Source: Actinomycetes bacterium (GTDB taxonomy: Bacteria > Armatimonadota > SYMT01). Taken from it: DNA of 60,658 bases. The stretch spans positions 1 through 60,658 of the forward strand of contig JANPLG010000399.1 in the NCBI GenBank assembly GCA_031426395.1, read 5' to 3'. This document shows positions 1 through 60,658 of the stretch, in pieces. Every line of letters starts with the position of its first letter. Within the stretch, counting starts at the first letter, position 1. The notes beneath the pieces were generated by a model. It had not been told where the DNA came from. It saw nothing but the letters and a program-made list of their open reading frames with translations, and did no database searches. The translations under genes were made by a program, and so were the position numbers.

Positions 1-2
1 AC

Positions 3-1073
3 GATTTCCAGGTCTACGCCCCGCTGGCGGAGCAGGCGAAGGCGCGGGGCATCCACCCCCTCTTCGGCCTGGAGGTGATGGCGATGCTGGACGACCTCCG
101 CCAGACGGACGTGAAGATCAACGATCCCGGCAATCCCGGCAAGTTTTACCTCTGCGGCAAAGGCATCACCCACTACGACCCGCTCCCCGCCGATGCGGCC
201 GCGCTGATGGCGGTCATCCGTGAGAACGACGCCGCTCGGATGACGGAGATGGCCTCCCGCCTCTCGCATCTGGTTGCAGAGGCCGGATTGGATGGCGGCC
301 CGGATGCCTCGGCATTACGGTCGGCCATTGCGCAGCGCTATGGCTGCCCGCTGGAGACGGTCTACCTGCAGGAGCGGCATCTGGCCCAGGCCTACCAGGA
401 GCTGTTCTTCGAACGGCTGCCCGAGCCGGAGCGCGAACCTTTCCTGACGAGCCTCTTCGGGGTGCCCTCCAGCCGTTCTGGTGACCCGGTGACGGTCCAG
501 AATGAGATTCGCTCCCATCTCATGAAAGCCGGAAAGCCCGCCTTCGTTCAGGAGACGTATGTCGGCTTCGACCACGTCTACCGGTTGGTGCTGGCTCTCG
601 GCGGAATCCCCTGCTACCCCACGCTGGCGGACGGCACCAGCCCGATCTGCCCGTTCGAAACCCCGGTGGAACAGCTTGTAGCATCCATCCGGGAGCGCGG
701 CATCCACGCTGCGGAGCTGATCCCGATCCGCAACCGGCCGGAGGTCCTCACGGAATACGTCACCGCCATGCGCCGTGCGGGGCTGGTCGTCACGGCGGGA
801 ACCGAGCACAACACGCCCGACCTCCTGCCGCTGGAGCCGACCTGCCTGGGCGGCCTGCCGGTACCCGAGCCGCTGCGCGCCATCTTCTGGGAAGGTGCCT
901 GCGTGGTGGCCGCCCATCAGGAACGGGTGCGGACCGGAGAGAGCGGTTTCGTGGACGAGAACGGTCGCCCGAACCAGGAGTTCCCGACCGACGAGGATCG
1001 CATCGCCGCGTTCGCGCGGTGGGGAGCGGTGGTGATCGAAAGGACGGCAAAGGGAGTCCAGATGACTCCCTAA
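3..1073 (+). CDS. PHP-domain (metal-dependent phosphoesterase-like) protein, 5'-truncated by the window edge
   Basis: Frame is open from base 3 (DFQVYAPL...HPFFGLEVM); FGLE and TAGTEHN segments resemble PHP metal-binding motifs. Confidence 0.65.
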   Translation, partial: DFQVYAPLAEQAKARGIHPLFGLEVMAMLDDLRQTDVKINDPGNPGKFYLCGKGITHYDPLPADAAALMAVIRENDAARMTEMASRLSHLVAEAGLDGGPDASALRSAIAQRYGCPLETVYLQERHLAQAYQELFFERLPEPEREPFLTSLFGVPSSRSGDPVTVQNEIRSHLMKAGKPAFVQETYVGFDHVYRLVLALGGIPCYPTLADGTSPICPFETPVEQLVASIRERGIHAAELIPIRNRPEVLTEYVTAMRRAGLVVTAGTEHNTPDLLPLEPTCLGGLPVPEPLRAIFWEGACVVAAHQERVRTGESGFVDENGRPNQEFPTDEDRIAAFARWGAVVIERTAKGVQMTP

Positions 1074-2017
1074 CGGCGGTGGACGAGCACCGCAGTGGGG
1101 ACGGTCGTGCCGGGGTCGGGGCTGGCGGTGACGCGGCCCTTCTCCCGCCAGGCGGCCTGGGTGCTGGCACCGCCATCCAGGCAGAGCGCCTCGTGGCACG
1201 GCGCCTGGTACTGCCGGGCGAAGTAGTCGAGCAGGAACTCAGCGCACTCCGCGAATTCCATGCCGTCCGCCGCGCAGAGAACCAGCCGCTCCGCCGCGCC
1301 CTTCCGTCCCCCGTATCCGAGGAAGGTCCGGGGTAGCCTGCCTGGGCTAGCGAGTCGCTCGCCGCGGTAGGTGACGCTTGCCTTGCCGCCACGGATGAGC
1401 CGGGGACCGCATCCCAGCGCCTGCTCCACGCGCCACCGCTGGCCGGCACCCTTGAACTCAGGAGCCTCGTGGGCGCGGAGCCGCTGGTCATCGCCGGGAC
1501 GGTTGGTCACCCAATCGATGAGCGGGGTGCCCTCTCCGGTGAAACCGACCGCCGCCCGTGCGTACCGGGTGTCGCTACCCCGTGCCTGATGCACCGGTGC
1601 CACGGAGCGGACGCGCCCGCTCGTTTGCAGCAGCCCGAGGATCTCCTTGAAGTCACCGGCAACCGTCTCTCCGAAGAAGCCGCCGTTGATGCCCGCCACC
1701 GCCCCGGTCTGTTCCAGCCATTCCGGCACGGAGTAGGCGCGGCCGGTGATGCGCCCATCACGGCGCGCGACCTCCGCCACTGCTACCTCCACCCGAAGGG
1801 AAGGATCGTTGAGGTCGATATCGAGCACACGGACGTTGCCCCCGCCGGCACGCTCCAGCCGGACCACCATGCCGGTGGCCGGGGTGACGGGCGCCGATGA
1901 AGCCGCTGGTGGGGAAACGCATCCTCCGGCGCAGACGACCACCACCACCCCGGCAGCTACCTGAAAGCCCGCGAATAGAAGCCGCAGCCTACGTCCCGTT
2001 ACCACATCCGTTGCCAA
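1070..2017 (-). CDS. Phosphodiester glycosidase family (NAGPA/DUF2233-like) exported protein or lipoprotein
   Basis: Family motifs AGINGGFF and ALCLDGGASTQ; hydrophobic N-terminus ending AGGC; TTG start. Confidence 0.8.
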   Translation of the reverse strand: MATDVVTGRRLRLLFAGFQVAAGVVVVVCAGGCVSPPAASSAPVTPATGMVVRLERAGGGNVRVLDIDLNDPSLRVEVAVAEVARRDGRITGRAYSVPEWLEQTGAVAGINGGFFGETVAGDFKEILGLLQTSGRVRSVAPVHQARGSDTRYARAAVGFTGEGTPLIDWVTNRPGDDQRLRAHEAPEFKGAGQRWRVEQALGCGPRLIRGGKASVTYRGERLASPGRLPRTFLGYGGRKGAAERLVLCAADGMEFAECAEFLLDYFARQYQAPCHEALCLDGGASTQAAWREKGRVTASPDPGTTVPTAVLVHRR

Positions 2018-2321
2018 TCGCCTACTCCCGTTTCCTCGACCCGCCCCTCAGCTTCGACGCCGGTGATTCCATAGTCAGCGCGATGCCACCGCAGGTTCAT
2101 TCGGATGCGCGACCCCTCCCCCATCGAAGGCTCATTCGTCCGCGCTGCACCTCCTTGGCTCACCTCGGAAGCCGCCGCTCGGGATAGGATAGAGACGCGG
2201 CTCGTCTTCCGCTAGAGGGAGTTGAGATCATCGCCGCCGCTCTTCACGCCGGACCCTTGAGGGACCCACGGCGAGGAGTTGCAAGCGGTGCATCGATGAC
2301 TTGCCGCAGAGGATTTGCTAG

Positions 2322-3413
<1,092 letters not shown>

Positions 3414-3439
3414 CGACTCTGACCGCAAATGCAGCTCAA

Positions 3440-3472
3440 CGGGTGGGGTGGCACAGGTTGCTATCCCGCCCG
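3440..3472 (+). other. RNA hairpin downstream of serC (3'-end or terminator-like; no U tract)
   Basis: 14-bp stem CGGGTGGGGTGGCA / TGCTATCCCGCCCG with a 5-nt loop; all three non-Watson-Crick pairs are G-U on the + strand. Confidence 0.5.
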
Positions 3473-3591
3473 CTGATGCCGCACCGGCAAGAAAGCCCGC
3501 CCAACGTCGCGTCCGGCAGATCGACCCCCAGACGATCAGGTGGTGCGTGTAAGTTCCAGACGCGTCTGGTAAGAAGCGTCAGAGAACTGAG

Positions 3592-3909
3592 ATGGACACC
3601 TCGATCATCGACCTTGGGGACGGGCGGATGGACGGGCGCAACGAACTGGAAGTGCTGGAGTACCGGCTGCTCTGCCGGGCAGTCCTGGAGGCGTGCCACC
3701 TACGCGGGCACGGCGATCCGTTCGCCGGTTTCCGGTGCCTGACGGCGGGGTTTGAGCGCGCGCGGGAGTACGAGGAAGAGGGCAAGCCCTGGGCGCAGGA
3801 GGTGGAGGACGAGTACCTTGGTGCGCTGGCGTGCTATGCGGAGCTTCCGAACAGCACCAAGCTCCAATCCAGGGGAACGGCAACTACGCGGATTCGGAGA
3901 GTCCGTTAG
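3592..3909 (+). CDS. Hypothetical small helical protein
   Basis: 105-aa ORF filling the gap between serC and the convergent Uma2 gene; protein-like composition; no recognised motif. Confidence 0.5.
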   Translation: MDTSIIDLGDGRMDGRNELEVLEYRLLCRAVLEACHLRGHGDPFAGFRCLTAGFERAREYEEEGKPWAQEVEDEYLGALACYAELPNSTKLQSRGTATTRIRRVR

Positions 3910-4469
3910 CCGTTCGACGCGAAGAGTTGACTGAGTGGCAGGGAGAAGCCTGGCAGCAACTCCTCCGCCGTCAGGACGTCGCTCTCGGTGAAGAGGCGGA
4001 TCGAGGCAATCTTGCAAACCTCGACCGTCTTGCGCCGATAGTCCACGACCCACACCACCTGTGTACCCCCGTTGAGCCAGTCGCCTACCTTCGCCATCAC
4101 TTCGCCGTACCGGTCGTTCGGTGAAACCAGTTCAACTACCAGATCTGGGGCGAAGGGTACGAAGCCAGTGTCAGGCACTCGCTGCGCCTTCTCGCGAACG
4201 AGGTAGGCCACGTCCGCACCTCTTACGGTGTCGGGATTCCGTGAGAGGATGAAGCCTGCCTCGCCACCGTAGAGCGAGCCGCAAGGATGGTGCTGCAGGT
4301 AGGAGCGCAGGGCGAAAGCGATCTCGATCTCAAAGAATCCATGTTTCCCAGATGCGGGTGACACGCGCTGAAGTTCGCCGCGCACCAACTCGTGGTCCTT
4401 CCAAGCGCGCGAGCTTTCGTACTCATCCAGCGTGAGCGTCAGTCCAGGTTCTGGCGGGGCAATCGACAT
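3906..4469 (-). CDS. Uma2 family (DUF820) PD-(D/E)XK endonuclease-like protein
   Basis: ELVRG, PASGKHG, DTVRGADVAY, APDLVVELVSPND, GTQVVWVVD pattern. Confidence 0.85.
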   Translation of the reverse strand: MSIAPPEPGLTLTLDEYESSRAWKDHELVRGELQRVSPASGKHGFFEIEIAFALRSYLQHHPCGSLYGGEAGFILSRNPDTVRGADVAYLVREKAQRVPDTGFVPFAPDLVVELVSPNDRYGEVMAKVGDWLNGGTQVVWVVDYRRKTVEVCKIASIRLFTESDVLTAEELLPGFSLPLSQLFASNG

Positions 4470-4523
4470 CGCATCGCTCCGTGACGGGCGTCCTGTTCAC
4501 ACTACCCCACCTGATTGCGAATG

Positions 4524-5285
4524 TCAGCCTTTGCTGGAGCGCGGGCGCTTCCGCTTCTTGGGTGGGGTCAGCCCCAGCAGCTTCCGGTCAGCCTCGGTCA
4601 TCTCGTGCTGCCGGAACAGATCGGGCCGGTGGCGGAGGGTGCGGTCCAGGGATTGTTCGCGGCGCCATCGCTCGATGGCGCCATGATCGCCGGAAAGGAG
4701 GATGTCCGGCACGCTCCAGCCGCGGAAGTCAGGCGGGCGGGTGTAGTGCGGATACTCCAGCAGATGTTCCGCGAAGGTCTCGCTCTCCGACGACTCATCC
4801 TTGCCGAGGACGCCGGGAATAAGCCGGGCCACCGCGTCGATCAGCACCAGGGCGGCCAACTCCCCGCCGGTCAGGACGAAGTCGCCGATCGATAGCTCGT
4901 CCGTGGCGAGGTGGCGATGGACGCGCTCGTCGATCCCCTCATACCGGCCGCAGAGAAGGACGAGCCGCTCCTCGCGCGCCAGTTCCTCCGCCACGGGCTG
5001 CGTGAACGGCCTACCCAGCGGGGTGAAGAGGATCACGCGACTGGGCGGCGGCGGCTCCGCGGAGAGCGCCTCGACCGCGCGGAAGAAGGGGTCCGGCTTC
5101 ATCACCATGCCGACCCCGCCCCCATAAGGCGAGTCATCCACCTGCCGGTGGCGGTCGGTGGTGTAGTCCCGGAGGTCGACACCGCGCACGTCAAGCGCGC
5201 CGGAGTCGCGGGCGCGCTTGAGGATGCTCTGCTCCAGCGGAGAGCGCAGCATGTCGGGGAAGATGGTGACGACGTCGATGCGCAC
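4524..5285 (-). CDS. trmD: tRNA (guanine37-N1)-methyltransferase
   Basis: GTG start at VRIDVVTIFP; DDSPYGGGVGMVMK, CGRYEGIDER, SIGDFVLTGGE, LEYPHYTRP. Confidence 0.97.
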   Translation of the reverse strand: MRIDVVTIFPDMLRSPLEQSILKRARDSGALDVRGVDLRDYTTDRHRQVDDSPYGGGVGMVMKPDPFFRAVEALSAEPPPPSRVILFTPLGRPFTQPVAEELAREERLVLLCGRYEGIDERVHRHLATDELSIGDFVLTGGELAALVLIDAVARLIPGVLGKDESSESETFAEHLLEYPHYTRPPDFRGWSVPDILLSGDHGAIERWRREQSLDRTLRHRPDLFRQHEMTEADRKLLGLTPPKKRKRPRSSKG

Positions 5286-5294
5286 GGGGGGTGG

Positions 5295-5466
5295 GGTTTC
5301 TGGTTGCTTGTTTCTGGTTATGCGAGTCCGGAAGCGCTTGCCTTGGGGCAAAGAATCTCACACAGCCCTCACCCGGCATAGCCAATGAAAGCGCCTTCAC
5401 TCCTGCCTTTTGCCGCCGTCATCGCTTCACGGGTAACGAGAAACTAGAAACCAGGAACCCAAAACC
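5295..5466. repeat. Two inverted arrays of degenerate heptamers in the rimM-trmD spacer
   Basis: GGTTTCT GGTTGCT TGTTTCT GGTTATG (5295-5322) versus AGAAACT AGAAACC AGGAACC CAAAACC (5439-5466). Confidence 0.7.
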
Positions 5467-5471
5467 GAAGA

Positions 5472-6002
5472 TCAGCGCACCTCTTCGCCTTCCAGGTACT
5501 CGCGGCTGCGGACGAGGAGGATGCCCTTCTCGGGGGAGATCTCGAGCACGGCATCTTTGGTGGCCGGGATCAGGAACTCGCCGGCGACGTAGACATCGTT
5601 GCTGGCGGTGCGCATGATCTCCCGCACCACGCCAAGCTCCTCGCCGGAGGGGGTGATCACGCGCAGACCGAGGATCTGGTACTCGTAGTAGCGGCCTTCG
5701 GGGAGCGGGGTGGCCTCATCGGCAGGGATGACAACTTCCGCCCCCCGCAGCGTGTCCGCCGCGTTCATGGAGTCGATGCCCTCAAGGCGGACGAGGAACA
5801 TGTCCTTGTGCCGACGAGCACCCTCCACGCGACGTTCTTCCACGTCCCCATCCGGGAAGCGGAGGCGGAACACCTTGAGCTTCCCAACGCGCTCCGGGAA
5901 CTCCGTGAGCAGCCGCAGCTTCGCCTCACCACGGGTGCCGTGGGGGCCTACAAAGACCCCCACGGCGAGATCGGCCGGGCGACTTGCTTGCGGTTCAGAC
6001 AT
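5472..6002 (-). CDS. rimM: Ribosome maturation factor RimM
   Basis: VGPHGTRGEAK, EGRYYEYQILGL, LGVVREI, SNDVYV, FLIP; gene context. Confidence 0.95.
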   Translation of the reverse strand: MSEPQASRPADLAVGVFVGPHGTRGEAKLRLLTEFPERVGKLKVFRLRFPDGDVEERRVEGARRHKDMFLVRLEGIDSMNAADTLRGAEVVIPADEATPLPEGRYYEYQILGLRVITPSGEELGVVREIMRTASNDVYVAGEFLIPATKDAVLEISPEKGILLVRSREYLEGEEVR

Positions 6003-6031
6003 GACGCATGGCTCGGTTTGGGCCTGAGAAA

Positions 6032-6481
6032 CTACGACCCGGAGGAAAGGATCAGGCGCGGAGTGTCCTTGCGCGGGGCGGGGTCACGGATCTCTTTGAT
6101 CAGGTCGTCCTCCACCAGGATCTCGGCAAGGCCCATCTTCTCGAGGAGGTTGTCGCCAACCTTGACCTCGATATGGCCTTCCAGCGCGCCACGGGTGATC
6201 TCCTCGCCCAGGGTCAGGTTCTGGTACTCGTTGAGCTGCTCCTGAAGTTCCGCTTTCGCATCTTCCTGGCGGCGCTTTTCGACGTCCAACTGCTGGCGGA
6301 ACGCCATGGCGCGGTTGAGGTCGGTGCGCTGCAACTCCAGCATCATGCGGCGGCTCTGGCGCTCCAGCTCATCCTGAGCCTCTTCCACACGCTTGATGGC
6401 ATCTTGAACGTCCTCGACCAGCTGCTGCTTGAGCTTGTCGGTGACCACCGCCTTGAGGAGTACCTGTCGCTTAAGGTTCAT
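6032..6481 (-). CDS. ylqD: YlqD family coiled-coil protein
   Basis: MNLKRQVLLKAVVT start, coiled coil, GEEITRGALEGHIEVKVGDNL...EILVED; position between khpA and rimM. Confidence 0.85.
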   Translation of the reverse strand: MNLKRQVLLKAVVTDKLKQQLVEDVQDAIKRVEEAQDELERQSRRMMLELQRTDLNRAMAFRQQLDVEKRRQEDAKAELQEQLNEYQNLTLGEEITRGALEGHIEVKVGDNLLEKMGLAEILVEDDLIKEIRDPAPRKDTPRLILSSGS

Positions 6482-6693
6482 CGCATTCTCCCGTGGGCCG
6501 CGCGGCGACAAAAGTCACGCACCTGCCGCCCACCTAAAACTAAGTCCAAACGGACGCCCGCAGATGCTGCTTGCGGGCAGACAAGACAAGAGGCGTCCGG
6601 CATGAAGCGCGGACCCTCTTTCCGCTATCAATCAGCGGGCTTCTGGCCGGCCGCAACAGAGCGGCACCGGCTGCAGCGACATCGCGCACCGCG

Positions 6694-6927
6694 TCAGGGG
6701 TTGATGTCCACGATGGCACGAAGGTTGTGGCGCGCCCCGGCAGCGTTGGCGACCGTGCGGATCGCAGCGGCAATGCGCCCATTGCGACCGATCACCTTGC
6801 CTGCGTCACGCGGGCTCACATAGACCTTGATGTTCACCGTGCCGGCACGCCCCGGCTGCTCCACCACTTCGACGGAATCCGGCTCATCCACCAGGGCCCG
6901 GACCAGTACATCCACCACGTCACGCAT
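6694..6927 (-). CDS. khpA: KH-domain RNA-binding protein (KhpA/YlqC)
   Basis: LVRALVDEPDSV, DAGKVIGRNGRIAAAIRTV; follows rpsP. Confidence 0.92.
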   Translation of the reverse strand: MRDVVDVLVRALVDEPDSVEVVEQPGRAGTVNIKVYVSPRDAGKVIGRNGRIAAAIRTVANAAGARHNLRAIVDINP

Positions 6928-7078
6928 CGCGCACTCCCGCATCCAGTCAATCGCGGGGCGTGAAATGCGCCCCGGCAAGCCGGTTCATCTTGGCCTAATC
7001 GCCCCCTGTGTGCCGGCTCGGCACCAGCGATCAAAGGCAGGCATACCCAACCCAGGAACAGGTTGGGTGAACTGCAGA

Positions 7079-7384
7079 TTAGGCGCTGGCCTTGGCAGCC
7101 TTCGCGGCGGCGCGCACTTCGGCCTTGCCCTCGGTGAACTTGTCCAGAATACCCTGGCCCTTGAGCAGGTAGGCGGCAGTATCGCTAGGCTGGGCACCGC
7201 GGTTGAGCCAGAGGAGGGCCTTGGTCTCGTCGATCTTGACGGTGGCCGGGTCGGTGAGCGGATCGTAGTAGCCGATCTGGTCGATGGTGCCGCCATCGCG
7301 CTTGGAGGCCGACTTGGCCACGACGATGCGGTAGAACGGGCGCTTCTTGGCACCCATGCGGGTGAGGCGGATACGGACGGGCAA
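7079..7384 (-). CDS. rpsP: 30S ribosomal protein S16
   Basis: [38 protein letters not shown]; TTG start. Confidence 0.97.
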
Positions 7385-7436
7385 GGGATCTCTCCTGAAA
7401 GGGACCGGTTAGGATCTTGAAAAGTACTGGCGCCGA

Positions 7437-8792
7437 TTAGCGCCGAAAGGGCATACGACCCATCATGCGGCCCATGCCGGGGAGCTTCTTCTTCCCGGTC
7501 TGGAGCTTGTGGATCTGGGAAAACATCGAGCGCATCTGCTCGAACTCTTTAAGGACCTGGTTGACTTCCTGAACGCTGGTGCCGCTGCCCTTGGCAATGC
7601 GGCGGCGGCGCGCGCCGTTGATGAGCTCCGGCTCGCGGCGCTCCTGTCGGGTCATGGACTGGATGATGGCCTGGGTGTGGACCATCTTCTTCTCGTCCAT
7701 CTCCGGCTTCGGCATGTTGGCCTGGTTGAAGCCGGGGAGGGCACCGAGGATCTGATCCAACGGACCCATCTTGCGCACCTGCACCAGTTGGGAAAGGAAG
7801 TCTTCCAGGTCAAACTTGTTCGCCTTGAGCCGCTTCTCCAGCTCAAGCGCCGCTTTCTCATCCACCGCGAACTGCGCCTTCTCGATAATCGAGAGGACAT
7901 CGCCCATGCCGAGGATGCGGGAGGCCATCCGGGTGGGGTGGAACGGCTCAATGGCGTCCAGTTTCTCCCCGATGCCGGCGAACTTGATTGGCTTGCCGGT
8001 GACGGCGCGAATGGAGATGGCTGCGCCACCGCGAGCATCGCCGTCCAGCTTGGAGAGCACGAAGCCGGTCACGTTCAGGCGCTCGGTGAATTGGGTCGCC
8101 ACCGTGACGGCGTCCTGGCCGGTCATGGCGTCCAGCACTAGCAGGATCTCGGCGGGCTGCAGCGTCGCCTGGAGTTGGGCGACTTCGGTCATCATCTCTT
8201 CGTCGACATGAAGGCGGCCCGCAGTATCGATGATGACCACGTCGCACTGCTGCGCCTGAGCTGCCCGGAGGCCGTCCTGCGCGATGCGGACTACGTCCTT
8301 CTGCTCATGGTCCGCGTGAACCGGGACCTTGACTGACTCTCCCACCACCTGAAGCTGCTTGATGGCTGCCGGACGATAGACGTCGCACGCCACAAGGAAC
8401 GGGCGGCGGCCCTGCCGGCGCACCAGCGTGGCCAGCTTGGCGCAGGTGGTCGTCTTACCGGACCCCTGCAAGCCGACCATCATGATGACGGTCGGCGGGC
8501 GGGAGGAGTACTGGATGCGGCTCTCATCCTCACCGAGGACGGCACACAGCTCCTCATTGACGATGGAGATGACCTGCTGGCCGGGCGTAAGGCTTTCCAG
8601 CACCTCGGATCCGACGGACCGCTCCTTGATCCGCGCCACGAGGTCCTTGACCACCTTGAAGTTCACGTCCGCTTCAAGCAGCGCCAAGCGCACCTCGCGC
8701 AAGGCATCGTTCACGTCCTGCTCGCGCAGCGTGCCCTTGCCCCGCAGGCGGCCGAAGATGCCTGTCAGCTTTTGAGAGAGGTTCTGGAACAT
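7437..8792 (-). CDS. ffh: Signal recognition particle protein
   Basis: MFQNLSQKL start; GLQGSGKTTT, DTAGR, KLDGDARGG; Met-rich M domain with SRRRRIAKGSG-like motif. Confidence 0.98.
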   Translation of the reverse strand: MFQNLSQKLTGIFGRLRGKGTLREQDVNDALREVRLALLEADVNFKVVKDLVARIKERSVGSEVLESLTPGQQVISIVNEELCAVLGEDESRIQYSSRPPTVIMMVGLQGSGKTTTCAKLATLVRRQGRRPFLVACDVYRPAAIKQLQVVGESVKVPVHADHEQKDVVRIAQDGLRAAQAQQCDVVIIDTAGRLHVDEEMMTEVAQLQATLQPAEILLVLDAMTGQDAVTVATQFTERLNVTGFVLSKLDGDARGGAAISIRAVTGKPIKFAGIGEKLDAIEPFHPTRMASRILGMGDVLSIIEKAQFAVDEKAALELEKRLKANKFDLEDFLSQLVQVRKMGPLDQILGALPGFNQANMPKPEMDEKKMVHTQAIIQSMTRQERREPELINGARRRRIAKGSGTSVQEVNQVLKEFEQMRSMFSQIHKLQTGKKKLPGMGRMMGRMPFRR

Positions 8793-8837
8793 CAAGGATG
8801 GTGTGTCCGCCAGTCCGAGGGACAGCCGGGACGCACC

Positions 8838-8866
8838 AGTATACTGCGGCCCCTGAGGACCGTCAA
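8838..8866 (-). promoter_or_regulatory. Sigma70-type promoter for ffh
   Basis: TTGACG (8866-8861), 17-nt spacer, TATACT (8843-8838), about 45 nt upstream of the ffh ATG. Confidence 0.7.
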
Positions 8867-8877
8867 ACAACGGGAGA

Positions 8878-9138
8878 GGGTTCAGGGTTCAGGGTTCGGG
8901 GTTCGGGGTTCGGGGTTCAGTCTGAGGCGGGAGACTGCCGCCTACCGCCTTCATCGAGCCTAGCGTCCGAGCGGGCGGCTCTGTCAGGCGACTCGCGCGG
9001 TTCACCCATACATCGTTTGAAACCTCCGAACCTTGATCCTCTGGTCACGAGATCGCAGCCAATGCAACAGACTGAACCCCGAACCTCTGGCCCAGCGGCC
9101 GCAGCCGATGCACAGACTGAACCCCGAATCCTGAACCC
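8878..9138. repeat. GGGTTC(A/G) x6 heptamer array with two inverted partner arms
   Basis: Six units at 8878-8919; reverse-complement arms at 9068-9085 and 9113-9138 sharing the 17-bp direct repeat ACAGACTGAACCCCGAA. Confidence 0.85.
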
Positions 9139-9238
9139 TCACTTGAACCTTCCGAGCTCTTTCCTCCATCAGATTAAGAGGCTACAATGGGAAGGTGCCC
9201 CTCACTCTTGGCGGGGGAGGCAGCAGGCTTGGCCATTC

Positions 9239-10360
9239 ATGTCCTCCACCCGAGAGCGTGTCCCTGAAGTCGACGTACTGCGTGCCTGGTGCTGCATGGC
9301 AGTGCTGGTCATGCATGTGCTGGCGGTGGTGACGCCGCCGGACGCAGGAGCGCAGCGTTTCACGGCGGCAGGTTGGCTCTACCAACTCCTGCTGTGGGCC
9401 ACACCTACTTTCGCTGTGCTCTCGGGCTTCGTGCTCGCTCACGGTCGATCGGACGCACTGCCCGCACGGGAATTCTACCGACGGCGCATGGGGGGCATCC
9501 TACTGCCGTTCGTGGCATGGTGCATCGTCTACCTCGCGATCTTTGGAGAGGCGACCACCCCGGATCAGGTCGCCCTTCGGTTGCCCCTCGGACTGGCGGG
9601 GCAGCGGCACCTCTACTTCCTTGGGATGGTCGCCCAGTTCTACGTAGTGTTCCCCTGGATCCAGCCGTTGATCAGGCGCGCGCCGCGGAACATGTTCGCG
9701 GCCTCGCTGCTCATCAGCCTGGCGTGGCAAGCGGGTTTCAGCTACACCCGGCCGCCACATGGGTGGGAGACGTTCTGGAGCACCGCCCACGGCCTGCTGC
9801 CGGCGTGGATTGTTTACCTGGTGGCAGGCGGGCTGATCGCGCAGCAATACCGAGGGCTGTTGAACTGGCTCCATGGCCGCGCCTCCTGGGCACCGAAGGC
9901 TGCCGTTGCCGGGGCGTCCCTTGTGCTGGCGGACTTCGCCCTCGCGACCACGGGCGGGCCGGAGTTCAGCAGCCACCGGCCGCTGGTGATCGTCGTCACG
10001 CTGGCGGTGCTTCCCGCCCTCTGGCTTCTGGGGCGCTGGGCGGCAGGCAGCGCTTGGCTTCCCTCGCTGCGGACGATCGCGGGAGTCTCTTTCGGCGTCT
10101 ACCTGGTGCATCCGCTGGCGCTCTGGATCACCTCGCTCTTCGTGCCCGCTTCCCTGGTCATGTTCGCACGGGTGCCGCTTCTGGTTGCCGGATGCGCGGC
10201 GGTGACGGCTGGGATCCTGCTGCTGGCTCGTCTCCATCCGTTCAGCGCCCGGCTCATTGGAGCCCCCGTGCTCCCCGTGGCGGAGGTCGTCCGCGTGCGG
10301 TGGACCTTGGGACGCCGCGCACCGAACCGTGCCGACCTGGAACCCCACTATCAGTCTTGA
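9239..10360 (+). CDS. Acyltransferase 3 family integral membrane protein
   Basis: RVPEVDVLRAWCCMAVLVMH, WATPTFAVLSGF, RRMGGILLPF, HLYFL, SFGVYLVHP; about 10 TM segments. The upstream ORF extension is repeat DNA. Confidence 0.88.
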   Translation: MSSTRERVPEVDVLRAWCCMAVLVMHVLAVVTPPDAGAQRFTAAGWLYQLLLWATPTFAVLSGFVLAHGRSDALPAREFYRRRMGGILLPFVAWCIVYLAIFGEATTPDQVALRLPLGLAGQRHLYFLGMVAQFYVVFPWIQPLIRRAPRNMFAASLLISLAWQAGFSYTRPPHGWETFWSTAHGLLPAWIVYLVAGGLIAQQYRGLLNWLHGRASWAPKAAVAGASLVLADFALATTGGPEFSSHRPLVIVVTLAVLPALWLLGRWAAGSAWLPSLRTIAGVSFGVYLVHPLALWITSLFVPASLVMFARVPLLVAGCAAVTAGILLLARLHPFSARLIGAPVLPVAEVVRVRWTLGRRAPNRADLEPHYQS

Positions 10361-10401
10361 TTGCCAAGGTTAACCCTTTGATGGAGTGCGGGAGCGGATA
10401 G

Positions 10402-11178
10402 GTGCGCGCAATCGACCGTTGGTTTCTAGGAGCGCTCGCGCTCGGTGTGGCGGGGAGTGGCGCGTGGGCCGTCGCACAGCGTCCGCATGAGGTGGTGCTC
10501 TCCCGCTTTGTCACTACGCTGAATGGCCGCACCCGCAACCAGGCGCACAACGCCGTGCTGGCGGCGCGGTCGATCAACGGCCGCTGGCTGAAGCCGGGCG
10601 AGGTCTTCTCGTTCAACAAAGCCGTTGGAGCGTGGTCGAGCGACTCCGGCTACAAGCGCGCGCCGGTGAGCTTCGACGGCGAGCTGGTCCCGAGCTGGGG
10701 CGGCGGCGTCTGCCAGGCCTCCAGCACCCTCTACAACGCCGCAATGCTCGCCGGCCTCACGCCCATCGAGCGGCACCGGCACCGCTGGCTGGCGGGCTAC
10801 GTAGCACCTGGCCGGGATGCGGCGGTCGCCTACCCCAGCATCGACCTGAAGTTCCGCAACGACCATACCTGGCCGGTGCGGCTGGAGGCGGAAGTCCGCG
10901 CCAATCTGGTCGAGTTCCGCGTGGTTGGGCCGGGAAAGCTGCCCGACCGCTATGCCATCGAGGAGCAGGTGGCGGGCTCGGAAGATCCGGTGACAGTCCG
11001 GCACGGATGGAAAGAGGGACTGCCCACGCGCACGGTCCGCAACCCCGGCAAGCGCGGTTGCCGTGTGGTCACCTACCGCATCCGATCCCGGGGCGGAAGA
11101 GAGGCCGCACGCGAGCTTCTCACGGACGACGTCTACCCCGCAATGAACCGGCTGCTGCTGGTCGACGAGGGGAATTGA
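10402..11178 (+). CDS. VanW family protein
   Basis: GEVFSFNKAVG, GGGVCQASSTLYNA, ERHRH, GRDAAVAYPSIDLKFRND; N-terminal TM/signal; GTG start. Confidence 0.9.
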   Translation: MRAIDRWFLGALALGVAGSGAWAVAQRPHEVVLSRFVTTLNGRTRNQAHNAVLAARSINGRWLKPGEVFSFNKAVGAWSSDSGYKRAPVSFDGELVPSWGGGVCQASSTLYNAAMLAGLTPIERHRHRWLAGYVAPGRDAAVAYPSIDLKFRNDHTWPVRLEAEVRANLVEFRVVGPGKLPDRYAIEEQVAGSEDPVTVRHGWKEGLPTRTVRNPGKRGCRVVTYRIRSRGGREAARELLTDDVYPAMNRLLLVDEGN

Positions 11179-11259
11179 ATCGCCCCTGAAGCGCGTAGAT
11201 CAGTGGACGGCGGAGCGGACGAGCGTTGCCGCCGAACGGGACGGAGTGGATACCTGCTT

Positions 11260-11772
11260 ATGCGAGTTCCCCTGATACTCTCCGCGCTGCTGATCAGCGC
11301 CGCTTCTGCCGCCACGGCGCCTCCTGGCTTCAACGTCCACCTGGTTGATGAGCGCGGGGGCCGCCGTGTCTGGCGAGGAGGCGCGCCGAAGCCGGAAACT
11401 CTCAGAACGCTGGCTGCGGAGGCCAAGCGGCGGGGGGTGACCGTAACGCTGATCGACCTCCGCACGCCGCCCAACGCGGATGATCGGAGCGGCAAGGGAG
11501 GTCGGCTCTCGCCCGCCGACGAAGCCATCGCCGCCAAAAGGGCCGAGTTGCGTTACCTGCCAGTGAGCGCGCTCGACCGTTCCCTCCCGGACAAGCTCCG
11601 GCAGGCGCGGAAGGTCGGCGACGTTTACATCCACTGCATGTACGGAGTCAACCGCACCGGATTTGCTGTGGCCCGCTACGCCCGCGCTGAGGGAGTGAAG
11701 CCGGACCGCAAAGGCCTCGGCAAGCGCGACTGGTCGCAGGGCGACGCCTTCCAGTCCCGTCTCTCGAAGTAG
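11260..11772 (+). CDS. Exported protein-tyrosine/dual-specificity phosphatase-like protein
   Basis: Signal peptide MRVPLILSALLISAASAATA; VWRGGAP, LIDLR; CX5R P-loop YIHCMYGVNRTG. Confidence 0.75.
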   Translation: MRVPLILSALLISAASAATAPPGFNVHLVDERGGRRVWRGGAPKPETLRTLAAEAKRRGVTVTLIDLRTPPNADDRSGKGGRLSPADEAIAAKRAELRYLPVSALDRSLPDKLRQARKVGDVYIHCMYGVNRTGFAVARYARAEGVKPDRKGLGKRDWSQGDAFQSRLSK

Positions 11773-11925
11773 TCTATTGCAGGGGGCGTGCGACTTGCAG
11801 CTACGTCGCACGGAAGGAAGCCGGCACTGAGCCGGGGAACCTCCAGATAAGCGAGTCAGCCGGCACCCACCGTGCGGCCTCGCCAACCGGTCGGGTGCAG
11901 CGCACCCGGCTCACGGAGCGCGAGC

Positions 11926-12507
11926 ATGGATTCTCACGGCGTTGACACATCGGTCCTGCAGGATGTTCCAGAAGAGCTTTCCCGTGATCTGCCGACTCTG
12001 GCGGATCACCTGCGGCGACTTCACCGCAGCGGCGGGGTGACCGTGGAAGCGGGCGGCGTCAAGGACTCCTACGAGGTGATGCTCTTCGCGCCCGCTTCGG
12101 AGACCGATCTAGCCTCCCTGCAGTTGGTCCAGGGCAAGCGGCTCCCGGCGGAGTTCGCGGACTTCCTCCGGTTCAGCAACGGTGCCAACCTCTTTGTCAA
12201 CGACTCGGGGATGCACGGCGTCGGCATCGCGTCCGTGGAGCTGCTGGCGGACCTGCAGGCGGAGGAAGAGGAGCAATACAGCGCGGCGGCGCTCCAGCCT
12301 TACCTCGTCTTTGGGCGCGTGAACGGTGCCGGCGACTTCCTGGTGTTCGAGATTGCCAGCGGTCGAGTCCTGGATGGCGTCCACGCCGAGCAGCCGCACG
12401 AATGGCGGTCCATTGCGGAGAGCTTCACGGAATGGCTGCGGCGGTTCCTGCTGGCCCGTGGCGCCTACTACTGGATCGAAGCGCTGTACGAGAGCCCCGC
12501 TTCCTGA
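11926..12507 (+). CDS. SMI1/KNR4 (SUKH) family protein
   Basis: LPAEFADFLRFSNG, LVFGRVNGAGDFLVF, IAESFTEWL. Confidence 0.8.
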   Translation: MDSHGVDTSVLQDVPEELSRDLPTLADHLRRLHRSGGVTVEAGGVKDSYEVMLFAPASETDLASLQLVQGKRLPAEFADFLRFSNGANLFVNDSGMHGVGIASVELLADLQAEEEEQYSAAALQPYLVFGRVNGAGDFLVFEIASGRVLDGVHAEQPHEWRSIAESFTEWLRRFLLARGAYYWIEALYESPAS

Positions 12508-12669
12508 ATCTCGGATTTCGGATCCCGGCCAACGCTGCACCGAAGGACGTAGACGGGTGAAGAAGTCATCGTCGAGGAAGCCGCGTCGGCGTCCAGTGCT
12601 GGTCCCGCTTGGCACAAGGGGAATCGCCACAAGGACGGAGCGGCGACGGAGCAGCCGCTCGACATTCCT

Positions 12670-12891
12670 TGGCCGAGACGGTACTCGCTTTGCCGCAGGC
12701 ATCCGTTCGGTCGGTTGTAAGGCGGGGCGTCCCTGCCCGCCTGTCTCCGGCGAAGGAGCCGTTATCGACAGGTTTGCCACCCCAGCATCCAGAGGTCATA
12801 CCGCCTGACGCGAGGAGTACCGGCGCGAAGGCGGGGCGGCGACTGAGCGCCCGCCCTACGTACCGTGGCCGAGACGGCGGCCGCTTTGCCG
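12670..12891. repeat. REP-like inverted doublet flanked by 26-bp imperfect direct repeats
   Basis: GTAA-GGCGGG...CCCGCC (12717-12741) and an inverted GTAG-GGCGGG...CCCCGCC (12830-12859); flanks TGGCCGAGACGG-N4-CGCTTTGCCG at 12670 and 12866. Confidence 0.55.
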
Positions 12892-13067
12892 TTTGACCGG
12901 GCATTGGCCCCAGAACCATAGCCAGCAGCCTTGCGCTGCCTTGCGCTGCGTTCAATCACTGCGGCCGACGGGTCTCTGCACCTGACCGGTGACGCCTAGC
13001 CTTGCTCGCAGGCAAACGTCCACGCACGCAACTCGTAATCCGGAATCCACACTCGACTGACTGGTCA

Positions 13068-13613
13068 CTACTCGCCTGGCATGGGGATCGACTTGAGGCG
13101 GCTCCGGGAGATCCACTCCACGCGGCCATCCAGGTAGAGCACGTTCGCCCCGTTGTGCCAGGGTTGGCGGTCGCGCGCCAAGGCCGTCATTGGATCATCA
13201 TCGGTTGAGAGGCCGCCGCGAACGCGGTAGCTGCTGTACGGGGCGACCCCGGGTTGAACGGACTGCAGCGCGTTCATCCGGGCGCTCTGCGGGTCCAGGT
13301 CCATGGGGCAGGTGAGGACCCCGTAGTTCTTGATCTGCGGCATAGTAGCCCCGAGGGCGTCGTTAGCGGGTGGCAGCGCGCCGCTGTAGTCCTGGGCGTA
13401 GAGGTGGACCGCAATCCCGATCTGGCTGAGGTTGCTGGCGCATCCGGTCCGGCGGGCATCGTTGCGCGTCTGGAGGAAGACCGGTGTCAGCACCGCCAAC
13501 AGGATCAGGATGATCCCGAGCGTAGCCAGAAGCTCGAGAAACGTGTAGCCGGGCCGCAGAAACGTGTAGCCGGGCCGCGCTTGCGGGCCACGGATGGTCC
13601 GGGTGGTCGTCAT
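13068..13613 (-). CDS. Prepilin-type N-terminal cleavage/methylation protein with DUF1559 and H-X9-DG-like C-terminus
   Basis: G|YTFLELL, CASNLSQIGIA, WHNGANVLYLDGRV; ATGA overlap with the upstream stop. Confidence 0.85.
   Translation of the reverse strand: MTTTRTIRGPQARPGYTFLRPGYTFLELLATLGIILILLAVLTPVFLQTRNDARRTGCASNLSQIGIAVHLYAQDYSGALPPANDALGATMPQIKNYGVLTCPMDLDPQSARMNALQSVQPGVAPYSSYRVRGGLSTDDDPMTALARDRQPWHNGANVLYLDGRVEWISRSRLKSIPMPGE
13537..13578. repeat. Perfect 21-bp tandem duplication (RPGYTFL x2) at a prepilin cleavage site
   Basis: AGAAACGTGTAGCCGGGCCGC occurs twice in tandem. Confidence 0.95.
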
Positions 13614-14296
13614 TCGGTGCCTCCCACTCCGCCGGAGGGTGCGGGCGAGTTGTCTCCGATGTCCGGCTTCCCCTTGGAGGGAGGTTGTCTGAAAGGGGTG
13701 AGAGCGCTGCCAGGCGGCAACCCCACACCTGGTGGCAGGGGACGCGGTCCCGCCGTCACGGGAATCCACGCGCTCCCCCCCTGCGTCTTGACCCACTTGA
13801 CGCTCCCGGAGAGGGAAAGCACCATTGCTCCTTGCTGGGAATCCTCGTGCCATTCCGCCAGCAGGGGGATGTCGGCGCGGTCCTCAATGGAGAGGCCGCC
13901 GCGGTATTGGAAGCTGCTGAATTGCGGTGCCAGTGGCCGGATGACCTCGGCCAGCGGATCGGCCTCGTTCAGGAGCAGGTGGCGTGGGGCGTAGTCCCGA
14001 GTGACCAGCGGGGAGAGATCCTGTTCCCCTGGCGGCAGCTTCCCGTCGTGGTCGCGCCCATACAACTGGAGCGCGAGCCCAAGCTGGTAGGCGCCGCTCA
14101 CCCGCCGCGACTTCACGCCCGCTGCGCGTGCCTGGGTGAAGACGGGGAAGAGAATGGCGGCCAGGATGGCTGTGATGCCAGCGACGAAGATCAGTTCGAT
14201 CAGCGTGAAGCCGGGACGGCGCATCCGGCGGCAGCTCTCGTGTGCCCGAGGGCATGGGGCAACGGCTCGATGGGCTGGGGCGGCGGTTTTCCTCAT
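13610..14296 (-). CDS. Prepilin-type N-terminal cleavage/methylation protein, DUF1559-like paralog
   Basis: G|[34 protein letters not shown]; ATGA overlap with the upstream stop (alternative start 14224). Confidence 0.8.
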
Positions 14297-14886
14297 TGTG
14301 GACCGTTCATTGCATTGGGTGCGGGGGCGAAACCTGGCCGGGGCGTTGAGACCACCGGTTTCCACGACCCTCCGGGGAGTGAGCGGACATAGCCGGAGAG
14401 GTGCAGGATGTTCCCTGCCTCGCGGTGGATCGGGGACCAGTCGCCCGCAACGGGCTCATCGCCCCGGTGGTCCAGGTTCAGCCCCGCCCGATAGGCGTAG
14501 CTGCTCACCAGCGGCAAAGTGAGCTTCATCAGGCCAGGCTCCCTCGGCGCGTTGGACGGAAACGGCGTTGCAGCCAGGGTTTGCTTGGAGTACTCGTTGT
14601 CACTGGGGCACCCAAAGATGGCCGTGGAATTCAGATACGGAACCGCAATCGGTGCGAGATCGAGCGGGCGTGGCGGCAGCATTCCGTCGTGGTCACGGGC
14701 ATAGGCGTGCAGCGCCAGGCCGATCTGGTGGAGGTTCGATTGGCAGGTCGAGCGACGTGCGTTCTCCCTGGCTCCGGCGAAGACCGGGAAGAGGATGGCG
14801 GCCAGGATGGCGATCACCCCGATCACCACTGTAAGTTCCAAGAAGGTGAAGCCGCGGGTGCGGTGCACGATTGCCATTTCCTTCAC
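14293..14886 (-). CDS. Prepilin-type N-terminal cleavage/methylation protein, DUF1559-like paralog
   Basis: G|[39 protein letters not shown]9-SG; GTGA overlap with a GGAGG RBS. Confidence 0.85.
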
Positions 14887-15272
14887 GGTCCCTCCTCCCA
14901 GGCGCTCACGCTCCCGCCGGGTCCCAGTTTGACGCGGACGGTGCGGGTGATCGGTCCGGCCGCGCCGATCACCTCTCCTCGCGCCGTCACGATCGCCCCG
15001 TTCCGTGACCACGTATACCGTCCCGAACCCAATGCTTTCCAGCCGTGGCCCAGTCGCCCGCTTCGGGCTTCCGCAATCCCCGCTTCCGCCAGGGCGAGCG
15101 CCTGGCTGCGACGGTACTCCCGCTCTGCGGCACCCTGGGCGGCCACCGCAACGGTGACCGCGCCCAGCAGAATGCTGCCGAGGGCGAGGTAGAGGCAGAG
15201 AACCAATGCCAGCGTTCCGCCCCTTCGTAGGCTGTGCCCGCTGATCCGTCGGCTGATCCGTCGGTCGCTCAT
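14883..15272 (-). CDS. PilX/GspK/ComGG-like minor pilin
   Basis: RRGG followed by a hydrophobic helix, then [18 protein letters not shown], typical of PilX N-terminal regions; ATGA overlap. Confidence 0.7.
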
Positions 15273-15751
15273 TCGTCGGCCCTCCGCTCCGCAGTCACCT
15301 CCAGCGGCAGGCTGAGTTCGCGGCCCCGCAGAGCGCGGACGAGGTCCATCCTCGCGCCGACCCGTCGGCCTTCGGCCCAGAACCGGATTGCGCGCAAGGG
15401 GGCGCCCCACTGCTGCCGCTCCAGCACCCGGCCGGAGCGCAGCCGCTCACGGGTCAGCACCGCCCGCCTGAAAGAGTAGCTGACCTGGTCGCTCGGGCCG
15501 GCCATCCGCGCCACGGTGAGCAGGAGATGAGCGCCGCTCGCCTCGGCCTGCACCGCCGACCGCGCATCCGATTCGAGGCGTGAGCTGATCTCGCGGCCGA
15601 CGACCGTGAGCCGCGCCTTGGCAATACCCCAGTCCGCCTGCCGCCGTGCTTCCAGAACGAGCGGGACCACCGTTCCAAGGATGACGCCGCTCACCCCGAC
15701 AGCCGTGATCATCTGGATCAGCAGCCCCCCGCGACGGTTACTAAGTTTCAT
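15269..15751 (-). CDS. PilW/GspJ-like minor pilin
   Basis: Basic leader RRGG, hydrophobic helix, [12 protein letters not shown], beta-rich C-terminus; ATGA overlap. Confidence 0.65.
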
Positions 15752-16155
15752 CGCTGTGCGCCCTCCCGCACCAGGGTGGTCCACTCCGCCCGTCCGGTAG
15801 CGCCCCTTTCACTCCAGGTGATGGTCATGTCGACCCGCTTCAAGCCTCCCTCCGCGGGTGCAACCTTGATCTCGCAGCGGCCGGCGGGCAGCTCCGGTAG
15901 CCCGAAGTTCCGGGCCGTGACGGTCCCATACCGCAGGCGGTCCATTTCACGGGTGCCGGCCCGGGTGGCGATCAGCCGATAGCCTCCTCGGGCCGTGGCC
16001 TGGCTGAGGGCGCGGCAGAGGCCGACGAAGACCGGGGTGAGCGCAACCGCCAGAGCGAGGGCGGCAACCGTCCAGAGCAATGCGCCGCCCCGCCGCGTCC
16101 GGGTAAGTCGGCGCGGCCTGCTTCTCCTCGTGGGGAATGTGCGGGAATCGATCAT
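15748..16155 (-). CDS. PilV/GspI-like minor pilin
   Basis: Basic leader RRGG, hydrophobic helix, ATRAGTREMDRLR, LKRVDMTITW. Confidence 0.65.
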   Translation of the reverse strand: MIDSRTFPTRRSRPRRLTRTRRGGALLWTVAALALAVALTPVFVGLCRALSQATARGGYRLIATRAGTREMDRLRYGTVTARNFGLPELPAGRCEIKVAPAEGGLKRVDMTITWSERGATGRAEWTTLVREGAQR

Positions 16156-16180
16156 GCGCTTGCCCTTTGCCCAATCGGCG

Positions 16181-16537
16181 TCAGTAGGTGGATGGCCCCC
16201 GGTTCCACGCCATCGGCTCACGGTACTGCGCGTAGCGGTTCCGCCGGGGTCCGCGCCCGCGTGGAGCCAGCGGTTGGCGCAGCACGGGCCGCAGCAGCCC
16301 GGCCAGCGGCTGCATCCGGGTCAGCAGCACCATCTCTCCCAGCCGCCAGATCACCAGCGTCACGATCCCTCCCATCAGGAAGAGGACGAATAGCTCGCCG
16401 AGGCAAAGCGCAAGAACCATCGCCAACGGAGCGCGGGCGCGGGGCAGCGTCCAGGAGGGCAGGAAGAAGACGTAGAAGAGGAGCAGCCCGGCGAGTGCGG
16501 CTGCAATCACGACGGTCAGCGGTGGTATTGAGGTCAT
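16181..16537 (-). CDS. Small membrane protein of unknown function in the pilin operon
   Basis: Two hydrophobic segments; ATGA overlap with the ATPase stop codon. Confidence 0.6.
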   Translation of the reverse strand: MTSIPPLTVVIAAALAGLLLFYVFFLPSWTLPRARAPLAMVLALCLGELFVLFLMGGIVTLVIWRLGEMVLLTRMQPLAGLLRPVLRQPLAPRGRGPRRNRYAQYREPMAWNRGPSTY

Positions 16538-18141
16538 CCGCCAGCCTCCTGAAGTTCGTCGATCCATCGGTATTGGGTCCAGCCCCGAAGCGCTTCCATC
16601 TCGTGCGCTGAGCCGATCGGACCCCACCCGAGGACCCGTTTCACTTCGTCCAGGGTGGTGATCCCAGCGGCGGCTTTCCGCATGGCGTCCATCACGAGGC
16701 TGATCCCCTCGGACCTGGTCTCGAGTTCGTGGGTGGCTTCACCACGGATAACCGCGTCCCTCACAGCGTCCGTTACTTCCAGCAGTTGGAAGATCCCGGT
16801 GCGGCCCCGATAGCCGGTCCCTCCGCAGGCGTTGCAGCCTGCGCCACGGCTCCACTGGTAGGGACTGTCGTCAACGTATCCGGCCATCTCTCCGGCGGCG
16901 TCCGGGTCGGGCGCGCGGCACTCCGGGCAGACGCGGCGGACCAGCCGCTGCGCCAGGACCGCCGTGACGGAGCTGGCCACCAGGAACGGCTCGCAGCCGA
17001 GATCGACCAGCCGCGCGAAGACACCGGCCGCCGAGGGAGCGTGGATGCTACTTAGGATCAGGTGCCCCGTGAGGCCCGCCCGCACCGCGATCCCCGCCGT
17101 CTCCTCGTCCCGGATCTCACCGATCATGATGACTTCCGGGTCCTGCCGCAGCACGGTCCGCAGCCCCGCGGCAAAGGTGAGGCCAACCGCCGGGTTCACC
17201 TGCGTCTGATGGATCACACGCAAGTCGTACTCAATCGGATCCTCCACGGTGCAGAGGTTGGCTAGGTCGCGGCGCTCCATGTGGATGCGGCTGAGGCTCG
17301 CGTAGAGGGTGGTGGTCTTGCCGTGATTGCTGGGACCGGTGAGCAGGACCAGCCCCTGGGGACGCTTCAGTATCGCGTCCCACGCCGCCCGTGTGTCTGG
17401 AGCCATCCCCAGCCGGTACAGGCTCATCAAGGTCCGGGCGGGGTCGAAGAGGCGCAGGACCGCCTTCTCCCCGTGCAGCGTTGGGAGAAGCGTGAGGCGC
17501 ACATCCACCGTCCGGTCCTTGAGCCGGAGGGCGAAGCGTCCCTCCTGCGGCAGGTCGGCGCGGTAGACGGCGAGGTTGCCCAGCACCTTCAGGCGTGCCA
17601 GCAGCCGCGGCAGCCAGAGTAGCGGGACCCGCGCCACATCTGAGAGTACGCCATCGACCCGCAGCCGCACCCCCAGTCCGGCGCTCGTCGGCTCCAGGTG
17701 GAGGTCGCTCGCGCCGTGGTGGGCCGCCTGCGTGAGGATGAAGTCAACCGTGTTGACAACGCCATTGGACCCAGAGAGCAGCGATCTCACCGTCTCCTGG
17801 ATGGCAGCGAACGGCTGCCGCTCCGCGTAGACCGGCAGGGTGCGCCGGTGAAGAGCGGAGAGCTGCTCCTGAATCAGCTCCGCGCCGTACCGAGCCTGAA
17901 GCGGATGGATCCGGTCGAGCATCCAGATCGCGCCGGTCTCCAGCTCCACCTTGATCAGGCCGTGTCGTCCGCGCCCGTCCGCCACCACGCCCGCCACGTC
18001 GTCATACGCCACGGACCCGATGACGCCGCCCGCGCTGTCCAGTAGCGTCATCCCCTCCGGAGCGATGTGGAGGCGCGCTCCATCCCCATTCTTCCATCGA
18101 CCTTCAATGACGGTTTCCACTGGCGCTCCACAGGCTAGCAA
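16534..18141 (-). CDS. GspE/PilB family assembly ATPase
   Basis: ASDLHLEP, RLRVDGVL, Walker A GPSNHGKTTT, TVEDPIEY, LRQDPEVIMIGEIRD, GHLILSSIH, CPEC/CNAC Zn motif. Confidence 0.92.
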   Translation of the reverse strand: MLACGAPVETVIEGRWKNGDGARLHIAPEGMTLLDSAGGVIGSVAYDDVAGVVADGRGRHGLIKVELETGAIWMLDRIHPLQARYGAELIQEQLSALHRRTLPVYAERQPFAAIQETVRSLLSGSNGVVNTVDFILTQAAHHGASDLHLEPTSAGLGVRLRVDGVLSDVARVPLLWLPRLLARLKVLGNLAVYRADLPQEGRFALRLKDRTVDVRLTLLPTLHGEKAVLRLFDPARTLMSLYRLGMAPDTRAAWDAILKRPQGLVLLTGPSNHGKTTTLYASLSRIHMERRDLANLCTVEDPIEYDLRVIHQTQVNPAVGLTFAAGLRTVLRQDPEVIMIGEIRDEETAGIAVRAGLTGHLILSSIHAPSAAGVFARLVDLGCEPFLVASSVTAVLAQRLVRRVCPECRAPDPDAAGEMAGYVDDSPYQWSRGAGCNACGGTGYRGRTGIFQLLEVTDAVRDAVIRGEATHELETRSEGISLVMDAMRKAAAGITTLDEVKRVLGWGPIGSAHEMEALRGWTQYRWIDELQEAGG

Positions 18142-18168
18142 GCGGTCAAATCAGTTCTGACAGGTTGA

Positions 18169-18265
18169 ATGGGGGAGAGAGTGAGTGGGGGAACGGGAGT
18201 GGCCAAGCACGGGAGCGGACCCCCACTCTCCCCCATCTCCCTCTCCCCCAGTCTCCCATTCGCCC
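18169..18265. repeat. Inverted purine/pyrimidine octamer-period arrays between the pilC-like and pilB-like genes
   Basis: G-rich arm 18169-18202 versus C-rich arm 18220-18265; units such as ATGGGGGA and GTGGGGGA. Confidence 0.6.
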
Positions 18266-18307
18266 GGTTACAAGCACTTCGTTCTCGAATAGAAATGTGC
18301 GGGATCC

Positions 18308-19525
18308 CTACTGCCCACCGCTCAGGCTCTGAATCACGGTGATGAGCGGGCTCAGCACCCCTAAGGCGACCCATCCCGCCAGCAGCGCGAGGCCGAGGAT
18401 GAAGATCGGCTCCACCAGCGCGCCCACCCGCGCGGCGAGGTAGTCCACGCGCTCCGAGTACCATCCGGCGAGGCGGTCGAGGGCCCCCGGCAGGTCACTG
18501 CCGCTCTCCGCCGCCGCCACCTGCCCAATGAAGGTGGGCGGCAGGATGCCGGCATGGGCGAAGGAAGCGGCGAGCGATTCGCCGGCGGCCACGCGTGGGA
18601 TCGCGTCCCACATGGCGGCCTGGAGGAGCGGGCTCTCCGCGCCCTGGCCGGCCAGCCGCAGCGCGTCCAGGAGCGGCACTCCTCCGCGTAGGAGAACCGC
18701 AAGGAGACGGGTGAGCCGCAGCAGCGCCAGGTTCTCCCACAGCACGCCGATCACGGGAATCCGCGTCCGGAGATGCGCCCAGTGGAAAGGCGACTGCCGC
18801 TCACGCCTGCGGATGGCCCACCATGTGCCCAGAGCCGCCCCCGGGACCACCAATGCGAGCAGCGGGCAGACCGCGCCGCCAAAGAACTGGAGCGCCCGCG
18901 TGGCGAGCGGGAGCTGTTCATCCTTTAGGCCCAGCTCCTTGTAGAGCGCGAAGAAATTGGGCTGGATCAGCGCGAAGCTCAGCGCCAGCAGCGCCAGCGT
19001 GAAGGCGCCCACCACCTGCGGGTAGACAAGCGCCGTCCGAATCCGGAGCGAGGCCTGCCCCGCGCGCTCTGTGTACTCCGCGAGGTCCCGGAGCACCGCC
19101 GGAAGGTGGCCCCCAATCTCCGCAGCTTCCAGGAGGCGCGTATGGAGCGGCGAGAAGAGCTGCGGATAGGCCTCCAGGGCATGGGAGAAGGCACCGCCGC
19201 CTTGCAGCGTGCGGGTCACGTCGAGCAGGAGGGCGCGGAATACCGGGTTCTGGGTCTCCCGCGCCTGGAGCTCCACGGCCGTTGGAAGCGCGACCCCGTT
19301 GCCCAGCATGGTGGCAAGTTGCCGGTAGAGGGTGCAGAGCTCCCCCTCGCTGACGGAGCGGGCGTAGCGGCGGAGGCGGCGGTCCGGGCGGAGCGGGACC
19401 ACCCGGCTCAGCGTGCAGCCCTCGCTGCGAAGCCGGTGTGCCAGCGCCGGGAGGCTGGGCGCTGTCAGCGACAGCTCGCCGGTGCCGCCGGAGGAATCAG
19501 TGAACTGGACCAGGTAGCTCGGCAT
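18308..19525 (-). CDS. GspF/PilC family inner-membrane platform protein
   Basis: RQLATMLGNGVAL, AAEIGGHL, ALVYP, VLLRGGVPLLDAL, AAESGSDL, ALVEPI; two T2SSF repeats. Confidence 0.92.
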   Translation of the reverse strand: MPSYLVQFTDSSGGTGELSLTAPSLPALAHRLRSEGCTLSRVVPLRPDRRLRRYARSVSEGELCTLYRQLATMLGNGVALPTAVELQARETQNPVFRALLLDVTRTLQGGGAFSHALEAYPQLFSPLHTRLLEAAEIGGHLPAVLRDLAEYTERAGQASLRIRTALVYPQVVGAFTLALLALSFALIQPNFFALYKELGLKDEQLPLATRALQFFGGAVCPLLALVVPGAALGTWWAIRRRERQSPFHWAHLRTRIPVIGVLWENLALLRLTRLLAVLLRGGVPLLDALRLAGQGAESPLLQAAMWDAIPRVAAGESLAASFAHAGILPPTFIGQVAAAESGSDLPGALDRLAGWYSERVDYLAARVGALVEPIFILGLALLAGWVALGVLSPLITVIQSLSGGQ

Positions 19526-19756
19526 AGGCGGGGAACGGCGGGGAAAGCGGGTATCCCGTTCTTAACGAGGTTTCAGTCGGCTGGTTGCGGCCGGCTCGAA
19601 AAAAGTCTGCTCCGTGCGGAGATCGAAGAAGAGCACGTTGCCCAATTGCTCCAGCGCGGTAGTCCCTGTGTGCGGGGGTCGGAGGTCCATGACAACGATT
19701 GCGGTGAAGCAAGTGACAGCACCTTGGAAGTCCCGGACAAGGTAAGGAGACCGCTG

Positions 19757-20995
19757 ATGGATCGACGCACTCTGCTGGCCGCTCTGGCCGGAGCACTGCC
19801 GGCCGCTGCCATGCGACCGGCGCTGGCGGATGACCCCAAGCTGCCTCCCATCCGCGCCATTACCCGCGGCCAGCGGTTCCACTGGTTCGGCTACTACGAC
19901 AAGCTGGAGTTTGATCCCAGCAGCCGCTTCGTGCTCTCCAACCAGGTCGATTTCGAACATCGCTCACCGCGCCGCGAGGATCAGATCCGGGTCGGGATGG
20001 TCGATACGGAGGATGGCGACCGCTGGACGGAGTTGGGCACCAGCCTCGCGTGGAACTGGCAGCAGGGGTGCATGCTCCAGTGGCTTCCCGGCTCCAAGAC
20101 CGAAGTCCTCTGGAACGACCGCGAGGGCGACCGCTTCGTCTGCCACATTGCCGACATCAAGAGCGGCAAGCGCCGCACGATCCCGCACCCCGTCTACTGC
20201 GTCAGTCCGGACGGGCGGTGGGGCCTCGCCCCCGATTTCCGGCGCCTCAACGACACCCGGCCCGGCTACGGCTACGCGGGACTGCCGGACCCCAACCGGG
20301 AGAAGCTGGCGCCGGAAGACGCCGGCATCTGGAAGGTGGACCTCCGCACTGGGAAGCAGGAGTTGCTTCTCTCATTTGCGGACACAGCGCGGATTGCGTA
20401 TCCGGGCGGCTTCAGCCAGGGCGCCAAGCACTGGTTCAACCACCTGCTCTTCGCCCCGGATGGGAAGCGCTTCATCTTCCTCCACCGCTGGCGCGGCGAT
20501 AAGGAAGGCCGCGGCTTCTCAACCCGGATGTTCACGGCGGGGCTGGACGGCAAGGACCTCCACATCCTGGACCCGCACGGGAAGACCAGCCACTTCATCT
20601 GGCGGGACCCGCAGCATGTCCTCGCATGGGCGTGGCATCCCTCCCACGGTGATCGGTTTTACCTCTACCAGGATCGCACGGATAAAGTAGAGGTCATCGG
20701 CAAGGAGGTGATGACCGTCAACGGGCATTGCACCTACCTTCCGGGCAACCGCTGGATATTGAATGACACCTATCCCGATCCGCAGCGGCTGCAGCACGTC
20801 TTTATCTACGAGGTGGCGACGGGTCGTCGCGTGCCGCTGGGTTCCTTTCACTCGCCCCGGGAGTATGCTGGGGAGTGGCGGTGTGACACGCATCCGCGTT
20901 TCAGCCCGGACGGCAACAGGGTCGTGATCGATTCGCCGCACGGAGGCAACGGGCGCCAGCTGTACCTCATAGAAATCGGGGCGCTCATCCGCTGA
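19757..20995 (+). CDS. Tat-exported beta-propeller protein (oligogalacturonate lyase/TolB-like)
   Basis: AAGGAG RBS; MDRRTLLAALAG Tat signal; HWFGYYDK, WNWQQG, HLLFAPDG, RCDTHPRFSPDG. Confidence 0.75.
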   Translation: MDRRTLLAALAGALPAAAMRPALADDPKLPPIRAITRGQRFHWFGYYDKLEFDPSSRFVLSNQVDFEHRSPRREDQIRVGMVDTEDGDRWTELGTSLAWNWQQGCMLQWLPGSKTEVLWNDREGDRFVCHIADIKSGKRRTIPHPVYCVSPDGRWGLAPDFRRLNDTRPGYGYAGLPDPNREKLAPEDAGIWKVDLRTGKQELLLSFADTARIAYPGGFSQGAKHWFNHLLFAPDGKRFIFLHRWRGDKEGRGFSTRMFTAGLDGKDLHILDPHGKTSHFIWRDPQHVLAWAWHPSHGDRFYLYQDRTDKVEVIGKEVMTVNGHCTYLPGNRWILNDTYPDPQRLQHVFIYEVATGRRVPLGSFHSPREYAGEWRCDTHPRFSPDGNRVVIDSPHGGNGRQLYLIEIGALIR

Positions 20996-21007
20996 AAGTA
21001 GAAGTTC

Positions 21008-21778
21008 TTGAATCGAGTGCTGTTAGGGGTGACGGGATCGGTGGCTGCGGTCAAGACCCCCCTGCTGGCGAGTGCCCTGCGCGGTGCCGGAATGGACGTC
21101 AAGCTCGTCCCAACTGGCCCCGCGCTCACATTTTTTGATCCGGTAGCCATTGCTACTGGGAATGGGCATCGTCATTCCACCGCCAGAGCTCCCAACGGGC
21201 ACGGCGTGAGCATGGACGGCCTCTCCGTACGTGGGCAGACCTCCGTCTACCTGGATGAGGACGAATGGCCCAGCGGCCGCCTCTTCGAGGTCGGCGAGCC
21301 AGTCCTCCACATCGAGCTCCGCAAGTGGGCCGACCTCCTCATCATCGCCCCTCTGGACGCCAACACGCTTGCGAAGATGGCGGGCGGCCAGTGCGACAAC
21401 CTGCTGACCTGCGTCTACCGGGCGTGGGACTTCACACGACCCGTGATCCTTGCTCCGGCCATGAACACGCTGATGTGGGAGCATCCCGTCACCCGACAGA
21501 ACCTGGGGCAGCTCCAGGAGTATCACGGCGGTGGCACCGCCCGCGCCCGGTCCACCTCCGACGAAATGACCATTCAGGTGAACGCGCGCTGCCCGCACCT
21601 CTGGGTCGTCCCCCCGCAGGAGAAGCGGCTGGCCTGCGGAGACGTTGGCAACGGCGGCATGGCGGAGGTCGAAGACATCGTCCGCATCGCGGTCGAGGCG
21701 CTCGCCCATCGTGACGACCTGCCCCCCCGTCCAATCGTTCGGAAGGCCAAGCGGGAGCGTGCGGCGGGTTCGTGGTAG
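21008..21778 (+). CDS. coaC: Monofunctional phosphopantothenoylcysteine decarboxylase (HFCD flavoprotein, HAL3/PPCDC type)
   Basis: LLGVTGSVAA, VLHIELRKWAD, APLDANTLAK, CDNLLTC, PAMNTLMW, KRLACGDVGNGGMAE; no CoaB domain; TTG start. Confidence 0.88.
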   Translation: MNRVLLGVTGSVAAVKTPLLASALRGAGMDVKLVPTGPALTFFDPVAIATGNGHRHSTARAPNGHGVSMDGLSVRGQTSVYLDEDEWPSGRLFEVGEPVLHIELRKWADLLIIAPLDANTLAKMAGGQCDNLLTCVYRAWDFTRPVILAPAMNTLMWEHPVTRQNLGQLQEYHGGGTARARSTSDEMTIQVNARCPHLWVVPPQEKRLACGDVGNGGMAEVEDIVRIAVEALAHRDDLPPRPIVRKAKRERAAGSW

Positions 21779-22026
21779 CGTTAGAGTGCCCGGTGAGAGA
21801 CGATGACAGCCTGCCGCCCGTCGCACATCCAACTCCATCTGTCCCCAATCTGGCCCATTCCTGATCTGTGTCCCTTCTGTGAACTCTGTCTCCGTTTGTA
21901 TCGAAGATGGAGAGTAGCCGAGCAGCAGAGATTAGAGGGCGAAGGGAGCGCTGCGGTATCGGGCGAATGAAACGGCAGTGCGCCGATAGCCGGTGCGCAC
22001 TCGTCCGCTTCTCGATTCCACCTCTC

Positions 22027-22722
22027 ATGCAGCAACCGCCTAACTTCCCCATCGTTCAGGTATCACTCGATCTTCCCACCCTCGCCGACGCCATGCCCGT
22101 GGCCGAGATTGCCGTCCGCGCCGGTGTGGACTGGCTGGAAGCCGGCACCCCCTTGATCCTCGGCGAGGGGATGCACGCTGTTCGCGCCTTGCGGGAAGCC
22201 TTCCCACACCATCCCATCGTGGCGGACCTGAAAACCATGGACGCCGGCTACCTGGAAGCCGAGATGATGTTCAAGGCGGGAGCGACCCATGTCGTAGTGA
22301 TGGGCGTCGCGCATCCGGCGACCATTGCGGGTGCCGTCCGCGCTGCCAAGGAGTTCGGTGGCGCGGTCATGGGCGATGTCATGGTCCACCCGGACAAGCC
22401 CGCCTGCGCCCGCATGATGCAGGACCTGGGAGTGGACTACATCATCGTCCATACCGGCCTGGACGAGCGGAACGCCGAGAAGGGCAAGCATCCCTTCGAT
22501 GACCTGGAGGCCGTTGTGGCGGCGGTCACCATTCCTGTTCAGGCGGTGGGCGGCCTCTCCATCGAACAGGCGATCCAAGCACCGAAGCTCGGTGCGCCCC
22601 TGGTGGTGATTGGCGCGCCGCTGGTGGTGGACAACGAAGAGTTCAAGCCCAGCACCTCCGACACCCGCCTCTTCGACATCCTGAAGCGCATCGTGACCGA
22701 AGTGAAGGGGACCGCCCAGTAG
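22027..22722 (+). CDS. OMP-decarboxylase/HUMPS family protein (3-hexulose-6-phosphate synthase-like)
   Basis: VQVSLD, LEAGTPLI, ADLKTMDAG (DxKxxD), IVHTGLD, AVGGL. Confidence 0.85.
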   Translation: MQQPPNFPIVQVSLDLPTLADAMPVAEIAVRAGVDWLEAGTPLILGEGMHAVRALREAFPHHPIVADLKTMDAGYLEAEMMFKAGATHVVVMGVAHPATIAGAVRAAKEFGGAVMGDVMVHPDKPACARMMQDLGVDYIIVHTGLDERNAEKGKHPFDDLEAVVAAVTIPVQAVGGLSIEQAIQAPKLGAPLVVIGAPLVVDNEEFKPSTSDTRLFDILKRIVTEVKGTAQ

Positions 22723-22775
22723 TCAGTCGTCAGCCAGGTGCCTTCATGAGGCCTTCGGCGGAAAGATCGCGCGGA

Positions 22776-23726
22776 TCAGGCCACTGGCCCGTAGTGTGCG
22801 CCCCAGCCCGCTGCGAGCTTCTTGCCGACTGCGGAAAGCGCCCGCTGTTCATCCTGGCTCAGCGGTACGAATTCGCGCGCCCACTTGAGGTTCTGCCGCA
22901 GCTCTTCCCGCGTAGACATCCCAAGAACTGCCAGACTGGCACCCGGGAGGGAGAGGGCATACCGCAGAGCAGAGTTCAGGTACTCCTTCGGCATCTTAGA
23001 GTTGCTCATCCCGGGCTTGTCGTAGATCATCCCGCCGTAGACCTTCATCGCCACAAGGCCGATGCCCTTGCGCCGCGCCGCCGACCATACCCGGTCCTCG
23101 AAGCCGTAGGTATGGCGGTCGACGAAGTTGACGGCGTTCATCAGGACATCGATGTCGTGGTCCGCGAGGATCTTGAGGAAGGAGGCCGGGCGGTGATGCC
23201 CGCTGATCCCCACGAAGCGCGTGAGGCCCTTCTGCTTCGCCCGGAGCAGCGCTTGCAGCACCCCGTTCTTCCCCATCACCCGCGCCGTATCCATATCCCC
23301 AAGGGAATGAATGTGTACGAGGTCGGCATGGTCGGTGCGTAGCTCCTTCAGGTTCTTCTCCAGCATCCGGAGCGCCGCCTCGCCGTCCGCCTCATGGCAC
23401 TTGGTGACCAGAAACATCTCCTTACGCCGGGTCTTCGTCACTAGACCCAACTGCTTCTGGGCTCGGCCATAGCCGGTGTGCGTTGGGGCCGTGTCGAAGT
23501 AGGTGATGCCCTGGTCCAGCGCCTCGTGGTAGAGCGCTGCGCCGATCTCCTGGCTCCGTCGGATGCCCGTGGGCGCCGTCCCAAATCCCAGGATCGGCAC
23601 CTCCACCCCCGTCCTACCCAGCTTGCGCCGAGGGAGCGATTGAAGCGCCGCATCCGAGGGTTCCTCGGAAAGCCCCAGGGCGGCTCCTGCGGCGAGCAGG
23701 GCGCGGCGATCGAACATGGGTGGCAT
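22776..23726 (-). CDS. Tat-signal aldo/keto reductase
   Basis: FDRRALL Tat motif; RRKLGRTG, LGFG, YFDTAPTH, LVTK, DLVHIH, GISGH; GAGGTG RBS. Confidence 0.88.
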   Translation of the reverse strand: MPPMFDRRALLAAGAALGLSEEPSDAALQSLPRRKLGRTGVEVPILGFGTAPTGIRRSQEIGAALYHEALDQGITYFDTAPTHTGYGRAQKQLGLVTKTRRKEMFLVTKCHEADGEAALRMLEKNLKELRTDHADLVHIHSLGDMDTARVMGKNGVLQALLRAKQKGLTRFVGISGHHRPASFLKILADHDIDVLMNAVNFVDRHTYGFEDRVWSAARRKGIGLVAMKVYGGMIYDKPGMSNSKMPKEYLNSALRYALSLPGASLAVLGMSTREELRQNLKWAREFVPLSQDEQRALSAVGKKLAAGWGAHYGPVA

Positions 23727-23785
23727 GGGCTGGCACCTCGACGGTGAAGAGCGGCGGCGGCAAGCAGGTAGCACTATTCTACCTT

Positions 23786-23885
23786 GCCCGCTACACCACA
23801 CCCGCAAGCCCGCTACACCACACCCACAAGCCCGCTACACCACACCCGCAAGCCCGCTATACCACACCCGCAAGCCCGCTATACC
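23786..23885. repeat. 22-bp tandem repeat, about 4.5 copies
   Basis: Unit GCCCGCTA(C/T)ACCACACCC(G/A)CAA at 23786, 23808, 23830 and 23852 plus a partial copy; no spacers. Confidence 0.95.
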
Positions 23886-24321
23886 TTGAATCTGTCGGTG
23901 GGAGCGCCGATTACGGTGCCCAGCCTTGCAAAGGTTCAAACAGTTGTTATGGTAGTAGGGCACCCACGGCGCGCATCGCTTCGATTCACACGCCACATGA
24001 GGTCGGCGCGTGAGCGCGCGCACCACCCAACCTCCAGGTCAGCCTGCTCTTGAAGGTGAGCCATCCCAGTTTCCACGCCCGCACCTGCCGCGTGGGTTGC
24101 AGCGAGAGGCCCCCGGAGGTTTACCGAGGGTCATCCGCTGGTAGGAAAGAAACGGACTTCACGAGCCCCTTCAGCTCACCGCATTCTGTCCGCGCGTCCG
24201 TCGCGCCAGTCCCCGTTGGGACGACATCAGTGCTGGTGGGGCTCTTTCTCCCGTCGTTCCGAGCCTTATGGCTTTGTCACGCGTGGAGTTGACCGACTGA
24301 CGAAAGGCAATGCAGTAACCC

Positions 24322-25608
24322 ATGTTCGACTTCTTGATTGTTGGTGCGGGATTCGCCGGAAGTGTTCTAGCAGAGCGGCTCGCAACCCAGGAGGGGAAGA
24401 AAGTCCTGGTCATTGATAAGCGCAACCACATCGGCGGCAACGCTTACGACCACTACAACGAGGACGGGATCCTAGTCCACAAGTACGGACCCCACATCTT
24501 CCACACCAACTCGGAGCGCGTGTTCGAGTACCTCTCACAGTTCACCGAGTGGCGTCCATACGAGCACCGCGTGCTGGCGGAAGTGGACGGACAGCTCCTC
24601 CCGATCCCGATCAACCGCACCACCATCAATAAGCTCTACAACCTTGACCTGAAATCGGACGAAGAGTGCGAGGAGTTCCTGGCTAGCCGCGCGGAGCCGG
24701 TGGAGCAGTGCCGGACCAGCGAGGACGTCGTGGTCAGCAAGGTCGGGCGGGAGCTGTATGAGAAGTTCTTCCGCGGCTACACCCGAAAGCAGTGGGGCCT
24801 CGACCCCTCAGAGCTGGACGCACAGGTGACAGCCCGGGTGCCCACGCGCACCAACACGGACGACCGGTACTTCACGGACACGTTCCAGGCCATGCCGCTG
24901 CACGGCTACACGCGGATGTTCGAGAAGATGCTTGATCACCCCAACATCCAGGTCATGCTCAACGCGGACTACCGCGATGCGATGGGAGTGATCCCCTACC
25001 GCGAGATGATCTTCACCGGGCCAGTGGACCAGTACTTCGACTACCGCTACGGCAAGCTGCCCTACCGCTCCCTTGAGTTCAAGCACGAGACGCTGAACAA
25101 AGAGCAGCACCTTCCCGTGGCCGTAGTCAACTCCCCGAACGAGCACGAGTACACCCGCGTCACGGAGTTCAAGCAGCTCACCGGGCAGGAGCACCAGAAG
25201 ACCAGCGTGGTCTACGAGTTCCCCCGCGGCGAAGGCGATCCTTACTATCCGATCCCGAAACCGGAGTGCAACGCGCTCTACAAGAAGTACCAGGAACTGG
25301 CGGAGCGCACTCCCGGCGTCTGGTTCGTTGGGCGGCTGGCGACCTATAAGTACTACAACATGGACCAGGTTGTTGCCCAAGCGCTCAGCACCTTCGAGAA
25401 GGTGATCGGCACCCGCCGAGAGCGCATGGCAGTGACTGCTGCCCGGTCCGCCTTGGTGGAGTCTGCGGGTGACGCTGCCGTCGCGACGGCAGTGCGGACG
25501 GCCCGTCCTGAAACGGTAGCCGTGACCTCGAACGGCTTGAACGGACTGAACGGCCACTCAAGCAAGGCATCCACCAGGGCTACCATCTCTCTGGAAGATG
25601 AAGAGTAG
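24322..25608 (+). CDS. glf: UDP-galactopyranose mutase
   Basis: IVGAGFAG, HIGGNAYD, HKYGPHIFHT, YTRKQWG, EPYYP-like GDPYYP, GRLATYKYYNMDQ. Confidence 0.96.
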   Translation: MFDFLIVGAGFAGSVLAERLATQEGKKVLVIDKRNHIGGNAYDHYNEDGILVHKYGPHIFHTNSERVFEYLSQFTEWRPYEHRVLAEVDGQLLPIPINRTTINKLYNLDLKSDEECEEFLASRAEPVEQCRTSEDVVVSKVGRELYEKFFRGYTRKQWGLDPSELDAQVTARVPTRTNTDDRYFTDTFQAMPLHGYTRMFEKMLDHPNIQVMLNADYRDAMGVIPYREMIFTGPVDQYFDYRYGKLPYRSLEFKHETLNKEQHLPVAVVNSPNEHEYTRVTEFKQLTGQEHQKTSVVYEFPRGEGDPYYPIPKPECNALYKKYQELAERTPGVWFVGRLATYKYYNMDQVVAQALSTFEKVIGTRRERMAVTAARSALVESAGDAAVATAVRTARPETVAVTSNGLNGLNGHSSKASTRATISLEDEE

Positions 25609-25712
25609 CGCCCGCCTCGCGCCAGTCAAGCACGGCAGCCTGGAGAGATCGTCCGGTCCACCGGCCGATCTCTCCAGGATCAATGCAAAAGCGACTACTT
25701 TCCGGACTGCCG

Positions 25713-26615
25713 CTACGCCAGCGCGGCTGCCCGGAAGGAGCGCATGTCCGGGGCGGTCAGGGCGGATTCCAACAAGTGCCGGGCACGCTCCTCGTCCACG
25801 GTGCCCAGAACCGTGCGAACATCTTCCGGCAGCGTCCCGAATCGAAGTTCCAGTACTGTCTGGACAGCTTGCGCGCATCCCTCGGCGCGACCTTCCGACC
25901 GGCCTTCCGACCGCCCTTCCGAACGGCCTTCCGAACGGCCTTTCGCGGTTGCTTCGTCAACAATCTTCTTGAGCAGGGGACTCTCAATCATCAGGCTTCC
26001 TCCCAGGGCTTCGAGAAGTCTTGGGTCATTATAGCGGAGGCTGGCCAGAATCTGCGTCACTGCCATCAGGCTGGGACGGTCCTCGGCTGGCGCTTCTTCC
26101 AGCAGGGCCCTGCATTGCTGGAAGAGATCCTCAGGGGTCTTCTCGTATCGGGTGAGTGGAATCCAGGGCACGAGACCGGGGAGCCGCAGCGCAAGCAGCT
26201 CTTCTCCGGGCAACTCCCACAGTTCCACCACGCGCCAACGGAGATGGAGTTCTGAATGGAGCTGCCGGCTGGTGGTGGAGAGGGTTGACGGCACTCGGAA
26301 GGTTCCCTTGGGACGCAGCACAAGTACGATGGTTTCCGGGAGCTGGTTACGCCCCAGGTAGACAAGGAGCGCATCGCGGGCAAGCTGCCGGGAGACGCGT
26401 CGTTCCGGAAAGGTGGCGATCTCAAAGACGTAGAGGGTTGGCTCCGCCTCCCCTTCGTGCCACGCTTCGATTACCCCATCCGGCAGTTGGCCGGGCTGGA
26501 CCAGCTCTGCCGCCACGGATCGCCACCGCGTGAATCCGGAGACGCCGGCCAGGCGCAGCAAGGCATCCCCGTAATGCTCGATCAGCCACTTGCTACTGCG
26601 GTCAAATTGGCCCAT
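25713..26615 (-). CDS. Rpn/YhgA-like (PD-(D/E)XK, transposase-31-like) protein
   Basis: FDRSSKWL, LPDG...VFEIAT, VVELWELP, C-terminal (EGRS)n repeat followed by VLELRFG. Confidence 0.7.
   Translation of the reverse strand: MGQFDRSSKWLIEHYGDALLRLAGVSGFTRWRSVAAELVQPGQLPDGVIEAWHEGEAEPTLYVFEIATFPERRVSRQLARDALLVYLGRNQLPETIVLVLRPKGTFRVPSTLSTTSRQLHSELHLRWRVVELWELPGEELLALRLPGLVPWIPLTRYEKTPEDLFQQCRALLEEAPAEDRPSLMAVTQILASLRYNDPRLLEALGGSLMIESPLLKKIVDEATAKGRSEGRSEGRSEGRSEGRAEGCAQAVQTVLELRFGTLPEDVRTVLGTVDEERARHLLESALTAPDMRSFRAAALA
25891..25938. repeat. 12-bp x4 coding repeat (EGRS)
   Basis: CCTTCCGA(C/A)CG(G/C) x4. Confidence 0.9.
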
Positions 26616-26660
26616 TGGCTTCGGTGCATCCACAGATGAAGCAAGAACATACGGCGCGGC

Positions 26661-27431
26661 TTAACGGAAGCGCCAGATCAGGTTCGCGCCAAGGTCTTGG
26701 CCGAGGATAGCGTTGGCCGTGTAGCTCTTGACGTGCCCATCACCGAACACGAGGTTGGTGCGCCCACTCCCCTTGCGATCCGCGAAGTGACGGCAGAACA
26801 CCGGCTTCAACTGCCCCGGAGACAGGGCGCTTCCCGCTACCAGGTCAAAGTCAGCGACCAGCGGCGTTGATAAGCGCGGGTCCGTAGCGTTGGCCCTGCC
26901 CACGTTCGGATCAAAAGTGTAGCCGCGGTACTTCAGCGCTGGGTCGCCGGAAGCGGTCTCCGCGAAAAGGACTGTGCGAGCCGACTCGTCCAGCATAGAG
27001 AGCGGCGTGACACTGGCGGGTCCTTCGACGCCGGCTGGATCAAAGGCCGCCCGCGCGTTGTATCCGATAGGAAGCCATCCGCGTCCCGCCCAGTCTGGCT
27101 CAAACCGGCTATTGGAACGGCTGCTGGGGCAGAGGAAGATTCCGGTGTTCTTCACGTACGGCTGAACGGTCGCCATCCACATTCGGTCGGGCGCCGTGGC
27201 TGCCGCAGCGTAGTTGACCGCCATCGGGAGCGTCTCGTCATAGTCCTGGGTGTACATCATCACCCCCAGGCTGAGCTGCTTCATGTTCGAAGCGCATGAC
27301 GTGGCGCGCGCGGACTCGCGCACCTGGGCGAAGACGGGAAAGAGAATCGCGGCGAGGATGGCGATGATAGCGATCACCACGAGTAACTCAATGAGCGTAA
27401 AGCCCTTCGGCCACCGGCACCTGCGGGACAT
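26661..27431 (-). CDS. Prepilin-type N-terminal cleavage/methylation DUF1559 protein
   Basis: G|[43 protein letters not shown]; C-terminal [11 protein letters not shown]. Confidence 0.92.
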
Positions 27432-27621
27432 CCAAGAACTCCAAGGGCAACACTTCAAGCGTCCGGCTCATGACGATGTTCGGCACAAGCGGCACACGGC
27501 CTGTTGCGATCCGTGGCGAATTCGCTGCCTGACCGCGCCCGCAGCTTTTGGACGCACGGAAGAGTTCTCGGTCACCCGTTAAAGAGCGACTGACCCGACC
27601 CTTTGCCCATCGCCCCCGGTG

Positions 27622-28779
27622 TTAGCGGCCGTAGCGGCTGAGACCCACGATGTTCATCTTCGGTGGCGGCGTGATGGAGGGGACCTGGAAGCCGTTCACA
27701 GTCCCATCGTCACGGAGGGCGCCGGCTTCCCGCATGAACTTGAGGAAGGCGTCCTTGTCCGGGGCCTTGATCATCGCCTCTTCCTGACTCACCTTGCCGG
27801 AGAGCACGAGGTCGCTCAGGGACTGCTCCAGAGTCTGCATCCCTTCCTTCACGCCCGTCTGGATGACGGAAGGCAACTGGAAGGTCTTCCCTTCCCGGAT
27901 GAGGTTCCGGACGGCGGGGGTAGCGACCATAATCTCCACCGCCGCAGCACGGCCCTTGCCGCTGGAGAGCTTGAGGAGGGTCTGGGCCACAACGCCCCGG
28001 AGCGACTCTGAGAGCTGGGCGCGGATCTGCGCCTGCTGGTGAGATGGGAAGACATCAATGATGCGGTCGATGGTCTGTGCGGCGCTGCTGGTGTGGAGGG
28101 TGCCGAAGACAAGGTGGCCCGTTTCAGCCGCGGAGACAGCCAGCGAGATCGTTTCGAGGTCTCGCATTTCACCCACGAGGATCACATCCGGATCCTCGCG
28201 GAGGGCGGCGCGGAGGGCGCTGCTGAAGCTCATGGTGTGCGGCCCGACCTCCCGCTGGTTCACCACGCACTTCTTGTGGGGATGCACGAACTCGATTGGG
28301 TCCTCAACGGTCAGGATGTGGCCGTGGCGGGAGTTGTTCACCTGATCGATCAGGGCGGCTAGAGTGGTCGACTTGCCGGAGCCGGTGGGTCCGGTGACGA
28401 GGATCAGGCCGCGCTCATACTCGGACATCTTGCTGACGACGGGCGGCAGGCCCAACTCCTCCACAGACTTGATCTCGGTGGGGATGACGCGGAAGACAGC
28501 GCCCACGCCACGGTGCCCCATGAACGCGTTGACGCGGAACCGGCCCGCTGCACCGAAATCGAGCGAGAAATCGAGGTCGTTCGTCTCCTCGAAGCGGGCC
28601 CGCTGGCGGTCGTTCATGATCTGGTAGATCAGGTCATGCGTGGACTCACGGGTGAGCGGCGGGTAGCTCATCGGCTCGATCTCGCCGTGGATGCGGACGG
28701 CCGGGGGCAGGCCGACGGTGAGATGGAGGTCGGAGGCCCGGTTCTCGAGCGTGTAGATGAGCAGCTCTGCGATATCCAT
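27622..28779 (-). CDS. pilT: Type IV pilus retraction ATPase PilT
   Basis: ASDLHL, GPTGSGKSTT, TVEDPIE, LREDPDVILVGEMRD, GHLVFGTLHT, AVRNLIRE, GMQTLEQ. Confidence 0.95.
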   Translation of the reverse strand: MDIAELLIYTLENRASDLHLTVGLPPAVRIHGEIEPMSYPPLTRESTHDLIYQIMNDRQRARFEETNDLDFSLDFGAAGRFRVNAFMGHRGVGAVFRVIPTEIKSVEELGLPPVVSKMSEYERGLILVTGPTGSGKSTTLAALIDQVNNSRHGHILTVEDPIEFVHPHKKCVVNQREVGPHTMSFSSALRAALREDPDVILVGEMRDLETISLAVSAAETGHLVFGTLHTSSAAQTIDRIIDVFPSHQQAQIRAQLSESLRGVVAQTLLKLSSGKGRAAAVEIMVATPAVRNLIREGKTFQLPSVIQTGVKEGMQTLEQSLSDLVLSGKVSQEEAMIKAPDKDAFLKFMREAGALRDDGTVNGFQVPSITPPPKMNIVGLSRYGR

Positions 28780-28861
28780 AACTGGATAGCTTCCTTTCCG
28801 AGGGCGTTCCGCCCCGTTGAAACCGGTGCCAATGAGCGAGGGAATGGAGCGGGGAGGTGAG

Positions 28862-29932
28862 TTAACGCCCGAGGGAGACGAAGCCGCGCATCTTGAGGCG
28901 GAGGTCGTTCGGGCTGTCCGCCGCGAGGAGGGCCGCGTCCTGATCGATGTGCCCCTGCTCATAGAGGGCGTAGAGGGATTGGTCGAAGGTGACCATCCCG
29001 TCCCGGTCGCCCTGCGCAATCGCCATCTTCAGCTCGCCGATGTCGCCGCGCTTGAGCAATTCGCGGACGCGCGGCGTGCCGACCATGATCTCCGAGCAGA
29101 GGCAGTAGGAGCCGGCGATGCCTCGGATCAACCGCTGCGAGGCGATCCCGCGAAGGTTGAAGGCGAGGAGCGAGAGGATCTCGTGGTGGCGGTCCGCAGG
29201 GAAGAACTGCAGCAGACGCTCCACCGTTTGGTTGGCGTTGGTGCTGTGCAGAGTCCCCATCACGAGGTGGCCGGTCTCAGAGAGGTGGAGCGCCGCTTCC
29301 GCCGCTTCCTGATCCCGAAGCTCACCCATCAGCAGCACGTCCGGGGCCTGACGAAGGGCGGCCTTCAGACCCTCGTGGAACGACTCCACGTCCATGCCGA
29401 CTTCCCGCTGGCTCACCACGCATCCCTTGTCCGGGTGGAGGAACTCAATGGGGTCCTCCAGGGTGACGATGTGGCCGTGGGTGTTCTCGTTTCGCCAGTC
29501 GACCATCGCCGCGAGAGTGGTGGACTTGCCACTGCCGGTGGCGCCGGTGACGAGGATGAGACCGCGGCGCTCCATGGAGAGCGTCTTGAGGACCTCCGGT
29601 AGGCCGAGTTCCTCCGCAGTAGGGACGCCGGTGTTGATGCGACGGAAACAGAAGGCGACGGTGCCCCGCTGGCGGTAGGCGTTACCGCGGAAGCGCCCTA
29701 CTCCGGGTATGGCGTAACTGAAGTCCGCCTGGTTGGTTCGCTCGAAGATCCCCTGCTCACGCGGCCGGAGGATGCGGCTGATCAGCGCATCGGTATCGTC
29801 CGCGCGGACCACCGGGTGGTCGGAGCGGATGGCGCGACCGGAGATCTTGTACGTGGGAGGAACGGGGACCTTGAGGAAGAGGTCCGAGGCGCGAAGCTCC
29901 TCCATCTGGCCCAGCAGGCTATCGAGATCCAT
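28862..29932 (-). CDS. pilU: PilT/PilU family ATPase (PilU-like)
   Basis: ASDLFL, GATGSGKSTT, LRQAPDVLLMGELRD, GHLVMGTLHS; lacks the AIRNLIRE motif; GGAG RBS. Confidence 0.8.
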   Translation of the reverse strand: MDLDSLLGQMEELRASDLFLKVPVPPTYKISGRAIRSDHPVVRADDTDALISRILRPREQGIFERTNQADFSYAIPGVGRFRGNAYRQRGTVAFCFRRINTGVPTAEELGLPEVLKTLSMERRGLILVTGATGSGKSTTLAAMVDWRNENTHGHIVTLEDPIEFLHPDKGCVVSQREVGMDVESFHEGLKAALRQAPDVLLMGELRDQEAAEAALHLSETGHLVMGTLHSTNANQTVERLLQFFPADRHHEILSLLAFNLRGIASQRLIRGIAGSYCLCSEIMVGTPRVRELLKRGDIGELKMAIAQGDRDGMVTFDQSLYALYEQGHIDQDAALLAADSPNDLRLKMRGFVSLGR

Positions 29933-30178
29933 GGCTCCATCCCGGGAGGGATCTACTTGGCCGCGTAAAGCGCTGTCACGCTCCCACTCTACGGCACGAT
30001 CCCTCACCGAGGACGGATTATCGGCGCATCCCGCGATCACTGAAGGCCGATTGCTAGGGCACGCCGCGATCTTGAGGCCAACGCCCCGCTACCTCACGGT
30101 CGCGGCTCGGCATCCTTCGGTAGTCGAGGCCGTTCCGCTGGACGGATGCAGTCTCCGACACCCCGATCCGGAAGGGTT

Positions 30179-30955
30179 CTACCGGCCTGGATCGTGGGGG
30201 CCGAGGGTGAGGACGTCGGGTCCGCTGCGGGTCACCGCCACCGTGTGCTCGAAGTGGGCGCTGACGCTGCCGTCCGTGGTGACCACGGTCCAGTTGTCCG
30301 GAAGCACCACGATTTCGGGTCCGCCGGCATTGACCATCGGCTCAATGGCGAGTGTCATGCCTTCCAACAGAAGCGGGTTGGCGTGCTGCTCGTCGATATA
30401 GTTCGGAATCTGCGGGTCCTCGTGGAGCCGGCTGCCGATGCCGTGGCCCACCATCTCACGGACCACGGAGAAGCCGTGCTTCTCCACATACTCCTGGATG
30501 GCGCCGCTGATGTCATACATGCGGCCACGGAACCGGATGGCCTGGATTCCGGCCCAGAGGGCGTCCTGCGTCACCCTGAGAAGCCGCTGGATCTCCTCGG
30601 TCGATTTGCCTACCGCCACCGTGGTGGCGCTGTCCGCATGAAATCCTCGGAGGCGGCAACCGAAGTCGAGCTTGACCACATCGCCGTCCCGAAGGACCCG
30701 CTCACGGCTGGGGATGCCGTGGACCACTTCCTTGTTGAGGGAGGCGCAGACGCTGCCAGGAAAACCCTTGTATCCAAGGAAGGACGGGGACGCGCCATGC
30801 CGCCGGCAGAGGGTGAGGGCGATCTGGTCCAGCTCATAGGTGGAGACGCCGGGCCGGGACGCGTCCCGGAGAGCCGCGAGAACGGTAGAGACGACTTTGC
30901 CGGCATCCCGCATCTTCTCGATGTCGCGGGGATTTTTGTAGACGGTTCTGCCCAT
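30179..30955 (-). CDS. map: Methionine aminopeptidase type I
   Basis: CASLNKEVVHGIP, KLDFG, HADSA, GHGIG, AIEPM, SAHFEHTV. Confidence 0.97.
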   Translation of the reverse strand: MGRTVYKNPRDIEKMRDAGKVVSTVLAALRDASRPGVSTYELDQIALTLCRRHGASPSFLGYKGFPGSVCASLNKEVVHGIPSRERVLRDGDVVKLDFGCRLRGFHADSATTVAVGKSTEEIQRLLRVTQDALWAGIQAIRFRGRMYDISGAIQEYVEKHGFSVVREMVGHGIGSRLHEDPQIPNYIDEQHANPLLLEGMTLAIEPMVNAGGPEIVVLPDNWTVVTTDGSVSAHFEHTVAVTRSGPDVLTLGPHDPGR

Positions 30956-31008
30956 GGGGGAAAGCCTGAGCACGGAAGTCACCGTGCCGAGTGATCGGGG
31001 AGCGATGA

Positions 31009-31065
31009 GAGGATGGAGGATGGAGGATGGGAACGCGCGGCGTTAGCGCCGCGCTAACGCTGCGC
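31009..31065. repeat. GAGGATG x3 plus a 14-bp hairpin over the adk stop
   Basis: Heptamers at 31009-31029; GCGCGGCGTTAGCG / CGCTAACGCTGCGC at 31035-31065. Confidence 0.7.
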
Positions 31066-31701
31066 GAGGATGTCTACGATGGCGGCCGTCACCTCATCCA
31101 CGGAACGGGTGCCGTCAATTTCACGGAGCAGGCTTCGCTGCCGGTAGTGGTCAATGAGCGGTTCGGTCCGCTCATGATACACACGAAGTCGCTCGCGGAC
31201 GGTCTCCACCTCATCGTCGTCCCGCTGCTCAAGCGCCGTTCCGCAGTCGTCGCAGACGCCGGACTGGCGAGGGGGGAAGAGCTCCAGGTGGTAGGAGCGT
31301 CCGCACGAGGAGCAGATCCGCCGCGAGGAGATGCGGCCGATAATCTCCTCATCGGGAACGCGAAGGTTTACCACCGCGTCCAGGGACTGCCTGCGTGTGG
31401 CGAGAATTGTCTCCAGTGCTTCTGCCTGGCGCACCGTACGCGGGAAGCCGTCCAGGAGGTAGCCATCGTTGGCCTTCTCAGAGCAGAGGCACTCCTGCAC
31501 AAGCTGGATGATCAGGTCGTCTGGCACCAGGTGGCCCTGATCCGTGTAGCGCTTGCCTTCCAGCCCAAGATGCGTACCGTCTTCCGCCGCGCTGCGGAGC
31601 ATATCACCGGTGGAAATCTTGGGGATGCGGAGCTGCGTGACCAGCAGCTTGGCCTGGGTGCCTTTCCCGGCGCCGGGTGGCCCCAACAGTATCAGCCTCA
31701 T
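31054..31701 (-). CDS. adk: Adenylate kinase (Zn-LID type)
   Basis: GPPGAGKGTQ, ISTGDMLR, GYLLDGFPR, CSSC...CDDC LID, QRDDD. Confidence 0.97.
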   Translation of the reverse strand: MRLILLGPPGAGKGTQAKLLVTQLRIPKISTGDMLRSAAEDGTHLGLEGKRYTDQGHLVPDDLIIQLVQECLCSEKANDGYLLDGFPRTVRQAEALETILATRRQSLDAVVNLRVPDEEIIGRISSRRICSSCGRSYHLELFPPRQSGVCDDCGTALEQRDDDEVETVRERLRVYHERTEPLIDHYRQRSLLREIDGTRSVDEVTAAIVDILAQR

Positions 31702-31814
31702 GGGGTCTCTTGTCTCCACGTCTCAGCGCTGAGAGCCGTCGGGCGTGCCACCGATCCGATTGCAGGCCGTGCTAGCGGCTAGTCGCCGACACCCCTACCA
31801 GCGGAGAGCTGGCT

Positions 31815-31859
31815 TAAAACAAAGCGGAGGGGAGAAACGGATGCCCGTTCTCCCCTCCG
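31815..31859 (-). terminator. Intrinsic terminator downstream of secY
   Basis: About 15-bp GC stem with a 4-nt loop (31825-31859) followed on the minus strand by CTTTGTTTTA. Confidence 0.65.
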
Positions 31860-31893
31860 GTCGGCTTTCAGGACGGCTTTTGATGCCGTCATT

Positions 31894-33255
31894 CTACCGC
31901 AAGCTGGGAGTTGATGCAGCAGCACCGCGACCGCCGCGGCGGCTGGACTGCTTGATGAACCCCTCGTAGTTGCGCATCACTAGGTGAGCTTCCAGGTTCT
32001 GCATGGAATCCAGCGCCACGCCCACCGCGATGAGCAGGGAGGTGCCGCCGACCAGCGAGAAGGTCTGGACCTGGGTGATGTTCGGGATCCAGTACTGCGT
32101 CAGGCCGATGACGGCCAGGAACGCAGCGCCCGCGAAGGTGATGCGGGTGAGGACCCGGTCCAGGTACTCCTGGGTCTGCTTGCCCGGCCGGATGCCCGGG
32201 ATGAACGAGCCGTACTTCTTCAGGTTGTCCGTCAACTCCGGGATGTTGATCTGGATGGCCGCGTAGAAGTAGGTGAACGCCAGGATCAGCAAGGCGTAGG
32301 CCAGGGTGCCGAACCAGTGGCTGCCAGGGGTGGTGTACTTCACCACGCCCTGCGCGAACTGGCTGAACCAGCCCGTGTCCGCCGGCTTGGCGAAGTAGGA
32401 GAAAATCGTGGCCGGGAACATCATCAGAGAGATGGCGAAGATGATGGGCATCACACCTGCGGTGTTCACCTTGAACGGCAGAAACGTGCTCTGGGCCGGA
32501 GCCATCCGTCCCCCGGCCTGCCGTTTGGCATGCTGGATGGGGATCCTCCGGGTGCCGCCGGTCACGTAGATCACCCCCACGATGGTGGCGATGAACAGCA
32601 CGATCAGCGCAATCCCCTGAAGGAGGCCCACCGCCCCATTGGCGGAGAGTTGCACCCAGGTGTTCCGGATGTCGTAGGGGAGACGGGTGAGGATGCTGGT
32701 GAAGATCAGCACGCTGACCCCCTGCCCAATCCCCTTCTCCGTGATCGATTCCCCCAGCCACATCAGGAAGGTGGTGCCAGCCGTCAGGGTGACGATCACC
32801 TGGAGGCGGGTGAGCCAGCTTCCGTAGAAGATTCCCGCTCCCGCGTTGTTGGAGAGCATGGTGATCAGTCCGAACGCCTGCACCACCGCCAGGATCACCG
32901 TCAGCCGACGGGTGTATTTGGCGATCAGCTTGCGTCCGGCCTCGCCTTCCTTCTGCGCCTTTTCCAGTTCGGGGATGGCGACAGTGAGAAGCTGCATCAC
33001 GATGGAGGCGTTGATGTAGGGGGTGATCCCCAGCGCGAAGATGGTGAACTTCCGCAGCGCCCCACCACTGAAGGTGTCCAGGAGCTGAAGCAAGCCCAGA
33101 TTGCCCTGCTTGAAAAGGGCTTCCATCTTGGTAGAGTCAACCCCGGGAACCGGGATGTGGAGACCCACCACAAACACCATGATCATCCCGAGCACGAAGA
33201 GCAGGCGAGCCCGCACCTCCGGGATGGTCCACGCCGCCACCAGATTCCTGAGCAT
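31894..33255 (-). CDS. secY: Preprotein translocase SecY
   Basis: IPVPGVD, FALGITPYINASIVMQLL, GIGQGVS, NTAGVMPIIFA, FIPGIRPG, GGTSLLIAVGV. Confidence 0.98.
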   Translation of the reverse strand: MLRNLVAAWTIPEVRARLLFVLGMIMVFVVGLHIPVPGVDSTKMEALFKQGNLGLLQLLDTFSGGALRKFTIFALGITPYINASIVMQLLTVAIPELEKAQKEGEAGRKLIAKYTRRLTVILAVVQAFGLITMLSNNAGAGIFYGSWLTRLQVIVTLTAGTTFLMWLGESITEKGIGQGVSVLIFTSILTRLPYDIRNTWVQLSANGAVGLLQGIALIVLFIATIVGVIYVTGGTRRIPIQHAKRQAGGRMAPAQSTFLPFKVNTAGVMPIIFAISLMMFPATIFSYFAKPADTGWFSQFAQGVVKYTTPGSHWFGTLAYALLILAFTYFYAAIQINIPELTDNLKKYGSFIPGIRPGKQTQEYLDRVLTRITFAGAAFLAVIGLTQYWIPNITQVQTFSLVGGTSLLIAVGVALDSMQNLEAHLVMRNYEGFIKQSSRRGGRGAAASTPSLR

Positions 33256-33695
33256 TATCCCAGCACCTCCGCCGTGCCGCCGGCCTGGGTGATCTTGTCC
33301 TGCGCGCTCTTGCTGAACTTGTGCGCCCGAACGGTGAGGGCGACCGTCAGCTCCCCGTCGCCGAGGATCTTCACGCCGTCCTTCACATCACGGATGACGC
33401 GCTTCTCCAGCAGGAGCTCCGGGGTGACTTCCGTTCCGGCCGCGAATTGGGCCAGGTCGGAGAGGTTCACCACCGTGAACTCTTTCGCAAAGATGTTGTT
33501 GAAGCCGCGGAAGCGGGGCAGCCGGCGATGCAAGGGGGTCTGACCACCCTCGAAGCCCGGCCGCACCGTGTTGCGGGAGTGCTGGCCCTTGGCTCCACGG
33601 CAAGAGGTCTTGCCGTGGCCACTGCCGATGCCCCGACCCACGCGTTTGGCGCGGTGCTTGGCCCCGGGGTTGGGCGAAAGAGTCGTCTCAGCCAT
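33255..33695 (-). CDS. rplO: 50S ribosomal protein L15
   Basis: [34 protein letters not shown]. Confidence 0.96.
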
Positions 33696-33699
33696 GCGC

Positions 33700-33894
33700 T
33701 TACGCCTCGTCCTGGATTTCCTCGACCCTGACGAGGTGGGTGACGTGCTGAACCATCCCAAGGATGGGGAGCGTCGCCTCGTGGATCGCACTGCTGTTGA
33801 TGCGCCGCAGCCCGAGGCCGCGCACGGTGCCGCGCTGCTTGGGCGGGCACCCGATGGTGCTCTTGATGAGCGTGACCTTGATCTTACTCGGCAT
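33700..33894 (-). CDS. rpmD: 50S ribosomal protein L30
   Basis: [19 protein letters not shown]. Confidence 0.95.
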
Positions 33895-34459
33895 TGCCGT
33901 TGCTCCCGTTCGCTCCTAGCAGCACCGGGGCATCCGCCGCCTGAGCGGTCACCTGGCGCCGAACGGGCATCCGCCTTGGGTCGATGCCGCGGCGCTCCGC
34001 GACTTCTTCCGGGGTGCGGAGGGACTGGAGCGCCTTGATGGTGGCCCAGGCCGCGTTGATGGGGTTGGACGAGCCGAGGGACTTGGCCAGCACGTCTCGC
34101 ACGCCGGCCGCCTCAAGCACGGCGCGGACGGAGCCGCCCGCCACCACGCCAGTTCCGGGGGAAGCCGGCTTCAGCATGACGGTGGAGGCGCCGTAGTGGA
34201 TCAGCACCGGATGCGGGATGGTGGTGCCATCGAGAGGAACCAGGATCAGCTCCTTCTTGGCACCTTCCACGGCCTTCCGGATGGCGTCCGGAATGCCGCG
34301 CGCCTTGCCGATGGCGGCGCCCACATGGCCGTGGCCGTCACCGACCACCACCAGGGCGTTCCAGCTCAGCGTCCGCCCACCCTTGTGGGTCTTCTGGCAC
34401 TTGTTGGTCTTAACTACCCGCTCCGTGAGCTCAAGGGAGTTGGGATCAATCTTGGGCAT
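33884..34459 (-). CDS. rpsE: 30S ribosomal protein S5
   Basis: [36 protein letters not shown]. Confidence 0.97.
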
Positions 34460-34521
34460 GTTACTTGCACACCTTTGGTGGCCGCCCCCAGGAGAGGGCG
34501 GCCAGAGAGGGATGAGACCCC

Positions 34522-34881
34522 CTAGAAAACGAGACCACCCTCGCGAGCAGCATCGGCCAGGGCGGCTACGCGCCCGTGGTAAGCGAATCCACCGCGATCG
34601 AAGATCACCGTGGTGACGCCGGCGGCTTTCGCGCGCTCGGCCACCAGGGCGCCGACCTTCTTCGCGGCTTCCACGTTGCCGCCGTAGTCCACGCCCGCGC
34701 GCAGGTCCTTGTCAATCGTTGAAGCCGCAGCCAGAGTATGGCCCTCGGTATCGTCGATAACCTGCGCGTAGATGTGGTGCTCGCTGCGGTACACCGCCAG
34801 GCGCGGACGCGCTGCGGTGCCGGAAATCTTTTTGCGCACGCGGCGATGGCGGCGCTGTCTGAGTGCTTGCCGGTTGAACAT
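34522..34881 (-). CDS. rplR: 50S ribosomal protein L18
   Basis: [34 protein letters not shown]. Confidence 0.97.
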
Positions 34882-34890
34882 CGGTTATTC

Positions 34891-35463
34891 CTACTTCTTG
34901 CCGCCCTTGCCGCCCTTGGCGCTCTTGCCAGCCTTGCGGCGTACAGCCTCGCCCCGGTACCGGATCCCCTTACCCTTGTAAGGCTCCGGCTTCTTGAGGG
35001 CGCGGATCTCCGCCGCCTGCTGCCCTACCAGCTCCTTGTCGATCCCGATGACCCGCAGCCAGAACTGGCGGGTGTTGGTCTCCTGGCCGACTTCGAACCT
35101 GATCCCGGGCTTGGGGTGGACTTCCACGAGGTGGGAGTACCCGATCTGCATCCGGACCGCCTCGCCGATCTTTTCGGCGCGGAAGCCGACGCCGACGATG
35201 TCGAGCGTCTTCTCATAGCCGTCCGTCACGCCCTTGACCATGTTGGCCACCAGCGTCCGAACGAGCCCGTGCATGGCGCGGGCCGCCTGCTCATCGCTGG
35301 GGCGCTCCACCAGGAGCTGCCCGTCTTCCTGGCGCAGGATGATGCCACCAGGAACATCCCGCTCCAGGGACCCCTTGGGGCCCTTGACTACTATGTGGCC
35401 ATTGTTCCTGGTCACTTCCACCCCCGCGGGGAGAGGGATGGGTTGCTTACCGATCCGAGACAT
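34891..35463 (-). CDS. rplF: 50S ribosomal protein L6
   Basis: MSRIGKQPI, VKGPKG, PEPYKGKGIRY. Confidence 0.97.
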   Translation of the reverse strand: MSRIGKQPIPLPAGVEVTRNNGHIVVKGPKGSLERDVPGGIILRQEDGQLLVERPSDEQAARAMHGLVRTLVANMVKGVTDGYEKTLDIVGVGFRAEKIGEAVRMQIGYSHLVEVHPKPGIRFEVGQETNTRQFWLRVIGIDKELVGQQAAEIRALKKPEPYKGKGIRYRGEAVRRKAGKSAKGGKGGKK

Positions 35464-35586
35464 CGCTCAACTCCGTTCACAGTTCCGCGTTCCGGTTCAA
35501 CCGTTGGGCAGAGCCACCGTCGGTAACGGGGGCGCCACCCGGCGCGCTAACTGGAAAACCGATAGATGCCGCCTGCTAGCACATCG

Positions 35587-35988
35587 CTACCAGACGTAAC
35601 AGAGAACCTCGCCCCCCAGCTTGCGCCGCCGGGCCTCACGGTCCGGTAGCACGCCGCTGCTGGTGCTTAGAATGGCGATCCCGAGGCCATTGACCACGCG
35701 CGGGATCTTCGTTGCGGGAGAGTACACCCGCAGACCGGGCTTGCTCACCCGCTTGAGCTGGCTTAGAACCGGCTCTCGCTTGGCGCTGTACTTCAGGAAG
35801 ACACGGATGATGCCTTGCTTGTCGTCCTGAATGGATTGATAGCCCCGGATGAACTTTTCTTGCGCCAGGATCTTGACGATCTCCAGCTTCAAGCGCGAGC
35901 CGGGGATTTCCACCTGCTCGTGGCCCGCCCGGGACGCGTTGCGGATTCGTGTGAGGAGATCCGCGATCGGGTCCGTTACCGAACTCAT
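35587..35988 (-). CDS. rpsH: 30S ribosomal protein S8
   Basis: [32 protein letters not shown]. Confidence 0.97.
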
Positions 35989-36000
35989 CTAGTTAACCTC

Positions 36001-36186
36001 TTACCAGCTTGCTTTGGTCACGCCGGGAATGAGTCCCCGGAGCGCCATCTCACGCAGACAGATCCGGCACAGGCCGAACTTGCGGAAGTACCCACGTGCC
36101 CGTCCACAAACGTTGCAACGCTTGTAGCTGCGCACCTGGAACTTCTGCGGCCGCCTGGCCTTCACGATGAGAGCGACTTTAGCCAT
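36001..36186 (-). CDS. rpsN: 30S ribosomal protein S14, Zn-binding type
   Basis: CNVCGRARG...[16 protein letters not shown]. Confidence 0.97.
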
Positions 36187-38221
36187 GCTCCTCGCGTTCC
36201 TTCCTTGCCTTCTCGATCACCTGCAGCGCCACGTTGCCGGGCACTTCCTCGTAATGACTGAACGAGGTGGTGAATTTCCCTCGCCCCCGCGCAATGCTGC
36301 GCAGCTCGATGGCGTAGCTCTGTAGTTCCGCCTGAGGCGCCGAGGCCCGGATGCATTGACGCCCGTTGCCTATCGGCTCCATCCCCAGGATGCGGCCCCG
36401 CCGCGTGTTCATATCACTGATCACGTCACCCATGTACTGCTCGGGAACCGTGATCTCGAGATTGCTCACGGGCTCCACCAACACCGGTCGGCATTTCTCC
36501 ATGCCGGCCCGGAATGCCAGATGGGCCGCCTGCCGGAACGCCATCTCAGACGAGTCGACATCGTGAAACGAGCCGTCGTCACAGGTGGCTTTAAAATCCA
36601 CGACAGGAAACCCGCCCAGAATACCATGCTCCGTCGCTTCATGCAGCCCTTTATCTACGGCGGGAATGAACTGGCGCGGAATTGACCCTCCAACGATGGC
36701 GTCCACGAACTGGTAGCCGGCTCCGCGCTCCAACGGCTCGAACTTGACCCAGCAGTCGCCGAACTGGCCGCGACCCCCCGTCTGCTTCTTGTGGCGCCCC
36801 TGGACGCGCGCCGTGCCGGTGATCGTCTCCCGATAGGAGATGCGGACGGCGACCTCCCTGACGTGGGTCCCATGCCGCTTCAGCCGGTCGATGACGACGG
36901 CGAGGTGGGTGTCTCCCTGGCCGGAGATGATGGTCTGACCGGTCTCCGGCTCACGGTGGAAGTGGAAGGTGGGGTCCTCCTCCGCCAGGCGGCCCAGCGC
37001 GGGGCCCATCCTGTCCTCGTCCGCCTTGGTGAGAGCCACGACGGCGCGGCTGTAGGAGGGCGCGGGGAACTCGATGCCGGGAAGCGTCTCGGACTTGCCG
37101 CGCTCGCAGAGGGTGTCTCCGGTGCCGGTGCCGGCGAGCTTGGCCGTGGCAGCGATATCGCCGGCAGCCACATCCGTCAGCGGCTCCTGCTGCTTTCCGC
37201 GCAGCGCGAAGAGCTGGCCCAGATGCTCCTCATGGTGGCGCTGGGCATTCTGGACATAGGCGCCGCCCTTGAGGACCCCGCCGTACACGCGGTAGTAGGT
37301 GACCTTGCCGACGTAGGGATCGCTCTGGGTCTTGAAGACGAGGGCCTGGAGGGGCGCTTCCTCCCTCGCGCCGGCCGCGCCGGCCTCGGCAGCGGAAGGG
37401 GTCATCTCGACGAGCGCATCGAGGAGCGCGTGGATTCCGGTGCAGTTGGAAGCAGCGGTGAAGAGAACCGGAATGGTATTCCCGGACTTGATCGCCTTCA
37501 CGATTCCGGCACACAGTTCGTCACCGGTGAGCTGCTCGCCGCCAAGGTATTTCTCCAGCAGTGAGTCATCCGCTTCGGCGGCGCACTCCATGAGGCATTC
37601 GCGGACACGGTCCACCTCCCGCTGGCAAGACGGGGGCACAGGACCGGTCTGGACGTCCTTGCCGCTGCCGGTGTAGGCGATGCCCCGCAGCACGTCCACC
37701 ACGCCCTGGAACGAGCGCTCCTGCCCAATGGGGATCTGCACCGGCACGCACCGGCCGCCGAAGACGCCCGTGATCGATTCCATCACCCGGCCGTAATCCG
37801 CGTTCTCCCGGTCCATCTTGTTGACCACGATTATCTTCGGGATGTGCCGGTCCGCCGCCAGCTCCCAGGCGGCCTCCGTGCCGACCTCCACGCCGGAAGG
37901 ACCGTTCACGGTCAGCAGGGCGGTATCGGCAACGCGGACCCCGCTGCCGACCTCTCCGATGAAGTCGAGATAGCCGGGAGCGTCCAGCAGGTTGATCTTG
38001 GCGTTCTCCCACTCCAGGGGCGCCAGCGCGAGGTTAATACTGATCCTTCGCTTCACCTCTTCCGGATCGAAGTCGGTGCGGGAACTGCCCTCGTCCACGC
38101 GGCCCAGACGGTCGACCGCGCCGGAGACGTAGAGCATGGCTTCCGTGAGGCTGGTCTTGCCGGAACCCTGGTGGCCGGCCACGACCACGTTGTGGATGGC
38201 ATCGCTGCGGTACCGCTTCAT
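36179..38221 (-). CDS. fusA: Elongation factor G paralog (EF-G2/EFG II type)
   Basis: All five EF-G domains; G1 GHQGSGKT, switch I RRISI, G3 DAPGY, G4 NKMD; domain [13 protein letters not shown] and [14 protein letters not shown]; AAGGAGG RBS. Confidence 0.93.
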
Positions 38222-38409
38222 CGCGTTTCCTCCTTATGACAGCATCATCGATGTCAGTCCGAGGGACTCAACTAGCGCATAGGGGCGCACTCAGGGAGCG
38301 CCTTCGGCATCACCGGCCGCAGGTGAACTCGAACGCCGGGAGATTGGGGGGGATGCAAGGAAGAGAGGAAGTCTGGATGGTCCATGCTTCCCCTCTTCAA
38401 AGGTTCCAC

Positions 38410-38441
38410 CCGTCCGGCGGGACGAGCCATCCGCCGGACGG
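38410..38441 (-). other. 11-bp perfect hairpin just after the rplE stop
   Basis: CCGTCCGGCGG / CCGCCGGACGG with a 10-nt loop; no U tract. Confidence 0.6.
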
Positions 38442-38466
38442 AATTGCCGGCTCCTCGATCCCTCGC

Positions 38467-39012
38467 CTACTTCTCAGCCCGGAAAGGAAGCCCCAGCCCC
38501 TTGAGGAGGGCGCGGCCTTCCTGGTCGGTCTTCGCCGTAGTGGTGATAATGATATCCATCCCGCGGATGCGATCAATCTGATCGTAGTCGATTTCCGGGA
38601 AAACAAGCTGTTCCTTCAGCCCCGTGGCGAAGTTGCCGTGCCCGTCGAACGAGTTCGGGTTGATCCCGCCGAAGTCACGGATGCGCGGCATCACCACGCT
38701 GAAGAGCTTGTCTAGGAAGAACCACATGCGGTCGCCGCGGATGGTCACCTTGGCACCGATCCGCATGCCCTCGCGGATCTTGAAGGCTGCGATCGACTTC
38801 TTGGCGCGGGTCACCACCGGCTTCTGGCCGGAGATGGCGGTCATGTCCTTCACCGCCGCGTCGATCGTCTTGGGGTCCTGCACGGCGGTGCTGACGCCCA
38901 TGTTGATGACGACCTTCTCCACGCGCGGAACCTGCATGACGTTCTTGTAGCTGAACTCTTTCATCAGCGACGCGACGACTTCGCCGCGGTATTTGTCTCT
39001 GAGACGAGGCAT
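38467..39012 (-). CDS. rplE: 50S ribosomal protein L5
   Basis: [44 protein letters not shown]. Confidence 0.98.
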
Positions 39013-39208
39013 CTGCGAATCTCCCCTGCCACCTGCGCGACCCGTGGGATGGAATGCGATCCATCCTGCGGATCAGGAACACCCGGCCGATCAGGTGTGG
39101 CCGCCCCACACCGGGTGCCTTTGAAAAGCGTACTCGCGAGGGCGGTGCCCTTGCGGATTGCGCCAGCCGTGGCCTGGGCCGGGGCTGGCGCAACCATGGG
39201 TGCTGTAG

Positions 39209-39568
39209 CTACTTGGCGGCGTCGAGGGTCGCGCCGCAATGCTTGCAGGCGCGGACCTTCTTGCCAGCCTCTTCCTTGTGGATCACGCGAGTCGGCTTGG
39301 CGCATCCGGGGCAGCAGACCATGAGGTTGCTGACGTGGACGGGGGCCGGCTTCTCGATCCGACCGCCCTGCTGAGCCTGGCCCATCGGCTTCTGGTGCTT
39401 GGTGATCATGTTGACGCCATCCACCGTGGCGCGCTCGCGCTGCGGATCGACGTTGAGGACCTTGCCCCGTTCGCCATTGCTGCGACCGGCGAGGACGAGG
39501 ACCTCGTCACCCTTCTTCAGATGCACCTTGAAGGTGGCGGTCACGTGACGCTTGCGCATCTGTCCCAT
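39209..39568 (-). CDS. rplX: 50S ribosomal protein L24
   Basis: KKGDEVLVLAG (KOW), VDGVN, EKPAPVHVSN; TAATG overlap with rplN. Confidence 0.96.
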   Translation of the reverse strand: MGQMRKRHVTATFKVHLKKGDEVLVLAGRSNGERGKVLNVDPQRERATVDGVNMITKHQKPMGQAQQGGRIEKPAPVHVSNLMVCCPGCAKPTRVIHKEEAGKKVRACKHCGATLDAAK

Positions 39569-39933
39569 TAGAGCACCTCCGGCGCAAGCGAAATGATGCG
39601 CATGAACTGCTTATCGCGGAGTTCCCGGGCCACGGGGCCAAAGATGCGGGTTCCACGCGGGTCGCCGCTGGGCTGGATCACCACGGCGGCATTGTCGTCA
39701 AAACGGAGCACGGAGCCGTCGGCCCGGCGGATCGGGTTGTGCGTGCGCACGACCACGGCCTTGACCACGTCTCCCTTTTTAACCGCTGCGCCGGGGGTTG
39801 CAGCCTTGACGGCCGCGACGATGACGTCCCCCACCTCGGCGGTGTGGCTGTTCCCCTTGAGCACGCGGATGCAGAGCAGCTCGCGCGCGCCGGAGTTGTC
39901 AGCCACGCGCAATCGCGTATAGGGCCTGACCAT
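39568..39933 (-). CDS. rplN: 50S ribosomal protein L14
   Basis: [34 protein letters not shown]. Confidence 0.98.
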
Positions 39934-40121
39934 ACCTGTTCCTCAATTTCCCCCGCCGGAAGGGCGGGTCACCTCCGCCCACAGGGGCGGGGCCACCGGT
40001 CACGGTTCTCCGTGTCCGATGACCAGGTGTTATGCTTGGCGGTCCGCCATGCTCCGGGCACATTGGGATGGCCGGGTCTCCAGCGGCGAACCGCCAGCCC
40101 CGTGCCAGCAACAGCCAGAAG

Positions 40122-40406
40122 CTAGCGGGCCTTCTCCACCAGCCGACTCACTCGCCACGTCTTGTCGGCGGAGAGGCGGCGGGTTTCCACGATCTCGACG
40201 CGATCGCCGACGTGAAACTCGTTGGCTTCATCGTGGGCCTTGTACCGCTTGGTGCGCCGGACCACCCGGCCATAGAGCGGGTGCTTGACGCGGGATTCGA
40301 CGGATACCACCACCGTCTTGTCCATCTTGTCACTCACCACGCGGCCCTGGCGGACCTTGCGCCGTCCGCGGACTTGCTGCGCGGTCTCTGTCAATTGTTC
40401 GCTCAT
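40122..40406 (-). CDS. rpsQ: 30S ribosomal protein S17
   Basis: [34 protein letters not shown]. Confidence 0.97.
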
Positions 40407-40428
40407 AGCTGCTTCCGTCCCGCTCGGC

Positions 40429-40638
40429 TTACTGCTGCTCCAGCTCGCGCTGGCTGATGTAGGTCAGGATGCGCGCAATCTTCTTGCGCCCCTTGCGCAG
40501 CGGCTCGGCATTATCCAGAGCGCGGGTGGCATAGCGCACCCGGTTCTGGAACAACTCCTGCCGTGCCTCCCGCAGCTCCTGCTGCAGCTCCACCAGGCCG
40601 AGACCGGCGAGAGCGGTTCGCTCTTCCTGCGTGCTCAT
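40429..40638 (-). CDS. rpmC: 50S ribosomal protein L29
   Basis: ELFQNR...RKKIARILT; position between rplP and rpsQ. Confidence 0.9.
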
Positions 40639-41117
40639 TCGGTGGCCTCCGTTGCTTCCGTAGCCTCGGCGGCAACGGCAACCGGCTCCAGCGCGCTCTC
40701 CGTCTCGGGCTGGCCCTTGACGATGAACTTCACCGGGATCGGCAGCTTGTATGCCGCGCGACGCATGGCCTCGCGGGCCAGGGGCTCCGCGACGCCGGAC
40801 ATCTCAAATAGGATTCGACCAGGCTTGACCACGGCCACCCACCCCTCGGGAGCACCCTTACCGGAACCCATGCGGGTTTCCGCCGGCTTCTTGGTGTAGC
40901 TCTTGTCCGGGAAGATGCGGATCCAGATCTTGCCGCCGCGCTTGACGTGGCGCGTCATGGCGATACGAGCGGACTCGATCTGCTGGCTGGTGATCCAGGA
41001 ACGGTCGAGGGCCTTCAGGGCGAATTCGCCGAAAAGGATATCGACCCCGCCCTTGGCGTTCCCACCCATGCTGCCGCGGTGCACCTTGCGGTGCTTCACT
41101 CTCTTTGGCGCTAACAT
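40635..41117 (-). CDS. rplP: 50S ribosomal protein L16
   Basis: [35 protein letters not shown]. Confidence 0.98.
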
Positions 41118-41193
41118 CGTGATTTCCGTTCCCGCAAGGTCCAGAACCGGGAGCTCTCGCTCCTGGTTCCGGCCCCTTGCTTACTTGCGCAAC

Positions 41194-42099
41194 TTAACCG
41201 CGCGGAGCGCCACCGGGGCGTCCGCCGCCGCCGCCACCGCTACGTCCGCCGCCACCGCCGCCGCCGCCACGGTAGCCGCCACGGTCTCCGCCGCCGCCAC
41301 CGCCGCCACGTCCGCCACGGTCTCCACCGCCGCCGCCGCCACCGCCACGTCCGCCGCGATCTCCGCCGCCGCCGGAGCGCTCGCTGCGTTCCCGCTCACG
41401 GTCCTCGGCACGGCGCGGCTGCCGGGTAACGAACGGCTCGTTCTGAGCGCGCTCCTTCTGCTCACGGCGCTGATCGGCCAGGATGTCGCCCTTGTAGAGC
41501 CACACCTTGATACCGATGTTGCCGTAGGTGGTTCCCGCTTCAGCGAAACCGTAATCGATGTCGGCGCGGAGGGTGTGAAGCGGGATCTTGCCCGTCTTGT
41601 CACCTTCCTTGCGCGCCATCTCGGCACCGCCCAGGCGACCACTCACCAGGACCTTGATTCCCTTGGCACCGACGCGGACGCTGCGCTGGATCGCCTGGCG
41701 GATGGCGCGCTTCGGCGCCACGCGCTTCTCGATCTGCTGGGCAATCGCTTCCGCCACGAGTTGGGCGTCCAGGTCCGGCTGCCGGATCTCCTGCACCACC
41801 AGATTGACCTGCTTGGCGAATTTCTTCTCCAGGTCCGCCTTGGTGTCGTCCACGCCGCGGCCGCCACGCCCGATGATCACGCCCGGCTTGCCGGTGTGCA
41901 GGGTGACCCGCAGCTTATCGGCCTGGCGGTCGATGGTAATGCGGGAGATGGCCGCGTTCATGAGCCGCTTCTTGAGGTAGCGGCGGATTTGGTAGTCTTC
42001 GTAGAGCCGCTGCGCGTAGTCTTTGTCCGCGTACCAGTTGCTCTCCCAGTCCCGGATGATGCCGATCCGGAAACCGATTGGATGAACTTTCTGACCCAT
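41194..42099 (-). CDS. rpsC: 30S ribosomal protein S3 with a Gly/Arg-rich C-terminal tail
   Basis: [43 protein letters not shown]. Confidence 0.98.
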
Positions 42100-42143
42100 A
42101 CTGTTCTCCGTAGTGGGTACTTCTCGTGAGCCCCTGGCAGCGC

Positions 42144-42749
42144 CTACGCCCGGGTGACGTTCGCCCGGCCCTTCGGCCGCTGGTTCTTCTTGGCCTTCGG
42201 CGTGGCGGCGGTGACCGCCACCCGGAGGTGCGCCGTGCGCTTCAGGATGCGGTAGGCCCGCCCCATGGCGCGCGGACGGATCCGCTTCTGCGTAGGACCC
42301 ACGTCCGCGTGCAGTACCGTGATCTTCAATTCATGCGGCTCGGCGCCCCAGCCCTCGAAGGCGTTGGCTGCCGCGCTGCGGATCAGCTTGAGGATGTAGC
42401 CGGCCGCGCGGTTGGGCACGAACTGAAGCGCGGCAAGCGCATCGTCCACGTACATTCCGCGAAGCTGGTTCATCACCCGCCGCGCCTTGCGGGAGGAGAC
42501 CCGCACATACTTGTGCGCCGCGTGCGCTTCCGGGGTCACCTCAAGGGTGACCGTCTTGCCCAGGGACCGCTCCAGCTCCGGAACGAGGTCCGCGCCGCGG
42601 CGGCTCTGCAAGGTGTCCGGCTTGACCGTATGGACGCTCAGCACGGCCATCGGGCCGGAGCCCTGAACCATGATCCGCCCAAACGGTGCCTTGTTGGTTC
42701 CGCGGCGAAGGATCTTCCTTACGCCGGGTCCCGCTTCATAAATTCCCAT
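42144..42749 (-). CDS. rplV: 50S ribosomal protein L22 with an N-terminal S3-like KH domain
   Basis: L22 core [10 protein letters not shown]...SAAANA...[11 protein letters not shown]...KRTAH preceded in frame by about 70 aa; ATG at 42749 with a GGAG RBS. Confidence 0.93.
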
Positions 42750-42872
42750 TCGCTTCGCTCCCACCTCGCGGTCCCGCCGCGCGGTAGCTTTGACAGCAGC
42801 CAGCTTCTCTCCCGGCCGGGGTGCTCACGCTCGTGCACACGCTCGCCGGCCAGAAGGAAAGGCTTGCCCGCC

Positions 42873-43160
42873 CTATCGGAGGCCGCTAGACCGTTCGCGC
42901 GGGCCGCCGGCGTGGCCCTTGTAGTTCCGGGTGAGCGCGAACTCGCCCAGCTTGTGGCCCACCATGTTCTCCGTGACGAAGATCGGCACATGAGTCTTGC
43001 CGTTGTGCACCGCGAGGGTGTGCCCGATGAAGCTGGGGAAGATCGTCGATCGGCGGGACCATGTCTTGATGATCCGCTTCTCGCCGCGAGAGTTCATCTC
43101 GTCGACCTTATCCAACAGCTTCGGGTCCGCATAAGGTCCCTTTTTAAGTGAGCGTCCCAT
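42873..43160 (-). CDS. rpsS: 30S ribosomal protein S19
   Basis: [32 protein letters not shown]. Confidence 0.98.
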
Positions 43161-43191
43161 TCCAACCTCTCAACCGGCCGCTGGCCGGTCC

Positions 43192-43303
43192 GTTCCAAGT
43201 TCCAGGTTCAGATTCCACGTTCCCCGCTCGCCCTGCCGCGGCTAGGGTGACCGCTCGAGGCTCTTCACGCTTCCGTTGGAGCCGGAACCTGGAACCCGCA
43301 ACT
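43192..43303. repeat. Inverted heptamer-like arrays in the rplB-rpsS spacer
   Basis: GTTCCAA GTTCCAG GTTCAG ATTCCAC GTTCCCC versus TTGGAGC CGGAACC TGGAACC CGCAACT. Confidence 0.6.
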
Positions 43304-43304
43304 A

Positions 43305-44135
43305 TCAGCGCGAGCCGCGCTTCTTGACGATGTACTTATTGGTCGACTTGTTCCGCCGCGTCTTGGCGCCCAGTGCGGGCTTGCCCCACGGGGTCATCGG
43401 TCCGCTGCGGCCAATAGGAGACTTGCCCTCGCCACCACCGTGCGGGTGGTCTACCGGGTTCATCACCACGCCACGAACGTGCGGCCGCCGGCCCATGTGA
43501 CGGGTCCTCCCGGCCTTGCCGAGAGAGATGTTCTCGTGATCGCCGTTGCCGACGACGCCGATGGTGGCGCGGCATTCCAGGAGCACCAGGCGGGTTTCAC
43601 CGCTGGGGAGGCGCACCTGGGAATACTTGCCTTCCTTGGCCATCAACTGAGCGCCCGTGCCGGCGCTTCGGACCATCTGCGCGCCCTTGCCCGGCACCAA
43701 CTCGATCGCGTGGATCTGGGTGCCGACCGGGATGTTACGCAGCTTGAGCGTGTTCCCGACCTTGATATCCGCGTCATCCGCAGAGAGGACCGGGGTTCCG
43801 ACTGTGAGACCGTTGGGGGCCAGGATGTAGCGCTTGTCGCCGTCCACGTAGAAGATGAGCGCGATGCGGGCGCTGCGGTTGGGATCATACTCGATCGCCG
43901 CCACTTTGCCCGGAACGCCAATCTTGTCCCGCTTGAAGTCGATGATGCGGTACAGCCGCTTGTTGCCGCCGCCACGGTGCCGACAGGTGATCTTGCCGCT
44001 GTGGTTGCGCCCACCGGTCTTGGTGAGGGAATGGGTGAGGGACTTCTCCGGCTCGGTCTTAGTGATCTCCGCAAAGGTGGAGACGGACCCGAAGCGCCGG
44101 CCGGCGGAAGTCGGTTTGTATTGTCGAATTGCCAT
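43305..44135 (-). CDS. rplB: 50S ribosomal protein L2
   Basis: [40 protein letters not shown]. Confidence 0.98.
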
Positions 44136-44153
44136 AGGACTTCTCCGCGAGGC

Positions 44154-44456
44154 CTAGCCGGTTTCGAATGCCTGGCCCAGGAGGCCGCCAAGCTTCTCAT
44201 CCTGCGGCAGCGTCACCACTGCCTTCTTCCAATCCGGGGTGCGACCGGTCCCGCGGCGGGTGCGGCGAACCTTCCCCTTGACGACAAGGGTGTTCACCTT
44301 CGCCACGGCGCAGCGGCCGAGGATCTCAACGGCCTTCTGAATCTCCACCTTGGTGGCGTCCTTGGACACCTGGAAGGTGAACTTGTTCAGCCGCTGAAGC
44401 TCAACGCTCTTCTCGGTGAGGAGCGGCCGGATGATGATTTCTGTGGGGTCTTTCAT
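44154..44456 (-). CDS. rplW: 50S ribosomal protein L23
   Basis: IIRPLLTEKS, ATKVEIQKAVE, WKKAVVTL. Confidence 0.96.
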   Translation of the reverse strand: MKDPTEIIIRPLLTEKSVELQRLNKFTFQVSKDATKVEIQKAVEILGRCAVAKVNTLVVKGKVRRTRRGTGRTPDWKKAVVTLPQDEKLGGLLGQAFETG

Positions 44457-45079
44457 CCTTGATACAGCTCCTCAAGGCGGGTCATCGCGTCCCGGGTGAA
44501 GACCAGCGTGCTCGCCTGGAAGATCTCTCGGGTGGAGAGGCCAGGCAGGACGATGACCTTGACGTTAGGAATGTTGCGCGCGGAGAGTGCCGCCTTCTCA
44601 TCACGCTGGGAAAGCACCAGGACCGTCTTCTTGCCGTGGTCCAGCTTGCTCAGGAACTGGGAGAACGCCTTGGTGCTGATCTCAGCAATCTCAAGGCTTT
44701 CCAGCACGCGGATGCAGCCTTCGGTCGCCCGCAGGGATAGCGCGCTCTTGAACGCGAGGCGGCGCATCTTCTGCGGCATCGCCCGTTCTGGATTGCTCGG
44801 CACCGGCCCGTGCACCACGCCGCCGTGGCGGTAGTGCGGAGCGCGGATGCTGCCCTGGCGTGCTCGGCCGGTGCCCTTCTGGCGATACGGCTTCCGGCCA
44901 CCGCCGCGAACCGCAGCGCGGTTCTTGGCACTGCTTGTGCCCTGGCGGCGGTTCCAAAGCTCAGTCTCCACCGCCTGGTGGATCAGGTCGCGCCGGAACG
45001 CCTGTGCGAAGAGCGCATCCCCAAGGGTGAACTCTCCCGCTGGCTCGCCGGCGGCGCTAAATAGAGGTGCGGTTGCCAT
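44453..45079 (-). CDS. rplD: 50S ribosomal protein L4
   Basis: RQGTSSAKNRAAVRGGGRKPYRQKGTGRARQGS, GGVVHGP. Confidence 0.97.
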   Translation of the reverse strand: MATAPLFSAAGEPAGEFTLGDALFAQAFRRDLIHQAVETELWNRRQGTSSAKNRAAVRGGGRKPYRQKGTGRARQGSIRAPHYRHGGVVHGPVPSNPERAMPQKMRRLAFKSALSLRATEGCIRVLESLEIAEISTKAFSQFLSKLDHGKKTVLVLSQRDEKAALSARNIPNVKVIVLPGLSTREIFQASTLVFTRDAMTRLEELYQG

Positions 45080-45081
45080 GA

Positions 45082-45735
45082 TTATTTGGCCTCCCGGATG
45101 GTCAGCAGCGTCCCGTTGGGACCCGGGACCGAGCCGCGGATCAGGATCACGTTGCGGTCAGAGTCCACGCGGATGATCTGCAGGCGCTTTATGGTCACCC
45201 GCTCGTTCCCCATGTGACCCGGCCGGCCCGTGTTCTTGAAGACACGTGCCGCGTCCGTAGCGCCTGCGGACTGCGGCTTACGGTGAATCATCGACCCGTG
45301 GGTCATGTCGCCACCGTGCCAGCCGTAACGCTTCACGACGCCGGCGAAGCCCTTGCCCTTGGACGTCCCGGTGACATCCACCAGGTCGCCCTCAACAAAG
45401 ACATCCACCTTGATCTCGTCGCCCACGTTCATGTCGGCGGCGCCCTGCATCCGGATCTCGCGCAGGTGCTTGAGAGCTGGCAGGTTGTTCTTGGTGAGGT
45501 GGCCGGCTTCCGGCCGGTTCAGGGATCCCCGGTGATGACCGGTCGCGCCCTTGGCTGGCGTCGGCTTCGCTTTACCGTAACCGACCTGCACCGCCTCGTA
45601 GCCATCGTTCTCCACGGTCTTCTTCTGGGTGACGACGCACGGACCTGCTTCGACTACAGTCACGGGCACCACGCGCCCGCGCTCGTCGAAGATCTGTGTC
45701 ATCCCCACCTTCCGACCCAGGATTGACTTGACCAT
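45082..45735 (-). CDS. rplC: 50S ribosomal protein L3
   Basis: [31 protein letters not shown]. Confidence 0.98.
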
Positions 45736-45879
45736 ACTGGTTCAATCCTCTAACCCGCCCATGCCATCACTTCTCGTGGGCAGCGGGGCGTCCGCGCGGA
45801 GCAGCAATTCCGGAGCAGCTCGAGCGGTGTCCGCCAGCAGGCGTTCACCCTTGCGAGCTCACTTTCCGGAGCGCCGCGC

Positions 45880-46188
45880 CTAAAGCTTGATCTCGATATC
45901 GACGCCGCTCGGCAAATCCAGCCGCATCAGCGCGTCGATCGTCTTCGGGCCCGGATCGAGGATGTCGATCAGGCGCTTGTGAGTCCGCATTTCGAAGTGC
46001 TCCATCGACTCTTTATCGATGGTCGGGCCGCGGACCACGCAAAACAGGTTGCGCTCCGTGGGGAGCGGCACTGGTCCGGAGATGCGGGCACCGGTGCGCC
46101 GCGCGGTCTCCACAATCTTGCCGGCCGACTGGTCGATGATCTGATGATCGAACGCCTTGAGTCGGATACGGACTTTCTGTCTTCGCAT
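45880..46188 (-). CDS. rpsJ: 30S ribosomal protein S10
   Basis: [39 protein letters not shown]. Confidence 0.98.
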
Positions 46189-46250
46189 AGGGAAGCCTCT
46201 GACACGCAGAAGAGGGTGGCCCAGGGGACCACCCTCCTTGATGTCTCGCG

Positions 46251-47435
<1,185 letters not shown>

Positions 47436-47836
47436 GGTAGCTCCCCGATCGTTTCGATGCTCGCCCACCGTCTCGGCAGGCCCCAGACTGACGCCTCGCG
47501 GGCCTCTGTTTTGGCCCCACAAATGCAAACGAGGCGGCACTCATCCGAATCGCCCTGACGGCGACGCAGACAGTCCACCCCGTGACGCTCCTTCTTCTGG
47601 GCGACGGAAACCGCCGGACCGTGGAAGGACCGCTTTCACAAGCTTGGTTATGGAACGTGTTTTTAGACGTTCCCGCAGTCCACTGGCGGTCTATCGTCGT
47701 CGCTCGATAGACACAGTGATCGCCGATCATTTCGATCAGCGGAGGAGCCGTGGAAGGACCAAACCGCGACGTTGTGGACGTTACATCTCGACTCTATGCG
47801 GCGCACCCTATAGGTAGTCGCCTCAAGAGCCTGCGT

Positions 47837-47865
47837 ATAGTAGCAACGCCCCTGGGGGCTGTCAA
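47837..47865 (-). promoter_or_regulatory. Sigma70-type promoter for tuf and the S10 operon
   Basis: TTGACA (47865-47860), 17-nt spacer, TACTAT (47842-47837); a second TTGACA at 47898-47893. Confidence 0.75.
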
Positions 47866-48022
47866 GGAGATTCGCTTCGGCCTGGGGGTCGTTGTCAAGA
47901 GTCCCAGGCGTGCCCCCACTCGTCTTATGGCGCAGTGAGGGAACCGTGCTACGGGGCGGGCGGTCGTATTCTTTCCGAAACCCTGCTGCCATTGCCGCAT
48001 TGCGCTCTCCATAATCCACCTT

Positions 48023-49465
48023 ATGTCCCTGCACCGCTTTCAAGCTCCTCTCCCCCATATTGCACTCGTCGCGCTCGCGTCCGCTATGGCCGCGTCAGCC
48101 TCCGCTTCGGCGAAGGCAACCCGACCGCCGAACGTCTTGATGATCATCGCGGATGACCACCACTGGTCGGATTACGGCTTCATGGGACATCGTCACATCC
48201 AAACGCCGCACCTCGACCGCCTCTCACGGCAGAGCCGCGTCTTCAGCCGGGGCTACGTCCCATCCAGCCTCTGTAGTCCCAGCCTCTCCAGTATCCTGAC
48301 CGGCCTTTACCCTCACCAGCATCACGTCACCAGCAATGATCCGCCCGGCGGTCTCGCATCGGCGGGAAGCTCCCTTGCCAGGGCCAAGGCGCAGGTGTCG
48401 CGGCGGGAGATGGTGAGCCTCATCGACCGCGTGCCGACGCTTCCCCGCATGCTGGCCACCCAAGGCTACCGCAGCTTCCAGACCGGGAAGTGGTGGCAGG
48501 GCGATTTCCGTCACGGTGGCTTCACCGAGGGGATGACCCACGGCGATCCTAAGGGGGGCGGACGCCACGGGGATGCCGGCCTCACCATCGGTCGCCAGGG
48601 GCTGAAGCCGATCCACGACTTCGTGGCCGATAGCCGGGCTGCAGGGAAGCCGTTCTTCGTCTGGTATGCGCCGATGCTGCCGCACACGCCGCACAATCCG
48701 CCGGAACGGCTGCTGGCGAAGTACCGCGAGGTAGCCCCGACCCTCCACCTGGCACGCTACTGGGCGATGGTGGAATGGTTTGACGAGACCTGCGGAGAGC
48801 TGCTGGACTCCCTGGACCGGCAGGGCCTCGCGGAAAACACGCTGGTCTTGTACGTCGCGGACAATGGCTGGATTCAGAACCCGAATGCGCCGGAGTACGC
48901 GCCCCGCAGCAAACAGTCGCCTTACGACGGTGGCCTTCGCACGCCGATCATGCTCCGGTGGCCGGGCCGCGTGGCGCCGGGATTCTCGGGGAAGCTCGCA
49001 ACTTCCCTCGATCTGGCGCCGACCGTCCTATCGGCCGCAGGAATCAAGCCCGATCGCGGTATGGAAGGCATCGACCTTCGGAACGAGCGTGCCCTCAACA
49101 GGCGGAAGCGACTCTTCGGCGAATGTTTCACTCATGACGCCGTGGACCTCTCCGATCCCGCCGCCAGCCTGCGATGGCGCTGGGTGCGCGACGGTGACTG
49201 GAAGCTGATCGTGCCGGCGCCCCAGAACGAGCCTGCAGGAAAAGCGGAACTGTACCGTGTGGAGAGCGATCCGGAAGAGAAGGCGGACCTCGCCGCCCGG
49301 CAGCCTGGACGGGTCCGTCGATTGACGGCGCTGCTGGACGCGTGGTGGCCCGGCATAAGCCGTGACGCCGTCCCAAAGCGTGCTCTTGTTCCTAATCCTA
49401 ATCCTACTCGGCTCCACCTCACGCCAGCGGAACCCGTCCGAAAGGCGGTCGGATCCAGGCGCTAG
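48023..49465 (+). CDS. Exported sulfatase (Cys type, variant CxPSL motif)
   Basis: Signal peptide; PNVLMIIADD, LCSPSLSSILTG, TGKW, PHTPH, ADNG, KQSPYDGGLRTP. Confidence 0.9.
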   Translation: MSLHRFQAPLPHIALVALASAMAASASASAKATRPPNVLMIIADDHHWSDYGFMGHRHIQTPHLDRLSRQSRVFSRGYVPSSLCSPSLSSILTGLYPHQHHVTSNDPPGGLASAGSSLARAKAQVSRREMVSLIDRVPTLPRMLATQGYRSFQTGKWWQGDFRHGGFTEGMTHGDPKGGGRHGDAGLTIGRQGLKPIHDFVADSRAAGKPFFVWYAPMLPHTPHNPPERLLAKYREVAPTLHLARYWAMVEWFDETCGELLDSLDRQGLAENTLVLYVADNGWIQNPNAPEYAPRSKQSPYDGGLRTPIMLRWPGRVAPGFSGKLATSLDLAPTVLSAAGIKPDRGMEGIDLRNERALNRRKRLFGECFTHDAVDLSDPAASLRWRWVRDGDWKLIVPAPQNEPAGKAELYRVESDPEEKADLAARQPGRVRRLTALLDAWWPGISRDAVPKRALVPNPNPTRLHLTPAEPVRKAVGSRR

Positions 49466-49522
49466 GCCTCTGTCGCATACTCGTATCCCCATCCAGTTCT
49501 GCACACCGAAACCGAGGGGGTC

Positions 49523-50809
49523 ATGGTGCCCATAGTAAACTCTCAACCTGACCACAAGCGATGCCGCACTTCGCGTATACCGGCTAACGCGCTTCTCGCC
49601 GCCGTCTTGGCCGCCGGAATGGCAGGCTGCACCCCGGCAGCACGGACAACCACTGCCCCGAATCCCGTAACCAACACCGAGGTCATGAATTCGGCCCCAA
49701 TGGGTCCCGCTGCCGCCACCGTCAAGTCGGCGAGCGTGGAGGATTCCGGCACTCCGGATTGCTGCCTCAATCCCCGGGAGAAGGACGCGCCCTTCCGCTT
49801 CCCGGACCCGCACGCCGCCAAGGTAGCGGACGCCGGTAAGGTTGAGGCAACCGTGAAGTCGCAGGTGGCTGCACCCGCGCCGGCGCCGAATGGCATGGCC
49901 TGGATCCCTGCGGGCCGCTTCTCCATGGGCAGCGACTACGAGCCCTTCGGAGACGCGCGCCCGATCCACTCCGTGGAGCTGGACGGTTTCTGGATGGACC
50001 GCCATCCCGTCACCAATGCGGAGTTCGCCCGGTTCATCAAAGCGACGGGATACCGGACGGTTGCGGAGCGGCCCCTGGACCCCAAGCTCTTCCCCGGCGT
50101 GCCTGCGGACAAGCTCAAGCCCGGTGCCCTCGTCTTCACCCCGCCCAGCGAAGTGGTGGACCTGAACGACGTCTCCGGCTGGTGGCGCTACGTCCCCGGC
50201 GCGAGCTGGCAGCATCCAGAAGGTCCTGCCAGTTCCACCAAGGGCCGCGAGGACCATCCGGTCGTCCAGGTGGCCTATGAGGACGCCGAAGCCTACGCGA
50301 AATGGGCCGGCAAGCGGTTGCCCACGGAGGCGGAATGGGAGTATGCGGCACGAGGCGGTCTCTCGGGCAAGCCCTTCGTCTGGGGCGACCGCTTCCGCCC
50401 GGAAGGCAAGCCGATGGCCAACACTTTCCAGGGCCGCTTCCCGAACCGCAACGCAAAGGAAGACGGCTGGGCGCGGACCTCGCCGGTCGGCGCGTTCCCG
50501 GCCAACGGTTACGGTCTGCGGGACATGGCCGGCAACGTCTGGCAGTGGTGCAGCGACTGGTTCCGGCCGGACTACTACGCGCAGAGCCCCGCCAAGAACC
50601 CCACGGGTCCATCGGACAGCCACGACCCGGATGAGCCCGGCCAGATCAAGAAGGTCCAGCGCGGCGGCAGCTTCCTCTGCACGGATCAGTTCTGCAGCCG
50701 CTACATGCCCGGCGGCCGAGGCAAAGGCGCCACGGATACCGGCAGCAGCCACGTGGGATTCCGGTGCGTGAAGAGTCCCACCGCGCTAGCCGGACCACCC
50801 GCGCGTTAG
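49523..50809 (+). CDS. Formylglycine-generating enzyme (SUMF1) family lipoprotein
   Basis: Lipobox MAGC; IPAGRFSMG, HPVVQVAYEDA, RLPTEAEWEYAAR, DMAGNVWQW, GGSFLCTDQFCSRY, HVGFRC. Confidence 0.92.
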   Translation: MVPIVNSQPDHKRCRTSRIPANALLAAVLAAGMAGCTPAARTTTAPNPVTNTEVMNSAPMGPAAATVKSASVEDSGTPDCCLNPREKDAPFRFPDPHAAKVADAGKVEATVKSQVAAPAPAPNGMAWIPAGRFSMGSDYEPFGDARPIHSVELDGFWMDRHPVTNAEFARFIKATGYRTVAERPLDPKLFPGVPADKLKPGALVFTPPSEVVDLNDVSGWWRYVPGASWQHPEGPASSTKGREDHPVVQVAYEDAEAYAKWAGKRLPTEAEWEYAARGGLSGKPFVWGDRFRPEGKPMANTFQGRFPNRNAKEDGWARTSPVGAFPANGYGLRDMAGNVWQWCSDWFRPDYYAQSPAKNPTGPSDSHDPDEPGQIKKVQRGGSFLCTDQFCSRYMPGGRGKGATDTGSSHVGFRCVKSPTALAGPPAR

Positions 50810-50830
50810 GGCGATGTTGTCCGACCCGCG

Positions 50831-52000
50831 TCAGACCGGATCGGTGCCCTCGCTAAGAATTGCGAGATGGGCGCGGTAGGTGAAGACCCGGTCACGCCGC
50901 CGCCCCGTTATTTCTTCGGCGATGCCGTGGGACAGCAGCGACGCCATGGCCGTGCTGACCGTGGGATGGGACAGACCCGTCCGGCGGCACGCCTCCTGCA
51001 GGGTGATCGCGGGTCGCTCTTTCAGGACCGCATGGACCCGCAATGCGGAACCCGCAGTACGTCCGCACAACTCCTGTATGCGGGTTCGATCTTGCTGGAA
51101 CAGGGCGACGAGCCGCTGGGCCGTGGATACGGCACCATCGGCGGTGAGGCGGACGCCATCCAGAAAGAAGAGCAGCCACGCCTCCCAGTCTCCCGTGCGG
51201 CGGACGGTGTCGAGCATCGCGTAGTACTCGTCCCGGTGCTGCTTGAAGTAGAGGCTGAGGTAAAGAAGCGGCTGCTGCATAACTCCCGCGTGGCAGAGCA
51301 GCAGCGTGATCAGCAGCCGCCCCACCCGCCCGTTGCCATCCAAGAATGGGTGGATCGTCTCGAACTGGACGTGAGCCAGCCCAGCACGCACAAGTGTGGG
51401 CAACGGCAGATCCTCGACGTGCAGGAACTGCTCCAGGGAACCCATGCACTCTTCTAACTGATCGGCCGGGGGCGGAACGAAGTGCGCATTGCCGGGCCGG
51501 TTGCCCCCAATCCAGTTCTGGTTGCGTCGGAATTGGCCGGGTTCTTTCTCGCTGCCACGGCCTCGCTGGAGAAGCACCCCGTGAACCTCACGGATCAAGC
51601 GGTTGCAGAGCGGAAACCCGTCGCGCAGCCGGGCGAGACCGTGATCCAGGGCAGCAACATAGTTTGAGACTTCCACCACATCATCACGGGGAACGCCAGG
51701 GACCTCATCGAGCTCAAACAGCAGCAACTCCGAAAGCGACGACTGCGTCCCCTCGATCTGCGAAGAGAGCAGCGCCTCCTTGCGAACGTACATGTAGAGA
51801 AAGAGGCCGATGTCGGGCAGCAAGGCGGATAGGCTATCGAGCCTGCCGAGTGCCAGGTGGGCGGCTTCGAGGACCCGCTGCAGGGCTAGGCCATTCAGGT
51901 TGACAGGTGGCTCAGGGGGAAGCGGGAAGGGTACGAAGGCCCTTACGTTTTCGCCGGAGAACTCGGCAATGGAGTAGCGCCCGGACCTGCCTCGTTCCAT
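50831..52000 (-). CDS. Fic family protein (N-terminal extension, Fic core, C-terminal HTH)
   Basis: KEALLSSQIEGT, EVSNY, canonical HPFLDGNGRVGR, C-terminal helix-turn-helix-like segment. Confidence 0.92.
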   Translation of the reverse strand: MERGRSGRYSIAEFSGENVRAFVPFPLPPEPPVNLNGLALQRVLEAAHLALGRLDSLSALLPDIGLFLYMYVRKEALLSSQIEGTQSSLSELLLFELDEVPGVPRDDVVEVSNYVAALDHGLARLRDGFPLCNRLIREVHGVLLQRGRGSEKEPGQFRRNQNWIGGNRPGNAHFVPPPADQLEECMGSLEQFLHVEDLPLPTLVRAGLAHVQFETIHPFLDGNGRVGRLLITLLLCHAGVMQQPLLYLSLYFKQHRDEYYAMLDTVRRTGDWEAWLLFFLDGVRLTADGAVSTAQRLVALFQQDRTRIQELCGRTAGSALRVHAVLKERPAITLQEACRRTGLSHPTVSTAMASLLSHGIAEEITGRRRDRVFTYRAHLAILSEGTDPV

Positions 52001-52021
52001 CTGCCGCCCCTATGCAAGAGA

Positions 52022-52087
52022 CTTTAATAGCGCTAGCCGCTATTAAAGATTTCGCCCTTATTTTACATAACGGCTCGTCAAGGTCAA
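52022..52087 (-). promoter_or_regulatory. Promoter plus perfect 11-bp inverted repeat (operator candidate) upstream of fic
   Basis: TTGACC (52087-52082), 16-nt spacer, TAAAAT (52065-52060); CTTTAATAGCG-N5-CGCTATTAAAG at 52022-52048. Confidence 0.65.
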
Positions 52088-52325
52088 GGCTGCGGGTGGA
52101 GAAACCCGGCTTTGGGACGCGGCGCTCGTTAAGTGTCTCAGTTTTCGGGCGCGGTTGTCTCAATCCCCCGCCCCCCGCTTGACCGGACGGCCCACGGCTG
52201 AGCGGCCGCAACAGGTCTCCCCGAGTCACGGCAGCGAGTTGAGGCTTTGGATGCGAAGGTATCATAAAGAGGCAGCGTCTCACTCACATCTCGGTACCCG
52301 ACGCCTTGATCGCCTTCCAATCCCT

Positions 52326-52724
52326 ATGCCCTACGCCTATGTCTACCAGTGCGATGGCTGTGGCTGGGACACGGAAGTGGTTCTGGCGGAGGAGTTTCGC
52401 GTTGACCTGGATGGCACACGGAAGGCCTACCAGTACCCCACCGAGGGGCTGATCGAATGGCCACCGCGCAAGGTTGCTGGCCTGCGGAGCCACCTCTGGT
52501 GCCCGGCGTGCATGGCCGTACGAGAGCGGCTCCTGGTGGCGCTTGACGATCCTGCGGAGCATCCGGTGCAGGCCTTCCTGGCCGCCGAGGCGCGGGGGTT
52601 GACCGGCGGGGAGAGCGGGCCGTGCCCTGAGTGCGGCGCGGCGCTGACGGTCGACCCGGACGGAGTCCCCTGCCCCGCGTGCGGCGAGGGTCACCTGCGC
52701 GGAATCGGCGAGTATGAGCCGTGA
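52326..52724 (+). CDS. Small protein with four CxxC motifs (double Zn-finger-like)
   Basis: CDGC, CPAC, CPEC, CPAC; GTGA overlap with the next gene. Confidence 0.75.
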   Translation: MPYAYVYQCDGCGWDTEVVLAEEFRVDLDGTRKAYQYPTEGLIEWPPRKVAGLRSHLWCPACMAVRERLLVALDDPAEHPVQAFLAAEARGLTGGESGPCPECGAALTVDPDGVPCPACGEGHLRGIGEYEP

Positions 52725-53293
52725 CCGTCAACGGCTCCGGCGTCACGGACTCCCAGAATCGAATCTTCGGGCGCACCACGGCTCAAGCGGCGAGGGGCGC
52801 CCTTCTGCTCGCGCTCCTGGGCACCGCTGCGGTGGTGATGCTGGACCGAAGTCTTACGCGACCCGGCACCGTTGCGGGAGAAGCGCTCCGGAACAGCGGC
52901 ATTCCCGATTGGGTGCCCACTCTGCTGGGAGTTGGCGGAGTGGCGGTGTTGGCGGGATGGGGGTTTATCCAGTCGCTCCGCGCCAGAGCTTGCTTCTCGA
53001 TTTCGCCGACGGGCTGGAAAATCAACGGTCCCGGTGGTGCTTACCTACTGGACTGGAAGAACGTGACGGCGGTTGAAGCCACGACCACCGGCGCGATCGG
53101 CTTTCGGGTCAGCGACCGAGCTGCGGTGATTGCCAGCCACCGAGGAACGGAGCAGCACCGGGCGTGGCTTGCCACCCAGGAACCCTACGGCGAATGGGAC
53201 TACCTCTTCACCCGTGCGGAGCTCGGCACGGATGCAAGCGAGGTGATGGACGCGATTGAAACGGTGCGAGGGCGGGACGGAGCGTCCTGCTAG
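52721..53293 (+). CDS. Membrane protein with two TM helices and a PH-like soluble domain
   Basis: Two hydrophobic segments followed by FSISPTGWKI...LLDWKNVTAV, a bacterial PH-like pattern. Confidence 0.6.
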   Translation: MTVNGSGVTDSQNRIFGRTTAQAARGALLLALLGTAAVVMLDRSLTRPGTVAGEALRNSGIPDWVPTLLGVGGVAVLAGWGFIQSLRARACFSISPTGWKINGPGGAYLLDWKNVTAVEATTTGAIGFRVSDRAAVIASHRGTEQHRAWLATQEPYGEWDYLFTRAELGTDASEVMDAIETVRGRDGASC

Positions 53294-53318
53294 CGCCTCG
53301 GGACCGACTTCGCAAGGG

Positions 53319-54149
53319 TTAGAAGCGGCGGGCAGGGCGAATGTCCGCATTGACCTGAAGCGTCTGGCCCGGCTTCACGGAGATTCTCCGCTGCGTGCGG
53401 CCGCCGATTCTAGGCGTCCAGAAGACTAGACGATGGTTTCCCGGGGGCAGCTTCGCATTCCGCAATGGTAGGGTGCCGAGCAAGGTCCCACCATTCAAAT
53501 AGACATAGGTCGGACCGGTGTTTCGGCTGCGTCGCGCCGTCGTCGAACGGCGGCTGGGAAGGGTTCGCTGTGCCTGGGACCTCGGGTTGGTGCGCTGCCG
53601 GTGCGTTCCCGTGCGGCTCGTGACCTTGAACGAAGCCGCCTGCAGGGTGCTCCTCGGCCGCGCATCGCGAGGGAGCATGGCGGTAGCGCTTGCCAGTTCC
53701 GTTGCCTTTCGTGTTGCGGATTCGCCGTTGGGCTTGACCGCTTTCAACTTGACGGGGAACGGTTGGGCGACACTCGACGGAGCGAGTGCCTGAGGTGCAG
53801 GTGCCGCCACTGATTCTGGCACGGGAGCGGAGGCGGAAGCGGTAGATGCGGGAAAGGAATCGTCGCCCCGCGCGGTGATTGAGACGGAAGCCAGGCGCAC
53901 GGGAGCTGGAGATGGAATCGCCACACGCGGAGCTTCCCGGAAGTAGACGCCCACTGCGAATCCCGCCAGGAGCAGCGTGCAACCGGATGCGAGGGTCAAC
54001 CCGATCCAGGTGCGGCGCGCTCCCCCGGTCTGGCCGTCTGCCAGCCGATCCCTGCACGGCGCACAGAAGCTGGTCTCCTCGGAGACTGGCTGGCTGCACC
54101 GCAGGCAGTGTCGCTCGTGTGCACCGTCAGGGTAGGGAAGAGTCGTCAT
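53319..54149 (-). CDS. Zinc-ribbon / TM / low-complexity linker / PEGA-like domain protein
   Basis: CLRC...CAPC, one TM helix, Ala/Pro/Ser/Arg-rich linker, VYLNGGTLLGTLPLRNAKLPPGNHRLVF. Confidence 0.7.
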   Translation of the reverse strand: MTTLPYPDGAHERHCLRCSQPVSEETSFCAPCRDRLADGQTGGARRTWIGLTLASGCTLLLAGFAVGVYFREAPRVAIPSPAPVRLASVSITARGDDSFPASTASASAPVPESVAAPAPQALAPSSVAQPFPVKLKAVKPNGESATRKATELASATAMLPRDARPRSTLQAASFKVTSRTGTHRQRTNPRSQAQRTLPSRRSTTARRSRNTGPTYVYLNGGTLLGTLPLRNAKLPPGNHRLVFWTPRIGGRTQRRISVKPGQTLQVNADIRPARRF

Positions 54150-54873
54150 CGTGGGTTGAATCTCGAGCCCGGCTGCGTTACGACTGCGGCCAGGGGACCA
54201 CGCGAACGTCATCGGCGTCTTCTGGAAGAAGCAACCGTTAACTCCCCTGATACCCCTTTGACGAGCATTTCAATCCTGCGGTTCCCCATCCGGAGGGCAA
54301 GCTACCTGCGGCACGCCTGAAACTCGCCCTATTGACCTGATTTGACACACCCGCAGGGCCCTTTTCCTGCTGCAGGAAAGCTCAACTCCCGTCACTCCGT
54401 TGAGCCCGCGCCATGCTCGCACGAAAGGACGGGAGCACTCCCGTCCCCGCTTCACGCGGGCTAGGACCACGCGCGGGCCGGGTACAGCTGGATTCCCGAA
54501 GAGGACGAATACCTCGCGCGGGACGGATACCGTCGAGAATGACGACCGGTGGGGTGCGGCGGAGCGGCGTACTGGTCCCGTGGAATGGCCCATCTCCGGC
54601 TCGGATGCGGCTTACTGCCCCCGGTTTCCAGGATGTGGGTGCCGATATGGCATGTGAGTTTCCGGGAGGGCACGGGTGCCGCGAACCGAGCGGTGCCTTA
54701 CCCGGATCGACGGATGCCGAGGTGCGGGAGCATTCGGCTGATGGGTTGGCGCGGCGGCCCGCAACCTGGCTGGAGGTTGGGAACGACTCTGAAGGGCCGT
54801 GCTTGGACAGAGGCTCGCTTGTCTGCGACCGTCTCACGGATGTGTGCGCCCGGAAGGCATCTTTGGAGTTGCG

Positions 54874-55524
54874 TCAGGTGCCGGCGTCGCTGAACTGCTG
54901 CTGCGCCCTTACCTTCTCGACCACGAGGACGCTGGCACCCGGCTCCACGTGGACGGTGCGCACGGACCGACCCTGCACGGAAGGCGTCCAGAACACGAGC
55001 CGATGTCGGCCAGCAGGGACCGACGCGTTGCGCAGCGGTGTCTCCCCCAGCAACGTCCCCCCGTCCAGGTAAACGAATGTCCGCTCCGGCGGGGTCGTCA
55101 TCACCGTCACCGCGCCGTTCTCGAGGACGATGGGCGGCGACTGGGCCGGTGGTGATGTAGCGACCGTCTCCTGCGGCGCAGGTAGAGCGGTAGCGATCTC
55201 TGCTGGTTCAGGGCCGTCCAACTTCGCAGGCACTTTGAGCGCGGCGACATGTCGCGGGGCATCCGGCTCCGCTACGGGAGTGATGCGCACAAACGGCTCC
55301 GGTGCGTCAACGCGCGCGGGCGTCTGAAGCGTGATGCGCGCGACGATGAAGCCAGTCACTGCCACAGCGATCCCTGCCGCCGCCAGCGCGACGGCACCCC
55401 TGGCGGCACCCCTCGCGGGGCCCGTTCGCGTAGTGGAGCGCCCGACCTCTCGGGTGGAACGCTTGCACTCCGGGCAGAACCAAGCTTGCCGCTCCACGCG
55501 TGCGGCACAGTACGGACACCGCAT
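54874..55524 (-). CDS. Zinc-ribbon / TM / PEGA domain protein (paralog of 53319-54149)
   Basis: CPYC...CPEC, one TM helix, GAVTVMTTPP..VYLDGGTLLGETPLRNASVPAGRHRLVF; GGGAG RBS. Confidence 0.75.
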   Translation of the reverse strand: MRCPYCAARVERQAWFCPECKRSTREVGRSTTRTGPARGAARGAVALAAAGIAVAVTGFIVARITLQTPARVDAPEPFVRITPVAEPDAPRHVAALKVPAKLDGPEPAEIATALPAPQETVATSPPAQSPPIVLENGAVTVMTTPPERTFVYLDGGTLLGETPLRNASVPAGRHRLVFWTPSVQGRSVRTVHVEPGASVLVVEKVRAQQQFSDAGT

Positions 55525-55777
55525 TTTGCTCAACTCCCGGACTTCTCAGAGTTTAGATCGTGATGCCGCTATACCCGACTATCAGGTGAGGAGCGGTCTC
55601 GATTCAGATGTCGGCAACGCCCCATGGAACCGTCAACGATTCTTCTCGGGGCGCATACCGTGACTCCGGTGTCTCGGTAGTTTAGTGCACTCGAATAGCT
55701 GTCGAGTTCAGGGCGGCACTGCTTTTCCGACCTGCGCGGTGTAAGCCCGCGCTGGTCAGAAGGTCACAACTGTGCGG

Positions 55778-57331
55778 TTAACGCATCGCGCTGAACGGGC
55801 CGGTGACGAACATCGCCTCGGCCACGCGCCGTGCCAGGGTCATCCCACCACTCGACCAGAAGCCGAGAACGATGACGCCAATGGCGCTGAGGCCCAGGGC
55901 GAGCTTGAGGTGCCAGTCAGCATCGACCTCGGGCCGCTCCCGATGGTCGTCGTCTGCCTTGTCCATATACATCGCCTTGATCACGCCGAGGTAGTAGTAG
56001 AACGAGACCACGCTGGTGAGGGCGAAGAGGACGATAAGCCAGACCAGCGGTGAGTTCATTCCCACGAGGGCCTGGATCAGGAAGAGCTTCCCGAAGAAGC
56101 CCGCAGTCGGAGGAAGTCCCGCCAGCGAGAGCATGAAGAGGGACATCAACGCGGCCAGCCCTGGGTAGCGCGATGCAAGCCCGGCGAGATCGGAGATCTC
56201 CGTCACCTCTTCGCCGCGCTTCCGCAACGCCAGCACCACGCCGAAGGCACCAAGGTTGCTGACCGTGTAGACGAGGGTGTAGAAGAGCACCGCGCTGACC
56301 GCATCCTGGCGCGGATCGGCCGTCATCCCGAAGGCGGAGCTGGGCCGGATGGCGGCCACCATCCCGACCATGATGTAGCCAGCGTGCGCGATGCTGGAGT
56401 AGGCCAGCATCCGCTTGATGTTCGGCTGAACCACGGCCACCACGTTGCCCACCAGCATGGTGAGCGCCGCGATGGACGCAAGGACGGCGCTGATCTGAAG
56501 CTGGAGCCCCTGATCGCTGAAGCCGCTCACCAGCACCCGGAGGAAGGCGGCGAAACCGGCGGCCTTGGCAACGACCGACATGAAGGCAGTGACGGAGGTC
56601 GGCGCGCCCTGGTAGACGTCCGGCGTCCAGATATGGAACGGCACCACGGCAACCTTGAAGCCGAAGCCGACCAGCAGCATCGCGATACCGGCCAGGAGCA
56701 GGAAGTTCTTGCCGGGATCTGTGCTGCTCAGCGTCCGCAGTCCGTCCGCGATATCGGGGATCTGGAGGGTGCCTGACGCGCCGTAGATCAGCGCGATGCC
56801 GTACAGGAAGAAGGCCGAGGCGAAGGATCCGAGGAGGAAGTACTTCAGCGCCGCCTCATCGCTCTCCAGTCGGTCGGTCTGGTAGCCGGCCAGGATGTAG
56901 AGCGCGATGGAGAGGATCTCCAGCCCAATGAAGATGCAGATCAGGTTGAGCGAGTCCGCCATCACCACCGCCCCAAGCGTGGTGAAGAGGATCAGAGCGT
57001 AGTACTCGCCGCGGTTCTCGTTGCGCCGTTCCAGGTAGTGCACGGAGAGCCAGACGGAGAGGATGCCACCGACGGCGAAGATCAGCGTGAAGAACGAGCT
57101 GAAACCGTCCGCTGCCACCAATCCCTGCATGGAGGGTTCGGTCGGACCCTTCGGCCACTGGGCAAGCCCCACGCCAGCGGCGGCGGCAAGCCCTACCACG
57201 GCGATGTTGGCGAGAATGCGCTTGGAGAGCCGGGGGGTCAGCACCTCCAGCATCAGCACCAGCATCCCGAAGACGGCGAGAATGAGGACCGGCGCGATGG
57301 CCGCGATGTCTTTTGCGGTAGGTGTAAGCAT
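55778..57331 (-). CDS. nuoN: NADH-quinone oxidoreductase subunit N
   Basis: EAALKYFLLGS, GFKVAVVPFHIWTPDVYQGAPT, KRMLAYSSIAHAGY, LAGLPPTAGFFGK. Confidence 0.96.
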   Translation of the reverse strand: MLTPTAKDIAAIAPVLILAVFGMLVLMLEVLTPRLSKRILANIAVVGLAAAAGVGLAQWPKGPTEPSMQGLVAADGFSSFFTLIFAVGGILSVWLSVHYLERRNENRGEYYALILFTTLGAVVMADSLNLICIFIGLEILSIALYILAGYQTDRLESDEAALKYFLLGSFASAFFLYGIALIYGASGTLQIPDIADGLRTLSSTDPGKNFLLLAGIAMLLVGFGFKVAVVPFHIWTPDVYQGAPTSVTAFMSVVAKAAGFAAFLRVLVSGFSDQGLQLQISAVLASIAALTMLVGNVVAVVQPNIKRMLAYSSIAHAGYIMVGMVAAIRPSSAFGMTADPRQDAVSAVLFYTLVYTVSNLGAFGVVLALRKRGEEVTEISDLAGLASRYPGLAALMSLFMLSLAGLPPTAGFFGKLFLIQALVGMNSPLVWLIVLFALTSVVSFYYYLGVIKAMYMDKADDDHRERPEVDADWHLKLALGLSAIGVIVLGFWSSGGMTLARRVAEAMFVTGPFSAMR

Positions 57332-59076
57332 TAGTGGTTGCCCCCGTTTGCGGGAGCCGCGCCGCCATCAGCACCAGGAGCGCCAGCGCCGGGTGCGCCG
57401 CCCGGAATCGCACCCGGTATCCCTCCGGGAAAGGTGGGTGCGCCGCCACCGGGAAGCGTCAGGCCCGCCGGGCCGCCGGGCGCGCCCAGACCGCCTGCTC
57501 CGGCGCCGGGATTAGCGTTGACGGCCATCCGCCCGTGCGCCTCAGCAAGGGGCTGCACCACCCGCGCGTAGACTGCCTGATCCATCATCCCCATCAGGTG
57601 GCCCGGATAGATTCCGATCCAGAACATGCCCGCCACCAGCGGGAGAAGGGTGCAGATCTCGCGGAAATTGAGGTCCTTGAGCTTCCTGTTCTCCGGGTTG
57701 TCCAGCGGACCTTGCATTACGCGCTGGAACATCCAGAGCATGTAGACCGCGCCAAGGATGACGCCGGTCGCACCCAGGGCGGCTGCCCATGGAGCGCCGA
57801 ACGGCTGCTCCGGCGTCACGCGCCCCCAGGTCCCCAGAAGGATGTAGAACTCGCCGACGAACCCGTTCAGTCCGGGGAGCCCGACACTGGAGAGCATCGC
57901 GATAATTAGGAAGAAGCCGAAGACCGGGACCACTTTCCAGATGCCGCCGTAAGCGCTGATCTCGCGCGTGTGGCGGCGCTCGTAGATCATGCCGACCAGC
58001 AGGAAGAGCGCGCCGGTAGAGAGGCCGTGGTTGATCATCTGCAGCACGCTCCCCATCACTCCCTCACGCGTGAAGGCGAAGAGACCGAGCACGCAGAAGC
58101 CAAGGTGGCTGACGGATGAGTAGGCGACGAGCCGCTTGATGTCCTGCTGAACAAGGGCCATCAGCGCCCCATAGATGATCCCGATCACTGCAAGGGCGAG
58201 GAACCAGGGAGCTGTCTGGATGGCCTGTTCCGGGAAGAGCGGGATGGCGAACCGGAGGAAGCCGTAGGTTCCCATCTTCAGCAGCACCCCGGCCAGGATC
58301 ACCGATCCGGCGGTCGGCGCCTCCACGTGGGCATCGGGGAGCCAGGTGTGGAACGGGAACATCGGCACCTTCACGGCGAAGGCGGCGGAGAAGGCGAGGA
58401 AGAGCCAGAACTTGACGTTCGGCCCCAGCGTGGAGCTGGTGGCGATGGGGCTGTTCGGACCCACCAGCACCTCGAGGTCGAAGGTCGGCTGTCCGGCCTG
58501 GGCGCTGGCGACGTAGATCCAGACAATGCCCACCAGCATCAGCAGCGCGCCCACCAACGTGTAGAGCACGAACTTGATGGTGGCGTACTGCCGCCTCGCC
58601 CCGCCCCAGATCCCGATGAGGAAATACATCGGGATGAGCGTGATCTCCCAGAAGACGTAGAAGAGCACCAGATCGAGCGCGGTGAACACGCCCAGCATTC
58701 CGGTCTCCAGCACCAGCAGGAAGATGAAGTACTCCTTCACCCGCTCCCGCACGCTTTCCCAGGAGGAGAGCATCGCAATGAAGGAGAGCACCGTGGTGAG
58801 GATGATCATCGCCAGGCTGATGCCGTCCGAGGCAACCTTGTACCGGATGCCGAACTGGGGGATCCAGTCGACATCGGTCATGAACTGGTAGGCCGCGTTG
58901 TCCGCGAACTTGAACTGCGGCAGCAGCAGCAGCGACGCGATGATGGTCGCGACGGCGAACCAGCAGGCCGTGACCTTAATCAGCCCGTCCTGGTCACGGG
59001 GGATGAAGGCGAGCACAACCGCCCCCAGCAAGGGGAGATACAGGACCAGGTTCAGGAGAAAGCTAGGATTGTCCAT
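57331..59076 (-). CDS. nuoM: NADH-quinone oxidoreductase subunit M
   Basis: DGIS, FYVFWE, KVPMFPFHTWLPDAHVEAPT, LLKMGTYG, KRLVAYSSVSHLG, GLPGLNGFVGEF. Confidence 0.97.
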   Translation of the reverse strand: MDNPSFLLNLVLYLPLLGAVVLAFIPRDQDGLIKVTACWFAVATIIASLLLLPQFKFADNAAYQFMTDVDWIPQFGIRYKVASDGISLAMIILTTVLSFIAMLSSWESVRERVKEYFIFLLVLETGMLGVFTALDLVLFYVFWEITLIPMYFLIGIWGGARRQYATIKFVLYTLVGALLMLVGIVWIYVASAQAGQPTFDLEVLVGPNSPIATSSTLGPNVKFWLFLAFSAAFAVKVPMFPFHTWLPDAHVEAPTAGSVILAGVLLKMGTYGFLRFAIPLFPEQAIQTAPWFLALAVIGIIYGALMALVQQDIKRLVAYSSVSHLGFCVLGLFAFTREGVMGSVLQMINHGLSTGALFLLVGMIYERRHTREISAYGGIWKVVPVFGFFLIIAMLSSVGLPGLNGFVGEFYILLGTWGRVTPEQPFGAPWAAALGATGVILGAVYMLWMFQRVMQGPLDNPENRKLKDLNFREICTLLPLVAGMFWIGIYPGHLMGMMDQAVYARVVQPLAEAHGRMAVNANPGAGAGGLGAPGGPAGLTLPGGGAPTFPGGIPGAIPGGAPGAGAPGADGGAAPANGGNH

Positions 59077-59263
59077 GCCACTTTTTCGGCCGCTGCGGGA
59101 GCGGTTCCCGGCTGGCGGGCGGATGGTCGCGGTGTCCGGTCGGACGGGGCGGAGAGCGTTCGCGCTCTCCGGGGTCCGCCGGGCGAGGCCCGGGCCGTTG
59201 TTCAGGATCTAGTTGGGTGAAAGAGGTTCGAGATGCGGGAGTCCAAAAGGCATTCGCGCTGTG

Positions 59264-60658
59264 CTAATCCGCGCTGACGGGAGCGCGGCGTGAAACGATG
59301 AAGCCGCCGATCAGGACAACAACCAGGATGGGCGCGCCCCACTTGAAGATCTCCTGCCACTGGGGCCAGGAGAGCTGCTGCAGGATCAACATGAAGCAGG
59401 CGACCACAAAGACCGCGCCGGCGAGCATGACGAGGGCGTAGTTGCGGACGTAGCCGGTCTGCAGCGTGCGGAGGCTTTCGGCGAGGTAGTCGACGAAGGT
59501 GGCGGTTCCGTTGACCAGGTTGTCGATGATGGCGCGGTCGACGAAGCGGTAAAGCACGTTGGAGAGCAGCTCACCGCCGCGCACAAAGATCGCGTGCAGG
59601 GTGCCCTCGTAAGCGCGGTCGTGGGCGTCGAGCAACCGTTCGGTGCTCCGGTCCCAGCCTCGCTCGAACTGGGCCCGCATCATCCACGCCAGCCCCACCC
59701 CAATCAGGCCGGCCAGCGTCCCAGCGATGGTCGGCACCCCTAGCAACGCCTGAGCATCGAAGTGCCACTCGCCGGGGAAGTGCGGTGCCACATGACCGGC
59801 ACCACCAGCAACGTGCGGGACCATTCCCTGCGTTACAGCGTAGATGAGACCCGGCACGCGGAACACCACCGCCGCTCCCGCAAGGGAGAGGAACGCCAGC
59901 ACAATCAGCGGCCCGTTCATCAGCGGGCTTTCCGGATGGACGTGGACATGCTTATGTCCGTGCCCGTGCCCGTGCGCTTCGTGGGCGTGACCGTGGCCGC
60001 CGTGCTCGTGGGTATGGCTGCTCGGCGCGATGTCCTCGGCGCTGTCGTGCCCGTGCCCTTCGTCGCCCATCTCAATTCGTTCAGTACCGAGGAAGACGGT
60101 GAAGAACATCCGGGACATGTAGAAGGCGGTGAGACCAGCCGTGAACACTAGAACGATGAACTGCGGCATGTAGCCGTGATGCCACAGGCCTTCCAGGATC
60201 AGGTCCTTGGAGAAGAAGCCGGAACCGGGCGGAAGTCCACAGATGCAGAACCAGCCGATGCCAAAAGTCCAAAAGGTGACGGGCATGTAACGCCGCATGT
60301 TGCCCATCTTGCGCATGTCAAGCTGGCCTTCCAGCGCGTGCATCACGGCACCGGCCCCAAGGAACATCAGCGCCTTGAAGAAGGCGTGCGTTGCGAGGTG
60401 GGAAACGCCGGCAGCGTAGGCACCGGAGCCGACGCCCGCAAACATGAACCCAAGCTGGCTGACGGTGGAGTAAGCCAGGACCCGCTTGATGTCGTACTGC
60501 TTCACCGCGACAACAGCCGCCCAGATGGCGGTCAGCGTGCCGATGGTTACCACCAGAGTCTGTGCCACCTGCGACTGTCCGAACAGCGCCGCAGAACGGG
60601 CAACGAGATATACGCCCGCAGTCACCATGGTCGCCGCGTGGATGAGCGCGGAGACGGG
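59264..60658 (-). CDS. nuoL: NADH-quinone oxidoreductase subunit L, 5' part beyond the window
   Basis: Frame open to the window end (PVSALIHAATMVTAG); DIKRVLAYSTVSQLG, THAFFKALMFLGAG, GFFSKDLI, QTGYVRNY. Confidence 0.96.
   Translation of the reverse strand, partial: PVSALIHAATMVTAGVYLVARSAALFGQSQVAQTLVVTIGTLTAIWAAVVAVKQYDIKRVLAYSTVSQLGFMFAGVGSGAYAAGVSHLATHAFFKALMFLGAGAVMHALEGQLDMRKMGNMRRYMPVTFWTFGIGWFCICGLPPGSGFFSKDLILEGLWHHGYMPQFIVLVFTAGLTAFYMSRMFFTVFLGTERIEMGDEGHGHDSAEDIAPSSHTHEHGGHGHAHEAHGHGHGHKHVHVHPESPLMNGPLIVLAFLSLAGAAVVFRVPGLIYAVTQGMVPHVAGGAGHVAPHFPGEWHFDAQALLGVPTIAGTLAGLIGVGLAWMMRAQFERGWDRSTERLLDAHDRAYEGTLHAIFVRGGELLSNVLYRFVDRAIIDNLVNGTATFVDYLAESLRTLQTGYVRNYALVMLAGAVFVVACFMLILQQLSWPQWQEIFKWGAPILVVVLIGGFIVSRRAPVSAD

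Follow-up and report, generated by a model that had tools for sequence, protein, structure and literature searches.

A stand-alone eukaryote-type phosphopantothenoylcysteine decarboxylase as the probable housekeeping CoaC of an Armatimonadota family

Main finding

A contig of 60,658 nucleotides from an Armatimonadota metagenome-assembled genome (MAG), the whole of which was analysed and is referred to here as the window, carries an intact open reading frame for a stand-alone eukaryote-type phosphopantothenoylcysteine decarboxylase (PPCDC). The gene, coaC (21008..21778, forward strand), starts with TTG and codes for 256 amino acids. Its product is very probably the housekeeping CoaC (EC 4.1.1.36) of its host, a member of a eukaryote-type branch of bacterial enzymes which was gained horizontally by the ancestor of an Armatimonadota family and replaced the CoaC function there. 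In the usual picture of CoA biosynthesis, bacteria and archaea have a fused CoaBC, and eukaryotes have separate PPCS and PPCDC enzymes. The window protein is no isolated oddity. It is part of a large clade of bacterial proteins, and in a scan of one genome per species relatives were present in at least 492 genomes.

The coaC locus and its genomic neighborhood

An in-frame TAG precedes the gene and the coaC frame is open from position 21002 only, making the TTG at 21008 the earliest possible start. In the alignment, the homologues start two to three residues ahead of the conserved (I/V)LLGVTGS sequence. The public gene call for this protein (P0002) comprises 249 amino acids from the GTG at 21029, and strand beta-1 is lost from it. 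The sequence GVTGSVAA (21026..21049, forward strand; amino acids 7-14) forms an N-terminal Rossmann-type turn, which is nearly invariant in both our bacterial (A1) and our eukaryotic (A2) alignments and which we take to be the FMN-binding turn of the HFCD flavoproteins.

The stop codon of the upstream gene (19757..20995, forward strand) lies 12 nucleotides from the start of coaC. This gene encodes a predicted secreted beta-propeller protein with a weak PD40 match, and while its longest open reading frame extends from 19106, the likely start is near a twin-arginine-like sequence, MDRRTLLAAL, at 19757. It is probably co-transcribed with coaC. Downstream, a gene of the OMP-decarboxylase/HUMPS family (21907..22722, forward strand; 3-hexulose-6-phosphate-synthase-like; Pfam PF00215; e-value: 6.8e-28) falls outside the CoA pathway. 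On the 60.7-kb contig coaC is surrounded by bacterial genes, among them glf and those for an aldo-keto reductase and for a T2SS/T4P ATPase and platform protein. A sigma-70-like promoter is not found around coaC, the terminator-like sites around the gene number at chance level, and no Rfam family matched between positions 19000 and 24500. Among the sequencing runs matching the locus no RNA run is listed, and the sole DNA run is a freshwater-sediment metagenome.

The host assembly is a MAG of 6.16 Mb in 611 contigs (95% complete), and a fragmented bin of this kind could in principle owe a eukaryote-type gene to eukaryotic contamination or mis-assembly. However, coaC lies mid-contig among bacterial genes, has no introns, and does not depart from the uniform G+C content of its surroundings (coaC region: 0.645; window range: 0.62-0.68). 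A second assembler furthermore yielded the identical sequence, the segment with the NGH triplets described below being reproduced without differences in the Logan assembly of a freshwater-sediment run, which may be the source sample and hence does not count as independent. Orthologs are, moreover, found in the closed genomes of cultured planctomycetes and the gene is conserved across the family to which the window belongs. As such, the bacterial neighbors, the second assembly, the conservation in the family and the closed-genome orthologs exclude contamination for all practical purposes.

Identity of the encoded enzyme

A preliminary description of this locus had proposed a monofunctional decarboxylase of the HAL3/PPCDC type rather than a Dfp-like protein, and both parts of this proposal are borne out. 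The sole Pfam domain recognized in the protein is PF02441 (Flavoprotein; e-value: 2.6e-28) and the reading frame ends at 256 amino acids. All of the motifs that had been quoted are present, namely DEDEW (amino acids 83-87), PVLHIELRKWAD (98-109), CDNLLTC..RAWD (129-141) and KRLACGDVGNGGMAE (206-220). When compared against the PDB sequences with phmmer, the protein matched AtHAL3a (e-value: 3e-47), human PPCDC (2.5e-43) and Cryptococcus Hal3 (1.5e-34), and on the bacterial side Mycobacterium CoaBC (2.3e-16). It scores below the curated cut-offs of both the bifunctional CoaBC model TIGR00521 (121.7 bits against 219.7), with no fused C-terminal PF04127 domain, and the streptococcal-type stand-alone CoaC model TIGR02113 (112.7 bits against 261.4). 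An AlphaFold model made with 15 homologues (mean pLDDT 86; pTM 0.83) has the Rossmann-like fold of the Flavoprotein family, and its top Foldseek match is the AtHAL3a PPCDC structure 1mvn (e-value: 3.5e-21; TM 0.88), followed by Cryptococcus Hal3, human PPCDC and then CoaBC, with TM values of 0.82-0.88 for the PPCDC structures. The phylogeny presented below points to the same type.

Alignment to AtHAL3a (1e20) places each of the catalytic residues. His101 (codon at 21308..21310, forward strand) corresponds to His90 of AtHAL3a, while the PXMNXXMW motif is present as PAMNTLMW (21455..21478, forward strand; amino acids 150-157), in which Asn153 and Met156 correspond to Asn142 and Met145, respectively. 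The substrate-recognition clamp containing KRLACGDVGNGGMAE (21602..21667, forward strand; amino acids 199-220) is a beta-hairpin in the AlphaFold model, and within its KRLACGD sequence Cys210 (codon at 21635-21637, forward strand) corresponds to Cys175, lying opposite the serine of the AtHAL3a C175S mutant 1mvl and aligning to the C175S site of 1mvl/1mvn. His101, Asn153 and Cys210 are invariant in both A1 and A2. In AtHAL3a, His90, Asn142 and Met145 serve the FMN-dependent oxidation/decarboxylation step, Cys175 takes part in reducing the intermediate, and the active sites are situated at the protomer interfaces of a homotrimer (PMC9604783). The PF02441 fold, the catalytic histidine, the PXMNXXMW motif and the clamp cysteine by which PPCDCs are recognized are thus all found in the window protein, but the spacing between PXMNXXMW and the cysteine clamp is 58 rather than the approximately 34 amino acids of the eukaryote type. 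From these correspondences we infer a PPCDC-type FMN flavoprotein, whose enzymatic activity and oligomeric state would be those expected by analogy.

The HFCD flavoproteins also include peptidyl-cysteine decarboxylases, and the fold and the His/Asn motifs are held in common with the LanD (EpiD-like) enzymes. A function as a peptidyl-cysteine decarboxylase or as another HFCD flavoprotein of secondary metabolism is nevertheless highly improbable. The phmmer e-values of EpiD, MrsD, SpaF and TvaF range from 1e-8 to 1e-15 (EpiD and MrsD: 1e-8 to 1e-11), which is 30-40 orders of magnitude worse than those of the PPCDCs. The PPCDC-specific Cys210 is retained, while, to our knowledge, the LanD decarboxylases lack the clamp cysteine. 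Furthermore, no RiPP-type genes are found among the neighbors, orthologs are located in coaB operons, and the host genome would be left with no CoaC if the window gene were discounted.

Two inserted segments

Two segments distinguish the protein from AtHAL3a in length. The first, located between FFDP and VYLDEDEW, is a hypervariable loop with two NGH triplets (21143..21244, forward strand; amino acids 46-79), about 25 residues longer than its AtHAL3a counterpart. It had been described as a unique insertion of approximately 25 amino acids, and while the segment is indeed present, it is not unique in length. Both the length and the sequence of the loop vary widely among close relatives, with P0004, P0097 and P0104 having loops that are as long or longer, and P0003, the relative closest to the window protein (76% identity over the aligned core), having a much shorter one at this position. 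The AlphaFold pLDDT falls below 50 over residues 53-69, and a DNA-level tandem duplication behind the two NGH triplets was sought, with none being found. We therefore regard the NGH segment as part of a surface loop that is hypervariable, has a prediction of disorder and is not distinctive of this protein.

The conserved insert, which does not feature in the preliminary description, is located at amino acids 172-198 (21521..21601, forward strand). It replaces AtHAL3a residues 161-163, a net gain of 24 residues, with the alignment breaking off at query 171/AtHAL3a 160 and resuming at query 199/AtHAL3a 164. This insert is kept in 15/15 of the bacterial members aligned, and its helix (residues 184-194; pLDDT 92-96 in the AlphaFold model) lies just ahead of the cysteine clamp, so that the insert adjoins the catalytic clamp. 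PAMN and LACGD are spaced about 52-58 residues apart, commonly 58, in the bacterial clade, compared with 34-36 both in eukaryotes and in the bacterial-type CoaC.

CoA biosynthesis in the host genome

Two PF02441 genes are present in the host genome, the window gene and one encoding the flavin prenyltransferase UbiX (TIGR00421; e-value: 1.5e-55). Since the other gene is ubiX, the window gene is the sole CoaC candidate, standing beside an otherwise bacterial pathway. A separate coaB elsewhere in the genome had been anticipated, and the genome does contain a single PF04127 gene, encoding a stand-alone CoaB of 247 amino acids on contig C432. It is a bacterial-type CoaB, for which the best matches in the PDB are S. 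pneumoniae 2gk4 and E. coli CoaB (e-values: 1e-19 to 1e-20), with human PPCS at 9e-8. It shares 49-52% amino acid identity with CoaB proteins of the same phylum, compared to 36-42% with those of planctomycetes, and therefore CoaC alone appears to have been replaced. The type III pantothenate kinase CoaX is also present, as is a CoaE fragment at a contig end, both of which are bacterial. A search of the 95%-complete genome for CoaD (TIGR01510) gave no match, and the pathway is thus not seen whole.

If AtHAL3a and human PPCDC are taken as a guide, the enzyme would be an FMN-containing oligomer with its active sites at the protomer interfaces, receiving its substrate from the separate, native bacterial-type CoaB encoded on the other contig. 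The cysteine thiol of 4'-phosphopantothenoylcysteine would be oxidized by FMN, aided by His101 together with Asn153 and Met156, and the resulting thioaldehyde would decarboxylate spontaneously. The ene-thiol would then be reduced by FMNH2 and the clamp Cys210 to yield 4'-phosphopantetheine.

Distribution among bacteria

The best 80 of the at least 492 genomes with relatives belong almost entirely to the Gemmataceae and Isosphaeraceae, with the addition of one Armatimonadota MAG. This MAG and another one deposited under the title 'Actinomycetota' are assigned to the GTDB family of the window's genome, which shows that record titles are not fully dependable. Among them, orthologs are encoded in the closed genomes of the cultured strains Limnoglobus roseus PX52, Singulisphaera sp. 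Ch08 and Tundrisphaera lichenicola P12. The eukaryote-type CoaC is near-universal in two planctomycete orders, being present in 78 of 81 genomes of the Gemmatales and 76 of 81 of the Isosphaerales. In an even sample of the Planctomycetota it occurs in 2/121 genomes, the rest having a bacterial-type CoaC, which is mostly stand-alone. At a presence threshold of E<=1e-30, matches were found in 5/251 Armatimonadota genomes, all of which belong to a single GTDB family (f1), that of the window, out of at least 43 families sampled. Within this family the gene is present in five of the seven genomes, including that of the window, and a sixth has a partial match at a contig end. The other families sampled, at least 42 in number, gave no match at E<=1e-30 and, where listed, have CoaBC-length or short bacterial-type frames.

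In 26/33 Gemmataceae loci, coaB is located directly upstream of this type of coaC, and in Limnoglobus roseus the two open reading frames overlap by 8 nucleotides. Such adjacency is seen in 2/14 Isosphaeraceae loci and in none of those of the window's family. The order coaB-then-coaC is also found at the bacterial-type loci of both phyla, and this common order fits an in-place replacement in the Gemmatales. The protein of a second genome of the same genus as the window (G001) is 57% identical to the window protein, suggesting either that the gene evolves fast or that its history within the family is more complex.

The preliminary description had raised the question of horizontal transfer as against deep ancestry, and the patchy distribution argues for transfer. 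Were the eukaryote-type form instead ancestral in these bacteria, inherited vertically and since lost or displaced in other lineages, the window's family could have it without any transfer, and both the frequency of split coaB and coaC genes in the two phyla and the several branching orders left possible by the approximately unbiased (AU) tests described below would be in keeping with this. However, with the gene confined to one of at least 43 Armatimonadota families and to 2/121 evenly sampled Planctomycetota, dozens of independent replacements would be needed. Moreover, the proteins of the two phyla make up a single clade with identities of 50-60%, although neither phylum is the sister group of the other. 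Vertical ancestry is thus very unlikely.

Phylogeny and origin of the gene

The relationships of the protein were determined with IQ-TREE (LG+C20+F+G4 PMSF) on 85 domain-trimmed rows and 190 columns. The rows comprise the window protein and its bacterial relatives, plants, animals, fungi, a choanoflagellate, a red alga, Balamuthia, MMETSP protists and unlabelled cluster representatives, with ten bacterial-type CoaC proteins, all from the two phyla, as the outgroup. From a set of 110 rows, 25 were left out, mostly unlabelled representatives and redundant planctomycete loci. The columns of the conserved insert fall below the 50% fill threshold and are outside the tree columns, so that the common insert provides separate support for the clade. 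A FastTree LG placement of the bacterial clade among eukaryotes, near plants, the red alga and Balamuthia, was treated as unreliable, the site-heterogeneous IQ-TREE runs differing from it.

In the tree, the window protein groups with the eukaryotic PPCDCs and away from the ordinary bacterial CoaC, the eukaryote-type family being separated from the outgroup with a support of 100/99; this is the position expected from the initial assignment. Within this family, the insert-bearing bacterial clade, including the window protein, is recovered at 99/93, and the insert-bearing metagenomic proteins P0151, P0149, P0164 and P0207 join it at 87/82. A subclade comprises all of the sequences of the window's family together with the window protein (97/80), and the latter pairs with the metagenomic P0003 (100/98). 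A further clade unites plants, Amoebozoa and Opisthokonta and does not include the bacterial proteins (95/89). Protists, the red alga and one unlabelled group of proteins emerge from a polytomy at the base of the family. Constraining the Planctomycetota to be monophyletic is not rejected by the AU test (p=0.41), at a cost of 3.5 lnL units, nor is constraining the bacteria and plants to one clade (p=0.34). The placement in the eukaryote-type family and the monophyly of the bacterial clade are thus robust, whereas the sister group of that clade and the direction of exchange with eukaryotes are not.

A geologically recent transfer out of a plant, an alga or some other crown eukaryote might be suspected, given that the best solved relative is AtHAL3a, that the bacterial clade lay beside plants, the red alga and Balamuthia in the FastTree LG tree, and that the AU test accommodates bacteria and plants as one clade. 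We consider this origin unlikely. Under the site-heterogeneous model the plant, amoebozoan and opisthokont clade stands without the bacterial proteins, and the 24-amino acid insert is found in all bacterial members and in no named eukaryote sampled. The near-universality of the gene in two planctomycete orders, together with its coaB operon there, implies that it is old, and the G+C content of the gene region (0.645) matches that of the window.

The most likely explanation is that the native CoaC has been replaced by the window gene, a xenologue with a donor among the Planctomycetota. The insert-bearing eukaryote-type CoaC would have assumed the housekeeping role in the ancestor shared by the Gemmatales and Isosphaerales, and would later have been transferred to the ancestor of one Armatimonadota family, where it took over the function of the native CoaC and left the native CoaB in place. 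We infer the direction of this transfer from the distribution, two whole orders against one family, and not from the topology of the tree. As the gene shows no compositional anomaly, the transfer is not a recent one. The transfer that can be demonstrated is between bacterial phyla, and the link to the eukaryotes is old.

Part of the unlabelled group at the base of the eukaryote-type family consists of fusions of a flavoprotein domain with Peptidase_M23, labelled as Uroviricota in the ESM Atlas, and the best GenBank phage match of these fusions is the 735-kb uncultured phage LR756501. A scan of viral contigs with one phage-type fusion (P0160) gave no match. It is conceivable, though we hold it to be rather improbable, that no prokaryotic or viral proteins are closer kin to the eukaryotic PPCDCs as a whole than the insert-bearing bacterial clade and these large-phage fusions, and that the monofunctional eukaryotic enzyme stems from an ancient exchange with a planctomycete-like lineage, in either direction and with phages as possible vectors. 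The basal polytomy keeps such an exchange compatible with the tree. The synthesis of sterols in Gemmata is a proposed case of ancient gene exchange between planctomycetes and eukaryotes, and PPCDC would, if this reading is true, add one more such exchange.

Evolutionary and practical implications

The chemistry of the enzyme is standard and its interest is evolutionary rather than mechanistic. Hundreds of orthologs are deposited in public databases as 'flavoprotein' or PPCDC. We found no papers on a eukaryote-type PPCDC in Planctomycetes, Gemmata or Armatimonadota, although a publication that our search did not find is possible. The findings point to a bacterial lineage, made up of two planctomycete orders and one Armatimonadota family, that employs a eukaryote-type PPCDC as its housekeeping enzyme alongside a bacterial CoaB, and represent a clear case of the replacement of a single step of an essential pathway by a xenologue. 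They furthermore add a gene of core metabolism to the eukaryote-like genes of planctomycetes, and supply a data set bearing on the origin of the eukaryotic enzyme. The curated bacterial CoaC and CoaBC models miss these proteins, leaving them with 'flavoprotein' labels, and pathway reconstructions may as such report a false gap. Inhibitors directed at CoaBC may also act differently on these enzymes.

Comparison with known systems

Among the HFCD flavoproteins, the LanD enzymes EpiD and MrsD are set apart from the window protein by both sequence similarity, its closest relatives lying elsewhere, and the lack of a RiPP context. The flavoprotein-Peptidase_M23 fusions of large phages resemble it in having an N-terminal domain in the eukaryote-type HFCD branch, but the M23 peptidase domain is theirs only, and several of them are without a recognizable cysteine-clamp motif. 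The bacterial CoaBC (Dfp) of M. smegmatis (6tgv) and E. coli and the streptococcal CoaC share the reaction, the superfamily and the catalytic residues. The window protein has no fused CoaB domain, however, and its Foldseek identity to M. smegmatis CoaBC is 27-28%. Compared with the bacterial-type CoaC proteins of both phyla, it is about 31-37% identical (tblastn), with the 100/99 branch lying between them.

The closest counterparts are the stand-alone flavoproteins or PPCDCs of the Gemmataceae and Isosphaeraceae (Limnoglobus roseus PX52, Singulisphaera and Tundrisphaera), which share the clade (99/93), the insert and 47-59% amino acid identity with the window protein. They are of the same length class, that of 200-240 amino acids. 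In the Gemmatales coaC follows coaB in an operon, whereas the window gene and its family are without an adjacent coaB, and the host phylum differs.

As in AtHAL3a (1e20, 1mvl, 1mvn) and human PPCDC (1qzu), the window protein is a monofunctional flavoprotein with the histidine, PXMNXXMW and cysteine-clamp residues and the same fold (TM 0.82-0.88). Its core (amino acids 79-171) aligns almost gap-free with AtHAL3a, with many identities, and the Foldseek identity is 40-41% to AtHAL3a over the whole structural alignment and 46% to human PPCDC. The two-step mechanism of these enzymes, an oxidative decarboxylation and a reduction, would by analogy apply to the window protein as well. It differs from both in being bacterial and in having a helical insert of net 24 amino acids between the helix that follows PXMNXXMW and the cysteine clamp, a disordered loop after beta-2 that is approximately 25 amino acids longer, and a basic, low-confidence C-terminal tail of approximately 35 amino acids. 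Its partner, furthermore, is a CoaB of the bacterial type and not the PPCS of the eukaryotic enzymes.

Gene neighborhood and divergence of the window's CoaC

Upstream of the eukaryote-type coaC gene, on the opposite (minus) strand, two adjacent genes (16534-19525) encode a T2SS/T4P-type ATPase (PF00437; e-value: 3.8e-109) and a platform protein (PF00482; e-value: 5.5e-46). A tandem repeat, comprising 4.5 copies of the 22-nt unit GCCCGCTACACCACACCCGCAA with 96% identity, is located at 23786-23885, where it spans the 5′ end of a minus-strand aldo-keto reductase gene and the stretch just upstream, in the gap before the UDP-galactopyranose mutase gene glf (24322-25608). No Rfam match was obtained for this repeat.

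The window protein shares only 57% amino acid identity with its ortholog from the same genus (G001, locus L007), a lower value than the 64% shared with the ortholog of G005, which belongs to another genus of the family. In the tree, the L007 protein takes a basal position within the subclade of this family, on a long branch. The assembly of the window's own genome, which is 95% complete, yielded no hit for CoaD (TIGR01510), with control genomes positive in the same search; the coaD gene could fall within an assembly gap, or a divergent phosphopantetheine adenylyltransferase could be used instead.

Other eukaryote-type flavoproteins

A 184-amino acid PPCDC lacking the bacterial insert is encoded by a Planctomycetota MAG (L100, contig C93 of G063). 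It is placed within the clade of named eukaryotes, near Opisthokonta (branch support 87/75), and its amino acid composition is odd. Either the bin contains contaminating eukaryotic sequence or this gene was transferred separately. In the 677-amino acid metagenomic protein P0161, the CoaC domain is of the eukaryote type, lacks the insert and is fused to a CoaB domain (PF04127) at the C-terminal end. This protein clusters with eukaryote-like sequences that carry no label, and it may be a bifunctional PPCS-PPCDC from a eukaryote.

Six further metagenomic proteins of 370-410 amino acids, none of them from the window (P0160, P0178, P0141, P0162, P0263 and P0227), are fusions of an HFCD flavoprotein domain of the eukaryote type with a Peptidase_M23 domain, and a recognizable Cys-clamp motif is absent from several of them. 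Clusters of these fusions are labelled Viruses/Uroviricota in the ESM Atlas, and their top GenBank phage match is the 735-kb uncultured phage LR756501 (36% identity; 96% coverage).

Organization of coaB and coaC

A divergent bacterial-type coaB gene is located directly 5′ of the eukaryote-type coaC in Limnoglobus roseus PX52 (L078:3085-4603), where the two reading frames overlap by 8 nt, and in 25 further Gemmataceae loci. A second CoaB is encoded elsewhere in the Limnoglobus genome (L095). The same coaB-then-coaC order can also be observed at bacterial-type loci of Planctomycetota and Armatimonadota. The gene order in all of these loci, Gemmataceae included, is opposite to the order of the domains in the fused CoaBC protein.

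Follow-up and report, generated by a model that had tools for sequence, protein, structure and literature searches.

An EFG II-type elongation factor G paralog located between rplE and rpsN in the spc operon of Armatimonadota

In a 60,658-nt stretch of DNA from a member of the Armatimonadota (in the following the window, i.e. the whole stretch that was analysed), a gene for a 680-aa homolog of elongation factor G (EF-G) is located outside the str operon, between rplE and rpsN of the spc operon. The order on the minus strand is rplE, a spacer of 245 nt, the EF-G homolog, rpsN and rpsH. Domain order, motifs and profile scores identify the product as an EF-G paralog with five domains, of the EFG II or Thermus EF-G-2 type. 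What is new is the genomic context, namely the position in a ribosomal protein operon and the coupling to rpsN; the paralog family is already known. With moderate confidence, the paralog is regarded as a factor which is present beside a canonical EF-G, co-expressed with the ribosomal proteins and coupled to rpsN, and which may serve as a constitutive auxiliary translocase. The features of the locus are as follows.

46251 to 47435, minus strand: tuf (EF-Tu), directly upstream of rpsJ; EF-Tu models gave about 730 bits; no fusA before tuf
38467 to 39012, minus strand: rplE (50S ribosomal protein L5), an open reading frame matching NCBIfam NF000585 (L5, 290 bits), which adjoins the paralog on the upstream side
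38410 to 38441, minus strand: perfect, GC-rich hairpin of 11 bp (CCGTCCGGCGG / CCGCCGGACGG, loop of 10 nt) without a T-run, just past the rplE stop codon
38222 to 38466, minus strand: spacer of 245 nt between rplE and the EF-G gene
38229 to 38235, minus strand: Shine-Dalgarno sequence AAGGAGG, 7 nt 5' of the EF-G start codon
36179 to 38221, minus strand: EFG II-type EF-G paralog, 680 aa, ATG start, domains G/G', II, III, IV and V
38153 to 38176, minus strand: G1/P-loop GHQGSGKT (residues 16-23), followed by S24 and L25; Gly16 and Leu25 are diagnostic of EFG II
38036 to 38050, minus strand: G2/switch I RRISI (residues 58-62), where canonical EF-G has RGITI; Ser stands instead of the Mg-coordinating Thr
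37970 to 37984, minus strand: G3/switch II DAPGY (residues 80-84), with Tyr84 at the position of the catalytic His
36179 to 36186, minus strand: overlap of 8 nt between the EF-G stop and the rpsN start, ATGGCTAA
36001 to 36186, minus strand: rpsN, type-Z S14 (zinc-ribbon, 61 aa), NCBIfam NF005974, 107 bits
35587 to 35988, minus strand: rpsH (S8), open reading frame and tblastn anchor; the spc operon carries on downstream

The open reading frames and the NCBIfam models for L5 and type-Z S14 agree with the placement in the spc operon that an earlier note on this DNA had described. Matches to PF00009 (residues 9-276), PF22042/PF03144 (290-373), PF14492 (385-450), PF03764 (460-577) and PF00679 (581-665) gave the architecture of an EF-G, with the G domain and its G' insert followed by the domains II, III, IV and V in order. 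The subfamily model NF009381 (PRK12740.1-5, 'elongation factor G') was matched with 862.7 bits (cutoff 583), residues 1-677 being aligned with profile positions 1-690 of 692. Scores below the cutoff were obtained with the canonical EF-G equivalog TIGR00484 (637.7 bits, cutoff 659.4), with the equivalog for the 'elongation factor G-like protein EF-G2' NF009377 (598.3 bits, cutoff 890), and with the EF-G2 model of the Bacteroidota NF058620 (536.9 bits, cutoff 1000; best stretch only residues 1-500). A ribosomal protection protein of the Tet(M)/Tet(O) type was ruled out by the score with NF012153 (296.6 bits, cutoff 775). In a search against the PDB, matches spanned the full length of the paralog. 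Its residues 6-669 were aligned with residues 9-688 of Thermus EF-G (E = 4.5e-174), and the best match of the G domain was T. thermophilus EF-G-2 (1WDT, 138.9 bits).

The canonical motifs AHIDAGKT, RGITI and DTPGH are replaced in the paralog by GHQGSGKT, RRISI and DAPGY. In alignments, the latter corresponds to DTPGH of Thermus EF-G and to DAPGY of EF-G-2, and the translocation loops of domain IV are intact and aligned with those of Thermus EF-G. The assignment to the EF-G2 type, the divergent G domain with Tyr at the catalytic His and the intact loops, all read from the sequence in the earlier note, were thus borne out. Furthermore, the motifs agree with the way in which EFG II was defined by Margus, Remm and Tenson (2011, PMC3150367): G1 is GhxxxGKT with Gly16 and Leu25 (G16-HQGSGKT-S-L25), G2 is xxxSx with Ser for Thr (RRISI), and G3 and G4 are DxPG and NKxD (DAPGY and NKMD). 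According to the same study, the G2 consensus xxxSx takes the form RxxSI in subgroups from Clostridia and Chloroflexi, and r/kxxSI also occurs; the G1 motif with Gly16 and Leu25, RxxSI, DxPG and NKxD are common to these sub-subgroups and the window protein. That study sampled no Armatimonadota, the genes of which form a clade of their own in the present trees. Among the orthologs from Armatimonadota, the position of the catalytic His is occupied by Tyr in 127 of 128 proteins and by Phe in one, R.(I/M)S(I/V) is present in about 127 of 130, and the domain IV loops are conserved. All 74 relatives from outside the Armatimonadota have Tyr or Phe at this position, and DTPGH is found in the neighbouring canonical fusA genes.

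T. thermophilus EF-G-2 (1WDT/2DY1), the founding EFG II protein, for which binding to the ribosome has been shown, likewise accompanies a canonical EF-G as a second copy and has the P-loop type (GHAGSGKTTL), DAPGY with Tyr and the five-domain length class in common with the window protein. The two differ in G4 (NKMD in the window protein, TKLD in EF-G-2) and in the location of the window gene inside the spc operon, where it overlaps rpsN. Full-length comparison places the window protein nearer to canonical Thermus EF-G (584 bits) and farther from EF-G-2 (499 bits), the domains II-V being less diverged. With canonical EF-G (EFG I, encoded by fusA of the str operon) it shares the fold, the domain order, the domain IV loops, the G' subdomain and NKMD, the identity to the canonical EF-G of Armatimonadota being 39%, whereas it differs in Tyr for His, in RRISI and GHQGSGKT for RGITI and AHIDAGKT, and in being encoded outside the str operon.

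The order rplE-EFG-rpsN was found in about 27 contigs, comprising every Armatimonadota-labelled contig with visible context as well as unlabelled ones. The full order was seen in L001, L006, L009, L081, L082, L163-L168, L311, L343, L348, L369, L370, L376 and L408, and a single flank was visible in L010, L315, L331, L339, L344, L391, L399, L409 and L410; one variant keeps the rpsN side only. Since the order recurs in this number of contigs, the arrangement is not due to chance. In a second lineage, an EFG II gene is located between rpsQ and rplN and is tightly coupled on both sides (L417). Outside the Armatimonadota, no ribosomal protein neighbours of EFG II were found in about 170 loci from other phyla, in agreement with the expectation that EF-G2 genes normally lie outside ribosomal protein operons, and the literature places EFG II genes outside the str operon, with no conserved context (PMC3150367). 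A motif ending in [FY]GD[CA]W was rejected as an Armatimonadota-specific probe, as it is common to Gemmatimonadota, Actinomycetota, Desulfobacterota and others; its matches were reused as a negative control for the gene context.

In neighbour-joining trees, which were rooted on canonical fusA and left out the reference sequences of Margus et al., the embedded genes were monophyletic (bootstrap 97/100 and 88/100). The paralog grouped with paralogs of the Tyr/Phe type, apart from EFG I, and the nearest branches from outside the phylum were from Chloroflexota, Actinomycetota and Bacillota MAGs. As judged from gene order and trees, vertical inheritance has carried the insertion through much of the phylum Armatimonadota. 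It had been considered beforehand that the arrangement might be the documented norm of the lineage, the work being done by a canonical str operon. This was largely what was found, but in a literature search no paper was seen to mention EF-G within the Armatimonadetes spc operon, and hence no published documentation was found.

The EF-G gene ends with GAG GAG CAT GGC TAA, and the ATG of rpsN lies inside CATGGCTAA, so that the last codons of the paralog (CAT GGC TAA) overlap the rpsN start by 8 nt as claimed previously. Five loci have this same overlap, and an identical GAGCATGGCTAA junction was present in L001, L081, L165 and L166. In another clade (five further loci) the two genes are separated by 0-23 nt, and in Chthonomonadales a gap of 86-97 nt precedes rpsN; strict coupling is therefore not universal. 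The hexamer GAGGAG, which had been taken as the ribosome binding site of rpsN within the paralog, is indeed present, but its role is doubtful because it ends 1 nt before the rpsN ATG. This distance is too short for an ordinary Shine-Dalgarno contact, and coupling is therefore more likely to proceed by termination and reinitiation.

The spacer between rplE and the EF-G gene measures 11-234 nt in relatives. Neither an Rfam match nor a promoter or terminator was found within the 245-nt spacer of the window, its fold z-score was -1.49, and no conserved RNA element was detected; it could not be aligned with the spacers of relatives, in which the hairpin at 38410 to 38441 is not conserved. A regulatory RNA in this spacer was rejected on these grounds. 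Attenuation at the spacer and at the hairpin behind rplE could lower transcription of the paralog and would then speak against its co-expression with the ribosomal proteins.

Codon adaptation was 0.66 for the paralog, 0.67 ± 0.05 for ribosomal proteins and 0.61 ± 0.11 for other genes, and is uninformative on the expression level because ribosomal and other genes are not separated in the window. A contig from a soil metatranscriptome was 99% identical to part of the paralog gene. Because the gene sits between two ribosomal protein genes, the paralog is probably made together with ribosomes; co-expression with the ribosomal proteins is plausible, and growth-rate co-regulation is a reasonable inference from the gene arrangement.

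Upstream of tuf, the next gene encodes a sulfatase on the opposite strand, and no fusA is present there among the open reading frames of the window, as the earlier note had stated; tblastn gave no match to S7, S12 or canonical EF-G anywhere in the 60 kb. The lack of fusA beside tuf, which was also observed in three relatives (L081, L166 and L168), points only to a split str operon. The genome of the window itself was read as one 60-kb contig, and a canonical EF-G beside the paralog is seen in relatives. In L165, the paralog of which is 73% identical to that of the window, the contig with the paralog also encodes, 900 nt upstream of tuf, an EF-G of the canonical type with 697 aa and a C-terminus showing 63% identity to the canonical EF-G of Armatimonadota and 50% to the paralog. 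A MAG of Chthonomonas calidirosea (L218) contains rpsL'-rpsG-fusA, the EF-G of which has AHIDAGKTT/RGITI/DTPGHVDF, and an embedded paralog (L006) belongs to the same assembly (CAMCUQ01); the domain IV loop 1 of this canonical EF-G reads GGSGQYGD and not GGRGQYGH. Canonical EF-G is also present in two further Armatimonadota MAGs (L207 and L271). Used as the query of a protein search, the C-terminal 185 aa of the canonical EF-G of L165 returned only short fragments from contig ends and no full-length EF-G of Armatimonadota; the alignment of these fragments showed a 10-residue signature that was used in a further search. The suggestion in the earlier note that the paralog may be the main translocase was not supported in view of the canonical factors in L165 and in the C. 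calidirosea MAG; because relatives keep a canonical EF-G too, such a role is unlikely.

For the constitutive auxiliary translocase, the following course can be proposed. The paralog would be transcribed together with the S10-spc ribosomal protein genes. A ribosome finishing the 680-codon reading frame would stop 5 nt beyond the rpsN start codon and reinitiate there, so that S14 and the downstream genes would depend on translation of the paralog, and the paralog would be formed in amounts comparable to those of the ribosomal proteins and not only under stress. By analogy with EF-G it is predicted to bind to the factor site of the ribosome and, with its intact domain IV tip, might promote the movement of tRNA and mRNA, an activity shown by T. 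thermophilus EF-G-2 in poly(Phe) assays; the other EFG II proteins that have been characterised act in a different way. The putative GTPase centre has Tyr84 where the catalytic His is expected, Ser at the position of the Mg-binding Thr and Gly instead of the P-loop Asp; due to these replacements, the nucleotide cycle most probably differs from that of the canonical factor, beside which the paralog would act.

A division of labour, in which translocation and RRF-dependent recycling are shared out between canonical EF-G and the embedded EFG II as in Borrelia and mitochondria, is considered rather unlikely. Split EF-G functions are documented for paralogs of spirochaetes and mitochondria. Because the paralog is retained phylum-wide with an almost invariant Tyr84 (127/128) and conserved domain IV loops, an essential and non-redundant role can be argued. 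The operon position, which suggests constitutive expression, and the GGSGQYGD loop of the canonical Chthonomonas EF-G also speak for such a split. However, the canonical EF-Gs of L207 and L165 are ordinary where visible, none of the EFG II proteins examined to date is a recycling specialist, the protein from mycobacteria is unable to recycle, and no sequence feature marks a recycling-only factor. It is a similarly speculative idea that the paralog is a constitutive ribosome partner at the stoichiometry of ribosomal proteins, which has taken over translocation or RRF-dependent recycling without the catalytic His. If true, EF-G would have undergone subfunctionalisation independently once more, here with a factor working without the catalytic histidine, and the capture of EFG II genes at rplE|rpsN and rpsQ|rplN would reflect selection for co-expression with ribosomes.

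The exchanges of His to Tyr, of Thr to Ser and of P-loop Asp to Gly might also be explained by a ribosome-trapping or slow-translation factor without ribosome-stimulated GTPase activity that acts at low energy, although such a function is unlikely. EF-G2 of Mycobacterium smegmatis (9K0Z/9K10), which is also a paralog beside an EF-G1 and in which the residues of the GTPase centre are not conserved, lacks ribosome-dependent GTPase activity and traps post-translocation ribosomes; it is reported to be dispensable and stress-specific, with domain IV loops displaced from the tRNA, and it matched the window protein distantly (456 bits). The G domain was also matched by an EF-G2-type chain from Bacteroides (NF058620; 7UVP/8DMF, deposited as TetQ) over residues 1-178 (129 bits), which likewise lacks the catalytic His (DCPGS). 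Slow, oligotrophic growth is typical of cultured Armatimonadota and was counted in favour of a trapping function. However, a factor required only under stress is not expected in a core ribosomal protein operon with coupling to the translation of rpsN; M. smegmatis EF-G2 is not known to be encoded in such an operon. Carbon starvation induces the EF-G2 of Bacteroides, which carries out translocation without hydrolysing GTP, whereas the context of the window gene suggests constitutive expression. In addition, the scores of the paralog are below the cutoff of NF009377 (598 vs 890) and far below that of NF058620 (537 vs 1000), and Thermus EF-G-2, which is the closest solved G domain and has the same Tyr, hydrolyses GTP and supports poly(Phe) synthesis.

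A function as a ribosome assembly or quality-control GTPase, like BipA or the eukaryotic Efl1, would explain the co-expression with ribosomal proteins, and the two ribosomal-cluster positions in related lineages (rplE|rpsN and rpsQ|rplN) and the tight coupling on both sides in L417 are in line with it. It is nevertheless very unlikely, as no member of the family is known to act in assembly and the fully conserved tip of domain IV, which contacts tRNA and mRNA, points to translating ribosomes.

It is about as improbable that the paralog has replaced the canonical EF-G in the genome of the window as its sole or main translocase. The intact domain IV loops and the absence of fusA, both next to tuf and elsewhere in the 60-kb window as well as upstream of tuf in L081, L166 and L168, would agree with a replacement; against it stand the canonical EF-G in L165, the closest relative with a readable upstream region, those in Chthonomonas (in the assembly of its paralog) and two further Armatimonadota MAGs, and the finding that genomes with a single EF-G always carry EFG I (Margus et al. 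2011, PMC3150367).

An assembly or binning artefact joining the EF-G gene to the ribosomal protein genes, for which only the unusual order speaks, is practically ruled out, because both junctions, at which a misassembly had been considered, were reproduced by an independent assembler in a Logan contig (4831 nt, run X1) covering 36051 to 39500 with 0 differences at an even depth of about 9x, because the GC content is uniform, and because about 27 contigs, taken from assemblies of NCBI, JGI, ENA and Logan, share the order.

The gene order of S10-spc ranks with the most conserved ones in bacteria. The activities reported for EFG II proteins conflict, since these are active in Thermus, where EF-G-2 hydrolyses GTP and supports the synthesis of poly(Phe), and GTPase-dead and stress-specific in mycobacteria. 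An EFG II gene fixed in the spc operon and coupled to rpsN predicts constitutive, ribosome-proportional expression, and culturable organisms for a test exist in Chthonomonas calidirosea, a MAG of which shows the arrangement, and perhaps in Fimbriimonas ginsengisoli. For annotation, an "elongation factor G" within this spc operon is not the canonical factor. Furthermore, the order rplE-EFG-rpsN provides a simple gene-order marker for lineages of the Armatimonadota.

In the window, the genes from tuf to map lie on the reverse strand, and the paralog of elongation factor G (EF-G) is placed between rplE and rpsN. Genes were assigned from open reading frames (ORFs), and those of rplE and rpsN also from NCBIfam models:

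46251-47435, reverse strand: tuf
after tuf, reverse strand, in this order: rpsJ, rplC, rplD, rplW, rplB, rpsS, rplV, rpsC, rplP, rpmC, rpsQ, rplN, rplX
38467-39012, reverse strand: rplE (L5; NCBIfam L5)
38410-38441, reverse strand: perfect GC-rich hairpin of 11 bp directly 3' of the rplE stop codon, lacking a T-run
36179-38221, reverse strand: EF-G paralog, 680 aa
36001-36186, reverse strand: rpsN, 61 aa (NCBIfam type-Z S14)
35587-35988, reverse strand: rpsH, followed by rplF onward to secY, adk and map

The G+C content is about 65% across the window, and the composition is unbroken around the paralog. A misassembly at either junction, which the earlier note had named among the findings that would refute it, can be dismissed: a Logan contig of 4831 nt from run X1 (freshwater-sediment metagenome), an assembly independent of that of the window, covers 36051-39500 with 0 differences and an even depth of about 9x. 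Since it spans both junctions, both are real.

The paralog starts with ATG, 7 nt after AAGGAGG, and ends with GAG GAG CAT GGC TAA. The ATG of rpsN lies within CATGGCTAA, which results in an overlap of 8 nt. Gene order, overlap and motifs were thus found as first described, and of the proposed coupling to rpsN the overlap stands. The role of GAGGAG as an ordinary ribosome-binding site is doubtful: it ends 1 nt before the rpsN ATG, and with the usual Shine-Dalgarno spacing such a position is unlikely to serve normal ribosome binding. Reinitiation by the terminating ribosome is therefore the more likely coupling mechanism. The spacer between rplE and the paralog (245 nt), including its hairpin, is specific to the genome of the window. 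The hairpin is absent from the relatives, and the spacer showed no conservation, no Rfam match, no significant fold and no predicted promoter-like or terminator-like sites.

Some further features of the cluster were observed. The last 70 or so residues of S3 (41194-42099, reverse strand) form a tail of little else but Gly, Arg and Asp repeats, and the C-terminus of L24 (39209-39568, reverse strand) is extended by a zinc ribbon-like stretch that contains two CxxC pairs (…VCCPGCAKPT…ACKHCGATL…). Directly downstream of map, two adjacent genes of PilT-like twitching-motility ATPases are located (27622-30040, reverse strand); infA, rpmJ, rpsM, rpsK, rpsD, rpoA and rplQ, which follow map in the related loci L081 and L165, do not follow it in the window.

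The motifs GHQGSGKT (aa 16-23), RRISI (58-62) and DAPGY (80-84) as well as the two domain IV sequences were confirmed in the paralog, and its EF-G domain set is complete (Pfam). The top NCBIfam model was NF009381, an "elongation factor G" subfamily (862.7 bits, cutoff 583), and the score for the canonical equivalog TIGR00484 was narrowly below the cutoff (637.7 vs 659.4). Assignments to the EF-G2 equivalog NF009377, to Bacteroidota EF-G2 or to Tet protection proteins were rejected with scores far below the cutoffs. At full length, the paralog matched the structure of canonical Thermus EF-G better than that of Thermus EF-G-2 (584 vs 499 bits), whereas the G domain alone matched best to EF-G-2 (1WDT), which has the same motif type (GHAGSGKTTL and DAPGY). 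In the definition of Margus et al. (2011, PMC3150367), EFG II proteins keep G1, G3 and G4, have a G2 loosened to xxxSx (RxxSI in Clostridia, r/kxxSI in Chloroflexi) and carry Gly16 as well as Leu25; the paralog shows all of these features. In 74 of 74 fetched relatives (Chloroflexota, Bacillota, Actinomycetota) the catalytic His position is occupied by Tyr or Phe; canonical fusA genes of the control loci have DTPGHVDF. The designation as "EF-G2 type" is therefore right: judged by sequence, the paralog belongs to the known family EFG II, and Tyr84 is a trait of this family and not a local oddity. Tyr84 is present in 127/128 orthologs, and conservation extends to NK(M/L)(D/E) and to the loops of domain IV, the pattern of an intact and strongly constrained gene.

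The closest database proteins (53-75% identity) belong to Armatimonadota wherever they are named. The order L5-EFG-S14-S8 was detected in L001, L006 (Chthonomonas calidirosea), L009 and L010 of the species-representative genome collection, and in eight more contigs by exact-protein lookup in NCBI, JGI and ENA (L081, L082, L163-L168). A pattern scan revealed it in every locus with visible context labelled Armatimonadota or Chthonomonad- (L311, L331, L339, L343, L369, L370, L376, L391, L399, L408) and in three unlabelled bacteria (L315, L344, L348 HR16); two metagenome contigs were reached through L24 (L409, L410). One flank is visible in L010, L315, L331, L339, L344, L391, L399, L409 and L410. 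In other phyla, a ribosomal protein neighbour of the EFG II gene was found at 0 of about 75 loci in the genome collection and 0 of about 100 in the pattern scan (Gemmatimonadota, Actinomycetota, Desulfobacterota, Methylomirabilota, Acidobacteriota and others), in agreement with the earlier statement that EF-G2 genes normally lie outside ribosomal protein operons. Neighbour-joining trees with canonical EF-G as the root group the embedded genes into a single clade (97/100, and 88/100 after more taxa were added) with Chthonomonadales nested within, a pattern that fits a single ancient insertion and vertical inheritance.

The window, L001, L081, L165 and L166 share exactly the same junction, GAGCATGGCTAA. 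In another clade, 0-23 nt separate paralog and rpsN and a good Shine-Dalgarno sequence is present; in Chthonomonadales the gap is 86-97 nt. In one Chthonomonadaceae MAG (L007/L381, 747-kb contig; L007:6001-10140) the cluster is interrupted directly 5' of the paralog, where unrelated genes lie on the opposite strand; a 359-aa ORF separates paralog and rpsN, and the paralog is kept on the rpsN side.

A second placement was revealed by an L24-based metagenome scan. Contigs L411 and L412 have the order rpsQ-EFG-rplN-rplX-rplE-rpsN-rpsH, with rplE and rpsN adjacent, and this order also occurs on the 4.88-Mb chromosome CP070648.1 (L416) and in the loci L417 and L418. Besides the gene in L412, the Tyr-type EFG II genes between rpsQ and rplN are:

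L411:2422-4509, EFG II gene
L416:10001-12085, EFG II gene
L417:5646-7721, EFG II gene overlapping both rpsQ and rplN
L418:5909-7990, EFG II gene

The database relatives of the L411/L412 protein (GHGGSGKTSL, RNISI, DTPGYADF) bear the name Armatimonadota, and one bears that of candidate division KD3-62. Proteins of this placement form their own neighbour-joining clade of about 22 sequences apart from the rplE-rpsN clade, and both lie inside a larger group that includes Chloroflexota sequences. The gene may have been captured once and later relocated, or captured twice, alternatives that distance trees do not distinguish. In this lineage, L5 has 331-341 aa (L411:5441-6466; L416:13157-14152) and is extended at its N-terminus by about 150 residues, among which Ala, Pro, Lys and Glu abound, and L24 bears an extension resembling that in the window (L411:4977-5420).

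Canonical EF-G, S7 and S12 are absent from the 60,658-nt window; as noted earlier, fusA is lacking upstream of tuf, and this is also the case in L081, L166 and L168. The paralog of L165 shares 73% identity with that of the window. On the L165 contig, a 697-aa EF-G also ends some 900 nt before tuf, and its visible C-terminus shares 63% identity with Armatimonadota canonical EF-G vs 50% with the paralog. A MEPSHY signature scan yielded L218, from the same Chthonomonas calidirosea assembly (CAMCUQ01) as the embedded gene on L006, with the end of rpsL, rpsG and a 697-aa EF-G with AAHIDAGKTTTTERIL, RGITI and DTPGHVDF. Canonical EF-G was also found in two further Armatimonadota MAGs (L207, L271). 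The paralog is therefore an addition to canonical EF-G in these relatives, and presumably also in the genome of the window; the suggestion that it is the main translocase is unlikely. According to Margus et al. (2011, PMC3150367), single-EF-G genomes always carry EFG I, and EFG II was an extra copy in every EFG II genome analysed.

The C-terminus of Armatimonadota canonical EF-G reads …GRAS(Y/F/S)(S/T)… in L165:2-559, L218:1013-3106 and L207:4708-6876, replacing the usual ME(F)xHY, and domain IV loop 1 of the Chthonomonas protein is GGSGQYGD. The MEPSHY motif of this C-terminus also occurs in Elusimicrobiota, Patescibacteria and some Clostridia. The tuf gene stands apart from rpsL-rpsG-fusA, and upstream of it lie 0.6-1.1 kb of DNA without coding regions (window 47436-48022; L165:560-1471), in which no tRNA genes were found. 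Four contigs of one clade (L082, L163, L164, L167) all start no more than about 200 nt before rpsJ, which suggests that the assemblies break at a duplicated tuf.

The paralog is co-oriented and closely packed with the ribosomal protein genes and overlaps rpsN, and it would share a transcript with the S10-spc genes. Ribosomes that have completed the paralog would go on to translate S14 and, by way of S14, the distal genes, so that during growth the paralog would be made at about ribosomal-protein levels. A 258-nt contig from the soil metatranscriptome run X5, about 99% identical to a stretch of the paralog (36318-36573), is a hint at transcription of the gene in a near-identical organism; codon adaptation was uninformative on its expression. 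For Thermus EF-G-2, also with Tyr at the catalytic His position, GTP hydrolysis and support of poly(Phe) synthesis have been reported. Because of this analogy and the intact domain IV tip, the paralog is probably an auxiliary translocase whose GTPase cycle is modified and which works alongside canonical EF-G. Translocation and recycling might also be divided between the two proteins, or the paralog might act in subunit assembly or checking, or as a GTPase-dead ribosome-trapping factor like EF-G2 of M. smegmatis. A stress-only factor is disfavoured by the position in the operon; the computational evidence does not separate the other options.

Neither the genome paper on Fimbriimonas nor the literature on EF-G paralogs was found to mention an EF-G gene in the spc operon of Armatimonadetes, and full-text searches that combined Armatimonadetes, spc operon, rplE/rpsN and EF-G brought up none; public annotation reads plainly "elongation factor G". 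What is new is the genomic context of this EFG II gene, which is lineage-wide, tightly coupled and found at two alternative sites in the operon cluster that is best conserved among bacteria.

Follow-up and report, generated by a model that had tools for sequence, protein, structure and literature searches.

Canonical bacterial uL22 is a protein of about 110–130 amino acids (aa). Lineage-specific extensions of ribosomal proteins are known, and growth of the universal ribosomal proteins usually takes the form of disordered tails or short helices. uL22 belongs to the proteins that surround the tunnel exit, with its globular domain on the solvent face (PMC5071890, PMC13338714). On the solvent side of chloroplast ribosomes, plastid-specific parts of uL22c help to place uL13c and touch bL21c close to the 3′ end of the 23S rRNA (PMC5071890, PMC5694952). 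Another large relative is PRK12279, the "L22/unknown domain fusion protein" of NCBIfam (311 aa), in which uL22 is joined to an additional region. Our full-text literature search found no account of a uL22 protein carrying a KH domain and no structure of an Armatimonadota ribosome, in line with the original prediction for the DNA described here, which knew of no description of this architecture.

The window analyzed in this study is the whole stretch of 60,658 nucleotides at positions 1 to 60,658 of contig JANPLG010000399.1 of an Armatimonadota assembly. It derives from a freshwater sediment metagenome, and sequencing run X1 contains all words sampled from it. Between 38 and 46 kb, the minus strand carries an S10/spc-type operon encoding S10, L3, L4, L23, L2, S19, L22, S3, L16, L29, S17, L14, L24, and L5. 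The rplV gene (42144..42749, minus strand, stop codon included) lies between rpsS and rpsC, with its ATG at 42749–42747 and its TAG stop codon at 42146–42144. It encodes a complete uL22 of 201 aa that consists of a KH-like N-terminal extension (aa 1–73; 42531..42749), the uL22 core with its tunnel β-hairpin (aa 77–179; 42213..42521), and a short basic C-terminal tail of low model confidence (aa 180–201; 42147..42212), all on the minus strand. Full-length homologues of this protein share 55–90% identity with it. The upstream neighbor is rpsS (uS19; 42873..43160, minus strand). On the other side, rpsC (41194..42099, minus strand) encodes an intact uS3 of 301 aa, the putative donor of the KH domain, with its own KH_2 domain at aa 38–109 (nt 41773–41988; Pfam KH_2, E = 2.8e-16), an intact GRGG loop, and a Ribosomal_S3_C domain (Pfam, E = 3.8e-32). 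Because rpsC next to rplV still encodes a complete uS3, KH domain included, the extension represents an additional copy rather than a relocation. The order S19–L22–S3 is kept in every locus fetched (L001–L007).

The assignment of the product to the uL22 family is established by family models, operon position, and predicted fold. Pfam PF00237 (Ribosomal_L22) matches aa 77–179 with E = 2.2e-30 and 105.4 bits against a cut-off of 28, and TIGR01044 (rplV_bact) matches the same residues with 113.1 bits against a cut-off of 73.65. In the AlphaFold model, the core includes strands at residues 141–154 and 170–181 and forms a globular α/β domain with a long β-hairpin. Compared to canonical uL22 proteins (T. 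thermophilus 1bxe, E. coli, and M. smegmatis 5o60_T), the core shows 35–50% identity, a Foldseek TMt of about 0.85 to solved chains, the same tunnel hairpin, and the same operon position, but the window protein is predicted to have an extra folded domain at its N-terminus. About 73–75 residues precede the core. Since residues 72–83 match the N-terminus of ancestral uL22, M-E-A-x-A-x-x-K-Y-V-R, the added segment was fused exactly at the old uL22 start. The product is a two-domain uL22 encoded by a genuine Armatimonadota rplV.

This organization differs from the two enlarged uL22 proteins described above. As in the window protein, spinach chloroplast uL22c (199 aa) has been nearly doubled in size by lineage-specific additions, and it provides the best precedent for the site and action of an added domain. 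However, the N- and C-terminal extensions of the plastid protein have not been reported to be KH-like or to derive from another ribosomal protein, and the full-length model of the window protein matched chloroplast chains (5mlc_U, 6eri_AS, and 5mmi_T) over the core only in Foldseek. PRK12279 has the opposite arrangement, with its L22 part at the N-terminus (residues 4–109 of 311) and its extra region at the C-terminus. Membership in PRK12279 was rejected, as the window protein scored 58.4 bits against a cut-off of 526 and its L22 part alone matched.

In sequence, the extension is a homologue of the uS3 type II KH domain (S3 residues ~32–103). The original prediction had aligned it with residues ~32–105 of the neighboring uS3 at 19–20 identities with two gaps. 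BLASTP gave a consistent result over a slightly shorter span, in which aa 10–71 of the extension matched aa 38–102 of uS3 with 18/65 identities, a single gap of three residues, and E = 8e-4. The Smith-Waterman score of the two segments was 65, and 5000 shuffles of the extension gave 29.1 ± 4.8 with a maximum of 59, none reaching 65. Chance is therefore excluded as the source of the similarity. The shared identities fall at positions that are invariant in the N-terminal domains of five syntenic Armatimonadota uS3 proteins (alignment A4), which were picked by gene position and not by similarity. They include R25 of the extension (R53 of uS3), the HTxKP motif, the last glycine of the GXXG loop, the L-E of helix 3, and the pattern of the final strand. 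The HTVKP segment of the extension (aa 40–44; 42618..42632, minus strand) aligns to HTGKP of uS3, and its P44 is invariant across all aligned fusion proteins.

Profile searches extended these observations to other proteins. A profile was built from 46 extension sequences (alignment A2) and compared with all PDB chain sequences. The top 41 matches were all uS3, with a best E of 1.5e-5, and all of them aligned through the N-terminal KH domain (S3 residues ~31–103). At E values up to 10, the PDB matches included no Era, NusA, KhpA, or other KH protein. An exhaustive HMMER search of 1.84 billion representative proteins with the same profile gave 26 matches at E ≤ 1e-3. The first eleven were uL22 fusions or fragments, and nearly all of the others were uS3 proteins or fragments matched at ~31–105. 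The exceptions were a low-complexity repeat protein (P0132) and a chimeric open reading frame that bears the uS3 KH signature in the region matched (P0131). Comparison of the extension with the five A4 uS3 domains by hhalign gave a probability of 94.9% and E = 4.5e-8 over 66 columns. The original prediction had expected a KH or S3 match for this region, and the profile searches, hhalign, and Foldseek all returned the uS3 KH domain; the plain Pfam scan did not. Scanned alone against Pfam and NCBIfam, neither the extension nor any of the 46 family members taken individually matched KH or another credible family, and KH matches were lacking for all of them at E values up to 10. The homology to uS3 is visible only with a family profile. 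The longer subtype of the extension (see below) gave a weaker signal when used alone, with 71% in hhalign against uS3 and E values of 0.3–2.8 for PDB uS3 chains; Nup54 ranked first in that PDB search, which was not significant, and was discarded as spurious. Four short matches of 89–153 aa (P0122, P0123, P0124, and P0126) were considered as free-standing KH-like genes and rejected, as they resemble truncated or frameshifted fragments of fusion genes.

Structure prediction led to the same family. AlphaFold2 on the extension alignment gave a model with a mean pLDDT of 77.9, consisting of helix 8–17, strands 23–31 and 34–41, helices 44–49 and 51–63, and strand 66–73. This predicted α-β-β-α-α-β order is that of the type II KH topology and of the uS3 N-terminal KH domain (KH_2, PF07650), which provides both the best profile matches and the best structural matches of the extension. 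In Foldseek, the first ~40 PDB matches of the model were bacterial uS3 chains (TMq 0.69–0.77, rmsd ~2.3 Å, 65–70 residues), followed by yeast Rps3 and the human S3 KH domain. A full-length AlphaFold model (mean pLDDT 85.7, pTM 0.76) contained the same KH elements, with a pLDDT of about 92 in the extension. In this model, the last KH strand runs unbroken into the first uL22 strand (residues 66–82), which suggests that the junction between the two domains is rigid. Searched with Foldseek, the full-length model matched uL22 chains over the core only; almost all of the best 50 alignments spanned 106–113 columns and the longest 127, with TMq ≤ 0.50. No equivalent extra domain was seen in the solved uL22 proteins among these 50, which included chloroplast, mycobacterial, and mitochondrial chains.

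While the extension shares the predicted fold and the sequence pattern of the uS3 domain, it departs from it in several respects. It has neither residues 1–30 of uS3 nor any part of the S3 C-terminal domain, it lies below every Pfam KH threshold, it is located on a large-subunit protein, and its net charge is +4 compared to +8 for the uS3 KH segment. Moreover, its GXXG motif, the canonical nucleic-acid-binding loop of KH domains, is degenerate or absent. At this position, the window protein has SRRG (aa 49–52; 42594..42605, minus strand) where the neighboring uS3 has GRGG, so that the first glycine has been lost, just as had been noted from the sequence at the outset. Among the 75-residue extensions of the window type, a tetrapeptide of the GXXG form occurs in only a handful (GRRG in two) and most have xRR[GSTN], while the longer subtype has VRME or a similar sequence. 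The residues conserved in all subtypes (P22, R25, V36/V37, P44, L55, L59, and V67) look mostly like determinants of the fold. As the GXXG loop has been lost and the position is not conserved between subtypes, canonical binding of single-stranded RNA appears unlikely as a conserved function of the domain. Two formal marks of a KH domain are thus missing from the extension, a Pfam KH match and the GXXG motif expected in the loop that joins helices 2 and 3, and we therefore refer to it as a uS3-derived, degenerate KH-like domain and not as a canonical KH domain.

The extension is widely distributed. Two homologue searches found it at the N-terminus of uL22 in at least 190 protein clusters (90% identity level), which fall into three sequence subtypes: the window type (~200 aa, 75 clusters) and the "MNTAARDR" and "MERPMNTA" types, which together account for 115 clusters of mostly 260–334 aa. 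A scan of a genome collection with a narrower extension alignment returned three loci. The credibly named carriers are Armatimonadota/Armatimonadetes metagenome-assembled genomes (MAGs), Capsulimonas sp., and the isolate Capsulimonas corticalis, whose uL22 (WP_119322394.1 / BDI31315.1, 273 aa) is annotated as "hypothetical protein" or as uL22; two MAG records named Janthinobacterium lividum and Pseudomonadota bacterium are taken to be mislabeled. Mean pairwise identity is 63% in the extension and 75% in the core, and Nei-Gojobori dN/dS values for five genes are 0.15–0.34 over codons 1–73 and 0.07–0.25 over the core. These values, together with the number of clusters, bear out the earlier proposal that the segment has diverged while staying open under selection, and they indicate purifying selection on the extension in at least 190 clusters and all three subtypes. 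The longer subtype also carries an acidic C-terminal tail of 80–140 residues rich in Ala, Pro, Glu, and Thr (L004 4001–4972, L006 1501–2433, L007 119–1048, and P0255 of Capsulimonas corticalis). In a soil metatranscriptome, a contig derived from a relative overlaps the extension at 42589–42741 with ~86% identity.

Collectively, we consider it highly probable that uL22 in these bacteria carries a translated and selected KH-like domain derived from uS3. Three other explanations were weighed against this one. The in-frame stretch ahead of the uL22 core could be a fortuitously open leader outside the mature protein, with translation starting at the internal GTG of codon 71 (Val71; 42537..42539, minus strand), which the original prediction had raised as a candidate alternative start, or nearby. 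Codon 71 is indeed a GTG preceded by GAG in the window and three relatives, and the ancestral M-E-A... terminus maps to residues 72–75; but in two of the six loci compared this codon reads GTC (L003) or GTT (L004), and no properly spaced Shine-Dalgarno sequence lies ahead of this position in any of them. The start proposed originally, an ATG with its own ribosome-binding site, was found instead. A Shine-Dalgarno-like GAGGTGGGAG (42758..42767, minus strand) lies 8 nt 5′ of the rplV ATG, and a purine-rich sequence of this kind precedes the extension ATG by 6–12 nt in 6/6 loci. The program-made list of open reading frames opens the gene five codons earlier, at GTG 42764; since this GTG lies inside the Shine-Dalgarno sequence and close homologues of the window type begin at the ATG position, ATG 42749 was taken as the start. 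The sequence identity and low dN/dS of the upstream 73 codons, their open frame in at least 190 clusters, and the confidently predicted fold in the full-length model also argue against a leader, and internal initiation is thus a very improbable reading.

Still less credible is an artefact, that is, a chimeric contig or a frameshift that fused an rpsC fragment to rplV. We found nothing in its favor. A contig from the source run spans 41900–42955 with zero differences from the window sequence, and the artefact is already refuted by independent assemblies, among them closed genomes of 4–7.6 Mb and an isolate genome, that show this same architecture and synteny. A resemblance to uS3 arising by chance or convergence, or an origin from another KH protein (KhpA, Era, NusA, or an RbfA-like protein), draws on a pairwise identity of only 28%, single sequences without a Pfam KH match, the missing GXXG motif, and the non-significant PDB search with the longer subtype alone. 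Such an origin is nevertheless quite improbable, given that no shuffled sequence reached the observed score, that uS3 supplies all top 41 PDB matches and is the sole family other than uL22 among the 1.84 billion representatives, and that the hhalign probability, the best structural matches, and the R..I and HTxKP identities invariant in the A4 domains all point to uS3.

The likely origin of the extension, as inferred from these comparisons, is a duplication of the adjacent 5′ part of rpsC followed by in-frame fusion to the start of rplV. The adjacency of rplV and rpsC makes such a duplication plausible. A tandem duplication running from rplV to about codon 103 of rpsC would have placed an rpsC 5′ fragment directly before a second rplV copy, and the present gene would have resulted once the upstream rplV copy and the first ~30 rpsC codons had been lost. 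The spacer between rpsS and rplV (42750..42872, minus strand) is 123 nt, which is long for such a junction, and three-frame translation of it revealed no relic of uS3 residues 1–30. The fusion probably arose a single time, before the divergence of the carrier Armatimonadota lineages. The extension profile scored 15–29 bits against syntenic Armatimonadota uS3, 20–28 bits against PDB uS3, and 35–39 bits against the best uS3 proteins globally, and this comparison of own with other uS3 gave no signal of a recent origin within the lineage. As the extension is no nearer to the uS3 of its own lineage, the event would be old and would pre-date the split into three subtypes, although sequence cannot prove this.

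Several roles can be considered for the domain. In the reading that we favor, and hold to be probable as a whole, the protein is a two-domain uL22 whose uS3-derived KH copy acts as a structural module of the 50S subunit. The KH-like domain would enter the 50S subunit with uL22 and lie next to the uL22 globular domain on the solvent face, at the edge of the polypeptide exit region, where it may serve as an extra structural module packing on adjacent rRNA or proteins, or as a docking surface. A fixed extra module on the 50S surface is the most likely form of this role because of the analogy with chloroplast uL22c and the predicted rigid strand-to-strand junction; taken by itself, a structural role has about an even chance of being correct. 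A more far-reaching possibility, which we regard as unlikely, is that the domain creates a new functional site by the polypeptide exit, either a dock for a lineage-specific biogenesis or targeting factor or an RNA, or a uS3-mimicking surface that recruits a partner of uS3. If this were true, Armatimonadota ribosomes would own a working part that is absent from every ribosome studied. Equally doubtful in our judgment is a domain that is translated and selected for a regulatory or extraribosomal role, such as autocontrol through the S10-operon mRNA, service as a cleaved chaperone-like or assembly pro-domain, or mimicry of uS3 in binding a uS3 partner. Several ribosomal proteins control their own operons by RNA binding, as L4 does for the S10 operon in E. 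coli, and this established behavior, the two arginines that the window type retains in its GXXG position, and the 123-nt spacer ahead of rplV would fit such a role. Against a regulatory role, the subtypes do not share a conserved GXXG loop, spacer length in relatives ranges from 25 to 127 nt and an Rfam scan of the whole window for leader or regulatory RNAs gave no match, the modeled junction is a continuous strand without a linker or recognizable cleavage site, and the domain is only mildly basic.

The functional consequence of the domain may be modest. It is unusual that a large-subunit protein has received a copy of a folded domain from the small-subunit protein encoded alongside it and has kept this copy across many lineages of a phylum, and the locus offers a clear, datable case of how ribosomes may gain modules by local gene duplication and fusion. 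A protein domain that has so far gone unseen is predicted close to where the nascent chain emerges, on the solvent face of Armatimonadota 50S subunits, and the cultured carrier Capsulimonas corticalis makes this prediction directly testable. For annotation, current records name these proteins L22 or "hypothetical protein," and the extra domain is missed by Pfam.

Other features of the operon were observed along with rplV. In the genome of L004 (4.2 Mb, Armatimonadota type), two small genes without Pfam matches interrupt the operon, one of 90 aa between rpsJ and rplC (750–1022) and one of 93 aa between rpsQ and rplN (7273–7554). In the window, residues ~235–301 of uS3 (41194–41400, minus strand) form a Gly/Arg-rich, RGG-like tail of ~65 residues, and the tail is similar in the syntenic uS3 of L001, L002, and L004, so that it looks like a trait of the lineage. 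uL16 (160 aa) has a C-terminal tail beyond its Pfam domain (40635–40700, minus strand) that ends in the repeat ATEATEATE. uL24 (39209–39568, minus strand), which matches the Pfam L24 family, contains four cysteines in its C-terminal half (CPGC...CKHC), a pattern that suggests a zinc-ribbon type. Finally, a gene for an EF-G-like protein of 680 aa, in which Pfam recognizes all five EF-G domains (36179–38221, minus strand), is located between rplE (38467–39012) and rplF (34891–35463); the spc ribosomal-protein block is an unusual place for an EF-G paralogue.
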